Below, piece after piece: positions 1 to 64,000 of a DNA stretch of 64,000 nucleotides (the first letter of the stretch is position 1; the number at the start of each line of letters is the position of its first letter). The notes below the pieces were generated by a model that saw only the letters and a program-made list of their open reading frames with translations, was not told the DNA's origin and searched no databases. The stretch is from IMG/VR virus record IMGVR_UViG_3300049033_000018, positions 83,638-147,637 of that record. The stretch is one strand, 5' to 3'. The stretch is from a virus. Both the position numbers and the translations under genes were made by a program.

Positions 1-767
1 GGTAAAGCAATTTCACTACATAAGTTACTCGCATTGATTGGTAATCCTAAGTTTTTATAAACATCAGGTTTATTTCTGTTTACATTATCTGTAAAGAAAA
101 TATAAGGGAGTCCTTTCTGTTGTCTTGATTCGAGTACTCTTGCCCAAATTCTTCTTTTATCCATATCTCCCTCAATCATTTCCTGCATCCAATAATCTGG
201 AACACAAATTCCTGTAAACAAATTCTGAATAGGGCTACCAATATCTTTAATAGATAAAAATTCTTCAATATCTCCGTGGTCAATATCTAAATAAGCAGCG
301 AATGCTCCTCTCCTTACACCCCCCTGAGAAACCACATCCATTGTAGTATCAAAAAGTCTCATGAATGAAACTGCTCCTGAAGATTTTCCGTTATCTGTTA
401 CAGCAGTCCCTCTAGCTCTAAGTTCTCCAAAGTATCCAGAAGTTCCTCCACCTTGTTTAGTCTGCATAATAACTTCCCCTTGTTTAATTGTAATTCCTTC
501 AATAGAATCAGGAACGTGAACATTAAAACATGAAATAGGCAGCCCTCTTTTTGTACCCATATTAGCCCATACTGGGGAGGACAGGGATACCCAACCTCTT
601 TCAATAACTTCAATTATTTCTTCCTTCAATTCTGGTCTATAAAGTCTCTTACACACGGCTGTAGCAACTCTATCAATTGCTGCTTCTACAGTTTCTCCTT
701 TTAAAAGGTATCCTCTGTTTAAAACCTGTGCTGATTCTTCATTATACCACCAAAGTTTATCTTTCAT
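1..767 (-). CDS. nrdA: Ribonucleotide reductase class Ia alpha subunit, N-terminal part (runs off window start)
   Basis: Manual translation from ATG at 767: MKDKLWWYNEESAQVLNRGYL...SSPVWANMG..RGLPISCF...GGGTSG...SQGGVRRGAFAAYL...ASNLCSEI. Absent from the ORF track because it is truncated. Confidence 0.95.
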   Translation of the reverse strand, partial: MKDKLWWYNEESAQVLNRGYLLKGETVEAAIDRVATAVCKRLYRPELKEEIIEVIERGWVSLSSPVWANMGTKRGLPISCFNVHVPDSIEGITIKQGEVIMQTKQGGGTSGYFGELRARGTAVTDNGKSSGAVSFMRLFDTTMDVVSQGGVRRGAFAAYLDIDHGDIEEFLSIKDIGSPIQNLFTGICVPDYWMQEMIEGDMDKRRIWARVLESRQQKGLPYIFFTDNVNRNKPDVYKNLGLPINASNLCSEIAL

Positions 768-770
768 ATA

Positions 771-1115
771 TTATATAGTAATTTTTGTAAAACTTCTAAA
801 CCAATCTGATAATGGTCTACTCCATTTATTTCCGTTAGCCCCCTCATAAATTACATCAATTGGATGGTCTTTCCATCTTTCTGGTTCAGCTTGGGTATTT
901 GTTAAGAATAAAACTGTATAAATGTTTCCATTTGTATGTTTAAACTTATGACCTTCTAAATACTCTGTAATCTCAGCTACCCACTTTTTAGGGGTAGCTT
1001 TTGATTTATATGTTAGGTATTCTTTAGCTTCATTACTTAAAGAATCCCAGATTTCTTCCATTGTCATACTAACAAAAAGTGGATTCTTTTCTAAGTTTTT
1101 CAATAGTTTCAGCAT
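771..1115 (-). CDS. Hypothetical protein with DUF1653-like C-terminal domain
   Basis: GHKFKHTNGNIYTVL...VIYEG..GNKWSRPLSDW resembles DUF1653; true start may be the ATG near 1067. Confidence 0.5.
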   Translation of the reverse strand: MLKLLKNLEKNPLFVSMTMEEIWDSLSNEAKEYLTYKSKATPKKWVAEITEYLEGHKFKHTNGNIYTVLFLTNTQAEPERWKDHPIDVIYEGANGNKWSRPLSDWFRSFTKITI

Positions 1116-1395
1116 CTTCTACAAGCTCAAGAGGTAAATCAAGGAGATTTCTTACATCAAATCCTTTCATTTTTCTAACTTGACTATAGTAACCAGTTTG
1201 AGTAGCTGATATTGACAAATACTCAGAATCTGTAGCAGCTACTACAGTTACTTTGAAATAAAGAGTTTTATCTTCGTAAGTAGTTTTAAATAAATCATCT
1301 ATTGCAACTACTTGGTCAGTAGTAAATAGAATTGATGTTCCTGAGATTAACTTTGTTTGAGCTACTTGAGCAGTAATAATTTTTAAATGTTCCAT
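1069..1395 (-). CDS. Hypothetical protein
   Basis: ORF in tightly packed operon; one of few TAG-terminated genes. Confidence 0.7.
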   Translation of the reverse strand: MEHLKIITAQVAQTKLISGTSILFTTDQVVAIDDLFKTTYEDKTLYFKVTVVAATDSEYLSISATQTGYYSQVRKMKGFDVRNLLDLPLELVEDAETIEKLRKESTFC

Positions 1396-1406
1396 AATAT
1401 AATTTT

Positions 1407-1733
1407 TTATTTTTTACAATATATAGTTTCAGGTAATTCCCCGAATACGAATTTAGTTACGTGACATAACCATACTGTCATATTTAAAGTTGGATGAAGA
1501 ACATCATAAACTCCTCCTTCACTTTCTTCATAAAGTAACACTAACATAAAGTTGGAATCTTCAAAATTTTCTAAAGACATTTTTATTGATACTTTATCAT
1601 CTCCTTGACCTAAAATATCTAGTAGTGTATCTGCTCCAGAAACCATTTCAAGTTCCCACTTTTCTCCTTCCCATTTTGGATAATCAATGTACCATTTACT
1701 ATCTGTATCTTTATAAAAATTTAAAATTTCCAT
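1407..1733 (-). CDS. DUF6717-like protein
   Basis: FYK....WYID.P.W.G...LEMV.GAD.LLD ... WLC.VT.FVFG..P..IY pattern. Confidence 0.55.
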   Translation of the reverse strand: MEILNFYKDTDSKWYIDYPKWEGEKWELEMVSGADTLLDILGQGDDKVSIKMSLENFEDSNFMLVLLYEESEGGVYDVLHPTLNMTVWLCHVTKFVFGELPETIYCKK

Positions 1734-1737
1734 GTTT

Positions 1738-2691
1738 TTAAAATAAATCGTTAGCTGTTATACTCTTATCGTGTTTTGTGTAGGCTGTTGGTCTTTTTGC
1801 GAAAAAATCATCCAACTCATTAGCAAATACTTCTTCCTCAAACCAAGCCATAGGTTTATATTGTTCTGGAGTAATGTTAAACATTTTTGTTATGTTCATT
1901 TTTTCCAGTGATTCATCTACTCTATATTTCATAAAATTTAGCATATCTTCTTTTGAAAAGAAATCTAATTCTCCTTTTTCATAAATCCAGTCTAAAAGCC
2001 TTTCCTCGTACTGAATATATTCTGTAATAGCTTCCTTTAAATGTGAGATAGTCTCAGGACTAAAAGGGAACTCTTCTTGAATTTTATTAATCAAATAGAT
2101 TCCAGCATTAGCGTGTACTTGTTCATCAATGGAAGTCCAAGCAATAATGTTTGAAACATTTTTCATATATCCTTTATTCTTAGTAAAAGATAAAATATTA
2201 GCAAATTGACTAAATAGAGATGAATTTTCAATAACAATTGTAAAGAATAAAAGTTTTTCTACAATTGATAATTTACTATTAAGATTCGCCTCAATTAATT
2301 CAAGTTTTTCCTGAAATACAGGAATTTCTATTAGGTTTTTAAAATCATCATTGTAACCTAAAACCTCTAATAACCTTGAATAGGCTTCTGAATGTCTGAA
2401 CTCACATTCAGCGAATGTTCCACCAAGACCATTTAATTCTGGTTTAGGTAGATGTTTATATAAATCTCCCCAGAAGGTTTTAACGCCTACTTCAACCTGA
2501 GCAATACTCAGTAAGCTTCTTTTAACTACTTCTTGTTCAATTGGGGTTAGATTAGACTTAAAGTCCTGTACATCGGCTGTGAATTCCAGCTCGCTATGTA
2601 CCCAAAAAGACTTGTTGATTAATTCAACAAACTTCATTACTTCAGGGTATTCAAATGGTTTATAATTTACCCTTTTCTCGAAAATACTCAT
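1738..2691 (-). CDS. nrdB: Ribonucleotide reductase class Ia beta subunit
   Basis: KPFEYP, FWVHSE, E-x-x-H-x-x-x-Y (EFRHSEAY), DEQVH diiron ligands, C-terminal DFFAKRPTAY. Confidence 0.95.
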   Translation of the reverse strand: MSIFEKRVNYKPFEYPEVMKFVELINKSFWVHSELEFTADVQDFKSNLTPIEQEVVKRSLLSIAQVEVGVKTFWGDLYKHLPKPELNGLGGTFAECEFRHSEAYSRLLEVLGYNDDFKNLIEIPVFQEKLELIEANLNSKLSIVEKLLFFTIVIENSSLFSQFANILSFTKNKGYMKNVSNIIAWTSIDEQVHANAGIYLINKIQEEFPFSPETISHLKEAITEYIQYEERLLDWIYEKGELDFFSKEDMLNFMKYRVDESLEKMNITKMFNITPEQYKPMAWFEEEVFANELDDFFAKRPTAYTKHDKSITANDLF

Positions 2692-2764
2692 AAATTCTAT
2701 ATTATTTAACTAAATTAGATAAAAAACTGCCTTGAGTATTTGAACTCTCAAGACAGTAATAAAG

Positions 2765-2800
2765 GTTGCAAAGATACAACAAAATTCTTGAATACACAAG
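2765..2800 (-). promoter_or_regulatory. Bacteroidetes-type sigma promoter for nrdB
   Basis: TATCTTTG at 2769-2776 (minus strand) with TTG about 20 nt upstream. Confidence 0.7.
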
Positions 2801-2816
2801 AAAATTACAAAAATTA

Positions 2817-3413
2817 TTAGTTGTCTAATTTAGAATTATGTAATTCTTTTCCAGCAACTGAAACTGACTGAATTATAAGTTGTAAGGCTTTTTCGAAAAA
2901 AGAATATTTGGTTTTCATATTGCCAATAATAATTTTTAGTTGGTTTAAATCCCTCCTAATTTTCTGATACCTCTCATCATTGTTGATAACTTTCTCAGCT
3001 TGAGCTATTGAAACTCCTGTTGATTTATTAATCTCTACTAACAATCTTGAGTAAATCTCTTTCCTGAAAACTTCATCGAGAAACTCCAATTCATACAGAA
3101 ACCTATCTCTATAAGAGGATAAGTATGTCATTTCATTGGTTATTTCCTTTTTGATAGTTTCTAATTCTAGGAGATTAGTTCCTCCAGGTAAGTTAGTATA
3201 TCTTTTAATTTTATCTTCAATAGAGGTAGTAAGCCTTACAACCTCATTAATTTCTTTTTGAGTTAGATTAATAGGAAGAACAACTTCATCTATCGTCTCT
3301 ATCTTGGATAAAATATTATCTAGAGTATTAGTTAATTCAACATTATCTTTAACTCTTTCTTTGTTGCCCAAAATGAGCATTTTAATAACTTTATATTCTT
3401 GTGAATCAAACAT
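2817..3413 (-). CDS. Helical protein, possibly UvsY-like
   Basis: Coiled-coil character; AQAEKVINNDERY recalls UvsY, weak. Confidence 0.3.
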   Translation of the reverse strand: MFDSQEYKVIKMLILGNKERVKDNVELTNTLDNILSKIETIDEVVLPINLTQKEINEVVRLTTSIEDKIKRYTNLPGGTNLLELETIKKEITNEMTYLSSYRDRFLYELEFLDEVFRKEIYSRLLVEINKSTGVSIAQAEKVINNDERYQKIRRDLNQLKIIIGNMKTKYSFFEKALQLIIQSVSVAGKELHNSKLDN

Positions 3414-3449
3414 AATATTTATATTAACCCCTCTGAAGAGGGGTAGTTA

Positions 3450-3851
3450 TTATTCCATTAAATCTAACTTTGGACCTTGAGCAGCCTTTGCCATAGCTTC
3501 AGCTTCAGATGCCTTAACAGCTAATCCTCTCTGAATATTGTCTATGTGAATTTCCATACCATCTTGGAATAAAGCTTCAGCAGCCTTTCCTCTTGGTGTA
3601 GTAGTTACAATTACTTCTTCTTTTGGTTGAATCATAATACCTCTTTCATCTCTGGCAGGACCATCCTCTAGGTTAAATTTGTTAATAACAATTTGCTCCT
3701 TCATTTCTTCTTGCCCCATAGCTGCAAAAAATTGAATAGCTCTAGCAAGGAACTCTCCTGTTACATATACCATTGTGTTAGGTGTATACACATAATCAAA
3801 TGGGTCTGTAATTACTTGTTGTTCTTGCTCTTGTACTGGTTTTGTTGACAT
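3450..3851 (-). CDS. Hypothetical protein
   Basis: ORF followed by hairpin at 3426-3448. Confidence 0.7.
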   Translation of the reverse strand: MSTKPVQEQEQQVITDPFDYVYTPNTMVYVTGEFLARAIQFFAAMGQEEMKEQIVINKFNLEDGPARDERGIMIQPKEEVIVTTTPRGKAAEALFQDGMEIHIDNIQRGLAVKASEAEAMAKAAQGPKLDLME

Positions 3852-3875
3852 AAATATATTAATTTAAATTTGTTT

Positions 3876-4145
3876 TTATTCTAATCCCATGACAAATCCT
3901 CTTGCCATAAGAAATCTGTTTTCTCCTACTTCGGTCATTGTAGCTCCTGCTTGGCAGAAAGCAATGATTCCATCTTCTAAAGGAAAGTCTGAGCCATCTG
4001 GCAAAGTCCCCCAGCTATGGACTTTAACTCTAACTGGCTCTGTGTCTTTGTTAAATCCTGATAAAGGAGTTTCAGTTTTTCCTTCTGTTTTTTCTTTCTG
4101 TAATTTTTCAATAATTACTCTTGCATCTAGTGATTTTCTTATCAT
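3876..4145 (-). CDS. GroES-like co-chaperonin
   Basis: 89 aa; IRKSLDARVIIE..E.KT..V..G...PL..G..TEV pattern resembles Cpn10. Confidence 0.45.
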   Translation of the reverse strand: MIRKSLDARVIIEKLQKEKTEGKTETPLSGFNKDTEPVRVKVHSWGTLPDGSDFPLEDGIIAFCQAGATMTEVGENRFLMARGFVMGLE

Positions 4146-4154
4146 TTCTTTTAT

Positions 4155-4433
4155 TTAAAACGTTTCAAAATTATCTTTAAAATATTGTTCTGCGACTAAC
4201 CATTGGTCTTGATGATTTTTAGGGTTTCTAGCAATCATGTCTCCAATTTTTGGGCTACCATTTTGTTTATCAGCATCTGAAATTGATACATTATTTCCAA
4301 AAGGTTCTTGAGATATATGTAAAAATCCATGATTTTCGTATGAATTAATATCATTTTCTGTTACAGGTCTCATTTCTGCAATTTGAGTTCTTTTAAATTG
4401 TTTAAATTCCATTGTTTTTACTATATTTTTCAA
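4155..4433 (-). CDS. Hypothetical phage protein
   Basis: GSPKIGDMIARNPKNHQDQWLV motif recurrent in phage proteins. Confidence 0.7.
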   Translation of the reverse strand: MKNIVKTMEFKQFKRTQIAEMRPVTENDINSYENHGFLHISQEPFGNNVSISDADKQNGSPKIGDMIARNPKNHQDQWLVAEQYFKDNFETF

Positions 4434-5370
4434 TTATGAGGTCACCAAAATCACTTCCGTCTGGTAAAGCTGACTTTTCTAAACTTGTGTTAATTTTTAT
4501 GTTGTAAATGTCAGAAAATTCTGAGAGTTTTTTCTTCCATTTTTCTAAAGCTTTTGCTCCTTTATCAGGATAGAATGTCATTTTGCAATGTTTTAAAGGT
4601 TGGAGTCTATCTTCATTAATCATTTCAATACCACCCACTGCTAACCAAACTTTCCCATCCATCATATTACATAAAAGAGCTGTTTTCTCAGATTCAACAA
4701 TATGAATCTCTGTAGTATCAGGAGTTACTAAATGCTCCCCAAATATACATTGTTTAAGATTAAAATCATAATAACCTTTATCCATTAATCTTTTGTCTGG
4801 TACATGTTCCCAGCTAACAAATGGTCTAGGATTTTTAACTCTTTTTCCAGTAGCTACATCATATAAAATAATTTTTCCTGTTCTGGTGTCAAACTGTTGG
4901 TCTATTTGCCAGAATACTGTTGAGGATTGCCATTTACTGGATTCACCAACTTTATACTTTACTAATGTTTTCTGGACTTTTAAAGGGTCAAAATTATTGA
5001 ATAGGAATCGTGAAAGATTATCAGAGAAAGTCATGGATTCTAAAACTCTAGAATTGTCTATTAAAGAGATACCAAGCATTTCTTCTTGGTATTCCTTAAT
5101 AACATCTTTAGGTTTCACCATTAAAGTTTTATCTTTAACATCCTTTCCAGAAGGAGGTGTAAACTTACCACATTTTTCAACCCTATCACATCTTCCAAAT
5201 TCTTCAGGTAAATATTCTCCAGTAGTTACATCAATAAATCTTGTATAACAATGTTTATGACCACAATTAGGACAACTGTGTCGGCTTCTTACACCATTGT
5301 ATTTTTCAAGTACATATCTGTTAACTGGTTTGTTCTGTATCTTTCTCTCCTCCGTCTCTTGTTGTGCCAT
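4402..5370 (-). CDS. Putative primase (Zn finger + Toprim-like, DUF6371-type)
   Basis: CPNCG..C...GRCDR..KCG Zn finger; FWQID, TGKI, QCIFGEHL, IVESEKTA, FYPD and GSDFGD Toprim-like motifs. Confidence 0.7.
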   Translation of the reverse strand: MAQQETEERKIQNKPVNRYVLEKYNGVRSRHSCPNCGHKHCYTRFIDVTTGEYLPEEFGRCDRVEKCGKFTPPSGKDVKDKTLMVKPKDVIKEYQEEMLGISLIDNSRVLESMTFSDNLSRFLFNNFDPLKVQKTLVKYKVGESSKWQSSTVFWQIDQQFDTRTGKIILYDVATGKRVKNPRPFVSWEHVPDKRLMDKGYYDFNLKQCIFGEHLVTPDTTEIHIVESEKTALLCNMMDGKVWLAVGGIEMINEDRLQPLKHCKMTFYPDKGAKALEKWKKKLSEFSDIYNIKINTSLEKSALPDGSDFGDLIIEKYSKNNGI

Positions 5371-6352
5371 GATGCTTCTCTAAATATTGTTTAAGTGGTA
5401 AAGTTTCCATTAAAGGTCCAGTTGTATAAGATTCCATTGAGATAAAATCTTTATAAATTGTGACAAAAGGAGTTTTCCACTTGTGTTTAATTCTACCTTG
5501 CTCAAATACAGTCTCACAAAGGTCATTTAGTTTACCATCACTCTGTTCCTTTAAATTGTAAGTTGGAGAAGTTCTCCAGTCTTTAGGAGACCAGTTGTAT
5601 AACCCTTCAACTTCAATGTTAGGATAATTTTCTTTTGCAATTCTTTTGTAGAGCTGTAATTGAAAATAATGTTTGTCAAAAAATCCATTTTGAGAAGACT
5701 TAAAATCGACAATTGCAACAATCTTCTTTTTTCTTTTGATAATCTTTGGTTGACCTTTATTAGGTCCAGATTTTAAAGCCTCACCCCAAGGACCTTCCTC
5801 ATCAATTTCCATCTCACAAATCATGTCCACTGGAGAAGCAACCATGTACTTTTCAGATTTCATAACAAGCTCGACAGCTAGAGGTTTCACATTGTAATCA
5901 ATTACGAACTGACCAAATGCTAAGATTGCTTTTTTAAGCCATTCTTCATCTTTTCTGATAATGTCATTAAAGAAAGGAACATCTAAATCAGGGTGTTTGT
6001 CAATTAAATGCTGACCAATGTTGTTTAGATTAATTTCAATTCCTTGAATGTAATCTCCAATTAAAGCGTGCATCATGGTTCCTCTTGAAGCTGCATAAGT
6101 TAGCTCAGTTTCTGGATTCTTTCCTTCTGCTTTTAATCTGCTTCTCCATACTTCTAAAGCAAAGGTATCTTCAGCATACCCATCCTTAATTAAAGTCGTA
6201 GCAGAAGAGTAAATAGTTACTGTTCCTTCAGGACTTACAGTGTAATAGAATCTGTTTAACCCTTGTGAAAATCTTCTGATATGACCTACAGGTCTAGGTA
6301 ATTCAGGTGACAGGAATTGTGGATTCCCATCTTCAATTAATATATTGTTCAT
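5321..6352 (-). CDS. PD-(D/E)XK exonuclease-like protein
   Basis: SATT..., RGT.MH, VE..., VD, IVDFKS, FQL.LY motifs. Start moved to ATG 6352 because the 6379 start lies inside a terminator hairpin. Confidence 0.75.
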   Translation of the reverse strand: MNNILIEDGNPQFLSPELPRPVGHIRRFSQGLNRFYYTVSPEGTVTIYSSATTLIKDGYAEDTFALEVWRSRLKAEGKNPETELTYAASRGTMMHALIGDYIQGIEINLNNIGQHLIDKHPDLDVPFFNDIIRKDEEWLKKAILAFGQFVIDYNVKPLAVELVMKSEKYMVASPVDMICEMEIDEEGPWGEALKSGPNKGQPKIIKRKKKIVAIVDFKSSQNGFFDKHYFQLQLYKRIAKENYPNIEVEGLYNWSPKDWRTSPTYNLKEQSDGKLNDLCETVFEQGRIKHKWKTPFVTIYKDFISMESYTTGPLMETLPLKQYLEKHHGTTRDGGEKDTEQTS

Positions 6353-6365
6353 AGATAAAAATTTC

Positions 6366-6483
6366 AAATAAAAACCCACTTACTATCCTTCAGTGGGTTT
6401 GTTGCCTTAATTTCGTCCAGGTCTCATCAGCTTGCAATTTTATAGTCTCCCTGGCTGACTTTGAGTAAATCGTCTCACGGATA
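6366..6483 (-). ncRNA. Candidate small structured RNA / attenuator leader between promoter and terminator
   Basis: Promoter at 6490; CCAGG/CCTGG pairing; CTGATGA...GAAA; terminator stem AAACCCACT/AGTGGGTTT followed by T-run. Confidence 0.5.
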
Positions 6484-6487
6484 ACTT

Positions 6488-6545
6488 TGCAAATATACAA
6501 AAAATATTTGAATTGTGCAAATTTTTATCTGTTAATGTTTGTTAA
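6488..6545 (-). promoter_or_regulatory. Promoter with upstream TTAAC tandem box
   Basis: TATATTTG at 6490-6497, TTTG -33 element, GTTAA repeats at 6531 and 6541. Confidence 0.75.
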
Positions 6546-6725
6546 AAATTTCTCTCAAAAGCTGTGATAGATTGATATAATCTCTTTCTGTTGTGTATCT
6601 ATGTAGCTGATAATAAATTAGCAAATCTCCATTTGCTTTTTCAAAATTTGGTTTGTACCTGAAATATAGTACAACCAGAATTATAAGCAAAAAAGCTAAT
6701 AACTTCATTTTATAAGGGTTTTAAA

Positions 6726-7433
6726 TTATAGTAAGAAGGTATTTCCATGATAATGAATACCTTTGTTAAACTCGTTGTCTTTTACGGCTGCTGCGTTAGA
6801 ATAGAAGATTCCATTTTTTTCTCTAACACCTGCATTATTAGCATCACTAGAGTCATGAATATGACCAAAACAGTGAAGTTTTAAATTAGGTAATGAATCA
6901 ATTCTTCGACCAAGGGCTGTATCTCCACATTGATGAATACCTCCTGTAGTTGATAAGTCTAAAATTCCCTTTCTAGGTCCATGTGTAATAAGGATGTCAG
7001 TATCCTCAGGTATCATATCCCAATGTTTAGGAGTCTTAGAACGGTCTGTGGTAAAGTACCACGTCCCAAATGTAGGAGTAGTAGGGTCACCCCAAATCTT
7101 TAATCCATCTATTACGACCATATCTTTGTTCAAATAGTGAATATTATTCTTTTCACACATTGATTTAGCTCTTTTTTGCTCTAAATAGCAAGTAGCATCA
7201 TGATTTCCTGGAACATAAATCTTGAAAGATATAGGAAGAGCTGCATACCATTCAATAAAAGCTTCCCATTCTACACTGTTTCTAGCTAAATCATGAAAAT
7301 TTGTAGCATCTCCTGAGTGAATGATAACATGTGTATCAGAAGGATAAACAAGTTCACTCTTATGTTGTTGGTCGTGTGTATCACTTATATGGTGAATCAC
7401 TAAATTATGGTTGTTACTTATTTGGTGTTTCAT
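6726..7433 (-). CDS. Calcineurin-like metallophosphoesterase
   Basis: DTH, GD, GNHD, THGP, GHIH motifs. Confidence 0.9.
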   Translation of the reverse strand: MKHQISNNHNLVIHHISDTHDQQHKSELVYPSDTHVIIHSGDATNFHDLARNSVEWEAFIEWYAALPISFKIYVPGNHDATCYLEQKRAKSMCEKNNIHYLNKDMVVIDGLKIWGDPTTPTFGTWYFTTDRSKTPKHWDMIPEDTDILITHGPRKGILDLSTTGGIHQCGDTALGRRIDSLPNLKLHCFGHIHDSSDANNAGVREKNGIFYSNAAAVKDNEFNKGIHYHGNTFLL

Positions 7434-8887
7434 AAATTTCTTTTTTATTTAAATCAAATATAAGTTCTGATTTGTTTACTATTGCATTATAAATGTCTCT
7501 ATGGTCAAATACATTTAAACATTCATTCATAATATCATCATCTCTTTCTGTTAAACCTATTGTCACTAACTCCTCAGCTTCATTTGATAAGTACCAACCA
7601 CTTTCTGCCCATTCCTTTACTTTTTTAGTTACTTCTTTAACTATATTGGGTCTAGGAGTTATTAATGTAGGGGGTTTTCCTCTCTCATGTAATCCCCAAA
7701 TAATTTGATTGTCAAAATCTAGGTCTTTTACAAATCTACTATCAAGTCCTCCTACAACCATAGAACTATAATCATGAGGTCTGTATTCCCAGAAAAATCT
7801 ACCATCTTTCTCATTTCCTCTTGTGAAAATAACATCAAATCTTTTGAATATCATTTCATTTTGAGTTTTTGCATTGGCATTTTGGTCAGGGAAAATACAG
7901 CTTGACCTATAACATTTATAACCTTCTTCGTGTAATATGTCTAATAAAAACATTAGGCTTCAATTTTTGGCAAAGAATATACAATCATTACTGAATAAGT
8001 TCGGTTAGAACCCATAACTGTATTCATCGAATAGTTTGTACTTTGAATAACTATTCCAGGGTTTGCATCAAGAAAAGTTTGAACATCTCTTTCAAAAGTA
8101 GCAGAAGATTCACTACTTGTTATTACTTTTACTTTCATTGTTTTATTTTACTCGGTTGTATGACTTAATTTTCTTAATCCATGATATTTCCCTGCTATAT
8201 AAGCTACTATTCTTTTGTATTCTTCAAAGGTGTCTTTATGATATTCATAATGATTACAACTATCTATTAATTCCAGATGTAACATATACAGACCTTCAGG
8301 TAATACAGAAAGATTTGCTCTTTTTTTAACAGTTGTTAAATACTCTAAAGTTTTACCCTTTACTTTTTTTAATTCTTTATATTCTCTATCAGTTCTTTGG
8401 AATAATTTAAACATTCCTAGAATTAATAGTGCAAGTAGACCTATTCCAATAAGTATATTCATATTTATTTTTTTAATTTATCTAATACATAATTAATACC
8501 ATCTACAAATTCAGAAGAAGCATTTTCAGGTTCAAATTTCAAATCTCCTAGCTCATACTTTTCTTTGACTTCTCTAAAGTCTACATCTTTTGTTCCTTCA
8601 AAATAGATTCTATTTTTTGATTCAACTTGGTCTATAATCTGTTGCCACATTATCTCTTTTGCTTTAACATAATCAGACTCCCATATACCTCCTGAGGTTG
8701 GTAAATAATACCCTTGAGCATCTGTGTGATTATTTCCACTAATTAAGTAAAAATAATTTGAATCTTTAGCATCAAAAGCTAACGTCTGAAAAGAGTGAAT
8801 TTCTCCATTCCATATTTTATAAACTTTAGTTCCTAGTGGTAACTTTGATATTTCTTGAATAGTCATAATTTTGGTTTTTGATTATAA

Positions 8888-8947
8888 TGCAAATATACAA
8901 AAAATAAATGAGACCTACAAGAGGTCTCACAGTTAAAATTTTGTTAA
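8888..8947 (-). promoter_or_regulatory. Promoter with TTAAC box and overlapping terminator hairpin
   Basis: TATATTTG at 8890-8897; hairpin TGAGACCT/AGGTCTCA around the -33 TTG; GTTAA at 8932 and 8943. Confidence 0.75.
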
Positions 8948-8949
8948 AA

Positions 8950-9822
8950 TTAATTAAGAAGTGTATTTTTTATCTCAGGAATATGAGCTTCTTCATCCCA
9001 AGCGTGTAAAACAATATAACCTTCATCTACTTCAAGACATAAAATAGGGTCAAGCACTTCTGTATTAGCCCTTACTAATTCATTAAGTTTTGCTAAATTT
9101 ATTTCATACTCTCTAGTATCTTCATTCATTACAAAAGTAGGAATAGTTATATTGCCTGATTGAATCATTCTATTTTCAAAGTGAGATTCAGGAGCAATAA
9201 TTTTTAAATTACTTTTAATATAATTTACTTTCTTTTCAGAGCCTAATACACTTTCAGATTTTCTTACAGAAAAATAAGTCAAAATTGGTCCAGTATCAGA
9301 GCCAAATCTAGGATTACTAAATCTAGCATCAATAAAGTAATTCTCTTGTTTTATTTTTTTTCTAAAACCATTTAAAATATCTAAAGCCAGGTTTGGAATC
9401 TCTTTAGAATACACACAAGTTTCTCCTAGAACTAAATCATATTTCTTCATGACATCAATCATAGTTTTTCTAGGAATGAATTTGAATGAAGGGTATTCAA
9501 TAGCATATTTAGCTATAGTTTCTTCAAGAGTCTTCTTGTTTGTAATTTCATCTTTCAAAGCTTTAATTTCTGCATTAATAATATCAATTTGAGCATCAAT
9601 CTTTTCTTTATTTTTAAGAGTAGGAGTATTAATGAATCCAAAGCTGTCTAAATCTTGAGCCTTTTGCAATAATCTTGCATTCTCAGCTACATAAGTTCCA
9701 ATCTTAATTTCTAAGTCCTTAATTTTAGTTTCAGAATTTTGAACAATTCCTACTTCTTTAAGTAATCTTTCTAATGAACTATTCATGTCCATTTTAATTG
9801 TGTGTGATGTTATAACTTCCAT
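8950..9822 (-). CDS. Hypothetical coiled-coil protein
   Basis: 290-aa ORF ending in DPIL....GYIVLHAW motif. Confidence 0.7.
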   Translation of the reverse strand: MEVITSHTIKMDMNSSLERLLKEVGIVQNSETKIKDLEIKIGTYVAENARLLQKAQDLDSFGFINTPTLKNKEKIDAQIDIINAEIKALKDEITNKKTLEETIAKYAIEYPSFKFIPRKTMIDVMKKYDLVLGETCVYSKEIPNLALDILNGFRKKIKQENYFIDARFSNPRFGSDTGPILTYFSVRKSESVLGSEKKVNYIKSNLKIIAPESHFENRMIQSGNITIPTFVMNEDTREYEINLAKLNELVRANTEVLDPILCLEVDEGYIVLHAWDEEAHIPEIKNTLLN

Positions 9823-10599
9823 TTATTTTAAATGTATTTCTGTTTTTAATAAATCCCTTAAATCAGGAGTAATATTTTTGGTTTTAAACGTTTTGTATAG
9901 TTTCTTTGCTTTCTTGTCTTCGTTCAACCAGACAAGTACTCTTCCTGCTACTTTAAATCCAACTTGCTCCAAGAGAATCTGATAAAAGGAAAACTGAGCT
10001 GAATACTTCCCGAAATTATCCTGTATTAACTCATAATCAGGATTTACATGATATAATGGTTTTTTGTTATAAACGTCTGTTAAAGCTTTATTAGTTTTGT
10101 AATCATAAATAATAAAATTCTCTGTATCTGTATTGTATAATATACCATCACAAGTACCTGTGTACCAGTATTCTGGTGAGTACATTACTAATTCAGTTGC
10201 AACAGGAATTAAATTACTTGGTAAATCATTGATAAACTGTATAGCTCCCAAACTTTGTTTATCGAATGGAATTGGTCTCTCACATTCCTGAAAAAATTTC
10301 CAACGTACATAATCTTCACCTAATAAGTGAACTTTACTCCCATGAGCATTAGCTATATCTCCTTCTCCTTCCCATGCTAATTTGACATCTTCAACCTCAA
10401 GACCTCTGTCTTTTGCCCACTTAGGAGCAATCCCATCTGTATCAAATTCATCATATAAGTGTTTCAGTAATGATGAGACCGATTTGATTGGTCTATCACT
10501 ACCCTCTATACGATAAATGTGCCCCTCCTGTTGGAAGGACACTTTTTTAAATGGCTCTTTTAATTTTTCATTAATCTTCTTTATTAGCTCGTAGTTCAT
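9823..10599 (-). CDS. PD-(D/E)XK (Cas4/RecB-like) nuclease
   Basis: H.Y, SVS, G..VH, TE, GTCD, IYDYKTN, YSAQFSFY motifs. Confidence 0.8.
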   Translation of the reverse strand: MNYELIKKINEKLKEPFKKVSFQQEGHIYRIEGSDRPIKSVSSLLKHLYDEFDTDGIAPKWAKDRGLEVEDVKLAWEGEGDIANAHGSKVHLLGEDYVRWKFFQECERPIPFDKQSLGAIQFINDLPSNLIPVATELVMYSPEYWYTGTCDGILYNTDTENFIIYDYKTNKALTDVYNKKPLYHVNPDYELIQDNFGKYSAQFSFYQILLEQVGFKVAGRVLVWLNEDKKAKKLYKTFKTKNITPDLRDLLKTEIHLK

Positions 10600-11242
10600 C
10601 CAGAATTTCTTTTACTTTGTCACTTGTAACAACTCCTGTAAGTCTATGAAGAACATTTTCTTCTTCATCAATAAACACAAGGGTTGGTACATTTCTTACA
10701 TTAAATTTCAAAGTGGTTTCTGGTTCAAGGTCTGTATTGATTGTTTTAATTGGGAAATCGTGTCCATCTAATACTGTTGTTAATGTTCTACATGGAGCAC
10801 ACCAATCGGCATAAAATTTTAATATTTTTACACTTTTGACTGTATCTTCCAAACTATCATCAAACAACTGTTTTAAATCTACAGGTTTATAATTAGCTGG
10901 CTTGATTACTTTACCTTGTTCATTTTTATGAACTTTGCCATTTTCATCTAATTTACTCATATTATTAGCATGAACTAAATCCCAAGCATCCCCCAATAAA
11001 TGAATTACTCCTGCTTCTTGAGCTGTTCCATTAGCAATATAATGAATATCAATAACTGCATCAATAGTTTCAACTGGGTCTCCTGCCAGAAGAGCCTTTT
11101 CAAGTTCATTTACTTCTTCTCTAAGAAAATCCATTCTAGCCTGAATCCTCTCTTTCATGTCTCCTCTAGTAAATAAATTTCCTTCTTGCTCCTCAGCAAT
11201 CTTCTCTTGAAATTCTCTAATGTCTTTAATTTGTTTCTCCAT
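10571..11242 (-). CDS. MazG-like (PRA-PH family) NTP pyrophosphatase fused to thioredoxin
   Basis: EEVNEL, DAVID, VHANNMSK, GKVIKP in the N-terminal part; KFYADWCAPC and VPT in the C-terminal part. Confidence 0.85.
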   Translation of the reverse strand: MEKQIKDIREFQEKIAEEQEGNLFTRGDMKERIQARMDFLREEVNELEKALLAGDPVETIDAVIDIHYIANGTAQEAGVIHLLGDAWDLVHANNMSKLDENGKVHKNEQGKVIKPANYKPVDLKQLFDDSLEDTVKSVKILKFYADWCAPCRTLTTVLDGHDFPIKTINTDLEPETTLKFNVRNVPTLVFIDEEENVLHRLTGVVTSDKVKEILDELRANKED

Positions 11243-11544
11243 TCTTATTTTTTAAAAAATATTGTCCATTTTCGCAACATGGTTGCATTTCTTGTATAGC
11301 TCTACAGAACATCTCCCCTCTAGTTTCATCAGGAATCTCTTCAGGGAAATCTTCTTCAGTGCTATAAAATATAAGCCCGTAATTCCAAACATCATAATCT
11401 AATGAGAATGTAACTACTTCAAGCTTATTTTTTTCTTCAAAAGTTAAAAACTTTAACTGATAATCTGGGAAAAATTCCCCAGCAAATTTAGGTCCTAGTA
11501 CAGAGCTTACAAAAAACTCTTTTACTCTATATACTTCTTTCATG

Positions 11545-13848
11545 TTAATGTATCCAGTGGTCTCCTTGAACAGCTTCAGCTTTCATAATAGGAGGGTTTA
11601 AAAATATGTTGGCTCCATCTGTCATGTTTCTTTGAATAAATTCCATACAAAATTCATTTCTTTCAGGATTAAATGATTCTAATCCAATCTCATCATGAAC
11701 TGCTACAATAAGTTGAACATCATCAATTTTTTTCTCAATAAGTTCATTTCTCATCATAATTAGAGCTGTCTTGGTTTCAGAGCTACTAGTTCCTTGAATT
11801 CTATAGTTAGTTGATTTTCTTTGTAATGAGCCTCTAATCCCAAAATATTTTCTCCAAATATTCTTTAATTCAGGATATTTTTCGTTAATTTCCTCTTTCA
11901 AACTTGCCTTTTCTTCTCCACTCATTTTACCTCTTTGGAAATACTCTTCAGGATAATATTCTTTTGCCTGTTCATTAACTCTTTCCATTTCTTCAAAATC
12001 ATCATTAAACCATCTTCTATCAACTACTTGGTCAATTTGTATGTATTTATTTTTGAAGGTATGGGTTGCCCATTTATCCATTGCTTGCTTTAATTTAGGA
12101 TATGCTCCAAAATAATTATCTATAAATACCTGAGCCTCATCTTTAGTTAATCCAAAATCCTCAGCAAAACCTTTAGCTTCTTTTCCATATAAAAGACCAA
12201 ACGAAATGATTTTAGCTTCATCTCTTTTCTTTTTGTGAAATTTAGTAAATCCATCAGTTTTATTTGCTGGGAAATCTTCAGCATCTGGATTATGAGCCTT
12301 GTTCATATTATTAGCTGTATAGGTGTGATTATCTTCACCATATATCGGATGTCCATTAATAAAGAAATCAAGTAATACATCTTCTTCAGCTAAACAAGCC
12401 ACAGTTCTAACTTCTTGGTTACTAAAGTCAGCGAATATAAGAGTATTTTTTTCATCTAAGACTTTAAATGCATCCCTGTATACTCCTCCAGGAATTTGTT
12501 GAACGTTTGGAGCAGAACTTGCCATTCTTCCAGAGTTAAGAATTTGTCTAAAATTGGTATGAACTCTGTGAGTAATTGGGTGAACGTATTTCAACCACTC
12601 CTTTCCAAAAGTAGTAATATTCTGTTCTGACCTTTTAAATAATAGATAAGCTAAAATAAGTCTTTGATGGTCTTCAATAAAATTTCCATTTTCATCCTTT
12701 TCAAAGCCAATCCAAGTTTGTTCTTGATAATTCGTTTTAAACTCATTTTTAAGGGTTTTTAGAAGAGCTGTGGCACCTACAGTCCAATCTTGCTTTTTAG
12801 TCTGTTTACTGAACTCTTTAGGACATATTTCAAGGTATCTGAATAGTTCTACTACTTGGGTTGAGGAACTCCATTGAATCATACATCTTTGTTCATAACC
12901 AAATAGGTTAGCAGGTTCTACAAATTTAGGATAGAAATATTCAATATATGAATTAAGTTCAGCTAATCTTATGTCAAAATGGGTCTTTTGCTCATTAGCA
13001 ATTCCTAACCAAACTTCTTTACTAAATGGCATTCCATTTAACTCCATATCAGCTATACACTGAGTAAATGAATTTTCCATTCTGAATAATTTCTGAGGCA
13101 TATATACTTCTCCATTTGAAAGCTTTCTTCCTAAAAGTTGTCTCTCCATTATTAAGATAGGATAAAGAATATCATCAGAACCATACAGAATTTGTTTTGC
13201 AGTAAATTTCTTGGTTCCAATAGTAACAAATTGCATCCTTGTAGACTTGTCAATCTGTTCAGAATTAGCTATCTCGAATGGAGTCAGTAAGTGTTCATTC
13301 TCTTCAATAAAATCGTCATTAAGGGTTGATTCTCTCTCTCTTTCAAAAAGGTTAATATCTTCTACTTTTTTGACATCTAAATATTCATAAGCCATTCCAG
13401 CTAGAGAGAAACTTCTTTGAATACCATTATAAAGACACATCTCAGCAATCATACAATCCCAAACCTTTTTAAGGCGAAGACCATACTTATGTCTTAAATG
13501 CTTCCCTTCAAACTTTAGATTAACTCCAATGAAAGTACACTCCTTATTCCAATTAATAAAATCAAGAATAGGGCTTAATTCCCACTGAGTGTAATCTCTG
13601 ACATCAATAACATAAATCTTTTCTAGATTACCTATCTGAAGCATTACTACATTTGATAGGTATGGGTCTAAACCTCCTTTATATACATCTGATTTTGATT
13701 CTTTCCTTTTCTGAAACTTTCTTGTAGTCTCAATATCAAGCCCTAGTAACCTCTTATTTTTAATGAACTGATAACACTCATCAATAGTAGCATAGTCTTC
13801 TACTCCATCAACTTTGTATTTTCCAATAAAATAAGTTTTAGTTTTCAT
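11545..13848 (-). CDS. polA: DNA polymerase family A with 3'-5' exonuclease domain
   Basis: GLDIETT (ExoI), SGRMASSAPNVQQIP, motif A ADFSNQEVR, motif B RDEAKIISFGLLYG, NYRIQGT, motif C VHDEI. Confidence 0.95.
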   Translation of the reverse strand: MKTKTYFIGKYKVDGVEDYATIDECYQFIKNKRLLGLDIETTRKFQKRKESKSDVYKGGLDPYLSNVVMLQIGNLEKIYVIDVRDYTQWELSPILDFINWNKECTFIGVNLKFEGKHLRHKYGLRLKKVWDCMIAEMCLYNGIQRSFSLAGMAYEYLDVKKVEDINLFERERESTLNDDFIEENEHLLTPFEIANSEQIDKSTRMQFVTIGTKKFTAKQILYGSDDILYPILIMERQLLGRKLSNGEVYMPQKLFRMENSFTQCIADMELNGMPFSKEVWLGIANEQKTHFDIRLAELNSYIEYFYPKFVEPANLFGYEQRCMIQWSSSTQVVELFRYLEICPKEFSKQTKKQDWTVGATALLKTLKNEFKTNYQEQTWIGFEKDENGNFIEDHQRLILAYLLFKRSEQNITTFGKEWLKYVHPITHRVHTNFRQILNSGRMASSAPNVQQIPGGVYRDAFKVLDEKNTLIFADFSNQEVRTVACLAEEDVLLDFFINGHPIYGEDNHTYTANNMNKAHNPDAEDFPANKTDGFTKFHKKKRDEAKIISFGLLYGKEAKGFAEDFGLTKDEAQVFIDNYFGAYPKLKQAMDKWATHTFKNKYIQIDQVVDRRWFNDDFEEMERVNEQAKEYYPEEYFQRGKMSGEEKASLKEEINEKYPELKNIWRKYFGIRGSLQRKSTNYRIQGTSSSETKTALIMMRNELIEKKIDDVQLIVAVHDEIGLESFNPERNEFCMEFIQRNMTDGANIFLNPPIMKAEAVQGDHWIH

Positions 13849-14283
13849 TTATATTAATTTTAAAGCTTCCAATAAACCTGTTTCTAAAGCTTCTTCGTAG
13901 GTTTTATAAGATGTATAGTTATATTTTCTTTCCCAAGGTTTCCCTATTCTGTCTTCTTGTACAGGGTTTACAATATTAATTTCATATTTAAATTCTCCTG
14001 CTGTTGAATTACTAACATATACACGAAGTTTTTTCACTTCTCTTAACCATTTTTGTAAGAAAGATTGAGTTGGTTGAGTACATTCAATATCTGGATTTTT
14101 AAATTCTTCTGAATCTGTATCATATAAATGAACTTTATCATTAATATTCCACTTCTTCATTTGCATATATCCTGATAAATTGCTAGATTTTCCTTCGGTA
14201 TTAAATGTTTTTCTACAGAATTCATTGAATCCTTTTGCTTTAGCTAGTTTAGCTGTTTCAAATGTTACAAACTGTTCTTCCAT
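13849..14283 (-). CDS. Conserved hypothetical Bacteroidetes-phage protein
   Basis: VTFETAKLAK.KGF...PTQS.LQKWLRE...TYEEALE pattern. Confidence 0.7.
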   Translation of the reverse strand: MEEQFVTFETAKLAKAKGFNEFCRKTFNTEGKSSNLSGYMQMKKWNINDKVHLYDTDSEEFKNPDIECTQPTQSFLQKWLREVKKLRVYVSNSTAGEFKYEINIVNPVQEDRIGKPWERKYNYTSYKTYEEALETGLLEALKLI

Positions 14284-14759
14284 TATTCATAATTTCTGGT
14301 TAAACTATCACAGTATTCATTCCATTTATTACCATCATGACCACGAACCCATTCAACTTTAATGTTAACATTTCTTAGTTTATGAATTTCTAGCCACAAT
14401 TCCAAGTTTTCCACCTTCTTATTAGTAGAAGTTTTCCAACCTTTTCTCTCCCAACCTTTACACCACTCATTATATCCTTTTGAGCAATATTGAGAATCAG
14501 TAAAGATTGTCACTTGAGTAAATTTATCTTTTGTTGTTGATTCATTCTCTAATACAGAGAGTGCATAAAATAAACCGTTTTTTAGAGCCGTTAACTCCAT
14601 GATATTATTTGTTGTTTCTTTATCACTCCCCCATTTTTCAGAATAAACTTCATCATCTTTTACTACAACCATAGCCCAGCCCCCATCTCTGGTAGACATT
14701 TGGCAGCTTCCATCTGTATATATTTCCATATTCAAAAAATGGGGATTAATTACCCCCAT
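14283..14759 (-). CDS. rnhA: Ribonuclease HI
   Basis: IYTDGSC, TTNNIMEL, TDSQY, WVRGH, NEYCD; true start probably the MEIYTD ATG. Confidence 0.92.
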   Translation of the reverse strand: MGVINPHFLNMEIYTDGSCQMSTRDGGWAMVVVKDDEVYSEKWGSDKETTNNIMELTALKNGLFYALSVLENESTTKDKFTQVTIFTDSQYCSKGYNEWCKGWERKGWKTSTNKKVENLELWLEIHKLRNVNIKVEWVRGHDGNKWNEYCDSLTRNYE

Positions 14760-15288
14760 CTAATTCATCCTCAATAAATTCTTTTGTTGCTTGTATCATA
14801 TGAGTGAAGAACATTCCATGAGCAATTTCTACTGAAGTCTCAGCTTCTGTAATCCCTGCATCTGCATCCATTTTAATGACTCCTTCAGATTTGGAAAATT
14901 TAATCTTTCCTTTTTCTGATTTTTCACCAGTGTTGTTGTCTCTTACTTCAATTCTAACAATATAAGTTTTGTCTTCCAAATCTTCATCGTTAAAATAAAT
15001 TGTTCCTTTTTCTTCATGTTCGTGATTTAAAACTCCTGCTTCCATATTGGCAAAGTTTAAAAAATCTTCCATAGAAATTGGAGTTAGAGCTGTTTTAACC
15101 ATTGAAGCTAAATCTTGTGGTTTACTTTGTGCTTTAGCAGCTTCTGTTGTTATTCCAACTGCACTGTCTGCTCTAGCATCAGCTTCTCTTAATGCTTCTC
15201 TTTTTTTAGCCATTTCTGACATGTGTTGTCCTAGATTTTTGTCTTCTCCTAAACTCATAATGTTGTTTTTAATTGTTGTTAATTATAG

Positions 15289-15346
15289 TGCAAATATAAG
15301 GAAAATAATTGTGATATACAACTATTATTTGTTAATATTTTGTTAA
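15289..15346 (-). promoter_or_regulatory. Promoter with TTAAC box
   Basis: TATATTTG at 15291-15298; GTTAA at 15331 and 15342. Confidence 0.7.
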
Positions 15347-15870
15347 AATTCTAAAGCTTCATTAAATTTATCAAAAGCTTCTACGAAATTGGTTCTCTCT
15401 GTAATTGAAGCTCTCACAACTCTCATTCTTTCAACCATCAGTTTCCAGGAATTGGGGAAAGCTTTTTCAAGTCCAGTAAAGTCCAGTCTATCAAGATACT
15501 TAGTGTCTAAAAGTGTATGTTCTTCCCATGTAAGATAAATACAATTCATCTCATGAGACTCAACTGATTTATGATTTCTTTTAGGAAATAGGTGACATAT
15601 ATTAACTTTGGTAGGGTAAGGTATCATTCTATTTGATTCTTCACTATATTTAAATTTATATAGTATCTCTATATGCTTTTCAAAAAATGTCTCCAAATTC
15701 TTGTTTTTTGGCTTTGGTTTTCTTTTAATTGAAGTAGTACTTCTGACTATAGGTTTTGCATCCTGTTTCATTGTACATGACTTACATCTATGTTTACTAA
15801 AGATATAAGTTTCTTCCCCACATATTACACACTTTTTCTTTTTCTGCTTAATAGGCATCTTTCTTATCAT
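15343..15870 (-). CDS. Zn-finger / HNH-like nuclease
   Basis: CVIC..CKSC and NICHLFPK...NCIYLT.EEH. Confidence 0.55.
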   Translation of the reverse strand: MIRKMPIKQKKKKCVICGEETYIFSKHRCKSCTMKQDAKPIVRSTTSIKRKPKPKNKNLETFFEKHIEILYKFKYSEESNRMIPYPTKVNICHLFPKRNHKSVESHEMNCIYLTWEEHTLLDTKYLDRLDFTGLEKAFPNSWKLMVERMRVVRASITERTNFVEAFDKFNEALEF

Positions 15871-16823
15871 AGTATTTCCATAGTATAAGGTTTGAATGGA
15901 GTAAAATATAATTTATTTACATCACTTTCAAATATAAATGTTCCCTTAGAGGTGTACATTGTATAATTTGAAGCTGCATCTGTAAAATATCTCCACCAAC
16001 CTTCTTGACTTTTGTAGTCTATAAAGAAATTTTCTACAGTAAGAGGGTTAAAATCTACTGTTGCAGTAAATCTTTTTCCATTTAAAAGTAAAATTACTCT
16101 GAAATTAGTTTGTTCAACCTGAATATTCATTGCTTTGATTAACTTTTTAGGAGATTCTTTGAATCTATTTACTTCATCAATCAAATTTAATAGAACATCA
16201 TAAGAAACTGTACCTAAGATTTCTAGTATATTTCTTATTTCCTTTTCAAATTGCTTTTCTTTTAGTTCTTTATCCATAATATCATCCACAACATCCTGTT
16301 CCAGGTTGTAATACTTGTAATGATAGAATATTCTATTAGGTCTATTCTTTAGATAAGTACTAATTTTCTCACTATTAGAGGTAAATAAGAATAATTTCTT
16401 ACCTCCTACAGCCCCATCTAATATGGTAAGTAACTCATTCTGTAGTTCTACTGTATCATATACCTTTTCAAACTCGTCAAAAAATATGATATAGTTGTCT
16501 AACCCCGTAATATAACTTTTAAATTTTTCACCTGTGAAAGGTTCTGTGATTAATATGGTAGGAATACCTTCAGCTTTTTGACATATATAACTACATGTTA
16601 CTGTCTTACTATTTCCCTTTAACCCAGAGAATAAGGCTCCTAAATTGGTATTCCTTTCTTTGAAAGTAGTCAGGATTCTGTCTGCTACTCCATCTAGGTC
16701 ACCATAAATAACTTTAGGAAGTTCTTTTAAAGTAGTTGGTACTAATTCAAAATCAGCCTTTTCATCCTGTTGTCTTAGTGTATAGGTTTTACTCTCCACT
16801 TTCTTCGTTCGGTTCACTGCCAT
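15867..16823 (-). CDS. AAA+ ATPase
   Basis: Walker A variant GLKGNSKT, Walker B IIFFDEFEK, LLTILDG, TSN, NRPNR. Confidence 0.85.
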   Translation of the reverse strand: MAVNRTKKVESKTYTLRQQDEKADFELVPTTLKELPKVIYGDLDGVADRILTTFKERNTNLGALFSGLKGNSKTVTCSYICQKAEGIPTILITEPFTGEKFKSYITGLDNYIIFFDEFEKVYDTVELQNELLTILDGAVGGKKLFLFTSNSEKISTYLKNRPNRIFYHYKYYNLEQDVVDDIMDKELKEKQFEKEIRNILEILGTVSYDVLLNLIDEVNRFKESPKKLIKAMNIQVEQTNFRVILLLNGKRFTATVDFNPLTVENFFIDYKSQEGWWRYFTDAASNYTMYTSKGTFIFESDVNKLYFTPFKPYTMEIL

Positions 16824-17460
16824 CTTTTGGTTGTATATATTTGTTATAAGCTGTAAAATAGCATCCTTCTGAAGTGATTACTACATTGCCCAAATCTTGA
16901 TAAATTTCAATTTCTGTTTTCTTAGCTAAAACTTCTTTCTTATAAGTTTGCATCACTTTTACTAATTTTGCATCGTCAATAGTGATTGATTCCAGAAAGT
17001 TTTTGTAATGTTCTAAATCCATTCTCAAAACTCTCACTTGGTTATCAGACTCAGAATTGTTATTAATTGTATTGATATTAATTTCCAAATTACTATCTAC
17101 CATCTTGAAGAGTTCATTTTTCTGAAAGAAATAATCTTGAGAAGTTTTTGTAAAGTTTATTTGAGCACCCTCAGGCTTCATATTAATAAAATCAATAATT
17201 GAGTTTAATTCCCCATACATACAATGCATCATAGGTCTAAATCCGCTTAGTGAAAATTTGTATTTATCTTTTTTAGGGTGATAAAAAACATGATAGTAAG
17301 AATAGTCAATAAATGTAATGTCACTCCCTTCTACATCTAGAAATAAATGTGACCACTCACCAGCAACTATATCTATCAGCTTGTAACCCTGTAATTGTAA
17401 TAGTAATTTCTTCATAAGTAAAAAATAGGCTCCAATTAAGGAGCCCTTATTGATTAGTAG

Positions 17461-17495
17461 TGCAAATATACGAAAAATATCTGGAACTACCAAAT
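17461..17495 (-). promoter_or_regulatory. Promoter without TTAAC box
   Basis: TATATTTG at 17463-17470 with TTTG upstream. Confidence 0.65.
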
Positions 17496-17505
17496 TCCTG
17501 TGAAT

Positions 17506-18639
17506 TTATTTTATCATTTTGTTCTTCAACTGGTCTCTGATTTGCTTCACATTTAAGATGTACTTATTGTAATCTTTAACTGGCATATCAGGTACTTTTA
17601 TCTTATGAGGATTAGAGTCAGTATTATTAACTTCTCCCTCAATAATAGCTTCCCAGAAGTCTAAGGAATCACCTTCTTTAATATCTTCTACAATTTTGTT
17701 GTTTTCCCATTGAACTACCTTTACAGGGAAGTATTGACATACTCTCATTTTAGAGTACCCACTATCTTTAGGGACAGCTACAACATCAATAGGGTTTACT
17801 AACACAGCAATAGAAGTATCTCCAAACTGTTTTAAACCACTCCAGTCTTTACAAGCCACATGGAGTCCAGTAGAACAAGAGTTATTAGGATTTGAATCAC
17901 ACTTTTCTCTTGACATAGTAACTGGTTGACCTAATTTAATTTGGAATTTACCAGTGTACTTATCAGTAAACGAGTCGGCAGTTTCTGTTTGTTTATTTAA
18001 ATCTTCTAGGTTACCCATTTCAACTTCCCCATTTTTAACAACATAGTCAAGCTTCTTAGTTTTTAACTCGTTTTGAGGTGTTTTAATAACTTTAAATTTC
18101 TTAGGAGATTTCTTTTGAACCTGTTTAATGTTTTTATATAAGTCCTCTACAGAGATTGTCTTATTTTTAACTTTAACCACATTCCTGTAAGCCACAAACA
18201 ATCCTGACTTTAAAATGGTGAAATCATGAGTCTGTAGGAACCACAATAGATTCTCTCTAGAATGCTCATTAGGGTTTCTACAAGCCAATCTCCAGAAGTT
18301 AAGATAACTCTCAACTGCATCTGTACCTTCAACTTGCTTAATCTTGTCAATTAAGTGTTTAGGAACTGACACTTCTGATACTGAAGGAATGGTAGTGATA
18401 CCTGTTACATCATCATACTTAAAGATAGAAGATTTCACAATGTCTTTAACCAGTGCTCTAGTTTCTGCTACTTCTTCTTTTTCTTCAACATCAAGCATGA
18501 AGTACTTCTTGATTTCTTCCTCTTTTTCACTGTTCTCTTTGATAAAATCCTCAGTCTCTTTAGAGACATTGGTATCAGTGATTACAATTCCATCAGAAAG
18601 AATAATAGTTAAGGATTTACCTTGTTTAATTGTTCTCAT
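17506..18639 (-). CDS. rIIB: rIIB-like protein
   Basis: NFWRL..NP, G.FVAYR.V, CD.NP..SCSTGLHV, VNP.DVVAVP, KMRVCQY; adjacent to rIIA-like gene. Confidence 0.85.
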   Translation of the reverse strand: MRTIKQGKSLTIILSDGIVITDTNVSKETEDFIKENSEKEEEIKKYFMLDVEEKEEVAETRALVKDIVKSSIFKYDDVTGITTIPSVSEVSVPKHLIDKIKQVEGTDAVESYLNFWRLACRNPNEHSRENLLWFLQTHDFTILKSGLFVAYRNVVKVKNKTISVEDLYKNIKQVQKKSPKKFKVIKTPQNELKTKKLDYVVKNGEVEMGNLEDLNKQTETADSFTDKYTGKFQIKLGQPVTMSREKCDSNPNNSCSTGLHVACKDWSGLKQFGDTSIAVLVNPIDVVAVPKDSGYSKMRVCQYFPVKVVQWENNKIVEDIKEGDSLDFWEAIIEGEVNNTDSNPHKIKVPDMPVKDYNKYILNVKQIRDQLKNKMIK

Positions 18640-20834
18640 TACGAATATATAATTTTATTGTTAGTATCTACTAGTTTCACTTCTTTCAAATAGCTTAATA
18701 AAGACTTTGAATAAATTTCCTTAATTTCAGGTTTTGACCTGTATGGAAAAGAGTCAACTATTTCTGCTATTTTCAGTAATGATGGGTGCTCAAGGGATTT
18801 CTTTAAATCAAAAGTAGATTTAGTTTGTCCAAATTTATCAAATTCTGTAACATTAATATCATGTTGATATTGGAATTTTTTATCCAAATTCTTTTTCTCA
18901 GTAGTATTAATTCCAACCTTAATTTTAAGTTCTCTTTCAATGTCTATTAAATTGTCAACATCTATTTGAGTATTGGTGTACTCAAGAAATCTTTTATAAG
19001 CATTTATTTCTTCTCTTATAAGAGCTTTATTTTCTACTAACCAACTGTTTAAAGTAGGATAAATAGTTTGTAATAATTTAACAGTGGTTTTAGCTCCTGT
19101 AATAACTGTTACATTTCTGGATATAATCTGTAGTATTCCACTTACAGCTAATTTATTCCAATCTTCAACAGAATCTACAACTACTATCTTCTGTTTTACC
19201 CCATCAGCTCCAGGAGTCCCTACTAATGTAGATAACTCTCCTTTAGTATAAGTGTACTTACTATCAAATCCAGCACTATTAAATCTAATTCTTTGTACTC
19301 CATAGTACTTCACTGAACTACCCCCTCTTTGAACTTTATTGTTTACTCTAAACTCATCTGTGATTTTATTAACATTATAGTGCTCTTTACTATTCCAGAA
19401 GTGAATACATTCAGCTAAAAACAACTTTAGAGTATTTTTGTTTATTTTTCTAAGATATTTTTTATATAATTTGATTAATCTCTTAGTAAAATTCATACCT
19501 TCCCACTGACCTAAATAGAAGTTTGTATAGTGTTTTCTTAAATATTTTCTTTCAATGAGTGATAATTTGTCTGGAATAGACGTTGCATCTTTTAAAAGAG
19601 TATAAACAGTAATCTTATGCTTATATCTTTGCATTTCATTCCATCTATTTACAAAATAATAAGGCTCAGACTCAAAATAAGTTCCCATTAATTCTTTTGC
19701 AAGACTCCTAATCTCATGAAAATTAGGAAAAGTAACTTTATTTACATCTACAGGCTCTGTGTATTTTAGTCCAGAAGTCCAAATTTTCTCTTTATCAAAC
19801 TCTATAATGTAATGGTTACTATCTACACTATCATAAAGTTTCATAAAGGTCATTTCTTCCTTAGCTAGTTCATTTTTTTTAATTTCTTTTAGTTCTGTAA
19901 AGAACTCTTTAAACCTATTAATGATAGTTCTAGCAGTATCTTCTTTATATAGAATCTGTTCTCTGTTAGGAGTAACTTGTAATTCTCCAATATTGAACTT
20001 AACTGAAATCTTTTTGTTAATGGAAGAGATTGAATCAATAACCTTTTTATCCTCAGGACCCTCAGCATAATTATAAAGTTCATTAATTTCTATAGGGTAT
20101 GCTACTTTACCTAGTAGGATTGTACTTGTATTGTTTTCTGGGTCTCTACTAGAAATCAAGAAAGTGTTGTAAGCTTGGATTTTGATTGCATTAAATGAAT
20201 TATTGAAATCAGATGAATAATCACCTTTAACAAATACATTATCAAAATATCTTAACTGATTAATGATACCTCCTTTTAAAACAGTCCAATCTCTTTTTGA
20301 AATATCTAAAGAGAAAATAAGACCATTTGGGTCTGTAGTATCCTGTTCTAATGCCAAGTCAATGTTAATCTCAGTACCATTCTTGTACATCATATAAGTA
20401 TACTTCTTACCATTGTAATTTGATACGATATGAACCATATCAGCTACAGAAAGGGCAGAGAATCTTCCAATTCCAAACATACCAATTTGGTCATTCGTAT
20501 CTCTCTTTGTAGATGAACCAGCTTTCTTAAAAACTTTATCAAATCTTTCAGGAGAAAGTCCTGTTCCAAAATCTTGAATAGACACCTGAAGCTTTGATGT
20601 ATCAGTAACAGAGTGATTGATACTGATAACTACAGGGTCATTGGTTTTCGCTTCAATATGAGAATCCCATGCATTAGAGGTGATTTCTCTAATGAATGAC
20701 TCAATTGGCTTAGAGTACAACTTAGTAGAGATAATTGTCAGAATAAATCCTAAATTGTTTGTATCAATTCCAACGGCATTCCTTGAAATATCTCCATCCA
20801 CTTTTACATTACTTACTTCTTGTTCTAGTTTCAT
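18639..20834 (-). CDS. rIIA: rIIA-like protein with GHKL ATPase N-terminal domain
   Basis: LYSKP...IREITSNAWDSH, DFGTGLS, STKR.TNDQIGMFGIGRFS, TPNREQI. Confidence 0.85.
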   Translation of the reverse strand: MKLEQEVSNVKVDGDISRNAVGIDTNNLGFILTIISTKLYSKPIESFIREITSNAWDSHIEAKTNDPVVISINHSVTDTSKLQVSIQDFGTGLSPERFDKVFKKAGSSTKRDTNDQIGMFGIGRFSALSVADMVHIVSNYNGKKYTYMMYKNGTEINIDLALEQDTTDPNGLIFSLDISKRDWTVLKGGIINQLRYFDNVFVKGDYSSDFNNSFNAIKIQAYNTFLISSRDPENNTSTILLGKVAYPIEINELYNYAEGPEDKKVIDSISSINKKISVKFNIGELQVTPNREQILYKEDTARTIINRFKEFFTELKEIKKNELAKEEMTFMKLYDSVDSNHYIIEFDKEKIWTSGLKYTEPVDVNKVTFPNFHEIRSLAKELMGTYFESEPYYFVNRWNEMQRYKHKITVYTLLKDATSIPDKLSLIERKYLRKHYTNFYLGQWEGMNFTKRLIKLYKKYLRKINKNTLKLFLAECIHFWNSKEHYNVNKITDEFRVNNKVQRGGSSVKYYGVQRIRFNSAGFDSKYTYTKGELSTLVGTPGADGVKQKIVVVDSVEDWNKLAVSGILQIISRNVTVITGAKTTVKLLQTIYPTLNSWLVENKALIREEINAYKRFLEYTNTQIDVDNLIDIERELKIKVGINTTEKKNLDKKFQYQHDINVTEFDKFGQTKSTFDLKKSLEHPSLLKIAEIVDSFPYRSKPEIKEIYSKSLLSYLKEVKLVDTNNKIIYS

Positions 20835-20849
20835 TGTTTTAATTATTTA

Positions 20850-20908
20850 TGCAAATATACAAAAAATCCCTCACATATGCAAGGGATTTAATGTTAAAAT
20901 AGTGTTAA
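20850..20908 (-). promoter_or_regulatory. Promoter with TTAAC box and overlapping hairpin
   Basis: TATATTTG at 20852-20859; AAATCCCT/AGGGATTT hairpin; GTTAA at 20893 and 20904. Confidence 0.75.
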
Positions 20909-20912
20909 AATT

Positions 20913-21551
20913 TTACTTTGTAGCTCCATTTACGTTAATCGCACCTACAGCTCCTGCTTTCGCTCTTTCGATTGAGGCATCTCTTTCAGCATCTAATTGT
21001 TCATATAGCTTAGTAACTTGACTTTCTAAGAAAGTTTTTTGCCCTTCTAGAGTAGCAATTTTTGAGGTATTCTCAATGTTTGATGCTCTATGTTCAGCTT
21101 CAGCTAATTTAGTTGCTGCTTCGTGGTCTGATTTTAATTTGCTTGAAACAATTGCTACAGCTTTATCAGCTTCTTTAGCAGCATTTGCTTTAGTTGTTTC
21201 CAACTCAGCTTTTAAAGCCTGTAATTCAGCTTTAGAAATGGCTACCTGACCATTTGACATAAGGAAATCAGTAACAACTTTGTTTGAATCCTGTTTAAAT
21301 TGAATGTCTAAATCAACATTCTTTTGTCTTAACTTTTCCTTGTATTCAGCTTCTAATCCTTCAATTTCAGCCGTTTTGTTTGTAATTTGAAGAGTAAGTT
21401 CCTCAGCTTTTGCTTCCATGTTATCTAAGATAAGAGCTGCTGCTCCTCTTAAATCTCCAACTGCTCTGTTGATTAACTGAGCCCCCTGACCCAAAATTAC
21501 TTCTGTTGCTACATTTGTTTTCTTTGTTGCTGTTGCTTTTCCGATTGCCAT
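20913..21551 (-). CDS. Coiled-coil hypothetical protein
   Basis: Ala/Glu/Lys-rich heptad-like sequence. Confidence 0.7.
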   Translation of the reverse strand: MAIGKATATKKTNVATEVILGQGAQLINRAVGDLRGAAALILDNMEAKAEELTLQITNKTAEIEGLEAEYKEKLRQKNVDLDIQFKQDSNKVVTDFLMSNGQVAISKAELQALKAELETTKANAAKEADKAVAIVSSKLKSDHEAATKLAEAEHRASNIENTSKIATLEGQKTFLESQVTKLYEQLDAERDASIERAKAGAVGAINVNGATK

Positions 21552-22453
21552 AATAAATAATTTGTTTTAAAATTTTACGATTGTTTTTTGCTGATTGTGT
21601 AAGCGTTATTTTCTTTTGTAATGACCATACTCCCTTCTGTAATATTAGGGTGGTCAAGTTGGATACTACCTTTATAAAATACTCCTGGATATAAAGGTAC
21701 AGTTGAATTAGTGAATGTTTTCAGTTGAATTAAAAAATGATGACCTTTAGAAAAAGAGTAGGTATCTCTAACTTCCCACCCTTTATCTAGATATTCATTT
21801 AAATCATCCACACCAATTGAATCGCTATCAAGAACTGTGATTAATTTTTGCATGTTACTTCTTTTTTAAAGTGTACTTTACTTTGTCCACAATAAGATAC
21901 TGAATAGTTCTAGTATCAACTTGTCTTAACCTAGTGTCATAGTTAGCTCCTGCTCCTGGTAAAGGTTTTTCCATGTCAACCATGTTCACTCTACCAAAGT
22001 TATCTTGAGCACCATGCCATCTACCTCTCATTACTCTTGGGTCAGTTTTTTCTTTTGTTTCTACTGGCTTAGATGCAAATTCTTCAATTGCACTTCTACC
22101 TTTAGCCATCAAAGCTTTTTCAACCTGTTCTGCCCAAGCAGCTCTGTCTTTTGCTAATTGAGTTTTACTTTTGTCTTTTCCTTGAGGGATAAAACATACT
22201 GTTAAAACTCTGTAAGGGTTAGCTAAGAAGATTTCTGCCAATTCTGTTGCTGTTTTATCTTCCTCAGAGTCAAAATAATCTCCTGTAACTAAGATGTCAC
22301 TTTCAACATAATCTTTGCTTAAAGTAATTTCATTGCCGAAATCATCTAAAGTTACAATTCCACCTTTACCATCTGAACCTTGAACAACATAATAAGCTGT
22401 TTCTGATAAAATGTCTCCTTTCTTAAATACTGTTTTACTCATTGCTGTTTATT

Positions 22454-23314
22454 TTACTTTTTATTTACTGTTTTATAGAATCCTCTTGTTACTTCCTCTC
22501 CATTAGATACCGCACTCATAAAGCTCATTCTTGCAGAAGAAGTTTGAACCATAGCTTTCTCTAATCCTTTAGCAGAACCATCATAAACTAATGTATTTGA
22601 AGCATCAATGTTAATATTCTCTTGAACTTTTTTAACATCTGAATCTGTTCCAACGAAAGTTACTGTGAAACCATTTTTTTCTGCTTTTGAAATCAATTCT
22701 TTTACTTTAAAAGGGTTTCTAAATTCTCTAGAATCATTTTCAATACCATCTGTGTAGATGTTTACTAACACTTTAGTATCTTTATGGTCTGTATGGTTTT
22801 TCATGTCCAATACTTTATTCAAAGTAATTCCAATTGCATCATAAAGAGCAGTTGACCCACCCATTTTGTAATCAGGAACTCTTGTAAAAGTATCTAGTTT
22901 TTTAGGAGCTTCAAATTGATACATATCTGGCTCACTAAAGATACAAATACCATAATGGTAATTTGCTTCAACCTTACTATTTTTAAGGTCAGCTATACCA
23001 ATCTTAATACCTTCATCTGCTTTTGAGATTTTAGAGCTCTTGCTCATTAGGTCACCCATTGAAACACTAGCATCCAAAATATCAATAACAAATATTGTTG
23101 GAACTACTTTTTTCTTAACTACTTTGGTTTTTGTAGGTTTTGGTTCCTTTTTCATTTCAGACAAAGTATGAGATGGAGACCCAATCATACCTTCTAGAAA
23201 ACCTTTGTAAAGGTCAGCAGTTGCATAACCAGCAGCTTGTGCTAGTTTTAGTTTTCTTTCATTATTAGCTTTTTTAAATGATGCTAATGCTTTTTCAAAA
23301 AATTGTACACTCAT
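22454..23314 (-). CDS. von Willebrand factor A domain protein
   Basis: DILDASVSM (MIDAS), STALYDAI, IYTDGIENDS, FVG. Confidence 0.85.
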   Translation of the reverse strand: MSVQFFEKALASFKKANNERKLKLAQAAGYATADLYKGFLEGMIGSPSHTLSEMKKEPKPTKTKVVKKKVVPTIFVIDILDASVSMGDLMSKSSKISKADEGIKIGIADLKNSKVEANYHYGICIFSEPDMYQFEAPKKLDTFTRVPDYKMGGSTALYDAIGITLNKVLDMKNHTDHKDTKVLVNIYTDGIENDSREFRNPFKVKELISKAEKNGFTVTFVGTDSDVKKVQENINIDASNTLVYDGSAKGLEKAMVQTSSARMSFMSAVSNGEEVTRGFYKTVNKK

Positions 23315-23331
23315 TATAAACTTATTTTCTT

Positions 23332-24264
23332 TTAAAATTTTACGAAGTTTTGATTTACGTTTAATACGAACATTCCAAGTTTATGGAAGTTTCTTGTAAC
23401 TCCTATTCTGTCATCCAGAACACCAACTACGTTGAAGTTTGGTACAAGATTATTCAAAACTATTTCTTCTTTTACTATACTGTCGTTTCTTTGGTCTTTC
23501 GCTCTTCTCATAAAGATTTCAGAATCGGTCATCCACAAATTATTATCCTTTAACCATTTGACAGTTGTTCCCATACAAGAGTCCTGTCTGCCTGATACGA
23601 ACACTATCTTGAAACCATCTTTATGAAGAGCTCTGATAATGTGCCCCACTTCCTTAATTTCAATATCTAAATGAAGCTTAGAATCATCAAAGATGTCTCT
23701 GTCTCCTTTTAGAGCAACCGTACCATCAATATCAACGATATAGGTTGCAGGAAGGTTAGTGTCAAATTTAACTTTGGTGGAGGTTTGTGGGTAGAAGAGT
23801 CTTTCACCATGCATAGCTTTTTTAAGCTTTTGGTAATCGTTAAACTGTTTATCAATGTAATCAGTTTTGATTGTCCAAGAAGTATCAGTTCTCATTGATA
23901 CTCTTTGCTTAGCTTCTTTTACATCAATATCAAGAAATACTAATTCAATGTCAGCTAGGTGATTAAACTTGAAGATAATATCATCAATTACTTTCTTCTG
24001 TAAATGAGTATTATCAAAGACAATATCTCTTCCTTTGTTAAGAGCATTATAAACTGTGTCTTCAATGGTTTCAGAAACTAAATCTTCACAAGCTCTAATG
24101 TCTTTCCTCTCATAGTACAAATGGTCTGATTGTTTAGCTCCGAAAAGCATTAATCTTGCATCGTCTCTGTTAACTCTGATTGTGTTTTTGTCTTTTAGAA
24201 GAGGAACAGTAAAACTTGATTTACCTGCTCCTGAAATACCTATTAAAACTGTTATTTTACTCAT
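23332..24264 (-). CDS. pseT: Polynucleotide 5'-kinase / 3'-phosphatase (T4 PseT-like)
   Basis: P-loop GISGAGKS, NRDD, DNTH; HAD DIDGT, SGR, MR...D.R.D..VK, DDR. Confidence 0.9.
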   Translation of the reverse strand: MSKITVLIGISGAGKSSFTVPLLKDKNTIRVNRDDARLMLFGAKQSDHLYYERKDIRACEDLVSETIEDTVYNALNKGRDIVFDNTHLQKKVIDDIIFKFNHLADIELVFLDIDVKEAKQRVSMRTDTSWTIKTDYIDKQFNDYQKLKKAMHGERLFYPQTSTKVKFDTNLPATYIVDIDGTVALKGDRDIFDDSKLHLDIEIKEVGHIIRALHKDGFKIVFVSGRQDSCMGTTVKWLKDNNLWMTDSEIFMRRAKDQRNDSIVKEEIVLNNLVPNFNVVGVLDDRIGVTRNFHKLGMFVLNVNQNFVKF

Positions 24265-24285
24265 TTGTTTAGTTGATTATTATAC

Positions 24286-24343
24286 TGCAAAGATACAAAA
24301 AATTATTGTAATATGCAAATATTTTTAGTTAAAAGTTTGTTAA
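24286..24343 (-). promoter_or_regulatory. Promoter with TTAAC box
   Basis: TATCTTTG at 24288-24295; TTTG -33 element; GTTAA at 24328 and 24339. Confidence 0.75.
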
Positions 24344-24357
24344 AAATTTAAACTTTA

Positions 24358-25035
24358 TTATTCATTACCTATATAGAGTACAGTGTTAGCATCTTTTTGA
24401 ATAACAATTGTTGGGGTACCTTGAGAAGATAACTCTGTGTTAAACTTTTCAATAACTCTAGTGTCAAAAGGTTTACAGATTATATGAATTCCTGATTTGG
24501 TTGTATTAATGAAAATTGGGAAATTACTAATTGGATTTATTTCACTGAATCTATCATAAGTTTTTCTATCCTTATAATGTTTTTTCAATTCTTTTATTAC
24601 ATCATCTTTAAGATGTAAATGTTCTGCATCCATATCAATAACCCACCAATCTTTGGAACCACCTTTTCCTGAAACCGAATTCCAGACTCCCTCATTCTTC
24701 CATGCACAATTATTCAGGATGTTATCAATAATCTCTTTCTGCATTAACATTGAAATAGTTACAGCATTTTGAGTATTAAGTCTCAGATAAGCTCTAGCAT
24801 TATTCAAATCACATATTTCTTTGATTCTGTTTTTCTGTTTATCAAATTCTTGCCAAGAGTAGAAAGTATAAACTTTTAGTTGTTTTTCAGAATATTCCAA
24901 CTCAGGATTGTCTTTCTTTCTTTGTAGTATTCGCACTACATAAAAGTCATTTTCTGTTCTCAAATAAATGAGAGGCTCAAGTATTTCTAGTCTTTTCATA
25001 TTCTTCAGGTTTAAATGGGAATATTTTACCCCCAA
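24358..25035 (-). CDS. Hypothetical protein (possible primase/polymerase-like fold)
   Basis: RKKDN, ARAY, WVIDMD, TKSGIHII motifs. Confidence 0.45.
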   Translation of the reverse strand: MGVKYSHLNLKNMKRLEILEPLIYLRTENDFYVVRILQRKKDNPELEYSEKQLKVYTFYSWQEFDKQKNRIKEICDLNNARAYLRLNTQNAVTISMLMQKEIIDNILNNCAWKNEGVWNSVSGKGGSKDWWVIDMDAEHLHLKDDVIKELKKHYKDRKTYDRFSEINPISNFPIFINTTKSGIHIICKPFDTRVIEKFNTELSSQGTPTIVIQKDANTVLYIGNE

Positions 25036-26121
25036 TTATATTTAAATTTTCATCTACTTTAATTTCTAAATTAGCATATTCTCCATATTCAAAAATTAAA
25101 TTTGCTTTTTCATGTAACTTATCATGAGCAATATCTTCATCAGGGAATTCTTTTTGTATGTTTTCTTGAAATAAATCATAAACTAAATCCATCCACCCAT
25201 CAGAATACTTAATGTTCTCTAGTGTTATCTTTGATGTTTTCATTTTAAAATTCATTTAAATTATGAATTGCTGTATTTAAATCATTATCAAACTGTTCCT
25301 TAGTTCTTACATCAAACCATCCATTAAATAAAGATTTGATAATTGAGCCTTTCTCACTATTATCTTTATCATTGTATAAATCAGTTAACCCTCCTATTGC
25401 TGAAATATTAAAGGATTCTATTTTATTCTTGAAACTCAGATAAACACAAGTTACATGATATTGATGGATTATTTCAGACTCACCTTTCTCATGTCTCCAT
25501 GTAGTCCAAATAGGTATCATTCTAACTGACCTTCTCACCCCTGTTTCAAAAAAATAAGCAGGTTCATCAGGTAAGTCATATTCTTTACCTTCAACTTCTA
25601 TTCTTTTTATTTCGTAAGTATTAATTTTTACTTTCATTTTCTAAGTGTTTTCTACTGTGATATGTAGCTACAATTTCCCCATCAATGATGTTACGTTTAG
25701 TTATAATACCTATACTACCTGTTCCATCACTTTTATAAGGGTCATATCCTACAATGTATTTACTAGGCTGTTTAAATTTTAATATATGGTTATGAAGGAG
25801 TGGAAACCCTAATATATCCACTCCAACCCAGAATGTTATAACTTTAATCATATTAATTAGCATCTTTTCTCCAGATTCTTTTACCTGTTGTATAGATAGT
25901 ATCTGTTGTTTTAGTTACAAAAGGAAACCAAGTTTTCTCTTTTTTTACAATCATTGTTTCTCTTTCCTCATACTTTGAATCAATACGAGGGTTCTTCACA
26001 ACTTTTGAAGCATGTTCATAGGTAATTGGAGTAACCAATTCTAATTTATCTTCATATACAGCAGGAGTTAGTCTATACCACATTAAACTAGGAGTTATAA
26101 ATAGTATGATTAAAATTATTG

Positions 26122-26907
26122 TTAGCAATACACTTCGTCTGAATTCCATTGTTCGTGGTTTTTAAGTTTATAAATTTTAGTAAAACTGAAGTAAAATAGA
26201 CTGATAAAAACAGCCATTCCTGATATGATAATCATTGCTTCTACATTCAATACTATAAATAAAAGAAACATTATAGTAGAAAGCATTAACATAACGAACC
26301 TAATAAAATTAGAAAATACATCATCCTTATGTACAAAAGTATCAAATAAAAACCAATACTTTCTAGATTTATTAAATTCACTCCCCCAGCTATGTATCTG
26401 ATTGAATACATCTTTCTCCTTTGCTTCTGGATTATAAGAATCAGAAGTATGAGTTCTATAAAACAACATCAAATCTCCACTATATGAAAAGTCTTTTTTA
26501 CCAAACATTTCTGTTGGAGCTAACATAAAAAGTTGTCTAGTGGAGATAGGAAATTTATTTCTATCACAAAAATCTTTAATATGATTTGCTGTATCAGGTG
26601 GAACAATTCCTCTGTATTTAGTTGTAGGAAGCATTCTTAAATCATATTTATGACAAAGCTCTTTAATCTGGGCTCCTGTAAAACATTCAGTTTTATAAGT
26701 TGCCTCAGCAGCCTTTACCCTTTTGTAATCATCTGTGATTGTACTGTCAGCAGGATTAGTTGAGGAAAGACCAGCTTCTTTAAGAATCTCATCTTGCTCT
26801 CTTGAGTATCCTATCAATAAAGTTTTAGCACTTTCTAGGGAATTTATAAAAGGTCGTTCTTCCTTGTCTTTTAAGGTTCGTAGTTCTTTTTTTAATCTTG
26901 TATTCAT
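26122..26907 (-). CDS. Hypothetical membrane protein
   Basis: Two C-terminal hydrophobic segments. Confidence 0.65.
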   Translation of the reverse strand: MNTRLKKELRTLKDKEERPFINSLESAKTLLIGYSREQDEILKEAGLSSTNPADSTITDDYKRVKAAEATYKTECFTGAQIKELCHKYDLRMLPTTKYRGIVPPDTANHIKDFCDRNKFPISTRQLFMLAPTEMFGKKDFSYSGDLMLFYRTHTSDSYNPEAKEKDVFNQIHSWGSEFNKSRKYWFLFDTFVHKDDVFSNFIRFVMLMLSTIMFLLFIVLNVEAMIIISGMAVFISLFYFSFTKIYKLKNHEQWNSDEVYC

Positions 26908-26909
26908 TT

Positions 26910-27386
26910 TTATTTGTTTAGTATTTTGATAGCATCTTCAACATGCCAATCTTTTAAACCATATTTCCACATTGTTTTTACAAAGTTATTCTGTTGGTTT
27001 TTACACATGTCATTATCATCATCTAAGATAACATAATTGTCGAATTTTACTTTTGAATTAAGCATCCAAAATTGAATTTCATCCCCTCTTACAGTTTCTC
27101 CAAATCTACATCTTCCTTTAAGTGAAGGAGTCTTCCCAATAATTGTACCATTGATACCAACTTTTTTAAATAGTTCTTTCAATTGATTAGTTGTTCTACC
27201 TATTCTCCATGCAGAAGAAATAACTATACTGGCATTTGTAGCTTTTATAATTCGGTTGAACCTCTTTACAGCTTCAGAATCGAATTCACTCAAAGGATAC
27301 TTTTCATCATAACCTGTTTTATTCCTTTTGATAAAATATTCCTCACTGTTGAGAACTCCATCAATATCCAAAAATATTATATTCAT
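26910..27386 (-). CDS. HAD-family phosphatase (Swiss-Army-knife RNA-repair type)
   Basis: IFLDIDGVLN, IVISSAWR, RG.EI..W, YVILDD. Confidence 0.85.
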   Translation of the reverse strand: MNIIFLDIDGVLNSEEYFIKRNKTGYDEKYPLSEFDSEAVKRFNRIIKATNASIVISSAWRIGRTTNQLKELFKKVGINGTIIGKTPSLKGRCRFGETVRGDEIQFWMLNSKVKFDNYVILDDDNDMCKNQQNNFVKTMWKYGLKDWHVEDAIKILNK

Positions 27387-28072
27387 TAGTCAGTATAAGC
27401 TACAAATTTAAAATGATTTTTACCAAAACTCGTAAACCTACCTCCAAAGGTTCCATCTACTCGTTTTCTTACCTCTTCCTGAGTCATACCATCGGGATAA
27501 ACACCTTCTTTAATCATTGAGAAATGTGTATGACTAGAACTCCTATAATCAAATTTTTCTACAGGTATTTCTCCATTAATCTGCATTCTTAAATAGGTTT
27601 CTTTTTCATCTCTTAGACTCATTTGTCTATCCCATTCTGCCTGATTCTTTTTCACATACTCTCTATCTCTTTCCCTTTGTTCCTCCTCTCCATCCCATCC
27701 ACACTCAGGGCAGTGTTCTTTTATAGTAGTACAGTACCCACATGGAGGGTTGATATGACAACTACACCCTCCATCTACATACTTTTCTTCTATAATACCT
27801 TGGCAACCATTCCTATTACAGGTGCTACCATCCTCATAACCTTCTTCTAAAGTACTCATCTTCGTCTAATTTTTTTAATTATAAAAATAAATATGATAAT
27901 TAACCCTAGAGCTGTATTAACTAAAGGTATACAAGCAAAAAATAACAGAAGTAAAACAATAATATCACTCCATTTATCTCCTATTTGATTTAACTTTGCA
28001 AATTCAATGATAAATATGTAAAGTATAATCAAAGGTATTACATATAGAATCAAAAAAACTGTTGTCCACATA

Positions 28073-29254
28073 TTAAAACCCTCTTCTAAATGTTAATAAA
28101 ATATTTTTTGCATACTCAACATCAATCATTTCTGGTAAATTAACTGTTTCATAGTTACCATGAATCTCACTGACAAGCTTTTCAGCATCTTTCATAAGCT
28201 CTTCATAAGGATATTTACCTTCTTTTATGTCTCTAAGAAACTGAACATTCTCTGTTCTAACAATAATTCCTTTTCCTAATGAAACATTTAAAGCCATCTC
28301 TAATAATCTGAACAAATGAGACATATTTTTTAAGTCAACTCCTTGTCCTGCCTTTTGATTTAAATCAAATCTAGCCTCATTTCTATTCTTTACCCACTCC
28401 CAGTATGCTTTATGTTGCTTACAGTGTACCTCAAATCCATCTAGGTTATAATATAGGGTATATACTTCTTTCCTTAATTCAATATTTGTTTTAGGGATAG
28501 AAGAAAGTCTTAGCTGAGTGGATTTACTATCTTTAATAAGACCTGCAAAGTTATCCCCATCCAACTCATTTAAATATAATGCATATAGACCTTTACCATT
28601 CTCTACTTTTACTAATCCCCAGTTATTATGGTTTAAATACTGTTCTTCAAGACTCCCATGATAAGAAATATATGTATCATACCAATCCAAGAAAGGAATT
28701 GATTTTGCTCCATCAACAATGTAACAATAATGCAAAATTGAATTTCTCTCCTCTGGCTGTCTATTATTCATGTTCTTATTAAGTCCTGTAGCTTTCTTTA
28801 TCTGAGACTTAGCATATCCTAGAATTGAATTTTCAGTGAGTTTTGTAACCCATTTTTCCTGACTTTCAAATACTTTCATTGAATCATCTTTAAATATAAC
28901 ACATTCTTCAGGAATATCCAAAGTTTCAAGAATAGTAGGATTATTTTTTACAAGTAACTCAATGTAATTTTGAATCTCGTACCCTACAATATCACCAGTT
29001 CCTGAGACATCAATATAAGGAATGTAATTAGGCTTAGCTACTTGTTCAGAAAGACTTTTAAGAATCTCTACTGTTGGTTGTTGATAAACAAATGTAATAT
29101 CAACATCTGATTTGTCTGTAGCTGTTCCATACATATGACTCCCTCTTACATAAGCTAGCAAAATTTTAATATTGTGTTGCTTTTCTATGAAAGGAATTGA
29201 AGCTCCAAATTTATTCTTTTCTAATTTAAATTCATGTGTCTTTAGATTTGCCAT
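28073..29254 (-). CDS. Nucleotidyltransferase (YcgL / T4 NrdC.11-like)
   Basis: RGSHMYGT....SDVD, NPTILE, GYAKSQ, KNMSHLFRLL. Confidence 0.8.
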   Translation of the reverse strand: MANLKTHEFKLEKNKFGASIPFIEKQHNIKILLAYVRGSHMYGTATDKSDVDITFVYQQPTVEILKSLSEQVAKPNYIPYIDVSGTGDIVGYEIQNYIELLVKNNPTILETLDIPEECVIFKDDSMKVFESQEKWVTKLTENSILGYAKSQIKKATGLNKNMNNRQPEERNSILHYCYIVDGAKSIPFLDWYDTYISYHGSLEEQYLNHNNWGLVKVENGKGLYALYLNELDGDNFAGLIKDSKSTQLRLSSIPKTNIELRKEVYTLYYNLDGFEVHCKQHKAYWEWVKNRNEARFDLNQKAGQGVDLKNMSHLFRLLEMALNVSLGKGIIVRTENVQFLRDIKEGKYPYEELMKDAEKLVSEIHGNYETVNLPEMIDVEYAKNILLTFRRGF

Positions 29255-29614
29255 TATTTAAGATTTTTGTAGGTTATAGGTACACTGATGAGGAATTTCC
29301 ACAATAGCATGACAACTTATGCTTTTTAAAAACTCCATCATTTGATTTAAAGTTTTAATTAACTCTCCACCCTCTTGATAAGGAGCTCTTACAAATGTTT
29401 CTCTATCCTCAATAGAATAACGAATTATTTGTTGACCATCTAAAGTAATATAAGTGAATTTATCGAATTCTTCGAAATCAATATTTTCATTTATTCTAAT
29501 TAGAGTATTATTAAAGCCATTTGCATTAAATAACCATTGGAGATAATTCTGAGGTGCTACAGGTCTTCCTGAGTCAAATGGCATCATCATTCTAAAATCA
29601 AATTTCATCTGTAA

Positions 29615-30022
29615 TTATTTATAAAGATAAACAGGAGTCATCCCATTACTTGACCACTGAATAGTATTAGCATTTACTTTTTTGAACTTATAAGTTCCTG
29701 TAGATGTTCCAGCCGTAATAACAAAATTGTAATCGGTGTCATTTATAGTTTCATCAACCTTTGCTGTTTGTCCTGTACTGGCTGTTTGTTCTAAAATAGC
29801 TTTGTAGCTGGTGTAAGGTGTTAACAAGATAAAATCATCCTGTTTGAATTGAAAATACCCATTTGGAGCATTTTGAATTTTCCAAGTTCCCTGAATCCAT
29901 ACAGGAGGATGAAAATATTGATTTGGGTTACCTTCATCATCTAACAAGCTATTAGAATCTGAACTACAACTAAATGTTATACTTGCTAACATTACTAATG
30001 CAAATATCTTTAAATTTTTCAT
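29615..30022 (-). CDS. Lipoprotein
   Basis: Signal peptide with lipobox ITFSC; has its own promoter at 30054. Confidence 0.7.
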   Translation of the reverse strand: MKNLKIFALVMLASITFSCSSDSNSLLDDEGNPNQYFHPPVWIQGTWKIQNAPNGYFQFKQDDFILLTPYTSYKAILEQTASTGQTAKVDETINDTDYNFVITAGTSTGTYKFKKVNANTIQWSSNGMTPVYLYK

Positions 30023-30051
30023 TTTTACTTTATTTTAATTGTTAATTATGT

Positions 30052-30109
30052 TGCAAATATACAAAAAAATCCTCACTTACGCAAGGATTTAAAGTTAAAA
30101 TTTTGTTAA
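30052..30109 (-). promoter_or_regulatory. Promoter with TTAAC box and overlapping hairpin
   Basis: TATATTTG at 30054-30061; AAATCCT/AGGATTT hairpin; GTTAA at 30094 and 30105. Confidence 0.75.
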
Positions 30110-30114
30110 ATTAA

Positions 30115-30813
30115 TTATTTTGTTAATAGAATTCCACCAACAACACCAAGTCCTAAAGCAATGGCAGAAGGAACGACCCATGTGTTTCTTTTACTTTTTA
30201 CATCAACCTGATAGGTTTTTACATAGGGAGTTGTACTATATTTATTATGGTTTGTAATTTCACTAAAAGGAATAGGTTTACCTAAACCTAGAAAACCTGT
30301 TTTATCATACCCAATTGCTACTGTATATTCATCTTTAGTTCCTACATTGATTATGGTTGAATCTTGAGATGCAATAACATTACCAAAAACCCATCCTTCT
30401 TTATTAAAGTTACTTTTATATACTAACTGCTTTGTATTATCCACAACCACAGTATCTACCTTTGTTGGAACAGTTGTTGTAACTGCTGTAGTACTGGTAA
30501 AATTTGTTACACTTCCTCCTTTTTTGATTTGTTTCTCATACTTTTTTATCTGTTCTTGAAGTTTTTGTATCTCTTCAGATTGGTCTTTCAGATTGAGAAA
30601 ATCTTTTGGATTCTCTGTAATGACGGCTGTGTTTTTAGTATGACTCTTTCCTTGTTCGTCTTTCCAAGTCTTAGCTTTAGTATTTAAACTATTAATAAGA
30701 CCTGTTTGCTCATCAATCTTGTCAGACTGTCTACATGTTCTGACTGTTAGTAGTATAGAGAGTAATAGTAACCCTGCAACTACATACATTAAAATTTTAG
30801 TTAATTTGTCCAT
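30115..30813 (-). CDS. Membrane protein with N- and C-terminal TM segments (possibly spanin-like)
   Basis: Hydrophobic ends flanking a coiled-coil; function not established. Confidence 0.45.
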   Translation of the reverse strand: MDKLTKILMYVVAGLLLLSILLTVRTCRQSDKIDEQTGLINSLNTKAKTWKDEQGKSHTKNTAVITENPKDFLNLKDQSEEIQKLQEQIKKYEKQIKKGGSVTNFTSTTAVTTTVPTKVDTVVVDNTKQLVYKSNFNKEGWVFGNVIASQDSTIINVGTKDEYTVAIGYDKTGFLGLGKPIPFSEITNHNKYSTTPYVKTYQVDVKSKRNTWVVPSAIALGLGVVGGILLTK

Positions 30814-30814
30814 A

Positions 30815-31585
30815 TTATTTTTTCTCTGTCGTTGGTTTTAACCACATGGCATTTTCAAATATTCTTTTTAAAACATTAATTCCTGAAGTCCTATCTAATT
30901 CTACCAGCATTCCCATAGAATCAACAGTGTTATGCTTCATCATTTTAAAGATTTCTTCTCTTATTCTCTCTTGAGATACCACTTTAGAAAACTTATCCCA
31001 CATACCAACATCAGTTCTAATAACTTTTAGTATATCTTGAGACATAAACAATTTCTTTGTTATAGAAAATCTCAATGCTCTAAGCATTCTTAATGGGTCA
31101 TTGTTAAAAGAAGTCTCAGCATCTACAGGACATCTAAGAAGTTTATATTTTAAAGCTCCTTGACCATCAAATGGGTCAATTAGGTTTCCATCTTCATCCT
31201 CTGCAATTGCATTTACAGTGAAGTCTCTTCTTTTCAAATCATCATACAAAGTACCAATTTCAACTACTGGCATTCTTGTTTCAGGATTTGGGTAAGTCTC
31301 TTTTCTTGCAAGAACAAAATCAGCAGTAAGCTTTTCGTATTTATGACCTCCAGGGAATCTAGCTCTAGTAGTAAAAGCTTCTGGCACTTCAAGAAATATC
31401 TCAAAACCTTCATTAGATAAAATATCATTCATAGTAGTGTAGAATGCTGAAGGAAGGTCTTCTTTGAATGTCTTAATGTATTCTGGAGAAAATTCAAAGG
31501 TAAAATCAATATCTTTACTCTTGAGACCTAGGAGGGCATCTCTCACGCACCCTCCAACCTTATATAATTTATATGTTTTTTTCAT
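30815..31585 (-). CDS. Class II tRNA nucleotidyltransferase (CCA-adding / poly(A) polymerase family)
   Basis: VGGCVRD.LLG...KDID, DLKRRDFTVNA, DPFDG, DPLRMLRALRF, SQERI.EE. Confidence 0.9.
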   Translation of the reverse strand: MKKTYKLYKVGGCVRDALLGLKSKDIDFTFEFSPEYIKTFKEDLPSAFYTTMNDILSNEGFEIFLEVPEAFTTRARFPGGHKYEKLTADFVLARKETYPNPETRMPVVEIGTLYDDLKRRDFTVNAIAEDEDGNLIDPFDGQGALKYKLLRCPVDAETSFNNDPLRMLRALRFSITKKLFMSQDILKVIRTDVGMWDKFSKVVSQERIREEIFKMMKHNTVDSMGMLVELDRTSGINVLKRIFENAMWLKPTTEKK

Positions 31586-33940
31586 TTACTTTTCTTTAAT
31601 TGGGCACCATTCAGGAATTTTTACCTTATCGTGCCATTCAACATAACCTTCTATTTTCTTTAACCCTCCAGCATCTTTGGATTTTTTACAAAACCAATCT
31701 TCTGGACGTTCCCATGAATCTGATGTGTAAACTACTTTCGTCTCTAAAAAAGGACATTCTTTACAACTTTTTATTTCTAATTTAATTGTTGCCATTTTAT
31801 TTTGTTTTTTTGTTTTTACGACCATGATAAGGGTCACCTTTAAAAGATTCATCATTGAATCCATGTCTTAATAACTCATTATCATCTTGTAATTTTTCTT
31901 TTTTTATTTCCTCTTCTTCTCTTGTCAAGAATGAGTATTCCTTATTCTTTTTTTCACTCTCCCAATACTTTATAAGTTGTTTCTTTTTCTGTCTATATTC
32001 CCATTTTAATCTTTTTTCTAATTTAGACCCAGGAATTACATTAGGAATTTGGTATCCTTGAGTTACATAACTTTTATGGTTACCAGTATATCCCCACATA
32101 GTTCTAGGTAAAACTTCAAATGTACGAATATCTAACATTGCAGTAACACAGTCGGCTGATTCAAAAACATATGGTGTTTTATCTTTGGTGCGGTTATTTT
32201 TTTCTTTAAATCGTTCAGTAAATTGTATATTTCCTGATTCATCAATTTCATAGCTACTCCATTTTCTTTCTTCAAATTCTTTAAGAAAGTAATAATGTCT
32301 TATATAGTCAGGAATATGATGAGTCCTTTTTAAATAATAAGTGAATGTCTTATTAAAACTTTTCCCTATATTATTCTCAATAATCATATGTACATATTTC
32401 CATATAGAAATATCACCAACTCTTTTGCCTTTTTTCCAATCCCCAAAATCCCAACCCTGTTTGATTTGTTGAGGTCTTCTAAAAGCTTCTTTAAAAGGAT
32501 ACTTATCACATGCCATAGGAAAATTAACAAACCCTTTACTTGCACCTATTTCTACTCTAAATTTACAATGCTCTTCCCAATTCTCATTTTCATCCTCTTC
32601 TGGATACCACCAATCATCATATTCTGAGAATTTATACCCAAATTCAACATTTAAATTTAATCGAGCCATATTAAAATATTTTCTGATTATTAGACTGTTC
32701 GTCTACATTCTTTTTTATAAAAATTTCTACGTCTTTATTTAATTCATAACATTCAGGAATATTTTCAGAATCTTGTTCATAAAGTTCTAATAAATTTCCT
32801 AAAGCTAATAGAAAATTTGCTGAATCAGCAATATATTCTTTAGAAGCTTTAAGATTCCCCATCCTGATAGCTATCATCATTTTTGCTTTGTGATACTCCA
32901 ACTCTGTAATGATACCTTCAAAATCTTTGAAATCAAATATAGTTCCTTTTCTGGAATTATTTTTAAGCTGGATTTCCATTTCTTCTGCAAATCTCCTTAC
33001 TTTATCATTCATTATTGTAAAATTAAAGTTTTATTCCACCATCCTGTGTAAATAGCTTTATTAATTGAAAAAAGACAGTCCCAACATTCAGCTACTTCTG
33101 AATGGTCAGCAAAAAATACTTTTTTACCTGTTTTATTTATTGCTGAATAAATGTTATCTTCTTCTTTAAAAGTAACCTCGGTGAAATTCTCATTTCTTTT
33201 ATTTCTAGGATTAAATAAAGTTACTTCTGATTCTAATTCTTTATTGTTAAGATTTTTAACAGGAATAAAAAGATAGCACATATTACCTCTTGAAGCACTA
33301 GGAAATCCATCATCTTCCATATCATAACTTTTTACAGGAACTCCTTCTTTAACTTTTAACCTAGCTTCATAATGTTCCCATACTTGTCCAAGATAATGGA
33401 GAGTTCTTTCTAATTCATAGTAATCATCAAGCTCTTGTTTATGAGTCTCTCTGTACTCTGTTCTTAAAGCACTTCTCTCCTCCCTTGTTAAAGCAATACC
33501 TTCAACTGCTTTTTCAAACTCTATCCATATATAACAATCATAAATTTTAGGAATAATTAAGTATGCTAATTGAAAATTACTATATTTAGTTCCTATCATC
33601 ATATATAGTGCTATTTGCTCTTTTGTAATAGGAGTTTCATTATAGAAAGGAGATTTCAGTAACCATTCATAAGTACTATCTATTGTTTCCAATATGTAAC
33701 TTTTAATAAGACTTCTCTTCTTACTGACTAAATCCTGAGGTAATATTTCAAGATAGGTTTTACCTTTTATATATTCTACTATTTCCAAATATAAATCATC
33801 AGTAAAAGTATCTAGAATTTTCTCTGTCTCTCTATGGTGAGCATACATTTCTTCATTAGTTTCAAATTTTTCAGGTCTAACATACCCTGTTCTTTCTTTA
33901 AAAGTCTCATTTAAACTGAAGTTTGTAAAATTCATGATGA

Positions 33941-34312
33941 TTATTTTAAAAGTTTAAAAATTTCTGAGTTATAATCTGAATAAGAGTGCATATTTTCACA
34001 CAATTCTTCTTCTGTTCTAAAGCTTACAAAGCCTTCATTAGTTACTCCTAAAGTCAACTCTTCCCAACCTTCTACATCTTCAAATACAAAGCAGAAGTTT
34101 TCATTACCATCATACACTCTTGTATCAATTAATTTTGGATTAATACCTTTAAGACCTACCTCTTCCATGACTTCTCTGATAACAGCTTGCTCAGGAGTTT
34201 CACCCTCTTCAACTTTACCCCCAACTAGACCTAAATCATAATGATTATCTTTTCTGGATATTGAAAGTACAAACCCATCTTTTTTAATAACAGCTACTGA
34301 AACTTGTTTCAT
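33941..34312 (-). CDS. NUDIX hydrolase
   Basis: Nudix box GGKVEEGETPEQAVIREVMEEVG. Confidence 0.92.
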   Translation of the reverse strand: MKQVSVAVIKKDGFVLSISRKDNHYDLGLVGGKVEEGETPEQAVIREVMEEVGLKGINPKLIDTRVYDGNENFCFVFEDVEGWEELTLGVTNEGFVSFRTEEELCENMHSYSDYNSEIFKLLK

Positions 34313-34330
34313 AGTATAATTTTTGATTTG

Positions 34331-34438
34331 TTATGTAGAGGGGACTCGAACCCCTGACCTGACTGTTACACCCCTATAAAGAGGTTGGTTTTCCAAACCA
34401 TTATTGGCAATCTGCTCTACCCACTGAGCTACTACACA
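34331..34438 (-). ncRNA. tRNA-like RNA with a 42-nt branched insert in place of the anticodon loop
   Basis: Acceptor TGTGTAG/CTACATA, D arm GCTC-AGTGGGTA-GAGC, stem GATTG/CAGTC, T arm AGGGG-TTCGAGT-CCCCT. Confidence 0.8.
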
Positions 34439-34449
34439 CCTTAATTTTA

Positions 34450-35256
34450 TTATTTTACTGTCTTAACAAAAGGAAGACCAGACCCTGACCAAGTAGAAGG
34501 TAGAACCCCATTCCATTTGTCAATAGCTTGCTCTTGTAGAATCTCAGGTGTTAAGCCTCTTGACCTAATAACAGCAGCCTCAGCCTGTAATGAAGCAAGT
34601 TCATTTCTTTTTCTTTGTTCCTCAATTTGTTGGTCTAATACAGTGATATTGGTATTAACCTCATTTCTACTGTCAATTTTCTCAGTAACTTTTTGACTAA
34701 ATTCTAACTGACATGAGAAAGTTTTAAGTTCCAAACCTCTTTTAGCAAATTCTGCTGTAACAAGTTTCTCAACGTGTCTTTCAAATTTAAGAGACCCACC
34801 AGTTGCCATTAAAGAGTCAGTAGGATAAAACCTTGAAGATTCTTTCATGATGTCATAAATCTTAGCTTCTAAAATATTGTCTTCTAAAGACTTCATAAAG
34901 TCATCACCTTTTTCAATCTGCTTGTTGTCGAATACCACATCAACAGCACGGTTATCAATTACTTTATAAGAGTAAGACGGACTTGAAGTAAAAGCAGTGT
35001 TATCAGCAGCTTTCAATTTTAAAGGCTTCTCAAAGGTTGCTCTCTGTTCAAACAAAGGTACTTGAAATAACTCAGTTCCAGGTGCTATAGTAGATACTCT
35101 ACCTTTTACAAGTGAGAAGTCTGTCTTACCATTCTTACCCCAGTCTTGCATCAATACTCCTTGATAATTTGGTGCAACTCGTTCACAACTCAATAATGTG
35201 ATTGATGCTAATGCTACTAAAAATAGTCCCTTAAAACTTTTCATTACTTTTTTCAT
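34450..35256 (-). CDS. SPFH/band-7 domain lipoprotein
   Basis: Lipobox LLSC, V.P.Y.GV, C-terminal LTPEILQ.QAIDKWNG.LP. Confidence 0.8.
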   Translation of the reverse strand: MKKVMKSFKGLFLVALASITLLSCERVAPNYQGVLMQDWGKNGKTDFSLVKGRVSTIAPGTELFQVPLFEQRATFEKPLKLKAADNTAFTSSPSYSYKVIDNRAVDVVFDNKQIEKGDDFMKSLEDNILEAKIYDIMKESSRFYPTDSLMATGGSLKFERHVEKLVTAEFAKRGLELKTFSCQLEFSQKVTEKIDSRNEVNTNITVLDQQIEEQRKRNELASLQAEAAVIRSRGLTPEILQEQAIDKWNGVLPSTWSGSGLPFVKTVK

Positions 35257-36321
35257 TCTGATTCTTTTTTGGTTTTAAAATTAATAAATATGTTAAATAG
35301 ATTGTACCACCCATGATACCAAACCCAAGGTATGGGTCAAATGTGTTCCAGACTCTTATTCCACCTATGAATAAGAAGAACATTGCAATTGCAATTAAAA
35401 TTGTTTTCATTATAAGTTATCTCTGTTTATTAAATAGTTTCTTATTTGAAACATTTGTTCCTCATTAATTCGTACCCCACTAGAAAGTTCTAAGCTTTTA
35501 ATAAATCTACTCCCATTATTTCTAAACCAATAGGCTTCTAATTTAGCACACCCATATATAAAGTAAGTTCCTTTATCCTCTCCAACATGCCCATTAATTT
35601 TTGGCAAAGTTGTTATTTTGTTAATCTCTTCCTGAGTAGCTTTTCTAAAACAATCTGGGTTCTGTTCTATTCGTGCTACACCTCCTAAATGACCAATTGC
35701 TACTATTTGACCTTTAAAAGTTTCAACCCCTACTATTTTCTGAGGGGACACCTTATCTGTAGTAAAAGGATGATTGTGGTCATATTTAGGATGTTCACTC
35801 TGATTAAAGCCATTACATGTAGCTATTAACCAATCCCCAACTTCATATTGAATCTTTTTCTTTTCTTCTCCATAGATAGCTTTAAACCATATATCAAACA
35901 CACCTGCCTCTCTTAATCTACTAATGTAGTTTGTTTGTTCAACTGATATATCATAAGGCATTAAACTATTTTCCCAGTTACCTTTTGTATTACTAATACT
36001 TAAAGCTGCTTGTTTGTATTCTTCTTTTGTAAGCTTATACCCAATGAGTTTCTTTTTTAAAACATATTTTACAAACTCTTCAAATGTAATCTCAGTACCG
36101 AAATCTGAAAAACTAGTTTTAATTGAATCTGGATTATTTGGATTATGCCCCTTACTAAGTTCACCAGTCGAAAGTCTTTTAGATATTCCTACTATATTTC
36201 CTACAGGAAAACCAAATCCAAACCATTCTTTTATGCTTTCATAATTTTGGTTATTTGATACTATATACCAATTTTCTGGTAAAATAAATTCATTATTCAT
36301 AATTTAGTTATTAATTATATT

Positions 36322-36380
36322 TGCAAATATACTAAAAAAATATGAGACTCACAAGGAGTCTCAAGTTAAAGTTATGTTAA
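36322..36380 (-). promoter_or_regulatory. Promoter with TTAAC box and overlapping terminator hairpin
   Basis: TATATTTG at 36324-36331; TGAGACTC/GAGTCTCA hairpin; GTTAA at 36365 and 36376. Confidence 0.75.
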
Positions 36381-37660
36381 TTTTCTGTCTCAATATCTGA
36401 AATACCTGCTTCCAACTGTTTAGATTCACCTTCAATGAACTTTGGTGATTTCAGCTTGAATATCTCATCCGTATCTCTCAATCTGATACAAACCCCTTCA
36501 TCAACTTTACAGTCTGGATAAGATTTATCTAAGTACTGGGTCTTTAGATAATCTAACAATTGGTCTTGCATTGTAACATCTCCCACAGTGAATGGAGGTA
36601 CAACTTCTCTGACTTTACCAACGAAATACTCATCTACATATTTCAATCCATATTTCTCACAGTATCTCTTAACTGCCTCCCATGAAAGCTCATGTACATT
36701 CCCATCTTCATTTGTAAAAGTGATTCTGTAAATAAATATTTCATAATCAAACCCATAAGTATAGTCAGCACCCTGAACTCCATTTCCTACAATCTCTCCA
36801 TAAAGGGTAATTCCTTTCTCCACATTGTCTTTGTGCATCTCATAGGCTCTTCTCCAAATATCATTTGAATAATAACTAGGAGTATGAGATTTCCATCCAA
36901 CTTGGTCAGCCTCTACACCTTTTGGTAGTCTTGACTTAGGTTTTCCAGAAGAATAAATAAAGCCATATTGGGTCTTTTTCTGAGGGATAAATCTATCAAT
37001 CAACCTCTCAAACCAGTTTAGTTTTTTATTGACTAGAACATGTGCTAAAATCAGTGATGAACCATGATATTTTCTAGTTACAATAAATTGAGTTCCAGAA
37101 TTGAATTTCTCTAGGTTTCTAGCAAAATGAGCTGTGTCTGAGTGGAATCTGAATTGATTATCAATGATAACATCTTTTAATTTATTTTGCTTAGGTGTTT
37201 TCTCACCCTTAGGTAATCCTGATTGTCTTACAGGAACCTCATACTTTTGACAAATCATTACCTCATCAATGTGAGTAAATGTGTCCCCTTCTTTAAGGTC
37301 TCCTTCCTCAATTGGTAAAGAAGTAAGAGGTAGTAACATTCCATCTGAAACAGTTCCTCTTAATTTTAAGGCTTTAACCAATCTTCTTTTAGCAGAAAGA
37401 TACCCTTTTTGAGTGGTATCTTTGTTTAAAGCTGGGTCATCATAGAGATTACTATCATGACAAATAGCCTCAGAGATTTGAGTTCCTGCTACAAAGTATA
37501 GCATTAAATCCCCTTCCTGTACTGCTTTGGAAACAATCACGTTGTTCCCAAGTAATACAACTCTTTGAATTTTATCAGCTCCCTCGATTGCATGAGGTTT
37601 TCCAATCCTGACAACTGTACAAGGATAATTTGATGAATTTTCGTCTATTGTTAATTTCAT
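36377..37660 (-). CDS. RNA ligase (Rnl2/DRB0094-like, N-terminal OB-fold)
   Basis: IEGADKI..., KLRG.VSDG (OB); motif I TRKYHGSS, GEIVG, EGVC, FKLKS. Confidence 0.85.
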   Translation of the reverse strand: MKLTIDENSSNYPCTVVRIGKPHAIEGADKIQRVVLLGNNVIVSKAVQEGDLMLYFVAGTQISEAICHDSNLYDDPALNKDTTQKGYLSAKRRLVKALKLRGTVSDGMLLPLTSLPIEEGDLKEGDTFTHIDEVMICQKYEVPVRQSGLPKGEKTPKQNKLKDVIIDNQFRFHSDTAHFARNLEKFNSGTQFIVTRKYHGSSLILAHVLVNKKLNWFERLIDRFIPQKKTQYGFIYSSGKPKSRLPKGVEADQVGWKSHTPSYYSNDIWRRAYEMHKDNVEKGITLYGEIVGNGVQGADYTYGFDYEIFIYRITFTNEDGNVHELSWEAVKRYCEKYGLKYVDEYFVGKVREVVPPFTVGDVTMQDQLLDYLKTQYLDKSYPDCKVDEGVCIRLRDTDEIFKLKSPKFIEGESKQLEAGISDIETEN

Positions 37661-39727
37661 ATATCGTATTTAATTTTTAAATGGTTTAAAACTCTTTTAA
37701 TCTCCTCGGCTGTAGGAACATCTGTAGGAACATTTTCCCAAGGCTTAGCCCAAATTCCATCCTTAAATAAAGTAAATTCAGTGCGTTTACTGTCTAATGT
37801 TAACGCATTATTATGAGAATTAAATCTGTATTCCCCTGCTGTTTTTTGTCCAGATTTCCCCGTACACCATATACTATCAATATAAATATCCTGAACTAAA
37901 CCTCTTTTCTTAGCTTCTTTAATAAGCATATCTTTAACTTCTTTTGGTGTAGCTTCTCTATTCCAGTTATTATCATTGTTATAACTAGCAAATCCCCATT
38001 TGTCGTTTACCCAATTTCCATCAAAATCAACTCCAAATGCTTTGCAGTCTCCATCTGTACCAGCATGTATCATTATATCTGTTACATAAAATATAGATTG
38101 GTTAGGGTTAGCCTTGTACCATTTACCTTTTTCTAAAACATTCTTTTTAAATACATCAGGAAATTGTGTTTTGAGTTTATCTTTCCAATCTTGACAGGCT
38201 GCATTATATGCCTCTTTGATAAATGATTCTGATACTTGATATGTCTTTTCCATTACATTCCTTTTGTTTGGTTAGTGATGGGGATAAAAATAATTCTACC
38301 CCCGATTATTCTTACTACTTTTATCATATTAATCTATGTCTAATGTGTAGTAAGGGTTACCTGTCTCTACAACAGTAATTCTATTTGCCTTTCTGTAGTC
38401 TAATTCTCTTTGAATGTAGACAGGAAGGTCATCACCCTCTGGTAAGTTTTCTTGAAGAAGAAATAAATCTCTGTCTGAAACACTTTTGATTGGGATTCCT
38501 CTTTCAGGAAGGTCACCATCTTTTTTATTCCAGATTGTGGTCAGCCTTTCATCAGCAATTCCAAACTGCTTCATAAATTTTTCATCCTCAGTGTAAACCC
38601 AATTTCCTGTGAACTGCCCTAATACATTTGCTTTGATTAGTACTTCACTCATTCTGAAATTAGGATTCTCTAACCAGACTTTTTCAACTTGCTGTTCTTT
38701 TTCTTTCCATCTGTTTAAAAATTTATCAACAAATGTTTTTTGAGCAATACCTACTACATTTTTGATATAACTCTCTTTTACTGTATCTCTTGAATAAATA
38801 TCAAGGAGTGTTGGGATTCTTTGTGGATTACGACTCATTTTTTTTATTATGATTTTTAAATTCTTGTTGTCTTTTTTTCACTTGGTTCCCAAATACAAAA
38901 GGGAATATAACTAGTAGTAATATTAATAAGAATACTATCTTCATTCAAAAAATTCTAAATTATCAGGTTTAATTCCTTCAATTGTTGCTACCTTTTCCTT
39001 TGAAAAAGTTCGTTTGATTCTGTCAATTCTAGTGCCAGACTCATCATAAACATCTATTGTGACATTTGTTGTACTAGCAATAGCTTCAACTTCAAATCCA
39101 TCACTAATTAATTTTTTAGCTCTCATAATAACATCTTCCTGAATGCTTGTAGGAATTGTTTTTTGTTGCACTAATGTGCTAATCTCTTTTATGTTCATTA
39201 GTTTCTTAATTTTAAATTCAGAAATTCTATTACTTGTTCGTCCCAATCAGTTTCTTCCTCTTCCCAATCAGTATTTATGTGTTGAGTTTCAAATTCTAAA
39301 GCCCAACCTCTTATTACTTCAAGCATATAAATAGAGCCTTGCTTTGAAGTCCACTTATCATATTGGGGGGATTCTGGAGCTTCCCTCATCATAACACCAT
39401 AAGTCTCCATATAAGAGATAAATCCATTAGGAAATGATACCCCAATATAATCTTCACGAGAACCTTTATCAACTGAAACTGTAAAATCTACTCTGTTTGT
39501 CAGGAGAGAATCAAAGTTACCTTTTTGTAAGTAATCCTCAACAGCATTATCTTTAACAACTGAAAATTGAGGAATTTTATCACTGAAATCAAACCGAGTT
39601 ATATAATTACCTTGTTTAGTTCTAACTGTTCCAGATTCCACTTTATCACCTTCTAACTGAATAGTAAAAGTTTCCCCTACAATTTCTACTTTTAGTGTTT
39701 TATTAACACAATCTAAATATGCTGTAT

Positions 39728-40201
39728 TCATTGTAAATCTTTTAAGGTTTGTTCAATTATTAATTTAATAGCCTTATTCAAGCCTCTACTGTCTTCCATT
39801 ACACCTGTAAACATACGAGTAATAAAATCTAGCTTTACTTTACAAAACTGATTACAATAAAATCCTTTATCCATAAATCTGGAATTGTGGGGTATTAAAG
39901 CATGTTCATCCTCTGTTGTTGTAAGGGCAATACAATAAGCTGTATCTTTCATTACTTTAGCTACAACTATTGGTCTATGTTTACCATTAACTGACATTCC
40001 TGAAAATACATCTCCTTTTTTAATGACATTAGGCTTTGCTCTTTTGAACTTTGGTAGCATAACATCTGATTTTATTTCAGTATTAGTGGGAGCCGATTTA
40101 TACTCAGCTTCAACTTTGGTAACAATCTCTCTCACAACTTTCATTGAAAGTGTAGGCTTATTTTCTTGCCCCATCTTTTTTAGGATACTGTCTAATTCCA
40201 T
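39728..40201 (-). CDS. Possible PemK/MazF-fold protein
   Basis: KKGDVF....GKHRPIVV......CIALTT pattern after a ~60-aa N-terminal extension. Confidence 0.45.
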   Translation of the reverse strand: MELDSILKKMGQENKPTLSMKVVREIVTKVEAEYKSAPTNTEIKSDVMLPKFKRAKPNVIKKGDVFSGMSVNGKHRPIVVAKVMKDTAYCIALTTTEDEHALIPHNSRFMDKGFYCNQFCKVKLDFITRMFTGVMEDSRGLNKAIKLIIEQTLKDLQ

Positions 40202-40203
40202 TT

Positions 40204-40261
40204 TGCAAAGATTAAAAAAATAATTGAATTACACAACTATTTAAAGTTAAAGTTTAGTTAA
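40204..40261 (-). promoter_or_regulatory. Promoter with TTAAC box abutting the start codon
   Basis: AATCTTTG at 40206-40213, 4 nt before ATG 40201; GTTAA at 40246 and 40257. Confidence 0.65.
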
Positions 40262-43200
40262 ATTTTACTAAGCTATGTCACTATATAACTTAGATGAAGG
40301 AAGTTGTTTAGCTCCCATCTCATTGAATGGAAGCTTCTTACCAACTGTTTTGTTAATTCCTTGAGGTACACAATCATCGACTTTGACCTCAGGAGTTCTT
40401 TTTTTTATTTTTAATAATTTGAATTTCATAATTAATATTTTTTAATTAGTTCTTTAAGAAACTCGAACCTAGGCTTATATAAATTAAGTTTAAAATAATA
40501 TATCTGATTATACATTAAAGCTGGTTTATTTTCTTTAATAATAGAATCCAGTAAATCTCTATCCTCTCTACTAATTTTGTTATCCTGCCAAAGTCTCCAA
40601 ACGTAGATACACATTCCTGTTGCTCTCATTTCTCCTTTAACAAAATTAGTATTATCCTGAATGATGTTAAGGAGTTGAATTAAAAGGAGTTTCTTCTTAC
40701 TGAAAAAAATCCTTGCGATAAAATAAAAAAACTTTCTCATAAATGCATTAAAATTTCTAAAATTAAAATAATAATTTCTATTAAACCTTTAAAGAATCTT
40801 TTCATACATCATAAGGTATATCAGATTCCGTTACCTCTAACCCATCAAAATCAATATTGATTGTGGTGTCACCAAACCCAGCCTCTTTTAATACAGCATT
40901 TGCTTTTTTAAGTTGAGTTGTAATTTCAATCTTAGCTAACATAATAGCTTCTTCTTTTGTTTCTGCTTCTACCTCACCACAATCAAAGTTTAACCAAATG
41001 GTGTTAGTAGAATTTGAATAATTCCAAATTTTCATTTTAAATCTTCTTCTTTTAATTCGTCAATACCTTTAATTCTATCAGTTAAATCGCCTGATAAAAT
41101 TTCTTTTAATCTCTTTTTAGCTTTTTCAAAAGTATCAAAATAATTATTACCTAAAATCTCTGACTTTGACACTTGAAAATACACATTCTGTTTCACGTAA
41201 ATTACATAAGGAAACTTAACACAATGATATTGATATGCTCTCTCATTAGAACTAGAGTTCAATACCTTACCAATTACTATCAATTTAATAATTTGTTTAG
41301 TCCTCCAATCAACTTGATATACAATATCTCCTAATTTTTTATACTCTGTTAAGTCAAAATCTTTGAAGACATCTAAGTAAATGTTTTTTTCTTCCATTTT
41401 ACTTCTTTGTTTCTAAATTATAATTTAATCTACCAAACTCACTAATAGAAAGCCAAACCTGTTCCATTGTGGCTTCGTTAGTTAAAGACTTATCTAAAAT
41501 ATCTTGAGCCTCATCATCAGAAAGGTTTTCACCTCCTTCTAACTTGTCTTTGACATCAGTTATAGTCCAAAGATTGCCTGTATAATAACCTGCATCTTTA
41601 AGCAATTGTTTTGCCTCTGCAATCTTTTTATCTTGCTCAGTTAGTTCTACATCATAAATTTCAGCCTCTTCTCTGATTTTTATAATCTTTCTGTCTTCCA
41701 GTGGAAAATCCTCCCAGTGTGGGAATTCAATCATATCAGTAACTGCTTTATGAATTTGCTCCTTTGATAAATCAGCATTCACTGAAAAATTCATAGTTAC
41801 TTCTACTTGTTGATACATTTTATTATTCATAACATTTGTTTTAGAATGTTGTGTCTTTAAATTTAATTTCGTGAACGGAAGGATAAAATTCTATCTTATC
41901 CAATAAATCTATTTTCAATTGCCACTCCATATCACTATGAACAATGAAAATATTTGAGTCTCTGTGTCTTCCATCTGCGTTCCATGAGTCAGAATCAACA
42001 TAATCTGCTTCCTCTCCCTCTTCATAATAGATAATTAATTGAGCAAACTCATCATAATCCAACTGAATAGCTAAATACTGGTCTGATATTGCTGGATGAC
42101 TAATATATACCCACTCACATTCAGACTCAAAATCGTATGTGACAGTATGGTCATAATCTAAGAAATGTACCAGCAGTGACCTTAAATAAGGATTATATAT
42201 GGCAATAACATGTCTGTCTTGAGGCTGATTTGAAAGCATTTCTCCTTCTGGTAATGCTTTTCCTTTACTTATAATTTTTGGCTCGTTTGCGTTCATAATA
42301 GCTTTTTAAATTTTATATTTTAAATGCCCAATAATATCATCAATGAAATGAAGTCGGGTGCCTTTATCATCATGACTCCAAAACTCTTTCTCTTCTAAAA
42401 TTAACATAGAGGGAGTGTATTCTTCATTGTGATGTTCTTCAGATACCATCCATGAATAAGGGGATAGCTGTTCAATATCTAGGAGTCTCTGTCGAAAATC
42501 CTCTCTCAATTCTGGAACTTTATTTTGAATAACCCAGCAAATATACATTTCCTGTTTATCTTCATCATAAGATTCTAAAATGATTTTAACTTTTTCATAA
42601 AGTTTAATGTATTCTAATGAAGTCATGATTAATCTTGTGTTGGTAGTTGTTCAATTAAAGGAATTACATTTTCATAACCCCCTCTATAATTAAGAGTTTC
42701 TTTACCTAAATCATTGGTTTCCCATAGATTTCTCTGAACATCATGTCCTATTGTCTTCTCTAAAAATCTGTAGGGACAACTATCTCCATAAGCTGTATTA
42801 CTTAATCCCTCAGTAATGTGTCCTAAAACTCCTATACAACAAAAAGAAGTCTGTTGTCCTTCTATTTTTATTTCTAACTCTCTATACCCCTGAATAAAAT
42901 CTCCTGATTTAAGGGCACCCAACCATTTCTCTTTTATTTCTGTGGTGAATTTTTCAGGGGCTACTATGTTTTGATTATTGTTGTTCATAACCTTTGTTTT
43001 TATGTTTAGGTTTACGTTGATATTGTTTTTTTGACCTGTGTACTTTTGGTATTGTTTCCTGCCAAATTTCCTGCATTGTCAGTGTGATGCTAACCAATTT
43101 CTGATTCTTATTAGTCTTACTCATTACCTTATTTATTAAAGTATTCGATACTCCCAAAAATATTTTTTTCTCCTACTTCTTCAATAATATGAATATGTTC

Positions 43201-44125
43201 TTTAGATACAAATAAACTACTTGAACAATATTGTTTATTAGGGGAATAAGAGTAGGAATTTGAAAATGCTTTGTTACCATGTTCAGCTACTATTATTTCT
43301 TGTCCTCGTAGGTCATCTTCCTCTACTAAGTACCCATGATACCACTTACCTTGCTTTGGTAAATTTAAAACCAATGCTTTAAATACTTTATGTTTCATAT
43401 CTTTAATTTCTACCAAATTCTTTTTGTCTCAAATCCCACTCTTCCTTAAAGAATTTAGGAACAACTCCGAACAGATAATTTTTAAGCTCATTGTATTCCT
43501 CTTCTTTAATTCTAATACTCATTAGAGTTATATCATCAAACTTGATATACTTTTCTGTCTGTATTTCAAAGTTGATACTATCTCTTTTCAAAACTCCTCT
43601 ATCTATATTCTGAGAATCAAATAAAACTATCTCATCACAGACACAATACACTTGCTTACCGTCAAATTCAATGTTAGTTACTTTGTACATGTAGTATTGT
43701 TCAGTTCCAAATGCGCCCTTAAAGTAGCCTCCATTGGTTTTAATATCATCTACAATGGCTAAACATTCTTTGTTTGCTTCTTGATATTTGAGTTCATCTT
43801 GTCTTTTATCTTCAACCTGAATTTCAAATAATTCTTTACCTGTTTTTTCAGGAAAAAGTTGTGCTAAATATTCTATACTTCTCATAAGTTTATTTTTAAT
43901 ATATTCCTTATACTAACATCATTTAAAGACCTTGTGAAAGATACCAACCACTTTGAATTAGGGGTTTCATCTTGTTTTATAATTCCATGTGCTAATGGAT
44001 TTAATACCTGCTCATTATTTATTTCAATAGATAACTGTTGTCTTTCTCCTACTGATAAAGAAGAAATATCATATTGAATATAATGTTTTACTAAATTGTT
44101 ATTTATTTTCATTTTATATTTTTAG

Positions 44126-44188
44126 TACCACTAGAGAGAATTGAACTCTCACTCCTATTCTTTCAGAGCCTCAAACCTGAGAAGTGGT
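44126..44188 (-). ncRNA. Minimal intergenic tRNA-like element
   Basis: ACCACT/AGTGGT closing stem; T arm GAGAG-TTCAATT-CTCTC; CTCA-GGTT-TGAG hairpin. Confidence 0.5.
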
Positions 44189-45979
44189 TTTTAAGGGGCT
44201 ATTTAACCCCTTTAATTTGAATGATACCTTTACTCACATTTGCAAAGATTTGCTCTGCAATACCCTTTAAAACGTATTTAGAGATAATCCCAATACTAAT
44301 TGATTCACTCTTTAAAAGATTAGTCTTTGGATTAACGGCTCTATTTCTTGCAACTGTTTTTGCTAACTCTGGATTGTTTTCTTTATCCCATTTAGGATTT
44401 CTGATTGAGTATCCAGCATGAATATTCCAATCTTCATCCACAATGACCGAAACAGATAAGTCTCTCTCAACTCCATTGATTTTCAATGTACGTGTTGTGA
44501 TTGTTTCTTTCCAGATTAAAACTTTCTTAGTTGTAATTCCATTTTTACTGGTTTCAATTTCGTTGTTTTTGTTAATAATTACAACGATTCTATCTTTTGG
44601 TTTTTCTGTAGTTTGCATGCCTTCTGAATTTAAAATTGTTTGATTGTTTTGATTTGTTTGTTCATTTAAAAAATGTTCTCTGTATTGGGCTACAGAAATT
44701 TGTACATAATCTTGTATCTTAGGGGAGTCTAATTGGTAACACCCCCACCTCTTTTTACTACTCATTTGAAAGTAGGCTGTACTAACCATGTTGCCCTGTA
44801 AGTCAGCTTCTAACTCTAAAAGAAGTTTTTGTAAATCATAACCTCCTTTGATATACCAATTTTCAGGTAAAGAAGTACTGTTTACAATTTCACATCCTGC
44901 TTCAACTATTGAATTTAAAGACCAACCATAATAACCACAGGTCATTGCCATGTAAGAATGATTTCTATCTACATCTACATGTTTAATTTCTTTTACAGTT
45001 ATCTCTAAAGGAAAGTCTTGATTAAGGGGGTAATCATCATTTAAAAAACTACCCCATGTGTTTGGTCTTGCCAAAATCTTTATTCTATCTCCTACTTTAA
45101 TTTCAGAGATGTGTGTTACTTTTTTCATAACTTTAGTTTAAAAGATTAAATTCATGTTTTATTTCTACTAAAGTTGACTTTCCTGTTTCAGAAAGTCCTT
45201 CCTGATTCCAGTTATCTTTACTATCATGGAATCCTTGAAGAGCCTGAAAAAATCCTCTGTTATTTACAAAAATTTCAGGAAATTCTAAAGTTTTTTCTTC
45301 GATAGATTTTACTACAACGGTACTTATTGCTGTTACGCTGTGTCTTAAAGGAAAAGTAGTATCAATAAGTTTAGCTGACTCAGGTTCAAATAACCTTCCT
45401 ACAGCACATCCTTCTGTCTGTTCTAGGGTAAACCCAAATGCATCAGGGTGGTAAGCACATTGTTGGTCAGCACATCTATTAGTAGAATTGTAATGATTAG
45501 CTGTATTTTCCAGAATGAGTTTAAGCTTTTCATTCGTAGGCAATGCTGGATTGTCTACAATCTCAGCAAATTGTGGTTTTAATTTTAAAGTTTTCATATT
45601 AAATTACGTTTAAATCAATTGTTTCTGTTTTACCTTTAATGTATCTGAAAATTTCTTTGTGAACCTTCTTAGATACCATAAGAAGATATTTTTCTAAAGC
45701 TGTAAATGCAGTACCTTTTCCAAATGTTTGGTCTTCAAATTTATCACTCCTCCACCCTGAAAGGGAAGCAAATTGTTTGTTTTGAATTTGACGTGCCCTT
45801 TTAGAATATGAATCACCTGCTAGTAACCCATACACACAACGGTTAGGGTCAGTTTCATCAAACTGACTATATTTTAATCTTTTAATTTCTTCTGGAGTGG
45901 CTTTTTCTTTTATATTATATAACTCCTTTTGAACTTTGTTAATAAAGGTTTGCTTTTTCATTGTTTTTAATTTAATAAA

Positions 45980-46624
45980 TTAATAATAAGAATTTAACAC
46001 AATTTTTCTCTTTTTATTATAACGTTGTCTTTCTAACTTGTTAGCACACCCGCAATCAAAGATTTTAATCACACCGTCTTTAAATCCCCAATTTGCTGAA
46101 TGATTATCCCAATTTCTATAGCCCAAACGTTTCAACTCTTTATATACAGAAGACATTTGCTCAAAAAATTGATTTATCATATCAGAATCATAACCTTCAA
46201 TTTCAGGAATATTTTTGGTAGGAATATCACCCTGTCTTAAAATTTTATAATCGTTATTATATCTCATGAATTGTCTCCACAACTCAAATGCTTTCTCGTT
46301 TTCTTTATGAGACTCAATAAATGGTACAACATATTCTGAAACAATAATGTAAACATCATTTTTAATAATGTTCCCACTAGGCATTTCAAGGTTAAGGTCT
46401 ACTAACCTCGTAGAATAAATTTTTACAAAATGTTTAAATCTTCTACCTCTCTTTACTAACTTTTTGGCAGTCAGATAGTCATCTAAATCTGTAGTTAATT
46501 TGTAAACTTTACCCTTATAAAGAAAGGCAGTCCCAAATGCTCCACTGCCTATATGTTGTAAATCATCCTCAGTTTTTAAATACTGCTGAATAATACTTTT
46601 TCTTTTTAAATCTTCATTATTCAT
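45980..46624 (-). CDS. Protein kinase-like (paralog 2)
   Basis: GSGAFG, VYK, DNHSAN, IFDCG. Confidence 0.8.
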   Translation of the reverse strand: MNNEDLKRKSIIQQYLKTEDDLQHIGSGAFGTAFLYKGKVYKLTTDLDDYLTAKKLVKRGRRFKHFVKIYSTRLVDLNLEMPSGNIIKNDVYIIVSEYVVPFIESHKENEKAFELWRQFMRYNNDYKILRQGDIPTKNIPEIEGYDSDMINQFFEQMSSVYKELKRLGYRNWDNHSANWGFKDGVIKIFDCGCANKLERQRYNKKRKIVLNSYY

Positions 46625-46625
46625 A

Positions 46626-47282
46626 CTAAATGCAGGTTATTTCGGTTTGATAACTGTAAACTATTTTTCTTCTCTTATTGTAACTGTACTTACTCTTTTT
46701 AATTGAGAAGCCCATATCAAAGATTTTAATTTTACCATCTACAAAACCTAAATTTTTATTGTGATTATCCCACGTTTTAAGCCCCATAGCTTTATACATT
46801 CTATAAATGTATTGCATCTGACTGATTAAAGTATTAAGTAATTCTGTCTGCCCCTTTCTTTCCCAACTTTCTTTGATATTGTCTGAAACTCTAACAGGTA
46901 GACCACATTCAATACACCTAGATGATGAATTAATATCTGTCAAGTCTTCCCAGATTTCATTTACTATTTTATCACCGTGTGACATTTGCTCTATCTTCTC
47001 ACTAACAATTAGATACAAATTCTCAGTGTAGTCATCATGGTGAACCTCAATAGGGGCTGTTTTAAACACTTTAACAAAGTTAGGGAACTTGTGCCCTACC
47101 TTAATCATTTTGTTAGCCATAATGAAGTCATCTGGGTCATCTGTAACCTTATGAACTTTACCTTTGTATAAAAATGCATCTGCAAAATTACCACTTCCTA
47201 AATATTCTAATTCATCAGAATGGCACCCCAAAGAATGGGCTAGGATGTATTTTCTGTTTTCTTTTCTTGAACCGTAATACAT
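46626..47282 (-). CDS. Protein kinase-like (paralog 1)
   Basis: GSGNFA, VHK, DNHNKN, IFDMG. Confidence 0.8.
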   Translation of the reverse strand: MYYGSRKENRKYILAHSLGCHSDELEYLGSGNFADAFLYKGKVHKVTDDPDDFIMANKMIKVGHKFPNFVKVFKTAPIEVHHDDYTENLYLIVSEKIEQMSHGDKIVNEIWEDLTDINSSSRCIECGLPVRVSDNIKESWERKGQTELLNTLISQMQYIYRMYKAMGLKTWDNHNKNLGFVDGKIKIFDMGFSIKKSKYSYNKRRKIVYSYQTEITCI

Positions 47283-47303
47283 GATATTTGGATTTTGTTT
47301 TGA

Positions 47304-47768
47304 TTAGTTATATATAATATAGTTTTTTTCATTTAAAGTTTTAAACTCCTCTTTTAAATGCTCTTTTGCAATTTGTTTAGCATGTTTGTTTAACAATTTG
47401 TCAACTGTTAATGTATTTCTTTTCACATTCTCATCTACAAATATAGCCTGAGTTCTACCATGTACAACTTTTGGGGCTTTAATTTCCACAAGGCAAAACC
47501 CACAATTAACAAGGTAGGCTAAAAGCTCAGTATCTAAAATGTAAAGCAGATTTGAGATAGAGGAAAAGGCACATTTATAATCTTGAATGTTTCTACCTTC
47601 AACCTTTTCAGGAAATTCATCTGTTAATACTCTAACATTCAAAAAGTTTTGTCTAATCAAATGTGCCTTTTTGCCATTTCTTGTCCATTTGTGATAATAT
47701 TGAGACCAAAAAATCCCTCTGTTATCTTTTGGATGTTCAACTCTATAAATGATATTTGTTTGTGACAT
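47304..47768 (-). CDS. Hypothetical early protein, possible ADP-ribosyltransferase fold
   Basis: IYRVE...CAFSS...GF.L....G.TQAIF pattern. Confidence 0.3.
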   Translation of the reverse strand: MSQTNIIYRVEHPKDNRGIFWSQYYHKWTRNGKKAHLIRQNFLNVRVLTDEFPEKVEGRNIQDYKCAFSSISNLLYILDTELLAYLVNCGFCLVEIKAPKVVHGRTQAIFVDENVKRNTLTVDKLLNKHAKQIAKEHLKEEFKTLNEKNYIIYN

Positions 47769-50700
47769 GGTGATAAATTTTAATAGATTATTGCGAACTC
47801 ATCATCTTCAACCATTTCCATATATTCCAGCTCCATATCTTCGTGAGCAATTTGTCCTGCAAAGGCAATTTCTTCTGCCTCAATTTCTGTATTGTTATTT
47901 TCTAATGACATAATTATTATTTTAAAATTGGTGTATCTAAAATGTTTATATATTCAAAGTTATGATTTTGACCTTCAAACTCATAAGTAACATTTAAATA
48001 CTTTGTTAAACTCTCTCTAACTTCTTTCTGAGACAGGACTTCTAAAATTTTTAAAACTCCTCTCATTTGTGCTGGGGGACAAACTTTTATAATTTTATCT
48101 ATCACCTCAGTGCCTAGTTTTGTTATTACATAACTCTTTAAATCTTTAAGAGAATTAAATTCAATCCCGTCAAAGATATATTTTTCTACTATTTTAATTG
48201 TAGCCATGTTATTTTAATTTAAGGTTCTCTTTTAATATATTGGTTAATAGAAGTGGCTTCCTCATAAGTCATTTGATTGACTGTTAAAAACTCCTCATCA
48301 TCTGCCTGTTCAAAATCACTGAGCATTACATTCACATTATCTTCATTTTCTTCTGCCCATGCTCTAATTATTGCATTTGGAAAACTCTCGGCATGCATTA
48401 AGAATCCCAAAAATGCTACCATTGCCTCAGTATCGTCTTGATTATGTAAGGGGCTCGGTCTGTAATCATCCCCGTACTCAATTAGTTTGCCTTCAATCTC
48501 GATTTTGTAACCTACTTTCTCACCTCCTAAATAGTACAGTGATACTTTTAATTTCTCATATTCAAATGAAATTAATAATTCATTATCAATAAGTCTATCT
48601 GTTAATAAATCTAATGTTTCCATGATTTTAAGAGTGTTTGTTTTGTGTGTAAAATTCCCAAATTAATTGTTTATAGGTTTTATCCTCAGGAATTTTTGTT
48701 AGTTCTTTTAACCTACTCAAATAGATTGAATTAAAATTTTTATAGTTTATATTTTTTTCTACTTTCAGGATGATGTTATCAATTGCCTGTTTTAGAGTAA
48801 TTGAAGAGTTCCCCCTCCATTCGTGCTCAATACATGATAAAAGATAATCATATTCCTGAGCCAATGAAAAAACCTTATAATCAAAGGCTAATTCTAACTT
48901 TATAATTTTGGTATAATTTGCCATGTTATTTTAATTAGATGCAACGTATAAACTAGTCCCGTCAGAGAATCCCCCAACACGTTCGTAAGAGTCACTCAAA
49001 GAGGCTAAAATTTCGTCTATTTTAACCTTTTCAGCCTCGACTACTCTTTTGATAAAAGACTTTATTTTTGGTAGTTGTATGACCTTCATTCCCTCATTTA
49101 AATCTGAGTCTTCCAAATCATTTATATCCATATTGTCAACATCTTCATAATCAAATACCCCGTACATACTTTGAGTATCAATTTCAATAAGATAATCTAA
49201 ATTTGCACCCTCATAATACCCTGAGGTACAAATGATTGTAAATCTAGCATGTATGTTTGTACCTGCAAACAAATAACTTTTTGTAAACTCTACAATTCCA
49301 GAGGCAGGATAATTTCTATCGTTATCTTTCCAATCACTTTGATAAGTACCGTAAGCCTCTGTAAATCTTTCATTTACATTTGTTTTTAAGTCATCGAAAC
49401 TCCATGTGTCGCCCTCCTCTAAATCAGTTAACACTGTATAATATTTGCTAGCATTATTTAGTAATGCAAAATTTGATGTTCCCATTTTGTTTTAATTTTG
49501 AGCCGTTCCCCCACTCGCTGAGGGAGTTGCAGTCCTTTAGACCTCTTAACGGCTTATATTTTAACCTATTATCATAGTGGAAACGACTTCCATTTTGACA
49601 GGCTCTCTGTTTTCTTTGTTTAATTTTTCAGTGTCTACTTTCATATCACTGTAAACATTCTCTAAACTTTCGTTTTCTTTTAACTTATTAAATAAAGGCA
49701 AATAAACTTCCTCTGCTACCTCCTTTGGAACATTTGTAAATCCTGTAGTCGCAATAAGGCTAACACGAATCATCTTCATAAATAAAGCTCTGATATACTC
49801 CTTTTCATCATTTGAAAACATATTGTAATGTTTGCCAATGAATTTAAAAGAGGAATTCAATTCTTTATCTCCATTTGCATGGCTTGCCCATGTTTTAACA
49901 TGATTTTTTTCATCAAAGTATCGTAACATTAAAGGGTAATAAGTACTTTTTTTCGGCTTGTTTAAAGCCCCATTTTTGGGGTTAATTGTTTGTGTTACGT
50001 GCCTGAATCCTTTTGACATACTAAAATCTACAGTATCAAATAGAGTAGTACGCAATTTGAACCCATACGGGTAATTTTCAACCTCTACTTTTTGCCCGTT
50101 GGCAATAAAAACTATTTCTTTATTTTCCATGATAATTATATTAAAAAAGTTCAATATCTAAATTCATTATTTGTTCATAACAAGATAAGAACAAAAGAGA
50201 ATCCAATAATATACAAATAAGGGCTAATTTGCCATATTTCTTCTCACTGCCTTTAAATAACAGTGTTAAAATTAGTGTTATCATAATAGTAATTTTAAGG
50301 CTGAGATATTAAATAATAAGATGTTACCCCGAAAACAGTATTTTCTTTTCTACAAACGGCTCTTAATATTGTACCTCTGTTAATTTCACCAACTAAAAAC
50401 CAATAATATTCTGCCGTTATTTGGTTCCCTCTACTACATGGGAATGTATCTATTTTTTTATTTTGTGGGTAGTTAAAATTGGATTTAATCATACTGAAAT
50501 AAATTTGAAGAAAGATAAAAGAGTTATAATAACTCCCTTACCTTTTGATTAATATATGTTCTTTTCTGCCATTCTGTACCCGTTTTTTGTCTCTCAGGTA
50601 GTGCAATTTCTGTCATATCATTTAGATTGAATATTGCTTTTTGGTCTCTTAACATTCCCGAACGTAAAGCTAATTCTTTGTCCAAAACATGCTCTGAAAT

Positions 50701-51372
50701 ATCCAAATAATAGTTATTATCTGTAGTATTAAACCATACGCCCACAAATGCATTGGATACACTTTGTAATACATCTGCATTTTGATTAACATACTGAGCC
50801 AATTTTGCCTCTGTAAATTCGTGAATATTTAAAACTACCTCTCTACCTGAAAAGGCTACCATAAACCCATTATTTGGGTTAATTTCGTACTGATTAAAGC
50901 TAACGCCTCCGTTTTGTTGTGCTAATTGAAAAGCCTCAATAATTGTATTTTGTAACATAATAATTTATTTTAAAATTTATAACCCTCTTTTGTCGTATTC
51001 TTTCTCTATTAAAGAAATTTCTTTCTTTGTAGTATTAAGAATCTTTTTTGTATTCTCACTACTTACATGTAAATATGTTCTCTCAATTAAATTTTTAATC
51101 TCATGCATTAAACAATTTAATTCTGATAACTCATTATTAGATAAATTTTTCATAATAATATACTATAAAAGTGAATATTCGTATTGAAATTGGCTAACTG
51201 TTTTAATTACCCTTTTCTTTTTTGTTGGGTAAATATTAAACGGTTTAATTCCTGCATTCTCTAAAATCTGCATTGCATGTTCTTTGCTATTTGCAGTTAA
51301 AAAATGGTCTTGACCTCCATAAATAAGAGTATAAACAAATTTGATTGATTGTTTCATAATATTTATTTTTTG

Positions 51373-51506
51373 TGGGTGTGAGGCAACCGAATGCCTCTAT
51401 TCTGTATCATTACTTTGTCTGTACTTCGTTGGGTAAGACCGTCTGCCAATAGGGACGGCACTTCACTTAATTTCATGTGTGAGAAATAACTCCTATGAGT
51501 ACACCC
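51373..51506 (-). ncRNA. tRNA-like closed RNA with large insert in early leader
   Basis: GGGTGT/ACACCC-A closing stem; GAGGC-ATTCGGTT-GCCTC T-arm-like hairpin; internal hairpins ACTC/GAGT and CCGTC/GACGG. Confidence 0.5.
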
Positions 51507-52080
51507 GTTTTTACATTTGCTTTATACACGTTGCAACCGTGTTGTTAAAATCATATTTTGCATATAAAACTGTGCCCCTTACTGCCATTTATTGGGCTAC
51601 ACCTTTCAATAGTTAATAATTTTGGAACGTTACCCCTCAGAATTTGCCATAATTCCTACCTCTCACATTCTAACTATTTATTTTTATATCATATAAATTA
51701 ATCATCTCGACTTTAATTTACATACTATTTAACTCGTTGAATTCAAAGACCCCGAACCCCTAAAGGTTGGGAATTAATCTACTATTTAATTTGTTCAATT
51801 CTTTACTTCGCTGAGAATCCATTTTTCTTTTCATTCTTTGTATTGCAAACTATCCACAATACCCCATTCACTCAGAGTTTCAAACATGAACGATTTTATT
51901 AATCCCAATACTTTAAACTTAAACCCTGAGGCGTTAAAGTTAATCTATTTAATAAAATCTTAAATTTCAAAGAATTCTGCTCTCGACTTTCGTCTATGTT
52001 TCTAGGGTTTTTATTAGGCTTTTAACTTTTATAAAGTGCTTTTGTGCCCTGCCTTTTTAGTTCCCGTTGTGTTTCTGTTT

Positions 52081-52280
52081 AGCAAAGATACAACTTAATT
52101 TTAAACTACCAAATCTTTTTTAAAATATTTTTGAAAAATATTTAAAAGTGTTTGTTTATGAAAAACTGAATTACTGTAAAGCCTTATTAATAGGCTATTT
52201 AGTAGTTATTTAATGTTAAAGTTCGTTTGCTCTGTCCCTTTCGACATTGCAAAGATTAGAAAAATATTAATACAAAACAA
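52081..52280 (-). promoter_or_regulatory. Two tandem early promoters
   Basis: TATCTTTG at 52083-52090 and AATCTTTG at 52250-52257, each with upstream TTTG. Confidence 0.6.
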
Positions 52281-53829
52281 ATCCTTTATTAATGGGCTTT
52301 TACAGGGTTTTGTCTCTGTTAACCCCCATGAATAGGGCAATGTGTTTTTTGAAAAAAGAATAAAAAAATTTACATTTATTTTGTAAAGTGCTGATTATCA
52401 AGTAGAAAAATTTCATTTATTTTTTTAGCTATTATGTATTATTACTGAGAATGTTATAAAATGGCTCTTATCATACTGAAATAAAAAAGTAAATATATAT
52501 ACATATAATAGTATAATAATAAAATAATGTAAGACTTACAGAAAGCTATCAAAAATCAATTATCTTTTTAAAGTAATATAAATACCTTACTAAATGTTTA
52601 AAAGGTCTTAAATGAGCTTATTTATAGCTTAAAGCCAAAAAAAGCCTTACAAGTTAATGTAAAGCTTTATAATTATTTCAGTATTGAGATTGATTAAAAT
52701 TTAATTGTACCCTTTTTATAATTGTTAAATATTGCAGTTGCTTTTATTTCGTCTGAGTCTTGCCCAATTGAAATATATTTATTGTTTTCATTTAGTACTC
52801 TAGCAACCCATTTATTAGATTTGTTGCTATAAAATACACCCTCTTTATTTGGTAACGAATTATATTTTTTAAAACTATTACCATAATTTAAGCCAGCCAT
52901 TTAATTAATAGGATTTGTAAAGAGTTGGTAAAGGAAATAACAAGCCCAAATAAAAGCCATGAATAAGACTTTAAATAATAGTAATTTCCCAAAGAAATTT
53001 GTAACAGTGTTTTGATTGTTTGATTTCATAATGATTGAATTTTGATTGTTAATGATTAATTGAAAATACTAATTTGAAACATAAAAGGATTAAAACAGCC
53101 GTCTATATATTTAACTTTATAATTCTGACCTTTGTAATTTGTTGTACAAAAATCTAAATCTTTTTTATTAAAATCAATTGTTTCAATGTATCCAAACTTT
53201 TTATTTAAACTAACATTATTTATATCAATGTTGTTTTCATTGCACATTTTGACCATTATTTTTTGAATGGTATTATTATTTAAAACTCTTGTTTGTGTAC
53301 TCATAATAGTATGTATTTGTAATTATTAAAAAATGCTAAACTAATACTGAAATAAATATTGTGTTAATTAAGAGACTTTATTAAATCCTGATACATAATA
53401 GTATTAATAAACCTCTGAGGGATAAAGCAAATTAATTGTTTCATTAAATCCCGTTTAGTTGCATGATAATTTGCAAGTCTTAATTTAACTATATTATCCC
53501 ACTTATCTAAATCGCCCCCTCTATCTCTATAGGCTATTTTTTGAAGTCCTAAATTTCTAATTTGACAATAATCAGCCACTACACCCCATAGTATAGAATC
53601 AATCCCCAACATATTAGAACATTTGTTTATTGAGTCCTGAGTGTTTAAGTCGTGATATAATTCGACAATTGTCATTTCTTTAGGCTGCAAAATAGTAGTT
53701 TTACTATGTTCACACTTTAAAGCCTCCAAATTAGGATTATCAAACATAAACCCCATTACAGCAAGGTTTAATAAATAAGGTGTGTTAAATGTGTTAACCG
53801 TTCCGTTGTGTATTAATGTGTACATGATA

Positions 53830-54830
53830 GTAAGTATTTAATTATAAAAGCAAAGTTAATATATTAGAATGATATACACAAATATAAAAGCATATATTTT
53901 ATATTATTTAGTGATTAGTTTGTTAATCTGCCATTTGGATTAGATAACTATCTGTAAATCAGTGAGTTAATATATAAAATAAGTCAATCAAGTCGTTACG
54001 AGACAAATTCTTTAACTTTCAGTAAATATTGAAAGTTTAGGAAGTTCAATAAGCTGTTACCCCTCTATAGTAGATATACCCCACTTTTAACACACATAAT
54101 CCACAAAAATAAAAGAAATTACGAATTTGATAACGAAAGGCTTTATTTATTGGTAGACTTTGGATAAAACCCCGTGATATTTCGGCACTTGATTGTGAAT
54201 AGTTTAACAAAAAAGTCAATTGATTATATTATTTATAATGAGTTTATCACAAAAACAGTGATTAAACCTAGTAAAAAGGCTCAACCCTTTGCAATTAAAT
54301 TGTCTTTTGTGTATGGTGTGTATGTCTATTGTGTGTTACCATTTATTTTATTTCAGCATGATTAAACCTATTTTCTCATAAGTTAAGCCCAATTAAAAAG
54401 CCTCACAATATACTGAAACAATTATCAGCAAAAACAATTTGCAATTAAATTATATTTTACAGTCTTAATAAATACACATTCCAAATGAGTAAATCTCAAA
54501 ATATAAAAATGAGACTTTCAAAATATCAGTATATCAGCACACCCAGACAGCACACACCCCAGACCAAAATAAAAACCTCAAAAACTAAAAACTCCAAAAA
54601 TCTTAAAAGCCCCTGAGCCCTGAAAATCCCTGAAAAAAAGACCACCCCCACCCCTGAGGGGTACCCCAAAAAATCCGATTGACGGGGGGAGGTGTTGTCT
54701 ATATACCCCTACTAACCACACATACAATGCAGTTTCATGAATTCTAACTACAGATGAAATGCAGTTTTCAAAATTGGGGTAGGGGGTATAACAAAAAAGC
54801 CTAGAGGAATACTCTAAGCTTGTATATATT
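53830..54830. other. Non-coding region, possible genome terminus/packaging region
   Basis: About 1 kb without credible ORF; A/C-rich iterons and C/G tracts at 54540-54790; IHF-like WATCARN4TTR sites; precedes the early genes. Confidence 0.4.
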
Positions 54831-54831
54831 G

Positions 54832-56796
54832 TTATTGAAATAACCAGTCTGGTAGGACCACTCCTCCTTGCTGAAACTTTTTTTCTAGAACAATGTTTGG
54901 AAAGTAGGCTCTTTGTTGTGGGGAGAAACTCTTATGTAATGGTTCTTCCTCTATGAGTTTTGCTCTATCGAATCCTAGTTCTTCAATTTGTTTATTAAGT
55001 TCACTGAAATATTCTTCGAATTCATTTTCGTTTCTAAAGGTTGCTCTTACTCTTGATGGGTCTTTACTCATGCTGTTCATTCCTACAAATCCATCTTGAT
55101 ATGAGTTGAACTTATCTTGTTGGGATTGTTTTAGAACGTTTTTAAATGAGTCCCAGCTTAGGGAGCTGTTTTCTTTTATCTTTCCACCGATAGGAATAAA
55201 GTCGTCTAGCATCTTATAGGCTTTACCTGCTTTAATTGGGGACGAAGGCATGTCAGCATAGAAGTTATAGAAAGGGTCTTTATTTCCCTCTTCGAAGTAT
55301 TTTTTAAGGGCTATTTCTTCATCATATGACATAATCTCTCCTTCAGGTGTAGTTTCTGTCATTGGGTTTCTGATTGAAGATTTGTTAGGGGTCCTGGATA
55401 GTTTCATTCCTCCTGGAAGGTCTGCTTCTATACTGGATGGTTTGGCTGCTGGTTTATATCCTTGGAGCCAGTCTTTTTCATATACCTTTACATTTTCATC
55501 ATAAATATCCAGTGGTCTTTTAGATACTCTTACGTCTGTATTTTCAGGAGTATATTTACCAGTTCTTCCATTGACTTTAGGGGTGAATGCTTCTTCACCT
55601 TTTCTGGCTTCATACAAATACTCAGGTCTATTATTTTTATAATACAGGGAACCTTTATTATAGTAGGCATCATCACCAAAACTTTTAGCAATTGCTCCTG
55701 CTTCATCTATGGCTCCTACATTCTGTTGTCCTTTGATAAGACCCATTGTTTGTTCTAGCTCATTGAAGGTGTCAGCATCTACTTGTCTATAAAAATTATT
55801 TGAGTTAGTTCTAAAAGCAAATGGATTTACTTTATAAGCATTAGGAAGATTCTCTGCTCCATATCTATTGATGTCTGCTACAATATCGGCTGCTTTAGGA
55901 AGTTTACCAATGTTATCAACTAGCCCCAATCCTGCGTAGGTTAAAGGGTCAGTAATAATGTCTTCTGTAAGATTTGCATCATTCTTAGTACCTGATAAGG
56001 CATCCTCAAAAGAATAGTCATCTCTGTATGCTGATTGTACCATCTTTGCTGGAACTGCTAGAGGTGCAAGTAAACCAAGTTGGTCCATGCTTCTTTCAGC
56101 AAATCCATACTGACCTGTTTCAATCTGATATTGTTTTCTATTTTGTTCTACATTTGTTAGGCTGGTATCATTCTGGATACTTTGGATTAATCCCCTGTCT
56201 CCTCCTCCAAGCCATTCAGGAAGAATTTCATTTCCTACTGTATAGGCTCCTCTATTAAAGTCTGACCAGTAGCTTGGTTGAACTCCTGCGTTTCCTGATT
56301 CAACAATGTATTCACTTAAACCTTCAGGCAATCCTTTTGTTAATCTATTTAAATAAGCCCCTCTAGCTTCTGGAGTATCTCCATCATTATTAGCTGGGTT
56401 CTGTTGTAAGAACTGTCCAATTAATTGTTGCTTGATTTGCTCATCATATTGTTGTTTGTAAGAAGGGTTCACTTCCCAGAATTTATCTGAGCTTTGTCCT
56501 AGACCTCTTGCTATTGAGCCAGTCATCTCATCTTCAAAGTAAGGCTTCATGTAGTTTTCAAAACTACTTTGCTGAGTTAGTTGTTGGTATTGTTTGAGTA
56601 AATCGTGGGCACCTTCCTGAGGATAATAATTACCTCTCTCATCCTCACCATATAGAATACCCTGAGCATAATAATCTTCATAGTCTGAAGAGTCTGTTGC
56701 CAAAGTTTCTCCTGTACTTAGTTGTACATATGTTTTACCGTCTTGTCCTTCGTATTGTTTTAAGACTCTGATTCCAGGTCCCTGAAATGTTGCCAT
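54832..56796 (-). CDS. Large protein, probable internal virion/ejected protein
   Basis: 654 aa, Q/G/D-rich, C-terminal KFQQGG motif; own promoter at 56853 and terminator-like hairpin at 54796-54822. Confidence 0.45.
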   Translation of the reverse strand: MATFQGPGIRVLKQYEGQDGKTYVQLSTGETLATDSSDYEDYYAQGILYGEDERGNYYPQEGAHDLLKQYQQLTQQSSFENYMKPYFEDEMTGSIARGLGQSSDKFWEVNPSYKQQYDEQIKQQLIGQFLQQNPANNDGDTPEARGAYLNRLTKGLPEGLSEYIVESGNAGVQPSYWSDFNRGAYTVGNEILPEWLGGGDRGLIQSIQNDTSLTNVEQNRKQYQIETGQYGFAERSMDQLGLLAPLAVPAKMVQSAYRDDYSFEDALSGTKNDANLTEDIITDPLTYAGLGLVDNIGKLPKAADIVADINRYGAENLPNAYKVNPFAFRTNSNNFYRQVDADTFNELEQTMGLIKGQQNVGAIDEAGAIAKSFGDDAYYNKGSLYYKNNRPEYLYEARKGEEAFTPKVNGRTGKYTPENTDVRVSKRPLDIYDENVKVYEKDWLQGYKPAAKPSSIEADLPGGMKLSRTPNKSSIRNPMTETTPEGEIMSYDEEIALKKYFEEGNKDPFYNFYADMPSSPIKAGKAYKMLDDFIPIGGKIKENSSLSWDSFKNVLKQSQQDKFNSYQDGFVGMNSMSKDPSRVRATFRNENEFEEYFSELNKQIEELGFDRAKLIEEEPLHKSFSPQQRAYFPNIVLEKKFQQGGVVLPDWLFQ

Positions 56797-56942
56797 ATTT
56801 CGTATTGTTTTCTATATTTAATCATATCATTCCTTACAGGAACTCTATGTCACAAAGATATGAAATTTTTTTTAATTGTACAAATATATAATAAAAAATC
56901 CTACCTAACAGGGGTTAAATAGGATAGGTTAAAACTCAGTGA

Positions 56943-57095
56943 TTACCAGTCAGAGTTTATTTCTTGTAATTGAGCTTTCATCTTAGCTCTAAATTTTTCT
57001 TTATGGAATGGAGCCCATGTACCTTTGTGAGGTTTACATAGCTTGCAGCCACATCCTTTCTTTTGTTTACGTTTGTTATGTCTGTTTGGACCCAT
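56943..57095 (-). CDS. Small basic CxxCKPHK protein (50 aa)
   Basis: Manual translation MGPNRHNKRKQKKGCGCKLCKPHKGTW...; below the ORF-track length cut-off. Confidence 0.55.
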   Translation of the reverse strand: MGPNRHNKRKQKKGCGCKLCKPHKGTWAPFHKEKFRAKMKAQLQEINSDW

Positions 57096-57714
57096 GTATT
57101 AAATCGTTGTGTAGACTCATTATTCGAAGCTCAGCTCTAGGAATCAAAATATTAATTGGAGCTTCTATTTTATGTTTGCTTTTTGAAAATTTAAATCCAT
57201 CTTCAATATTTCCAAAGTCTGTATCTCCACTATCAATAGCATTACATTTACTGACTAACTTTTCTGTAGTCCAACCAAGGTCTTTCAAATAAGCAATGAC
57301 TTTATCTTTATTGATAAGCATTATTTCCATCTCTTGAATATCCTCAGATTTAGGATTTTTCTCAACTTTAGCTCTGTTGATAAAGGCAAGAAGATAATGA
57401 GTTGTGTTGAGTCTGTTTGATAAGAACCAACCATCATATCTGTATCCACTTTTCTTATCACTTGTAGCTCTAAGTTCAAAGGCAAATGTTTGTAAGTTTT
57501 TACCTATATAATCAGTGGCACATTTTTCATCTACAAGCATATCGTCTCCTGTAGCTGATTGGAATATTACATCTATTCCTTGAAGTTGAAGAGCTTTACT
57601 TGTGACTCTTACAAAAGGTATTTTTCCAGTATAGTATTTATCTAGAAATTTCTCTATCTCTTTTGCTGTTTGTGAATCTGTTGCTCTGTTACTTTGATAC
57701 AATTCTTTTGGCAT
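57076..57714 (-). CDS. PD-(D/E)XK restriction-endonuclease-fold protein
   Basis: QLQGIDV...VDEK...TFAFEL...GWF; start reassigned to ATG 57714 because the longer ORF overlaps two tRNAs. Confidence 0.65.
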   Translation of the reverse strand: MPKELYQSNRATDSQTAKEIEKFLDKYYTGKIPFVRVTSKALQLQGIDVIFQSATGDDMLVDEKCATDYIGKNLQTFAFELRATSDKKSGYRYDGWFLSNRLNTTHYLLAFINRAKVEKNPKSEDIQEMEIMLINKDKVIAYLKDLGWTTEKLVSKCNAIDSGDTDFGNIEDGFKFSKSKHKIEAPINILIPRAELRIMSLHNDLIHGSKQT

Positions 57715-57731
57715 ACTATAATTTTTGATTG

Positions 57732-57806
57732 TGGCTCCTACAGGATTTGAACCTGTGACCTTTTCATTATGAGTGAACTGCTCTAACCAGGCTGAGCTAA
57801 GAAGCC
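57732..57806 (-). tRNA. tRNA-Met or Ile2 (CAT)
   Basis: GGCTTCT/AGGAGCC, GCTC/GAGC, loop CT-CAT-AA, ACAGG-TTCAAAT-CCTGT. Confidence 0.9.
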
Positions 57807-57810
57807 ATAG

Positions 57811-57882
57811 AACCCCCAAGTGGAATCGAACCACTATCAATAGTTTAGAAAACTATGGCTCTATCCGTTGAGCTATGAGGGC
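57811..57882 (-). tRNA. tRNA-Arg (TCT)
   Basis: GCCCTCA/TGGGGGT, ATAGT-TT-TCT-AA-ACTAT, AGTGG-TTCGATT-CCACT. Confidence 0.9.
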
Positions 57883-57990
57883 AAGTAAAATAACCTTCAA
57901 ACTACATCCTTATAACAGGAATACCCTTTCTGTATCAACACCCCCTAAAAAGGACTACTCAGATACTCTATTTTACTTCAGCTATTTTAG

Positions 57991-58062
57991 TCCCGATACC
58001 AAGAATCGAACTTGGATTTCAACCTTATGAGGATTTTGTAATAGCCATTATACTATATCGGG
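57991..58062 (-). tRNA. tRNA with CAT anticodon (Met/Ile2), weak anticodon stem
   Basis: CCCGATA/TATCGGG, loop CT-CAT-AA, CCAAG-TTCGATT-CTTGG. Confidence 0.8.
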
Positions 58063-58067
58063 AATTG

Positions 58068-58227
58068 AGCAGAGTGATGGAATCGAACCACTGATGTCTA
58101 AGTTTCACCACCCTTCCCATTTGCATTTTCGGTCATGACTCCTCTACTACAAATGTTCCTGGACAGTTAGAACAATAGATACCCACTTAATTTTCACACT
58201 AAGTCTACACCTAATAGGACACTCTGC
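58068..58227 (-). ncRNA. 160-nt tRNA-like RNA with large structured insert
   Basis: Acceptor GCAGAGT/ACTCTGC; T arm GTGG-TTCGATT-CCAT; internal stems TGTTC/GAACA and CATTTGTA/TGCAAATG. Confidence 0.65.
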
Positions 58228-58745
58228 TTATAAAAACCATTACTCTATAAGAGCAATGGTAATATTGTTTTCTTTAATTATTTTTAGTGAACCTTTAAAC
58301 TGAAGACTGCCTTTAGTATGACTATTGTCTGGGGTCTCCTTAGTTGTAAAACCTACCTTAGAATCCAAATGGTCTACATAGTAAGTATTACCTTTACATT
58401 TCACTACCCAAGCTGGGACACTCTTGTCTTCGTTATGCTTCTTGTTGAAGTGGAAAACTATTCTGGAACTATTACAAATTGATTCCATATTTTTCTACTA
58501 ACTGAGTTACATAGGATTCTGAAATCTCTTTGTGTTTTGTTACCTGTCTTGGAATCTCTTTGATAACTGCATAAGCTTGGAACAGATGTCTTAACTCATA
58601 TTTGTTATCAAGTATTACTTGAGAGGGTGAAGATACGGTTCTTGTACCTTGGAAAGATTGTTTTCTCTGAGGTTTAACAATTCTTTGTTCCTCTGATAAT
58701 CTTTTTATTTCTTGTCTGATTGCTTCAAATTTTTTCATGATAATT

Positions 58746-59102
58746 TTAATTTAATGTTAATGATAGGTTTTTAAATAATTGTTTGTGTTGTTCTCTTGAA
58801 ATTGCTTCTACAGCCACTGCTGTCATTTGGTTTCCAATATCAGGTTCCAGGAATTTGTGATACTTAATTTTTAAGTCATCCAATCTGTGGATTATCCTTT
58901 GTATTTTGGACTCCGAAGCTTCAAGACAACACAGGTAATTACTACCCATCTGCCATTGCTTAAACTCATGTTCAAAATTAGCTGCAAAATCAGCTAAGGC
59001 ATGTACACTTTGTACACACTTGTAACCTGGAGTTAAATCATCTCTGGTGATGATTGTCATAAACTCGTTACCTGTCTAAATGTTAATTAAATCTTTTTTC
59101 AT
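58746..59102 (-). CDS. Peptidyl-tRNA hydrolase type 2-like protein with in-frame TAG at codon 9 (59076-59078)
   Basis: IITRDDLTPG...QSVHA...FLEPDIGNQMTAVA is Pth2-like. The upstream in-frame ATG 59102 gives MKKDLINI*TGNEF-MTII; the downstream ATG 59060 is the alternative start. Confidence 0.7.
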
Positions 59103-59107
59103 AATAA

Positions 59108-59269
59108 TTAAATTAATGATTTTAAAGTTTCTATTTCTTTTTTGATTCTTTTGGTGTCTGATTCAGTAAGAGGAATCTGATTGCCAGAGTTTCCTTTTTC
59201 TGTTTTAACTCCACTCTTTAATTGAGACTGCAATCTTTCAAGAGCTGTCTTTCTTCTTAATAGCTTCAT
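59108..59269 (-). CDS. Small basic hypothetical protein (53 aa)
   Basis: MKLLRRKTALERLQSQLKSG...LKSLI*; stop is 5 nt before ATG 59102. Confidence 0.6.
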   Translation of the reverse strand: MKLLRRKTALERLQSQLKSGVKTEKGNSGNQIPLTESDTKRIKKEIETLKSLI

Positions 59270-59403
59270 AGTATAAAATTTTTTAATTAAAATAATACAA
59301 GCCTCCCCTCAAACTCTCTTACTCTATGGGAGGGCGACAATATTGTGCAGGTCGAAGAGTTATCCACCCAACACTATGCTCCACCGCTAAGTGCATTGTA
59401 TTG

Positions 59404-59474
59404 TCATTCCAGTGGGATTCGAACCCACGCACACAGTTTTAGAGACTGCCGTTCTACCACTGAACTATGGAACG
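59404..59474 (-). tRNA. Amber suppressor tRNA (anticodon CTA)
   Basis: CGTTCCA/TGGAATG, GTTC-AGTGGTA-GAAC, GCAGT-CT-CTA-AA-ACTGT, GTGGG-TTCGAAT-CCCAC. Confidence 0.88.
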
Positions 59475-59599
59475 TAAAAAATGTAGTTAGTATCATTGTA
59501 AATACGGGGTGCACATCCTGAGAAGGAGTTTAACGGTTTGCCAGCACATCGTGTTCAATACTATGAATCCTTGTCTCGGTTACTGTGGAAACTACATTT

Positions 59600-59665
59600 G
59601 CTTCATATCAGGATTCGAACCTATCTTCCCTTACTGGGCGTGCTAACCATTACACTAAAATGAAA
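59600..59665 (-). pseudogene. Degenerate tRNA / tRNA-like RNA with shortened anticodon arm
   Basis: D arm GTGT-AATGGTTA-GCAC, mini arm CCC-AGTAA-GGG, AGG-TTCGAAT-CCT. Confidence 0.6.
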
Positions 59666-59760
59666 AACTCTTCTATCCTCTCACGGCAATGAGATTCCTG
59701 AAAAGAATGGTATGGGCTAAGGTTGGATTGCCGTCCTGTTATAACTGCCACCAATTTTTG

Positions 59761-59832
59761 AAGTCCGCCTGGGAATCGAACCCAGCTCATCAGAGCGAAA
59801 GTCTGAGGTACTAACCGATATACGAACGGACC
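59761..59832 (-). tRNA. tRNA-Glu (TTC)
   Basis: GGTCCGT/GCGGACT, TCAGA-CT-TTC-GC-TCTGA, CTGGG-TTCGATT-CCCAG. Confidence 0.88.
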
Positions 59833-59837
59833 AAATT

Positions 59838-60423
59838 CAAGCTACAGGTCTTGTTAACTGATACTCCACACCAAGTGCCCCAGTCAAGGCTAGAGGAATC
59901 GAACCTCATTTGCTTTTTTCCAAATAAAAATGTTTTAACTTTGTATTTGCTGTATGTAGCTTTATCAAATTACTTTTGTTTTTTCAAATACCAATTTTGA
60001 TTTTTTTAGTTTGCTGTAAGTAATTTTATCAGAATAGTTTTAGGAATTGAACCTTATTAATCGTTTATGAGACAATTTTTTAACCAAATTTCTTTGCTGT
60101 TACTATTCTTATCAAGTTTCATTTTTTGTTTTTACGTTGCTCTACCCACTGAGCTACTCCCAAAGATTTCTAGATTTAACTTTGTTTGGGAGGAAGGATT
60201 CGAACCCCCGACACACGGCTTTCAATGCTTAACTTTATACTTGCTGTATGAAACTTTTTATATTCAGGTTACTGTTGAGGTCTTTAAGTCTCCTCATTAC
60301 TTCTCTAGACAATTTAACTTCTCACTAGAATACGAAGTTGTAGATATGGCTTTGCGTTTGCATTCTACGTTACGTTAATGTTTATCCTGTAATTGTTTTT
60401 TTGTGTTTGCTGAAAGTAACCTT
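59838..60423 (-). ncRNA. Tandem array of five Y-RNA-like units (stem-CAGCAA-payload-stem-GA)
   Basis: Units at 60265-60423, 60113-60257, 60030-60110, 59966-60027 and 59838-59963; each has a distinct, perfectly complementary 8-9 bp closing stem with CAGCAA starting at position 11. Confidence 0.8.
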
Positions 60424-60434
60424 ATTAATAACAC

Positions 60435-60493
60435 TGCAAAGATACAAAATATTTTTGATATATGCAAATTTTGCAGTGTTAAATTTATATTAA
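60435..60493 (-). promoter_or_regulatory. Promoter driving the ncRNA array
   Basis: TATCTTTG at 60437-60444, TTTG -33 element, TTAAC-like box at 60478/60489; flanked by AACACTGCAAA inverted repeat. Confidence 0.75.
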
Positions 60494-60498
60494 AATTA

Positions 60499-62184
60499 TT
60501 AAAGAACTTCTACTCTTTGAATTAGCTCTTGAGACAACGCCTCTCTGACTAATTCATCTGCTGTTTTAATCTTACCTGAAAGGAAAGAAACAATGGCAGC
60601 AGAATAACCACTAAAGTAATATACATTACTTACATCTCCATGAGTCTCGAATTTTGTAGATGTACTACCATAATAACCGTTAGGAATATTCCAAAGTACA
60701 ATTACAAAGTTATTAACATAGTCTTGAGAAAATCCTGCATTTCTTAAAGAACTCAAAGCAGTTTCAACATTAGTTTTACCTAATTGACCTGGATTAAATT
60801 CTCCATCGGAAATACATAAGATGCCAGTTGGGAACTCATCTTCACTGATTCCTTTTGATTTCAGTTCACAGAATAGTTTGATAACTGACTGGAAGTTTGT
60901 GCTTCCATAAGCTTCAGACCTATCATTTTTCCACTTATCAACAGGAGTCTGACCTACCCATTGGTGCATTCTTGCTGTATCATTAAATTCAATCCAAGAG
61001 TTGGCGAACCTTCCTTGTAAGAATTCAGAAAAATACAAAGCTAATGCTTTACCAATATTGTAAGAACTCATGTTGGTTCCTTTAGCTTCAGAAGTCATTG
61101 AAGAAGAGGTATCTCTTACAACAATTAAACTTGAAATTCCAGAATCCCCAGCCTTTCCTACAAGTGTAGTAAATTGCTTGTTGATAGTTTCCTCTTGAGC
61201 CTTTGAAATCTGTGCAGATTCAAATTTTCTATTTATGTTCAAAGGTGAGAATAACTCATGAACAAAACCAGTATACTTAACATCTTTGGTTTCTGGTGAA
61301 GTAATCCAAGCTGCATACCTGTCAGATAATTTTTGATTGAACAAAAATTTAGACTGAACTAATTTAGATAGAGCTCTACCATGAATTTTACCAAAGTCGA
61401 TAACATCAAACTTTCTTTGAGAGATAAGTTTTTGCCATTCGTGAGCAGTACCAGAAGTTTTTAATTTTCTGTATTGCTTGTAAGTAGAACCAGTTGATTC
61501 TCCTTTATTACCATAAAGTAATGAACAAACCCATTTAGCAATCATGTTGTCAGCCTGAGCTTCTACTGTTTTACAAACAGAGTTTGATTTAATTTGTGGT
61601 AAATATTTTTTAACTAACTCAGAAGAGTTTGAGTTTTCTAATCCTGAAAGAACTAGGTCTCCAAACTTTTTCCAGTTAAGTTGTCTACCTTCCCAACCGT
61701 GATGAACAAGGTCGTAAGAAAGCATTGTGAAAATATCTTTCCAACTACCAGCAGAGATTAGTAATCCTACGTTAGCCCAGAAAGTTTTTTCGTCTTTGAA
61801 ATACAACCAAAGGAATCTCATGATACCTTCATGTCTAAGCTCTCCACCTTTTTGAGGTCCTTGAGTCTTAGTACCATCAAGATACATTGTTTCTCTGGAA
61901 ATCATTCTCACAAAAATTGAGAATGCTACAGTATCCCACTTGTCAGAACCCCAAAGTAATTCAGAGTCTTGTGCGATTGCCTTGAAACTTCTAGGAGCTT
62001 TATATTCACCTAAAGAACCAAACTGGTCAACTAAAGCACTACCAGTAGTAGAATACTTTAAAGCACCGTTTGCTGATTTAGTTTCTGCTCCTTTCTTTAA
62101 AGCTGCATCAACGAATGCAGATGTTGTGTTGTTAACTGTTTTTGCAGGTACTGCAAATAAAGTTTTTTTCTTGCTGTCAAACAT
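60499..62184 (-). CDS. DUF2828/DUF7788-type protein (Ro60/TROVE-like helical domain + VWA)
   Basis: NGA..YSTTG..LVDQF, GSWKD, AKW, MIDAS DTSSSM, GSTNF, ISDGEFN, IVLWN, SGYS. Confidence 0.8.
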   Translation of the reverse strand: MFDSKKKTLFAVPAKTVNNTTSAFVDAALKKGAETKSANGALKYSTTGSALVDQFGSLGEYKAPRSFKAIAQDSELLWGSDKWDTVAFSIFVRMISRETMYLDGTKTQGPQKGGELRHEGIMRFLWLYFKDEKTFWANVGLLISAGSWKDIFTMLSYDLVHHGWEGRQLNWKKFGDLVLSGLENSNSSELVKKYLPQIKSNSVCKTVEAQADNMIAKWVCSLLYGNKGESTGSTYKQYRKLKTSGTAHEWQKLISQRKFDVIDFGKIHGRALSKLVQSKFLFNQKLSDRYAAWITSPETKDVKYTGFVHELFSPLNINRKFESAQISKAQEETINKQFTTLVGKAGDSGISSLIVVRDTSSSMTSEAKGTNMSSYNIGKALALYFSEFLQGRFANSWIEFNDTARMHQWVGQTPVDKWKNDRSEAYGSTNFQSVIKLFCELKSKGISEDEFPTGILCISDGEFNPGQLGKTNVETALSSLRNAGFSQDYVNNFVIVLWNIPNGYYGSTSTKFETHGDVSNVYYFSGYSAAIVSFLSGKIKTADELVREALSQELIQRVEVL

Positions 62185-62223
62185 CTTATATATGATTTAT
62201 TGGTTATTGATTAATTATTACTT

Positions 62224-62281
62224 TGCAAAGATAAGAAAAATTTTCTTAATATGCAAATTTCTTTTGTTAAAATTTTGTTAA
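62224..62281 (-). promoter_or_regulatory. Promoter with TTAAC box for the DUF2828-type gene
   Basis: TATCTTTG at 62226-62233; GTTAA at 62266 and 62277. Confidence 0.75.
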
Positions 62282-62303
62282 AGTTTTTTGATTATTGAAA
62301 AAT

Positions 62304-62345
62304 AAAAATGTTGTTGATATAAGACTTCACACATCAACAACATTT
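62304..62345 (-). terminator. Intrinsic terminator after tRNA-His
   Basis: AAATGTTGTTGAT/ATCAACAACATTT inverted repeat with T-run on minus strand. Confidence 0.6.
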
Positions 62346-62365
62346 ATCCAGCCTCTTCTAGTTTG

Positions 62366-62438
62366 GGTGATATATGAGATTCGAACTCATCCCGTCAGAG
62401 TCACAGTCTAACATGCTAACCACTACAATAATACCACC
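62366..62438 (-). tRNA. tRNA-His (GTG)
   Basis: G-1:C73 pair, TTAGA-CT-GTG-AC-TCTGA, ATGAG-TTCGAAT-CTCAT. Confidence 0.88.
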
Positions 62439-62465
62439 ATATAAAGGGAGATTAACTCCCTAATT

Positions 62466-62813
62466 TTAATAATAAACTATCTTTACTGGTTTGTTTAAAA
62501 ACCTCATGTAGTCTATCATATGTTTTGTTCCTTTACTTTCTCCATTCCAGAAAGCAATTAATACATCAGCAAAGTTACCCATTTCCTGATTCCTAATCGG
62601 TCCTGCTGCATTACCATGCATGTTCCAATTTGCAGGAAACTCATGTATAGGATAGTTATTCTCTTTTGCATAAAGTTCTCCTAAAGAATCAGCTCCTTTT
62701 GCTTTGCCACTGACAATCTCAACTTCTGTTTTATTTTTTAGAAGGTAATCACATTTAGTTTTTAGTAACCCATAATTCATGAATTCTCTCCCTCCTGCAA
62801 TAATAACTTTCAT
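62466..62813 (-). CDS. SLOG-family protein (DUF2493/YspA-like)
   Basis: IIAGGR.F, IVSG.AKGAD, AGPIRN.EM, AFW.G.SKGT..MI. Confidence 0.85.
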   Translation of the reverse strand: MKVIIAGGREFMNYGLLKTKCDYLLKNKTEVEIVSGKAKGADSLGELYAKENNYPIHEFPANWNMHGNAAGPIRNQEMGNFADVLIAFWNGESKGTKHMIDYMRFLNKPVKIVYY

Positions 62814-63235
62814 TAGGCTTCAGCAATTGCTTTTTTAATCTCTTCTGGTTTGTTAATACCTTTAGAATGCTTATTCATCATACCAAAAAGTTTACCTTCA
62901 TGGATACCTGGTTCATTAAGCCTAATTTGTCTTACCATTGCCATTAATTCAGAATGTGTTAAAGCCACAGGAAGGTACTTTTCTAGTAAGATAAGTTCTT
63001 CTTCCTCCTTAGCTGCTAACTCAACTCTTTGACCTAATGTATAAGCCTCTATTGCTTGATGTCTTTTCTTACATTCTTTAGTTACAATATTTAGCACTTC
63101 GTCCTCTGTTAAATCTCTTTTTAAAGCAATCCTTTCATTATCTATAGCACTTACTAAAAGTGATAAGGTTCTTTTTGCTACTTCATCTCTTGCTTTTATT
63201 GCATTTACAAAGTCTTTTCTAATTCTTGGTTCCAT
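62813..63235 (-). CDS. GatB/YqeY domain protein
   Basis: AIKARD, KKR..AIEAY..G.R.ELA.KE..E...L..YLP. Confidence 0.85.
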   Translation of the reverse strand: MEPRIRKDFVNAIKARDEVAKRTLSLLVSAIDNERIALKRDLTEDEVLNIVTKECKKRHQAIEAYTLGQRVELAAKEEEELILLEKYLPVALTHSELMAMVRQIRLNEPGIHEGKLFGMMNKHSKGINKPEEIKKAIAEA

Positions 63236-63247
63236 TTTCTTTTGATT

Positions 63248-63691
63248 TTATATTATTCCAGAGTTCCTCAATGCTATATTAATATTAGAGTACTCTTCTT
63301 TTCCTGTTACTTCTTCTCCACAATATTTAGGAATGTTTTCTAAAGTTTCACCTTCATACTCAATCTCTACTACTGCCATCCCATCTGGATACAAATCTAT
63401 ATCCACTGTATTTCCTTTGTATGAACTTTTGTATCTCATTTTAATGAGCTTTACTTCCGTGTTATTTAACATTTCTTCAGCATCTTCTAATGGTATCTCA
63501 TACTCATATTCAATTCTAGTAGTATCAGAATGATTAATTTTAAATGCTAAAAATGCTTCTTTTCGGTTTACTATTCTAACTCTAAGATGTCTATCATCCC
63601 CCAATATCAAATACCCTTGTTCTATAAGACTTCCTTTTCTTATGTATTTAGGAAGCTCAGTTAAGAGAAATTTTCTTTCTTTTTCAACCAT
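63248..63691 (-). CDS. CYTH-domain protein
   Basis: EKERKF, IEQGYL, RVR, R.EYEYEIP, K.RY, EIE, EVTG..EYSN. Confidence 0.88.
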   Translation of the reverse strand: MVEKERKFLLTELPKYIRKGSLIEQGYLILGDDRHLRVRIVNRKEAFLAFKINHSDTTRIEYEYEIPLEDAEEMLNNTEVKLIKMRYKSSYKGNTVDIDLYPDGMAVVEIEYEGETLENIPKYCGEEVTGKEEYSNINIALRNSGII

Positions 63692-63703
63692 ACATTTTTA
63701 ATG

Positions 63704-63778
63704 TGGTGCAGGTAGGGAGAATCGAACTCCCGTCTCAGGCTTGGAAGGCTAGAGTATTAACCACTATACGATACCTGC
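63704..63778 (-). tRNA. tRNA-Gly (TCC), CCA encoded
   Basis: GCAGGTA/TACCTGC-A-CCA, loop CT-TCC-AA, GGGAG-TTCGATT-CTCCC; two mismatches in the anticodon stem. Confidence 0.85.
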
Positions 63779-63881
63779 ATTTAATTGTTAGGAATAATCT
63801 TTTACTCTCCCCTGGGCTTCTTCCTACTGTTCCTCTGGGAGTTTCTATTGTCGTTAATCAGATTATACTAAAAGCAATTTG

Positions 63882-63954
63882 TCTCCAGTACAGGACTTGA
63901 ACCTGTGACCGCTTCCTTATCAGAGAAGTGCTCTACCAACTGAGCTAACTGGAG
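63882..63954 (-). tRNA. tRNA-Ile (GAT)
   Basis: CTCCAGT/ACTGGAG, CTTCT-CT-GAT-AA-GGAAG, ACAGG-TTCAAGT-CCTGT. Confidence 0.92.
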
Positions 63955-64000
63955 TTAAACCAGATTACTCTGGTAATTTATGTTTTAAATATCTATCAAC

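What the first reader, a model, noticed from the sequence alone, without database searches (positions are those of the whole stretch)
58746..59474. Amber suppressor tRNA paired with a peptidyl-tRNA hydrolase gene interrupted by an in-frame TAG
Seen: a well-formed tRNA with anticodon loop CT-CTA-AA at 59404-59474. About 300 nt downstream on the same strand, ATG 59102 opens MKKDLINI-TAG-TGNEF-MTIITRDDL..., in frame with the Pth2-like domain. ATG 59102 sits 5 nt after the previous gene's TAA and has A at -3, as expected for Bacteroidetes starts. The ORF-track ATG at 59060 has T at -3. Other genes in the window read intact in the standard code and rarely end in TAG. Inference: Pth synthesis depends on UAG readthrough. 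This would be a gene-specific switch sensing suppressor tRNA charge or RF1 activity, loosely analogous to prfB autoregulation, rather than whole-genome recoding.
Basis: partly seen in the sequence, partly recalled or inferred. Interest (0 to 1): 0.85.

Follow-up and report, generated by a model that had tools for sequence, protein, structure and literature searches.

The report
Suppressor-tRNA-gated phage Pth2-like gene
A large phage that otherwise uses the normal genetic code carries its own UAG-reading tRNA and puts a UAG stop at codon 9 of a small tRNA-hydrolase-like gene; about sixty distinct related phage sequences keep this lock-and-key pairing, so the enzyme is probably made only when that tRNA overrides the stop.

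Summary
There is a well-formed tRNA(CUA) at 59403-59474(-). ATG 59102 opens MKKDLINI-TAG-TGNEF-M..., in frame with a Pth2-fold domain.

In this one genome the pattern is no rarer than chance. The comparative evidence decides it:
- 60 of 61 non-redundant homologous IMG/VR upstream sequences have ATG, 1-9 codons, then TAG (never TAA or TGA) before the domain.
- 51 of 61 have no start codon after the TAG.
- The base after the TAG is a purine in 60 of 61.
- About 70 of 86 fetched loci have a same-strand tRNA(CUA) within 2 kb.
- In the nearest relative, Met-59060 is replaced by Leu, and GNEF is kept by four synonymous changes.
- A start-context matrix scores ATG 59102 at +8.7 and ATG 59060 at -4.3.

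The 157-kb genome is otherwise standard code, and this is its only clear gated gene. Two other small families (an 82-aa beta protein and an HD-like protein) carry the same M-K-TAG start in other phages. The cultured phages RAS14 and XacN1 start an HD-Pth2 fusion with SD-ATG-AAG-TAG. The XacN1 paper reported that it could find no target for its CUA tRNAs.

Nothing here is experimental, and the purpose of the gate is inferred. This scan has noted the same motif on other DNA (254 notes). I found no paper describing it.

The parts
59403..59474 (-). tRNA with anticodon CUA (amber suppressor, the 'key'). Loop CU-CUA-AA, A73, short variable arm, no encoded CCA.
   Evidence: ARAGORN. Rfam RF00005 at 69.4 bits, model positions 1-71. 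Not a recent copy of any of the other 22 tRNAs in the genome.
59108..59269 (-). 53-aa ORF between the tRNA and the gated gene. It is specific to this lineage; in relatives L001/L002 the tRNA ends about 20 nt before the leader ATG.
   Evidence: ORF list. Absent from L001/L002. No Pfam or PHROG match.
59079..59102 (-). Leader: ATG 59102 plus 7 codons (MKKDLINI). This is the likely true start of the Pth2-like gene.
   Evidence: Start-context matrix score +8.7, the 91st percentile of this genome's starts, against -4.3 for ATG 59060. An upstream in-frame ATG is conserved in the family.
59076..59078 (-). In-frame TAG at codon 9 (the 'lock'), followed by A.
   Evidence: Sequence. TAG is the first upstream in-frame stop in 60 of 61 non-redundant homolog sequences. 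The next base is A in 44, G in 16, C in 1 and T in 0.
58746..59075 (-). Body of the Pth2-like protein: TGNEF, then the 104-aa domain, ending in TAA at 58746-58748. ATG 59060 lies inside it and could serve as a weak bypass start.
   Evidence: Pfam PTH2 E=0.0019. Family profile against archaeal Pth2 2zv3, E=4.7e-10. AlphaFold2 pLDDT 94.7. Foldseek top hits are Pth2 and Bit1, TM 0.75-0.80. GNEF is kept by four synonymous changes in L001.
58472..58738 (-). 88-aa gene of unknown function that travels with the Pth2-like gene.
   Evidence: A homolog lies next to the Pth2-like gene in 23 of 59 non-redundant loci. No Pfam or PHROG match.
58240..58488 (-). 82-aa all-beta protein of unknown function, also linked to the module. 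It is not gated here, but it starts M-K/S-TAG-I in six other loci.
   Evidence: Present in 17 of 59 loci; gated in L018, L042, L054, L056, L080 and L083. AlphaFold2 pLDDT 80. No clear PDB match.
58236..58260 (-). Terminator-like hairpin with a T-run, placed at the end of the three-gene unit.
   Evidence: Pattern scan: 11-bp stem followed by TTTTAT.

Best explanation
This is a two-part translational gate. The phage encodes an amber-suppressor tRNA(CUA). Translation of its Pth2-like (peptidyl/aminoacyl-tRNA ester hydrolase fold) gene starts at ATG 59102 and meets UAG at codon 9. Without the tRNA, RF1 releases an 8-residue peptide. When the phage tRNA is made, processed, CCA-tailed and charged by a host synthetase, it reads UAG-A and the full protein is produced.

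Shown by sequence comparison: the gate is ancestral and conserved across the family, it sits in a good suppression context, it usually has no alternative start, and it is linked to a CUA tRNA.

Inferred: the tRNA works, and readthrough is what limits expression.

Most likely purpose (inferred, low certainty): to tie a small tRNA-end maintenance set to the presence of working phage tRNA. That set is the Pth2-like protein and, in other phages, an HD-like protein and an 82-aa protein. The tie could be a delay or AND gate. Alternatively it could be a feedback loop that limits suppressor activity. The inserted amino acid is unresolved; Lys, Gln and Trp are candidates.
For: - The tRNA is real and canonical.
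- Family conservation: 85 of 86 fetched loci, and 60 of 61 non-redundant upstream sequences, have ATG, 1-9 codons, then TAG before the domain. The stop is never TAA or TGA. The baseline for first in-frame upstream stops in this genome is 18% TAG. These sequences form 11 clusters at 60% identity.
- 51 of 61 have no ATG, GTG or TTG between the TAG and the domain.
- The base after the TAG is a purine in 60 of 61, against 39% for real stops in this genome.
- In L001 the 59060 Met is Leu (CTA), and GNEF is kept by GGT/GGA, AAC/AAT, GAG/GAA and TTT/TTC.
- Start-context matrix: 59102 scores +8.7 and 59060 scores -4.3. It is the only one of 14 such coincidences where the upstream ATG clearly scores better.
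- A same-strand tRNA(CUA) lies within 2 kb in about 70 of 86 loci.
- None of 58 family genes ends in TAG.
- The same M-K-TAG-(I/T) start occurs on two unrelated families, the 82-aa protein and the HD-like protein.
- Cultured phages RAS14 and XacN1 have a Shine-Dalgarno motif 7-9 nt before ATG-AAG-TAG-ACC, with conserved coding sequence running on past the TAG. Both have CUA tRNAs (PMC5852040).
- The genome is otherwise standard code.
- The fold is Pth2.
Against: - There are no expression, proteomic or charging data.
- In this window an in-frame ATG (59060) lies five codons after the TAG. The same holds in relative L002 and in about 10 of 61 family members (ATG, GTG or TTG). Some suppressor-independent synthesis is therefore possible.
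- In Mycobacterium cluster C phages (Cane17, Myrna) the Shine-Dalgarno motif sits 1 nt before NTG-TAG and 7 nt before the following GTG. That spacing favours the post-TAG start there.
- 14 ordinary genes of this phage end in TAG, and their contexts are not clearly adapted to a strong suppressor. Suppression must therefore be modest, or its cost tolerated.
- The codon after the TAG is ATT in 29 of 61, and ATT is a rare start codon.
- The window protein alone is below Pfam's PTH2 cut-off.
Confidence: 0.78

Rival explanations
1. Ordinary gene starting at ATG 59060. The upstream ATG...TAG is a short leader ORF or plain spacer with no readthrough, and the tRNA(CUA) serves some other purpose.
For: ATG 59060 exists, and the Pfam domain match begins at it. 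Similar ATG-stop-ATG coincidences occur by chance in this genome. In mycobacteriophages the Shine-Dalgarno spacing favours the GTG after the TAG.
Against: ATG 59060 has the context of an internal ATG, scoring -4.3, the 3rd percentile of real starts. The homologous codon is Leu in L001 and in most of the family, and 51 of 61 have no start after the TAG. The GNEF codons upstream of 59060 show only synonymous change. This reading does not explain why the stop is always TAG, always in frame, followed by a purine, and linked to a CUA tRNA.
Confidence: 0.1
2. Termination-reinitiation. Ribosomes translate the mini-ORF, terminate at TAG and restart at the next codon, or a nearby near-cognate codon such as ATT or ATA, without any suppressor.
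For: The codon after the TAG is ATT in 29 and ATA in 5 of 61. ATT is a known rare bacterial start (infC; from established knowledge). 'NTG TAG GTG' in mycobacteriophages looks like a start-stop followed by a start.
Against: At least 25 of 61 have GTA, GTT, ACA, AAC or other non-start codons after the TAG, including this window (ACA) and L001 (GTT). Reinitiation does not require the same reading frame, a TAG in place of the far commoner TAA, or a CUA tRNA nearby. All three hold here.
Confidence: 0.06
3. Genome-wide or late-gene TAG reassignment (code 15), as in recoded crAss-like and Lak phages. The Pth2-like TAG would be just one of many recoded codons.
For: The phage is AT-rich (32% GC), favours TAA stops, and carries a suppressor tRNA. 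That fits the proposed path to recoding (Borges et al. preprint). Lak phages carry a homolog.
Against: Standard-code ORFs of 100 aa or more cover 88% of the genome, and reading TAG as sense adds only 1%. ORF boundaries in the window are unchanged apart from trivial upstream extensions. 14 genes end in TAG. No other gene shows a convincing in-frame TAG.
Confidence: 0.03
4. Sequencing error or decaying pseudogene.
For: This is a single metagenome-assembled record.
Against: The TAG sits at the same place in independent assemblies from many samples and in cultured, finished phage genomes. The downstream domain is intact, conserved, and folds with pLDDT 94.7.
Confidence: 0.01

Closest known systems
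Stop-codon-recoded phages with phage-encoded suppressor tRNAs (TAG read as Gln, 'code 15'; Borges et al. preprint 10.1101/2021.08.26.457843; Peters et al. 2022, PMC9523058)
   Same: A phage-encoded tRNA(CUA) decodes in-frame UAG in phage genes inside a standard-code host. The genome is AT-rich and favours TAA stops.
   Different: Here the genome is standard code, and one small gene (elsewhere two or three small families) carries a single TAG, always within the first ~10 codons. That looks like a switch and not a changed code. The preprint does not contain the word hydrolase.
prfB (RF2) autoregulation through an early in-frame UGA
   Same: An early in-frame stop makes synthesis of a translation-related protein depend on competition between a release factor and another decoding event.
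   Different: prfB needs a +1 frameshift and senses its own product. Here the frame is unchanged, the competitor is a dedicated tRNA, and the product is not a release factor. Any feedback on the tRNA is only a hypothesis.
Archaeal/eukaryotic peptidyl-tRNA hydrolase 2 (Pth2, PF01981; human PTRH2/Bit1)
   Same: Same fold (TM 0.75-0.80) and a full-length profile match.
   Different: This is a shortened phage clade with the invariant motif F-x-E-P-D-I-G-N-Q-x-T-A. Its activity and substrate are untested. The single window sequence is below Pfam's cut-off.
Orphan CUA suppressor tRNAs of jumbo phage XacN1 (Yoshikawa et al. 2018, PMC5852040)
   Same: A standard-code phage with CUA tRNAs. XacN1 ORF364 is a homolog (an HD-Pth2 fusion).
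   Different: That study read through the 18 annotated amber stops and found no target. The target proposed here lies upstream of an annotated start: ATG-AAG-TAG in front of ORF364.
Lambda bar minigenes and host Pth (from established knowledge)
   Same: Two- or three-codon ORFs (ATG-NNN-stop) functionally tied to peptidyl-tRNA hydrolase. Very short peptidyl-tRNAs are prone to drop-off at a slowly decoded stop.
   Different: bar minigenes are free-standing and toxic in Pth-deficient hosts. Here the mini-ORF is in frame with, and apparently continuous with, the hydrolase gene.

Membership tests
Pth2 (PF01981) peptidyl-tRNA hydrolase family | Sequence match to the family model above the curated threshold | tested here: inconclusive
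   The window protein scores 18.8 bits against a cut-off of 23, E=0.0019, over profile positions 3-114 of 115. A 54-sequence family profile matches solved Pth2 chains 2zv3, 24bt, 1rzw, 1wn2 and 1q7s, with E from 4.7e-10 to 1.4e-5.
Pth2 (PF01981) peptidyl-tRNA hydrolase family | Pth2 alpha/beta fold | tested here: met
   AlphaFold2 model pLDDT 94.7, pTM 0.88. The top 13 Foldseek hits are all Pth2 or Bit1, TM 0.65-0.80, probability 1.00.
Pth2 (PF01981) peptidyl-tRNA hydrolase family | Catalytic acidic residue of the D-A-G-x-T-Q segment, and ester-hydrolase activity | tested here: inconclusive
   In the HMMER alignment to 2zv3, the invariant E77-P78-D79 of the phage family lies over the R-D-A-G segment. 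An acidic residue is therefore present, but the register is uncertain. Activity cannot be tested with these tools.
Code-15 (TAG-recoded) phage | Many genes interrupted by in-frame TAG, and low coding density under the standard code | tested here: not met
   88% ORF coverage under the standard code against 89% with TAG read through. 14 genes end in TAG. Only one convincing in-frame TAG.
Code-15 (TAG-recoded) phage | Phage-encoded tRNA(CUA) | tested here: met
Pyrrolysine system (ARAGORN's label 'tRNA-Pyl') | PylS-type synthetase, and the atypical tRNA-Pyl shape | tested here: not met
   No PF01409 domain in the phage genome. The tRNA fits the general tRNA model end to end at 69.4 bits with a normal cloverleaf. 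ARAGORN's label reflects the anticodon only. The host genome was not available.
prfB-type autoregulatory recoding | An in-frame stop bypassed by +1 frameshifting, in the gene of the factor that reads that stop | tested here: not met
   The leader and the domain are in the same frame in all 61 sequences. The product has the Pth2 fold, not a release-factor fold, and no RF-1 domain is present in the genome.

The most novel reading that the evidence does not exclude
The tRNA(CUA) and the early-TAG genes form a self-contained, phage-borne circuit that has spread across phages of very different size and base composition. UAG is the one codon only phage tRNA can read, so a small set of tRNA-end maintenance proteins (Pth2-like, HD-like, the 82-aa protein) is made only once phage tRNAs are functional. 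The Pth2-like enzyme may in turn act on the suppressor's own acylated form, making a prfB-like homeostat for UAG suppression. This would give the 'orphan' suppressor tRNAs of standard-code phages such as XacN1 and Mycobacterium cluster C their first concrete targets. It could also mark the seed from which full TAG recoding evolved.
Probability: 0.3. Interest if true: 0.9.

Novelty: new variant of a known kind. Interest (0 to 1): 0.8.

Why it matters
Suppressor tRNAs in standard-code phages have lacked known targets. The XacN1 study says so explicitly (PMC5852040). A conserved early TAG in a tRNA-hydrolase-like gene gives them a testable target.

It also shows that gene callers systematically truncate or miss these genes. 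Many database entries for the family begin inside the domain.

If confirmed, it would be a natural orthogonal tRNA/codon switch. It would also be a plausible first step toward phage stop-codon reassignment. Cultured carriers exist (RAS14, XacN1, Mycobacterium cluster C phages), so the idea can be tested directly at the bench.

Tried and rejected
- tRNA identity. Pairwise comparison with the other 22 tRNAs of the genome gave no clear parent; the best were 76% (Leu-UAA) and 74% (Phe). The family mostly shares A73, G1:C72 and the loop CUCUAAA. The anticodon arm resembles tRNA-Trp, but the phage's own tRNA-Trp has G73. The amino acid is left undecided.
- Adaptation of real TAG stops. A T follows 9 of 14 TAG stops against 83 of 166 TAA stops, and back-up stop distances are similar. 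There is no clear signal.
- Other gated genes in this genome. Four further ATG-x-TAG-x-ATG coincidences have the better start context on the downstream ATG. One (14283-14759) is ambiguous.
- Phage-encoded RF-1 domain, GlnRS/GluRS-type or PylS-type synthetase domain: none found.
- Genome-contig scan. It returned one partial, weak hit (Dialister MAG), which was not informative.
- 82-aa and 88-aa partner proteins. There was no Pfam, PHROG or PDB-sequence match. Foldseek gave E > 0.5, VIA-align gave Z < 4 (weak OB-like rows only), and Atlas scores were below 0.9.
- RNA structure between the tRNA and the 53-aa ORF: z = -1.3, not notable.
- Literature. Six full-text searches found no description of a TAG-gated Pth2-like gene.
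- Lak-B7 homolog. It has ATG-AAT-ATC-TAA-ATA with a tRNA(UUA) 500 nt upstream. This may be an ochre version, but an ATG follows four codons later, so it is left open.

Full report
WHAT IS IN THE WINDOW

The window is bases 83638-147637 of a 157,140-bp IMG/VR phage record with 32% GC. Earlier notes of this scan call it crAss-like; I did not test that. Almost all window genes lie on the minus strand.

ARAGORN finds a tRNA with anticodon CTA at 59403-59474(-). Rfam's tRNA model matches it end to end at 69.4 bits. Its loop is CU-CUA-AA, the discriminator is A, the variable arm is short, and no CCA is encoded.

Downstream on the same strand lies a 53-aa ORF (59269-59108, ending in TAA). Five bases later comes ATG 59102, then AAA AAA GAT TTA ATT AAC ATT, TAG (59078-59076), ACA GGT AAC GAG TTT, and ATG 59060. 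The 104-aa ORF then runs to 58746.

IS THE GENOME RECODED?

No.
- Standard-code ORFs of 100 aa or more cover 88% of the genome. Reading TAG as sense adds 1%.
- In the window, the TAG=Q ORF list differs from the standard list only by trivial upstream extensions.
- Of 197 ORF-genes, 166 end in TAA, 17 in TGA and 14 in TAG.
- The phage encodes 23 tRNAs. It has no RF-1 domain, no GlnRS/GluRS-type domain and no PylS-type domain. A host synthetase would have to charge the tRNA.

IS THE PATTERN MORE THAN CHANCE?

Within this genome alone it is not. 'ATG, up to 12 codons, stop, up to 12 codons, ATG-gene' occurs 8 times with TAA, 5 times with TAG and once with TGA. Two further lines of evidence make it significant.

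First, start context. The phage's genes lack Shine-Dalgarno motifs (10 of 197) and have A-rich positions at -12, -11 and -3. A matrix trained on its gene starts gives ATG 59102 a score of +8.7, the 91st percentile of real starts. ATG 59060 scores -4.3, the 3rd percentile, typical of internal ATGs. Among the 14 coincidences, this is the only gene where the upstream ATG clearly scores better.

Second, relatives. The two closest phages are L001 and L002 (88% and 87% protein identity, 160-kb contigs). Both have the tRNA(CUA) about 20 nt before an ATG, then 9 or 6 codons, TAG, (V/T)GNEF and the domain. Three details stand out:
- The leader peptides differ (MKKDLINI, MKKGDELVG, MTKTGI) but the TAG is kept.
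- In L001 the codon matching ATG 59060 is CTA (Leu), so no start follows the TAG.
- GNEF is preserved through four synonymous changes: GGT/GGA, AAC/AAT, GAG/GAA and TTT/TTC.
The stretch between the TAG and codon 59060 is therefore under protein-level selection.

THE FAMILY

A degenerate-pattern scan of IMG/VR confirmed 136 loci and returned 80 of them. They come from contigs of 5-508 kb with 23-56% GC.
- In 85 of the 86 fetched loci, the first in-frame stop upstream of the domain is TAG, never TAA or TGA. In all but two of the 61 non-redundant sequences an ATG lies 1-9 codons before it. The typical start is M-K-TAG-(I/V)-x-x-K-L-x-V-I-T-R-x-D-L.
- Among the 61 non-redundant upstream sequences, 51 have no ATG, GTG or TTG between the TAG and the domain.
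- The base after the TAG is A in 44, G in 16, C in 1 and T in 0. Real stops in this genome are followed by a purine in 39% of cases. A purine after UAG is the context classically best for suppression (established knowledge).
- The sequences form 11 clusters at 60% identity. The baseline frequency of TAG as the first upstream stop is 18%.
- None of 58 family genes terminates in TAG. One, L015, has a second internal TAG.
- A tRNA(CUA) lies on the same strand within 2 kb in about 70 of 86 loci. It is either 50-200 nt upstream or 0.8-1.8 kb downstream.
- The single locus without a TAG (L052) has an ordinary ATG start. The tRNA next to it has an aberrant 8-nt loop, CCUCUAAC.
- A profile search of 1.84 billion cluster representatives finds 1,991 clusters at E of 1e-10 or better. 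Many gene calls begin at profile positions 5-19, which is what gene callers would produce if they stopped at the TAG.

WHAT THE PROTEIN IS

The window sequence alone is just below Pfam's PTH2 threshold. A 54-sequence profile matches solved archaeal Pth2 and human Bit1 over the full length, with E down to 4.7e-10. The AlphaFold2 model (pLDDT 94.7) superposes on Pth2 structures at TM 0.75-0.80. It is a Pth2-fold protein with the invariant motif F-x-E-P-D-I-G-N-Q-x-T-A. Its activity and substrate are untested.

COMPANIONS AND FURTHER GATED GENES

Two small genes follow it in the window. The 88-aa gene (58472-58738) has homologs beside the Pth2-like gene in 23 of 59 loci. The 82-aa gene (58240-58488) does so in 17 of 59. 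A terminator-like hairpin follows at 58260-58236.

In six loci the 82-aa gene itself begins M-K/S-TAG-I.

A third family, a 189-aa HD-like protein, begins M-K-TAG-I-T-L in L039 and L079. It is 50% identical (E=8e-45) to the N-terminal domain fused to the Pth2-like domain in the cultured Stenotrophomonas phage RAS14. Xanthomonas phage XacN1 ORF364 has the same N-terminal extension, judged by eye from the translation.

In RAS14 and XacN1 a Shine-Dalgarno motif (AGGAA or GAGGA) sits 7-9 nt before ATG-AAG-TAG-ACC. Conserved coding sequence (Q-T-x-G-Q-x-I-L-Q-H-G-L-S-V) continues between the TAG and the annotated starts.

RAS14 has a tRNA(CUA) in its tRNA cluster. The XacN1 paper reports two per terminal repeat. 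[quoted passage not shown] The early-TAG start of ORF364 is such a target. It was missed because it lies upstream of an annotated start, not after an annotated stop.

CAVEATS

- Everything here is computational.
- In Mycobacterium cluster C phages the layout is SD-c-(A/G)TG-TAG-GTG with a tRNA(CUA) 130-250 nt downstream. The Shine-Dalgarno spacing favours the GTG after the TAG, so the gate may be bypassed or vestigial there.
- In this window ATG 59060 could also give some ungated product.
- The phage's own 14 TAG-terminated genes show no clear adaptation to a suppressor. This argues for modest suppression.
- The amino acid inserted cannot be decided from sequence.

MECHANISM AND PURPOSE

Best supported (about 0.78): initiation at 59102, followed by competition at UAG-A between host RF1 and the phage tRNA(CUA). 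Full-length Pth2-like protein is made only on suppression.

The purpose is inferred. Because only phage tRNA can read UAG, the gate reports that phage tRNAs are expressed, processed and charged. It would couple a small tRNA-end maintenance set (Pth2-like, HD-like, 82-aa) to that state. A feedback loop in which the hydrolase acts on the acylated suppressor is an attractive but untested variant.

The window also holds an RNA ligase, an RlaP-type nucleotidyltransferase and a Ro60-like protein. This fits a phage that invests in RNA and tRNA maintenance.

NOVELTY

Six full-text searches found no description of this arrangement. The main recoding preprint does not mention a hydrolase. This scan has noted the same motif on other genomes: 254 notes in at least 186 genomes. 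Those notes are unreviewed AI output and are not counted as evidence here.

I class the finding as a new variant of a known kind. Nonsense suppression by phage tRNAs is known. A conserved, gene-specific early-stop gate paired with its own tRNA is not.

Noticed in passing
window 34331-34438 (-): A tRNA-model match (45.6 bits) spanning 108 nt, with about 35 extra bases in the anticodon arm. It could be an intron-containing or otherwise interrupted tRNA. ARAGORN did not call it.
   Followed up: partly
window 59601-59664 (-): A weak, short tRNA-like match (31.5 bits, 64 nt) between tRNA-Glu and tRNA(CUA). A similar element sits at the same place in relative L002. It may belong to the Y-RNA-like array reported by other notes on this genome.
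   Followed up: no
window 60110-60236 (-) and 60499-62184 (-): A YrlA (Y RNA-like) match below threshold (35.5 bits against 69), next to a 561-aa protein that matches PHROG 850 'RNA-binding protein' and DUF7788. This looks like a phage Ro60-like protein with partner RNAs. Earlier notes already cover it.
   Followed up: no
window 36377-37660 (-) and 28073-29254 (-): RNA-repair-type genes: an RNA ligase (PF09414 with a PHA02142 OB domain) and an RlaP 'RNA repair pathway' nucleotidyltransferase (PF10127).
   Followed up: no
window 58240-58488 (-); L018, L042, L054, L056, L080, L083: The 82-aa all-beta protein family next to the Pth2-like gene is not gated in the window. In six other phage loci it starts M-K/S-TAG-I, making it a second family with the same early-TAG start. 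No known fold or family was found.
   Followed up: partly
L079:6141-6716, L039:5364-, L087 (RAS14) 1941-2800, L088 (XacN1) 1941-2800: An HD-like protein family also starts M-K-TAG. In the cultured jumbo phages RAS14 and XacN1 it is fused to the Pth2-like domain. There the annotated starts lie 4-21 codons downstream of an SD-ATG-AAG-TAG start.
   Followed up: partly
L093 (Prevotella phage Lak-B7) 3904-3920 and 3347-3419: The Lak phage homolog is preceded by ATG-AAT-ATC-TAA-ATA in frame, with a tRNA(UUA) about 500 nt upstream. This may be an ochre counterpart of the gate, but an in-frame ATG follows four codons later.
   Followed up: partly
L094:1500-1573 (contig of L052): L052 is the only family member without the early TAG. 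Just downstream of its gene lies a tRNA with an 8-nt anticodon loop, CCUCUAAC.
   Followed up: partly
L029:1709-2449: A Pth2-like N-terminus (M-T-TAG-INHKLIIITRRDL...) runs straight into an HNH/NUMOD3 homing-endonuclease ORF, and a second Pth2-like copy follows. This is probably a mobile-element insertion into the gated gene.
   Followed up: no
window 50977-51357 (-): Two small ORFs (64 aa and about 57 aa) are separated only by an in-frame TAG followed by T. Readthrough would fuse them. This was not distinguished from chance.
   Followed up: no

What the first reader, a model, noticed from the sequence alone, without database searches (positions are those of the whole stretch)
59838..62184. 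DUF2828 (Ro60-like) protein followed by an array of five modular Y-RNA-like ncRNAs
Seen: just downstream of the 561-aa VWA protein, a promoter (60437) points directly into five back-to-back units. Their 5' ends read AGGTTACTTT-CAGCAA, AAGTTTCATA-CAGCAA, AGAATAGTAA-CAGCAA, AAATTACTTA-CAGCAA and AAGCTACATA-CAGCAA. Each ends in the exact reverse complement of its own first 8-9 nt plus GA (AGTAACCT, ATGAAACTT, ACTATTCT, AAGTAATTT, TGTAGCTT). The stems differ in sequence but keep their pairing, CAGCAA holds a fixed register, and the enclosed payloads are unrelated (units 62-159 nt long). The array runs straight into tRNA-Glu. Known: Ro60/Rsr proteins (TROVE+VWA) bind Y RNAs made of a terminal protein-binding stem plus an effector module, and are often encoded beside them. 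Inference: DUF2828-type proteins are a second Ro-like family that docks on stem-CAGCAA RNAs, giving the phage a set of interchangeable RNP adaptors or decoys. This binding motif differs from the canonical bulged-C Y RNA stem, and I know of no description of it.
Basis: partly seen in the sequence, partly recalled or inferred. Interest (0 to 1): 0.92.

Follow-up and report, generated by a model that had tools for sequence, protein, structure and literature searches.

The report
Phage Ro60-like protein with tRNA-mimic RNAs
A large bacterial virus encodes a ring-shaped protein of the Ro60 RNA-binding type, followed by five small RNA genes that share one 'handle' and mostly carry pieces of tRNA; a sixth handle covers the protein's own start codon, so the protein very probably binds these RNAs, a partner family I found in neither Rfam nor the papers searched.

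Summary
Observation confirmed: five minus-strand units (8-9 bp closing stem, CAGCAA in fixed register) follow a Bacteroidetes-type promoter match; shuffles give at most one. The 561-aa protein (DUF7788; 71 of 102 relatives hit DUF2828) models as a Ro60 fold (pLDDT 93; Z 18.7). The handle lies on the gene's strand beside 79 of 85 viral homologues, its stems covary, and arrays found by RNA pattern alone lead back to the gene (15 of 16). Correction: the payloads are not unrelated. Units 2-5 carry tRNA parts (unit 2 YrlA-like, E 9e-6), and across the family short units display anticodon loops. Addition: a sixth handle overlaps the gene's start codon, kept jointly in 31 of 79 homologues, which suggests translational feedback. 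Some bacterial copies sit in WYL-rtcB-gene-RNA loci. Best reading: a divergent Ro60/Y-RNA system acting around tRNA damage. Binding, expression and processing are untested. The canonical Y-RNA motif is absent; the handle resembles Dictyostelium Class I RNA. The protein's Ro60 likeness is already reported (Bas63 gp130); the RNA family was not found in the literature searched. This scan has found the same system many times on other DNA.

The parts
62226..62257 (-). Bacteroidetes-type promoter match (TTTG-N20-TAnnTTTG) upstream of the Ro60-like gene
   Evidence: consensus from my own knowledge; pattern match only
62118..62186 (-). Sixth handle overlapping the start codon: 5' arm AG-ATG-TT (62186-62180), CAGCAA (62176-62171), 3' arm 62125-62119 then G; candidate autoregulatory operator
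60499..62184 (-). 561-aa Ro60-like protein: disordered N-terminus (about 1-21), helical ring (about 22-346), vWA domain with invariant D358-x-S360-x-S362 (DUF7788; PHROG 850)
60437..60468 (-). Bacteroidetes-type promoter match 15 nt upstream of unit 1
   Evidence: pattern match only
60266..60422 (-). Unit 1 (157 nt, 8-bp stem); payload has no tRNA or Rfam match, conserved at 73-76% only in the two nearest phages
60114..60256 (-). Unit 2 (143 nt, 9-bp stem); circularly permuted tRNA module: 7-nt loop on a 2-bp mini-stem 60228-60218, T arm 60209-60193, closed acceptor-like stem 60192-60157, D arm 60154-60139
   Evidence: (YrlA 35.5 bits, E 9e-6, gathering 69)
60031..60109 (-). Unit 3 (79 nt, 8-bp stem); D-loop remnant, anticodon arm with loop CUCAUAA (60076-60060, same loop as the phage's CAU tRNAs), T arm, in normal tRNA order
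59967..60026 (-). Unit 4 (60 nt, 9-bp stem); single 5-bp hairpin with a 7-nt loop AUUGGUA (60000-59984); best Rfam match Dictyostelium Class I RNA
   Evidence: (28.3 bits, E 0.0073, gathering 41.5)
59839..59962 (-). Unit 5 (124 nt, 8-bp stem); anticodon-like arm (59930-59914; UUG, or UGG in a shifted register) and T arm (59907-59893) in tRNA spacing, then an extra hairpin
59760..59832 (-). tRNA-Glu(UUC), 6 nt after unit 5, probably on the same transcript
   Evidence: no terminator-like site between them

Best explanation
The gene encodes a divergent Ro60 (helical ring plus vWA) and the array encodes its partner RNAs. Steps: (1) shown by prediction: the protein has the Ro60 fold. (2) Shown by comparison: each unit is a 7-9 bp terminal helix plus an unpaired CAGCAA at a fixed distance, kept by covariation and tied to this gene family. 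(3) Inferred: a host-polymerase promoter makes one precursor, cut at the GATA-type linkers into unit RNAs and tRNA-Glu. (4) Inferred: the protein binds the handle as Ro60 binds the Y-RNA stem, and protects the RNA ends. (5) Shown by statistics: most payloads copy tRNA parts (anticodon stem-loops, T arms, permuted tRNA elbows) and have no free acceptor end. Inferred: the particles present unchargeable tRNA mimics to tRNA-acting host enzymes, most likely as decoys or competitive inhibitors of tRNA-cutting defences, or as tethers in tRNA repair and decay (about 45% for the decoy role itself). (6) Inferred: spare protein binds the sixth handle over its own start codon and shuts off its translation, matching protein to RNA supply (about 65%).
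For: Fold: pLDDT 93.3, pTM 0.91; the 13 best Foldseek rows are all Ro60 (best E 3.5e-8, TM 0.49/0.57); VIA Z 18.7, 433 residues aligned, rmsd 4.4, against 10.8 for vWA-only rows; the family profile finds human Ro60 at E 8e-4. Linkage: 305 units on the gene strand against 7 on the other in 85 viral loci, control hexamers 5-19; 234 against 8 in 80 metagenome loci; 32 against 1 in 32 distant bacterial loci; reverse search 15 of 16 arrays have the gene, 0 of 12 stemless matches. Covariation without selecting for stems: 93 of 113 full 7-bp stems against 3.6 with shuffled partners. Payloads: 7-nt-loop hairpins in 117 of 171 short units against 62.9 shuffled; U33+R37 in 66 against 11.3 (max 21); G36 goes with G37 in 12 of 21 against 1 of 59; Lys UUU is commonest. 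Operator: the in-gene 3' arm is present in 31 of 35 genes with AG before ATG and 3 of 44 others; about 6 of 7 independent pairs agree, none oppose, median p 0.03; leader handles occur in 0 of 35 against 17 of 44. Context: rtcB within 4 kb in 9 of 32 distant bacterial loci, a WYL gene in 7, like rsr-yrlBA-rtcBA (PMC7790460). The homologue Bas63 gp130 (hhalign 100%, E 2.9e-40) counters the Ppl defence (PMC11482910).
Against: No binding, transcript or processing data. The helical domain alone matches Ro60 only weakly (best Z 7.7, 248 aligned, rmsd 5.0; Foldseek E 1.3). gp130 expressed from a plasmid or from T7, without these RNAs, still helps against Ppl, so that activity does not need the phage RNAs. 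Unit 1 has no tRNA part. The units fold no better than shuffles overall (z -0.9 to -1.6). This genome has no RtcB. Loci are related, so counts overstate independence; the rtcB loci are mostly Saprospiraceae.
Confidence: 0.8

Rival explanations
1. The RNAs are mainly gates: the protein's real job (anti-defence, RNA remodelling or repair) is done without them, and the handle RNAs only switch it off, titrate it or tether it to partners such as PNPase or RtcB. The tRNA parts serve stability or modification, not decoy work. Compatible with binding; it rivals only the decoy step.
For: gp130 works without its RNAs against Ppl. Y RNAs act as gates and tethers for Rsr (PMC4201824); phiLo Ro60 with Yrl RNAs dampens host PNPase (PMC12135203). 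rtcB linkage in bacteria.
Against: Does not explain why short units keep real anticodon-loop rules and many different anticodons, nor arrays of up to 11 different payloads.
Confidence: 0.35
2. The handle is a processing or stability signal for phage tRNA-type transcripts, read by a host enzyme or another protein; the units are decayed or recycled tRNA genes and the Ro60-like gene is only a neighbour in tRNA regions.
For: The array runs into tRNA-Glu in a genome with 24 tRNA genes; payloads derive from tRNA; one handle encloses a whole tRNA (L009).
Against: 11 of 16 pattern-found arrays have no tRNA gene in the fetched stretch, yet 15 of 16 have the gene; the real tRNAs of this genome carry no handle; a handle on the gene's own start codon or leader points to this protein; the register differs by protein clade (10 in these phages, 9 in Saprospiraceae).
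Confidence: 0.1
3. The elements act as DNA (repeat array, recombination or protein-binding sites) rather than as RNA.
For: No transcript evidence; tandem layout with a constant motif.
Against: Strict strand bias (305 against 7), stem sequence free to vary while pairing is kept, with G-U pairs, tRNA-like loops, and a promoter match directly upstream.
Confidence: 0.03

Closest known systems
Bacterial and phage Ro60 (Rsr) with YrlA/YrlB Y RNAs (Chen et al. 2014, PMC4201824; Rfam RF02553; rsr-yrlBA-rtcBA operon, PMC7790460)
   Same: Ring-plus-vWA fold; RNAs encoded beside the gene on the same strand; terminal stem plus a module; unit 2 has the permuted T-arm, closed acceptor, D-arm layout; rtcB next door in some bacterial relatives.
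   Different: No GNCGAA motif; a short perfect stem followed by unpaired CAGCAA instead of a bulged helix; Pfam DUF2828/DUF7788 instead of TROVE, 9-14% identity; arrays of up to 11 units with 4-nt linkers; many units display anticodon loops; a handle over the start codon.
Thermus phage phiLo Ro60 with Yrl1/Yrl2 (PMC12135203; PDB 9KOP, 9L5Y)
   Same: Phage-encoded Ro60 fold with adjacent RNAs; best Foldseek match and best match of the helical domain alone.
   Different: Its RNAs use a CGAA bulge motif; CAGCAA does not occur in the paper's text; 13-14% identity.
Bas63 (Escherichia phage JohannRWettstein) gp130, PhageMaP preprint PMC11482910
   Same: Homologous protein; reported as Ro60-like and as a counter to the Ppl defence; four handle units lie among its tRNAs.
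   Different: The preprint only guessed that some annotated tRNAs might be Y RNAs; it does not describe the handle RNAs. About 24-27% identity to this protein.
Class I RNAs of dictyostelid amoebae (Rfam RF01414; Kjellin et al. 2021, PMC7919456)
   Same: About 60 nt; short terminal stem variable in sequence; adjacent unpaired motif ending in ACAGCAA; variable middle; start AAG and a G-led tail after the stem.
   Different: Scores stay under the gathering cut-off (28.3 here, 39.3 at best, against 41.5); one base less between stem and motif; separate genes with a DUSE promoter; known partner is the RRM protein Rnp1A; reported only from Dictyostelia.

Membership tests
Ro60/Rsr proteins | Helical-repeat ring closed by a vWA domain (whole-chain fold) | tested here: met
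   Z 18.7, 433 aligned, rmsd 4.4 to 1yvp_A; top 13 Foldseek rows all Ro60
Ro60/Rsr proteins | Helical domain alone has the TROVE fold | tested here: inconclusive
   best of 48,161 chains is phiLo Ro60, Z 7.7, 248 aligned, rmsd 5.0; only the three Ro60 rows align over 230 residues, but Z is in the range of chance helical matches; Foldseek E 1.3
Ro60/Rsr proteins | Pfam TROVE (PF05731) match | tested here: not met
   no hit for the protein or for any of 102 homologous N-terminal domains at E 0.05
Ro60/Rsr proteins | vWA domain with MIDAS motif | tested here: met
   D358, S360, S362 invariant, T429 and D460 at 90% or more in 132 sequences; DUF7788 over its cut-off
Ro60/Rsr proteins | Binds its Y RNA | not testable with these tools
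   needs EMSA or RIP-seq
DUF2828 (PF11443) | HMM match over the cut-off | tested here: inconclusive
   window protein no hit; 71 of 102 homologues hit at E 0.05, best 5e-18; relatives L217, L223, L016 pass the cut-off
YrlA-type Y RNA (RF02553) | GNCGAAN0-1G Ro-binding motif near the 5' end | tested here: not met
   no GNCGAA in the array
YrlA-type Y RNA (RF02553) | Permuted tRNA-like domain (T arm, closed acceptor stem, D arm) | tested here: met
   unit 2 only; at least 27 of 270 family units
YrlA-type Y RNA (RF02553) | Rfam gathering score 69 bits | tested here: not met
   35.5 bits; 39.4 in L001
YrlA-type Y RNA (RF02553) | Encoded within 4 kb of the Ro gene on the same strand | tested here: met
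YrlA-type Y RNA (RF02553) | Expressed as discrete RNAs with tRNA modifications | not testable with these tools
Dictyostelium Class I RNA (RF01414) | Short terminal stem plus adjacent 11-nt motif ending in ACAGCAA, variable middle | tested here: met
   alignment of unit 4; family consensus; definition
Dictyostelium Class I RNA (RF01414) | Rfam gathering score 41.5 bits | tested here: not met
   28.3; best relative 39.3
Dictyostelium Class I RNA (RF01414) | A DUF2828/DUF7788 protein exists in dictyostelids and binds Class I RNA (needed for common function) | not tested
   no tool here lists dictyostelid proteomes; paper searches gave nothing
tRNA genes | Complete cloverleaf with free acceptor end | tested here: not met
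   ARAGORN and Rfam call none of the five units

The most novel reading that the evidence does not exclude
A second, widespread Ro60 lineage uses a different RNA handle as a plug-in platform: phages hang a panel of anticodon-loop and tRNA-elbow mimics on it as baits for tRNA-cutting defences, the protein controls its own translation through a handle written into its first codons, and the same handle is the origin of the unexplained Class I RNAs of social amoebae, which would then be Y-like RNAs of a DUF2828 protein.
Probability: 0.12. Interest if true: 0.93.

Novelty: new variant of a known kind. Interest (0 to 1): 0.76.

Why it matters
It would assign an RNA partner and a function class to DUF2828/DUF7788, a family found in 362 cultured-phage records, in bacteria and in giant viruses, and would double the known ways a Ro60 ring recognises RNA. 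Anticodon-displaying, unchargeable RNAs would be a new form of phage counter-defence, testable at once in Bas63 and E. coli K-12. The handle's likeness to Dictyostelium Class I RNAs gives a concrete test for an RNA class whose function has been open for about 20 years.

Tried and rejected
Single-sequence PDB search: nothing. Rfam at gathering level: only tRNAs. Sigma-70 promoter scan: no enrichment, wrong promoter type. Foldseek with the helical domain alone: no match at E 0.001. RtcB and T4 Rnl1 models on this genome: no match; the Rnl1 search had no positive control. Pfam TROVE in five bacterial genomes that carry the homologue: none. Paper searches for DUF2828, DUF7788, PF11443/UCP015417, ACAGCAA with phage and tRNA, Ro60 with phage ncRNA arrays, and Dictyostelium with Ro60 found no description of the handle; Burroughs and Aravind 2016 and two Wolin-lab reviews were not held, so a mention there is not excluded. 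Unit 1: no Rfam match, only two relatives, too few for a structure. Rejected: the in-gene 3' arm as mere protein conservation, since it lies in the disordered, poorly conserved N-terminus, moves between +33 and +69 and follows the two untranslated bases before ATG. No covariance model was built; pattern scans with controls were used instead. No complex prediction: the tool does not score RNA partners.

Full report
Setting. The window lies in a 157,140-base phage record, 31.7% G+C, with 24 tRNA genes by ARAGORN. The promoter type points to a Bacteroidota host (my knowledge of the TTTG / TAnnTTTG consensus).

Observation. Each has an 8-9 bp exact closing stem, CAGCAA starting 10 nt after the unit's first base, and GA after the stem. 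Linkers are 9, 4, 4 and 4 nt, and tRNA-Glu follows after 6 nt. Shuffles of the region give 0.005 units on average, at most one, and no other CAGCAA site in the genome has a stem of 8 bp in this register. A promoter match ends at 60437, 15 nt before unit 1; a second lies before the protein gene.

The protein. The AlphaFold2 model is confident (pLDDT 93.3, pTM 0.91). The 13 best Foldseek matches are all Ro60 structures; VIA gives Z 18.7 over 433 residues with Xenopus Ro60, against 10.8 for chains that match only the vWA domain. The family profile reaches human Ro60 by sequence (E 8e-4, vWA part). The helical domain alone is a weaker test: phiLo Ro60 ranks first of 48,161 chains and only Ro60 rows cover the domain, but Z is 7.7 and Foldseek finds nothing significant. 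The MIDAS residues are invariant, and the other conserved positions include many basic residues of the helical part (R65, R93, R97, R123, K193, R239, K242). Bas63 gp130 is a homologue; a preprint reports that it resembles Ro60, counters the Ppl defence and does so when expressed without its neighbouring RNAs (PMC11482910).

The handle travels with the gene. In 85 viral loci, 79 hold at least one unit; 305 units lie on the gene's strand and 7 on the other; eight control hexamers give 5-19; there are 144 different 7-bp stems. Eighty metagenome loci give 234 against 8. Cultured phages of Leptolyngbya, Mycobacterium, Bacillus and Escherichia carry them. Distant bacterial homologues (28-34% identity, among them one on an 8-Mb chromosome) carry the same units with the motif one base closer to the stem: 32 against 1, in 16 of 32 loci. 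Starting from an RNA pattern alone, 16 records had arrays and 15 encode the protein; the exception ends at the contig edge; none of 12 stemless matches does. The pattern came from this clade and many loci are related, so these counts are not independent samples. Covariation was tested without selecting for stems: taking motif pairs defined only by the GATA linker, 93 of 113 have a full 7-bp stem against 3.6 with shuffled partners, and most positions use three or four pair types. The linker is 4 nt in 107 of 151 adjacent pairs, GATA in 82, which suggests a processing site (inference).

The payloads are tRNA parts. Unit 2 matches YrlA at E 9e-6 through its T arm, closed acceptor stem and D arm, but not through the Ro-binding motif. 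Unit 3 has a D-loop remnant, an anticodon arm with the loop of the phage's CAU tRNAs, and a T arm. Unit 4 is one hairpin with a 7-nt loop. Unit 5 has an anticodon-like arm and T arm in tRNA spacing. Unit 1 is unexplained. Across 171 non-redundant short units, only hairpins with 7-nt loops (and the 9-nt reading of the same hairpins) exceed shuffles: 117 against 62.9. U33 with a purine at 37 occurs 66 times against 11.3, and G36 goes with G37 in 12 of 21 cases against 1 of 59, the m1G37 rule of real tRNAs (rule from my knowledge); Lys UUU is the commonest anticodon, 15 of 80. tRNA-Lys(UUU) is the PrrC target (PMC10264068). A role of YrlA as competitive inhibitor of an anticodon nuclease has been raised as a possibility (PMC7790460).

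A sixth handle on the start codon. The gene begins AG-ATG-TTT-GAC-AGC-AAG, which spells a 7-bp arm and CAGCAA in the right register; the complementary arm plus G lies 59 nt downstream inside the coding sequence. Among 79 homologues under 80% identity, all 17 with CAGCAA at this place have AG before ATG. The 3' arm is present in 31 of 35 AG-starting genes and 3 of 44 others, scattered over the tree (17 changes, 9 forced); about 6 of 7 independent pairs agree and none oppose (median p 0.03). Handles in the 400-nt leader occur in 17 of 44 genes without AG and in 0 of 35 with it (p 1e-5 uncorrected for kinship). A site that hides the start codon, or alternatively sits in the leader, is the usual design of translational feedback by an RNA-binding protein, and is the best indirect evidence that this protein is the handle's reader.

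Bacterial context. rtcB lies within 4 kb in 9 of the 32 distant bacterial loci and a WYL gene in 7; in the Saprospiraceae chromosome L210 the order is divergent WYL gene, rtcB, five tRNAs, Ro60-like gene, three handle RNAs. This parallels the Salmonella rsr-yrlBA-rtcBA operon, which is induced by damaged tRNA. The phage itself has no RtcB.

Mechanism and rivals. Most likely the array is transcribed as one precursor, cut at the linkers, and each unit is bound by the ring through its handle, presenting an unchargeable tRNA mimic (80% for partner RNAs; about 45% for decoys, 35% for gate or tether). A processing signal unrelated to the protein (10%) fits poorly with the reverse linkage and the operator.

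Comparison and novelty. It works like Rsr with YrlA/YrlB, but fails the TROVE HMM, the GNCGAA motif and the YrlA cut-off, so it is not filed as a member. The handle matches the design of Dictyostelium Class I RNAs (E 0.0073 for unit 4; 39.3 bits for a Leptolyngbya phage unit, cut-off 41.5), which are reported as unique to dictyostelids (PMC7919456); whether those amoebae encode the protein was not tested. The protein's Ro60 likeness is published as a preprint remark; I found no description of the handle RNAs, though three relevant papers were not available. This scan's earlier notes report the same system in Felix O1-like phages, giant phages and giant viruses, including the Class I likeness, anticodon display and a leader operator; they are unchecked notes and are not counted as evidence. 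I did not see the start-codon-overlapping handle among the notes returned. Verdict: real, conserved, a new variant of a known kind; interest 0.76.

Noticed in passing
window 59403-59474 (-) and 58746-59102 (-): Well-formed tRNA with CUA (amber) anticodon (69.4 bits). Downstream, a Pth2-like ORF (PF01981, E 0.0019) has an upstream in-frame ATG separated by one TAG. TAG still ends 8 of 102 long ORFs in the genome, so this looks like a suppressor rather than full recoding. Also noted as e1-5678024.
   Followed up: partly
window 59600-59694 (-): Degenerate tRNA-like stretch (D arm and T arm, no anticodon call) between tRNA-Glu and the amber tRNA, without a handle.
   Followed up: no
window 59760-59832 (-): tRNA-Glu(UUC) has the loop CUUUCGC, with G37 where A37 is usual (my knowledge); possibly a nuclease-evading change.
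   Followed up: no
window 62466-63691 (-): SLOG (YAcAr), YqeY and CYTH genes among the tRNAs upstream of the Ro60-like gene; tRNA- and nucleotide-related functions.
   Followed up: no
L009 2935-3050 (+): A complete tRNA (Rfam 53.4 bits, 2961-3033) is enclosed inside one handle unit.
   Followed up: no
L226 (G003) and L231 (G008): The Ro60-like gene is split at the same profile position 443 by a 1.0-1.3 kb insertion in two phages, probably an intron.
   Followed up: no
L016 6526-6790 (+), Mycobacterium phage Chaser: A gene annotated 'Ro-like RNA binding protein' is DUF2828/DUF7788, not TROVE, and is followed by three handle units, one with a permuted tRNA module: a cultured system for tests.
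   Followed up: partly
L197, L201, L217 upstream of the Ro60-like gene: One or two copies of a 220-aa gene without Pfam match lie between rtcB and the Ro60-like gene.
   Followed up: no
L005 6202-6351 and L006 5956-6182 (+): Two long payloads share a conserved non-tRNA module with a CAGG helix and GAAA-type loop that loosely recalls SRP RNA helix 8 (by eye).
   Followed up: no
window 54832-56796 (-): 654-aa ORF with no Pfam or PHROG match.
   Followed up: no
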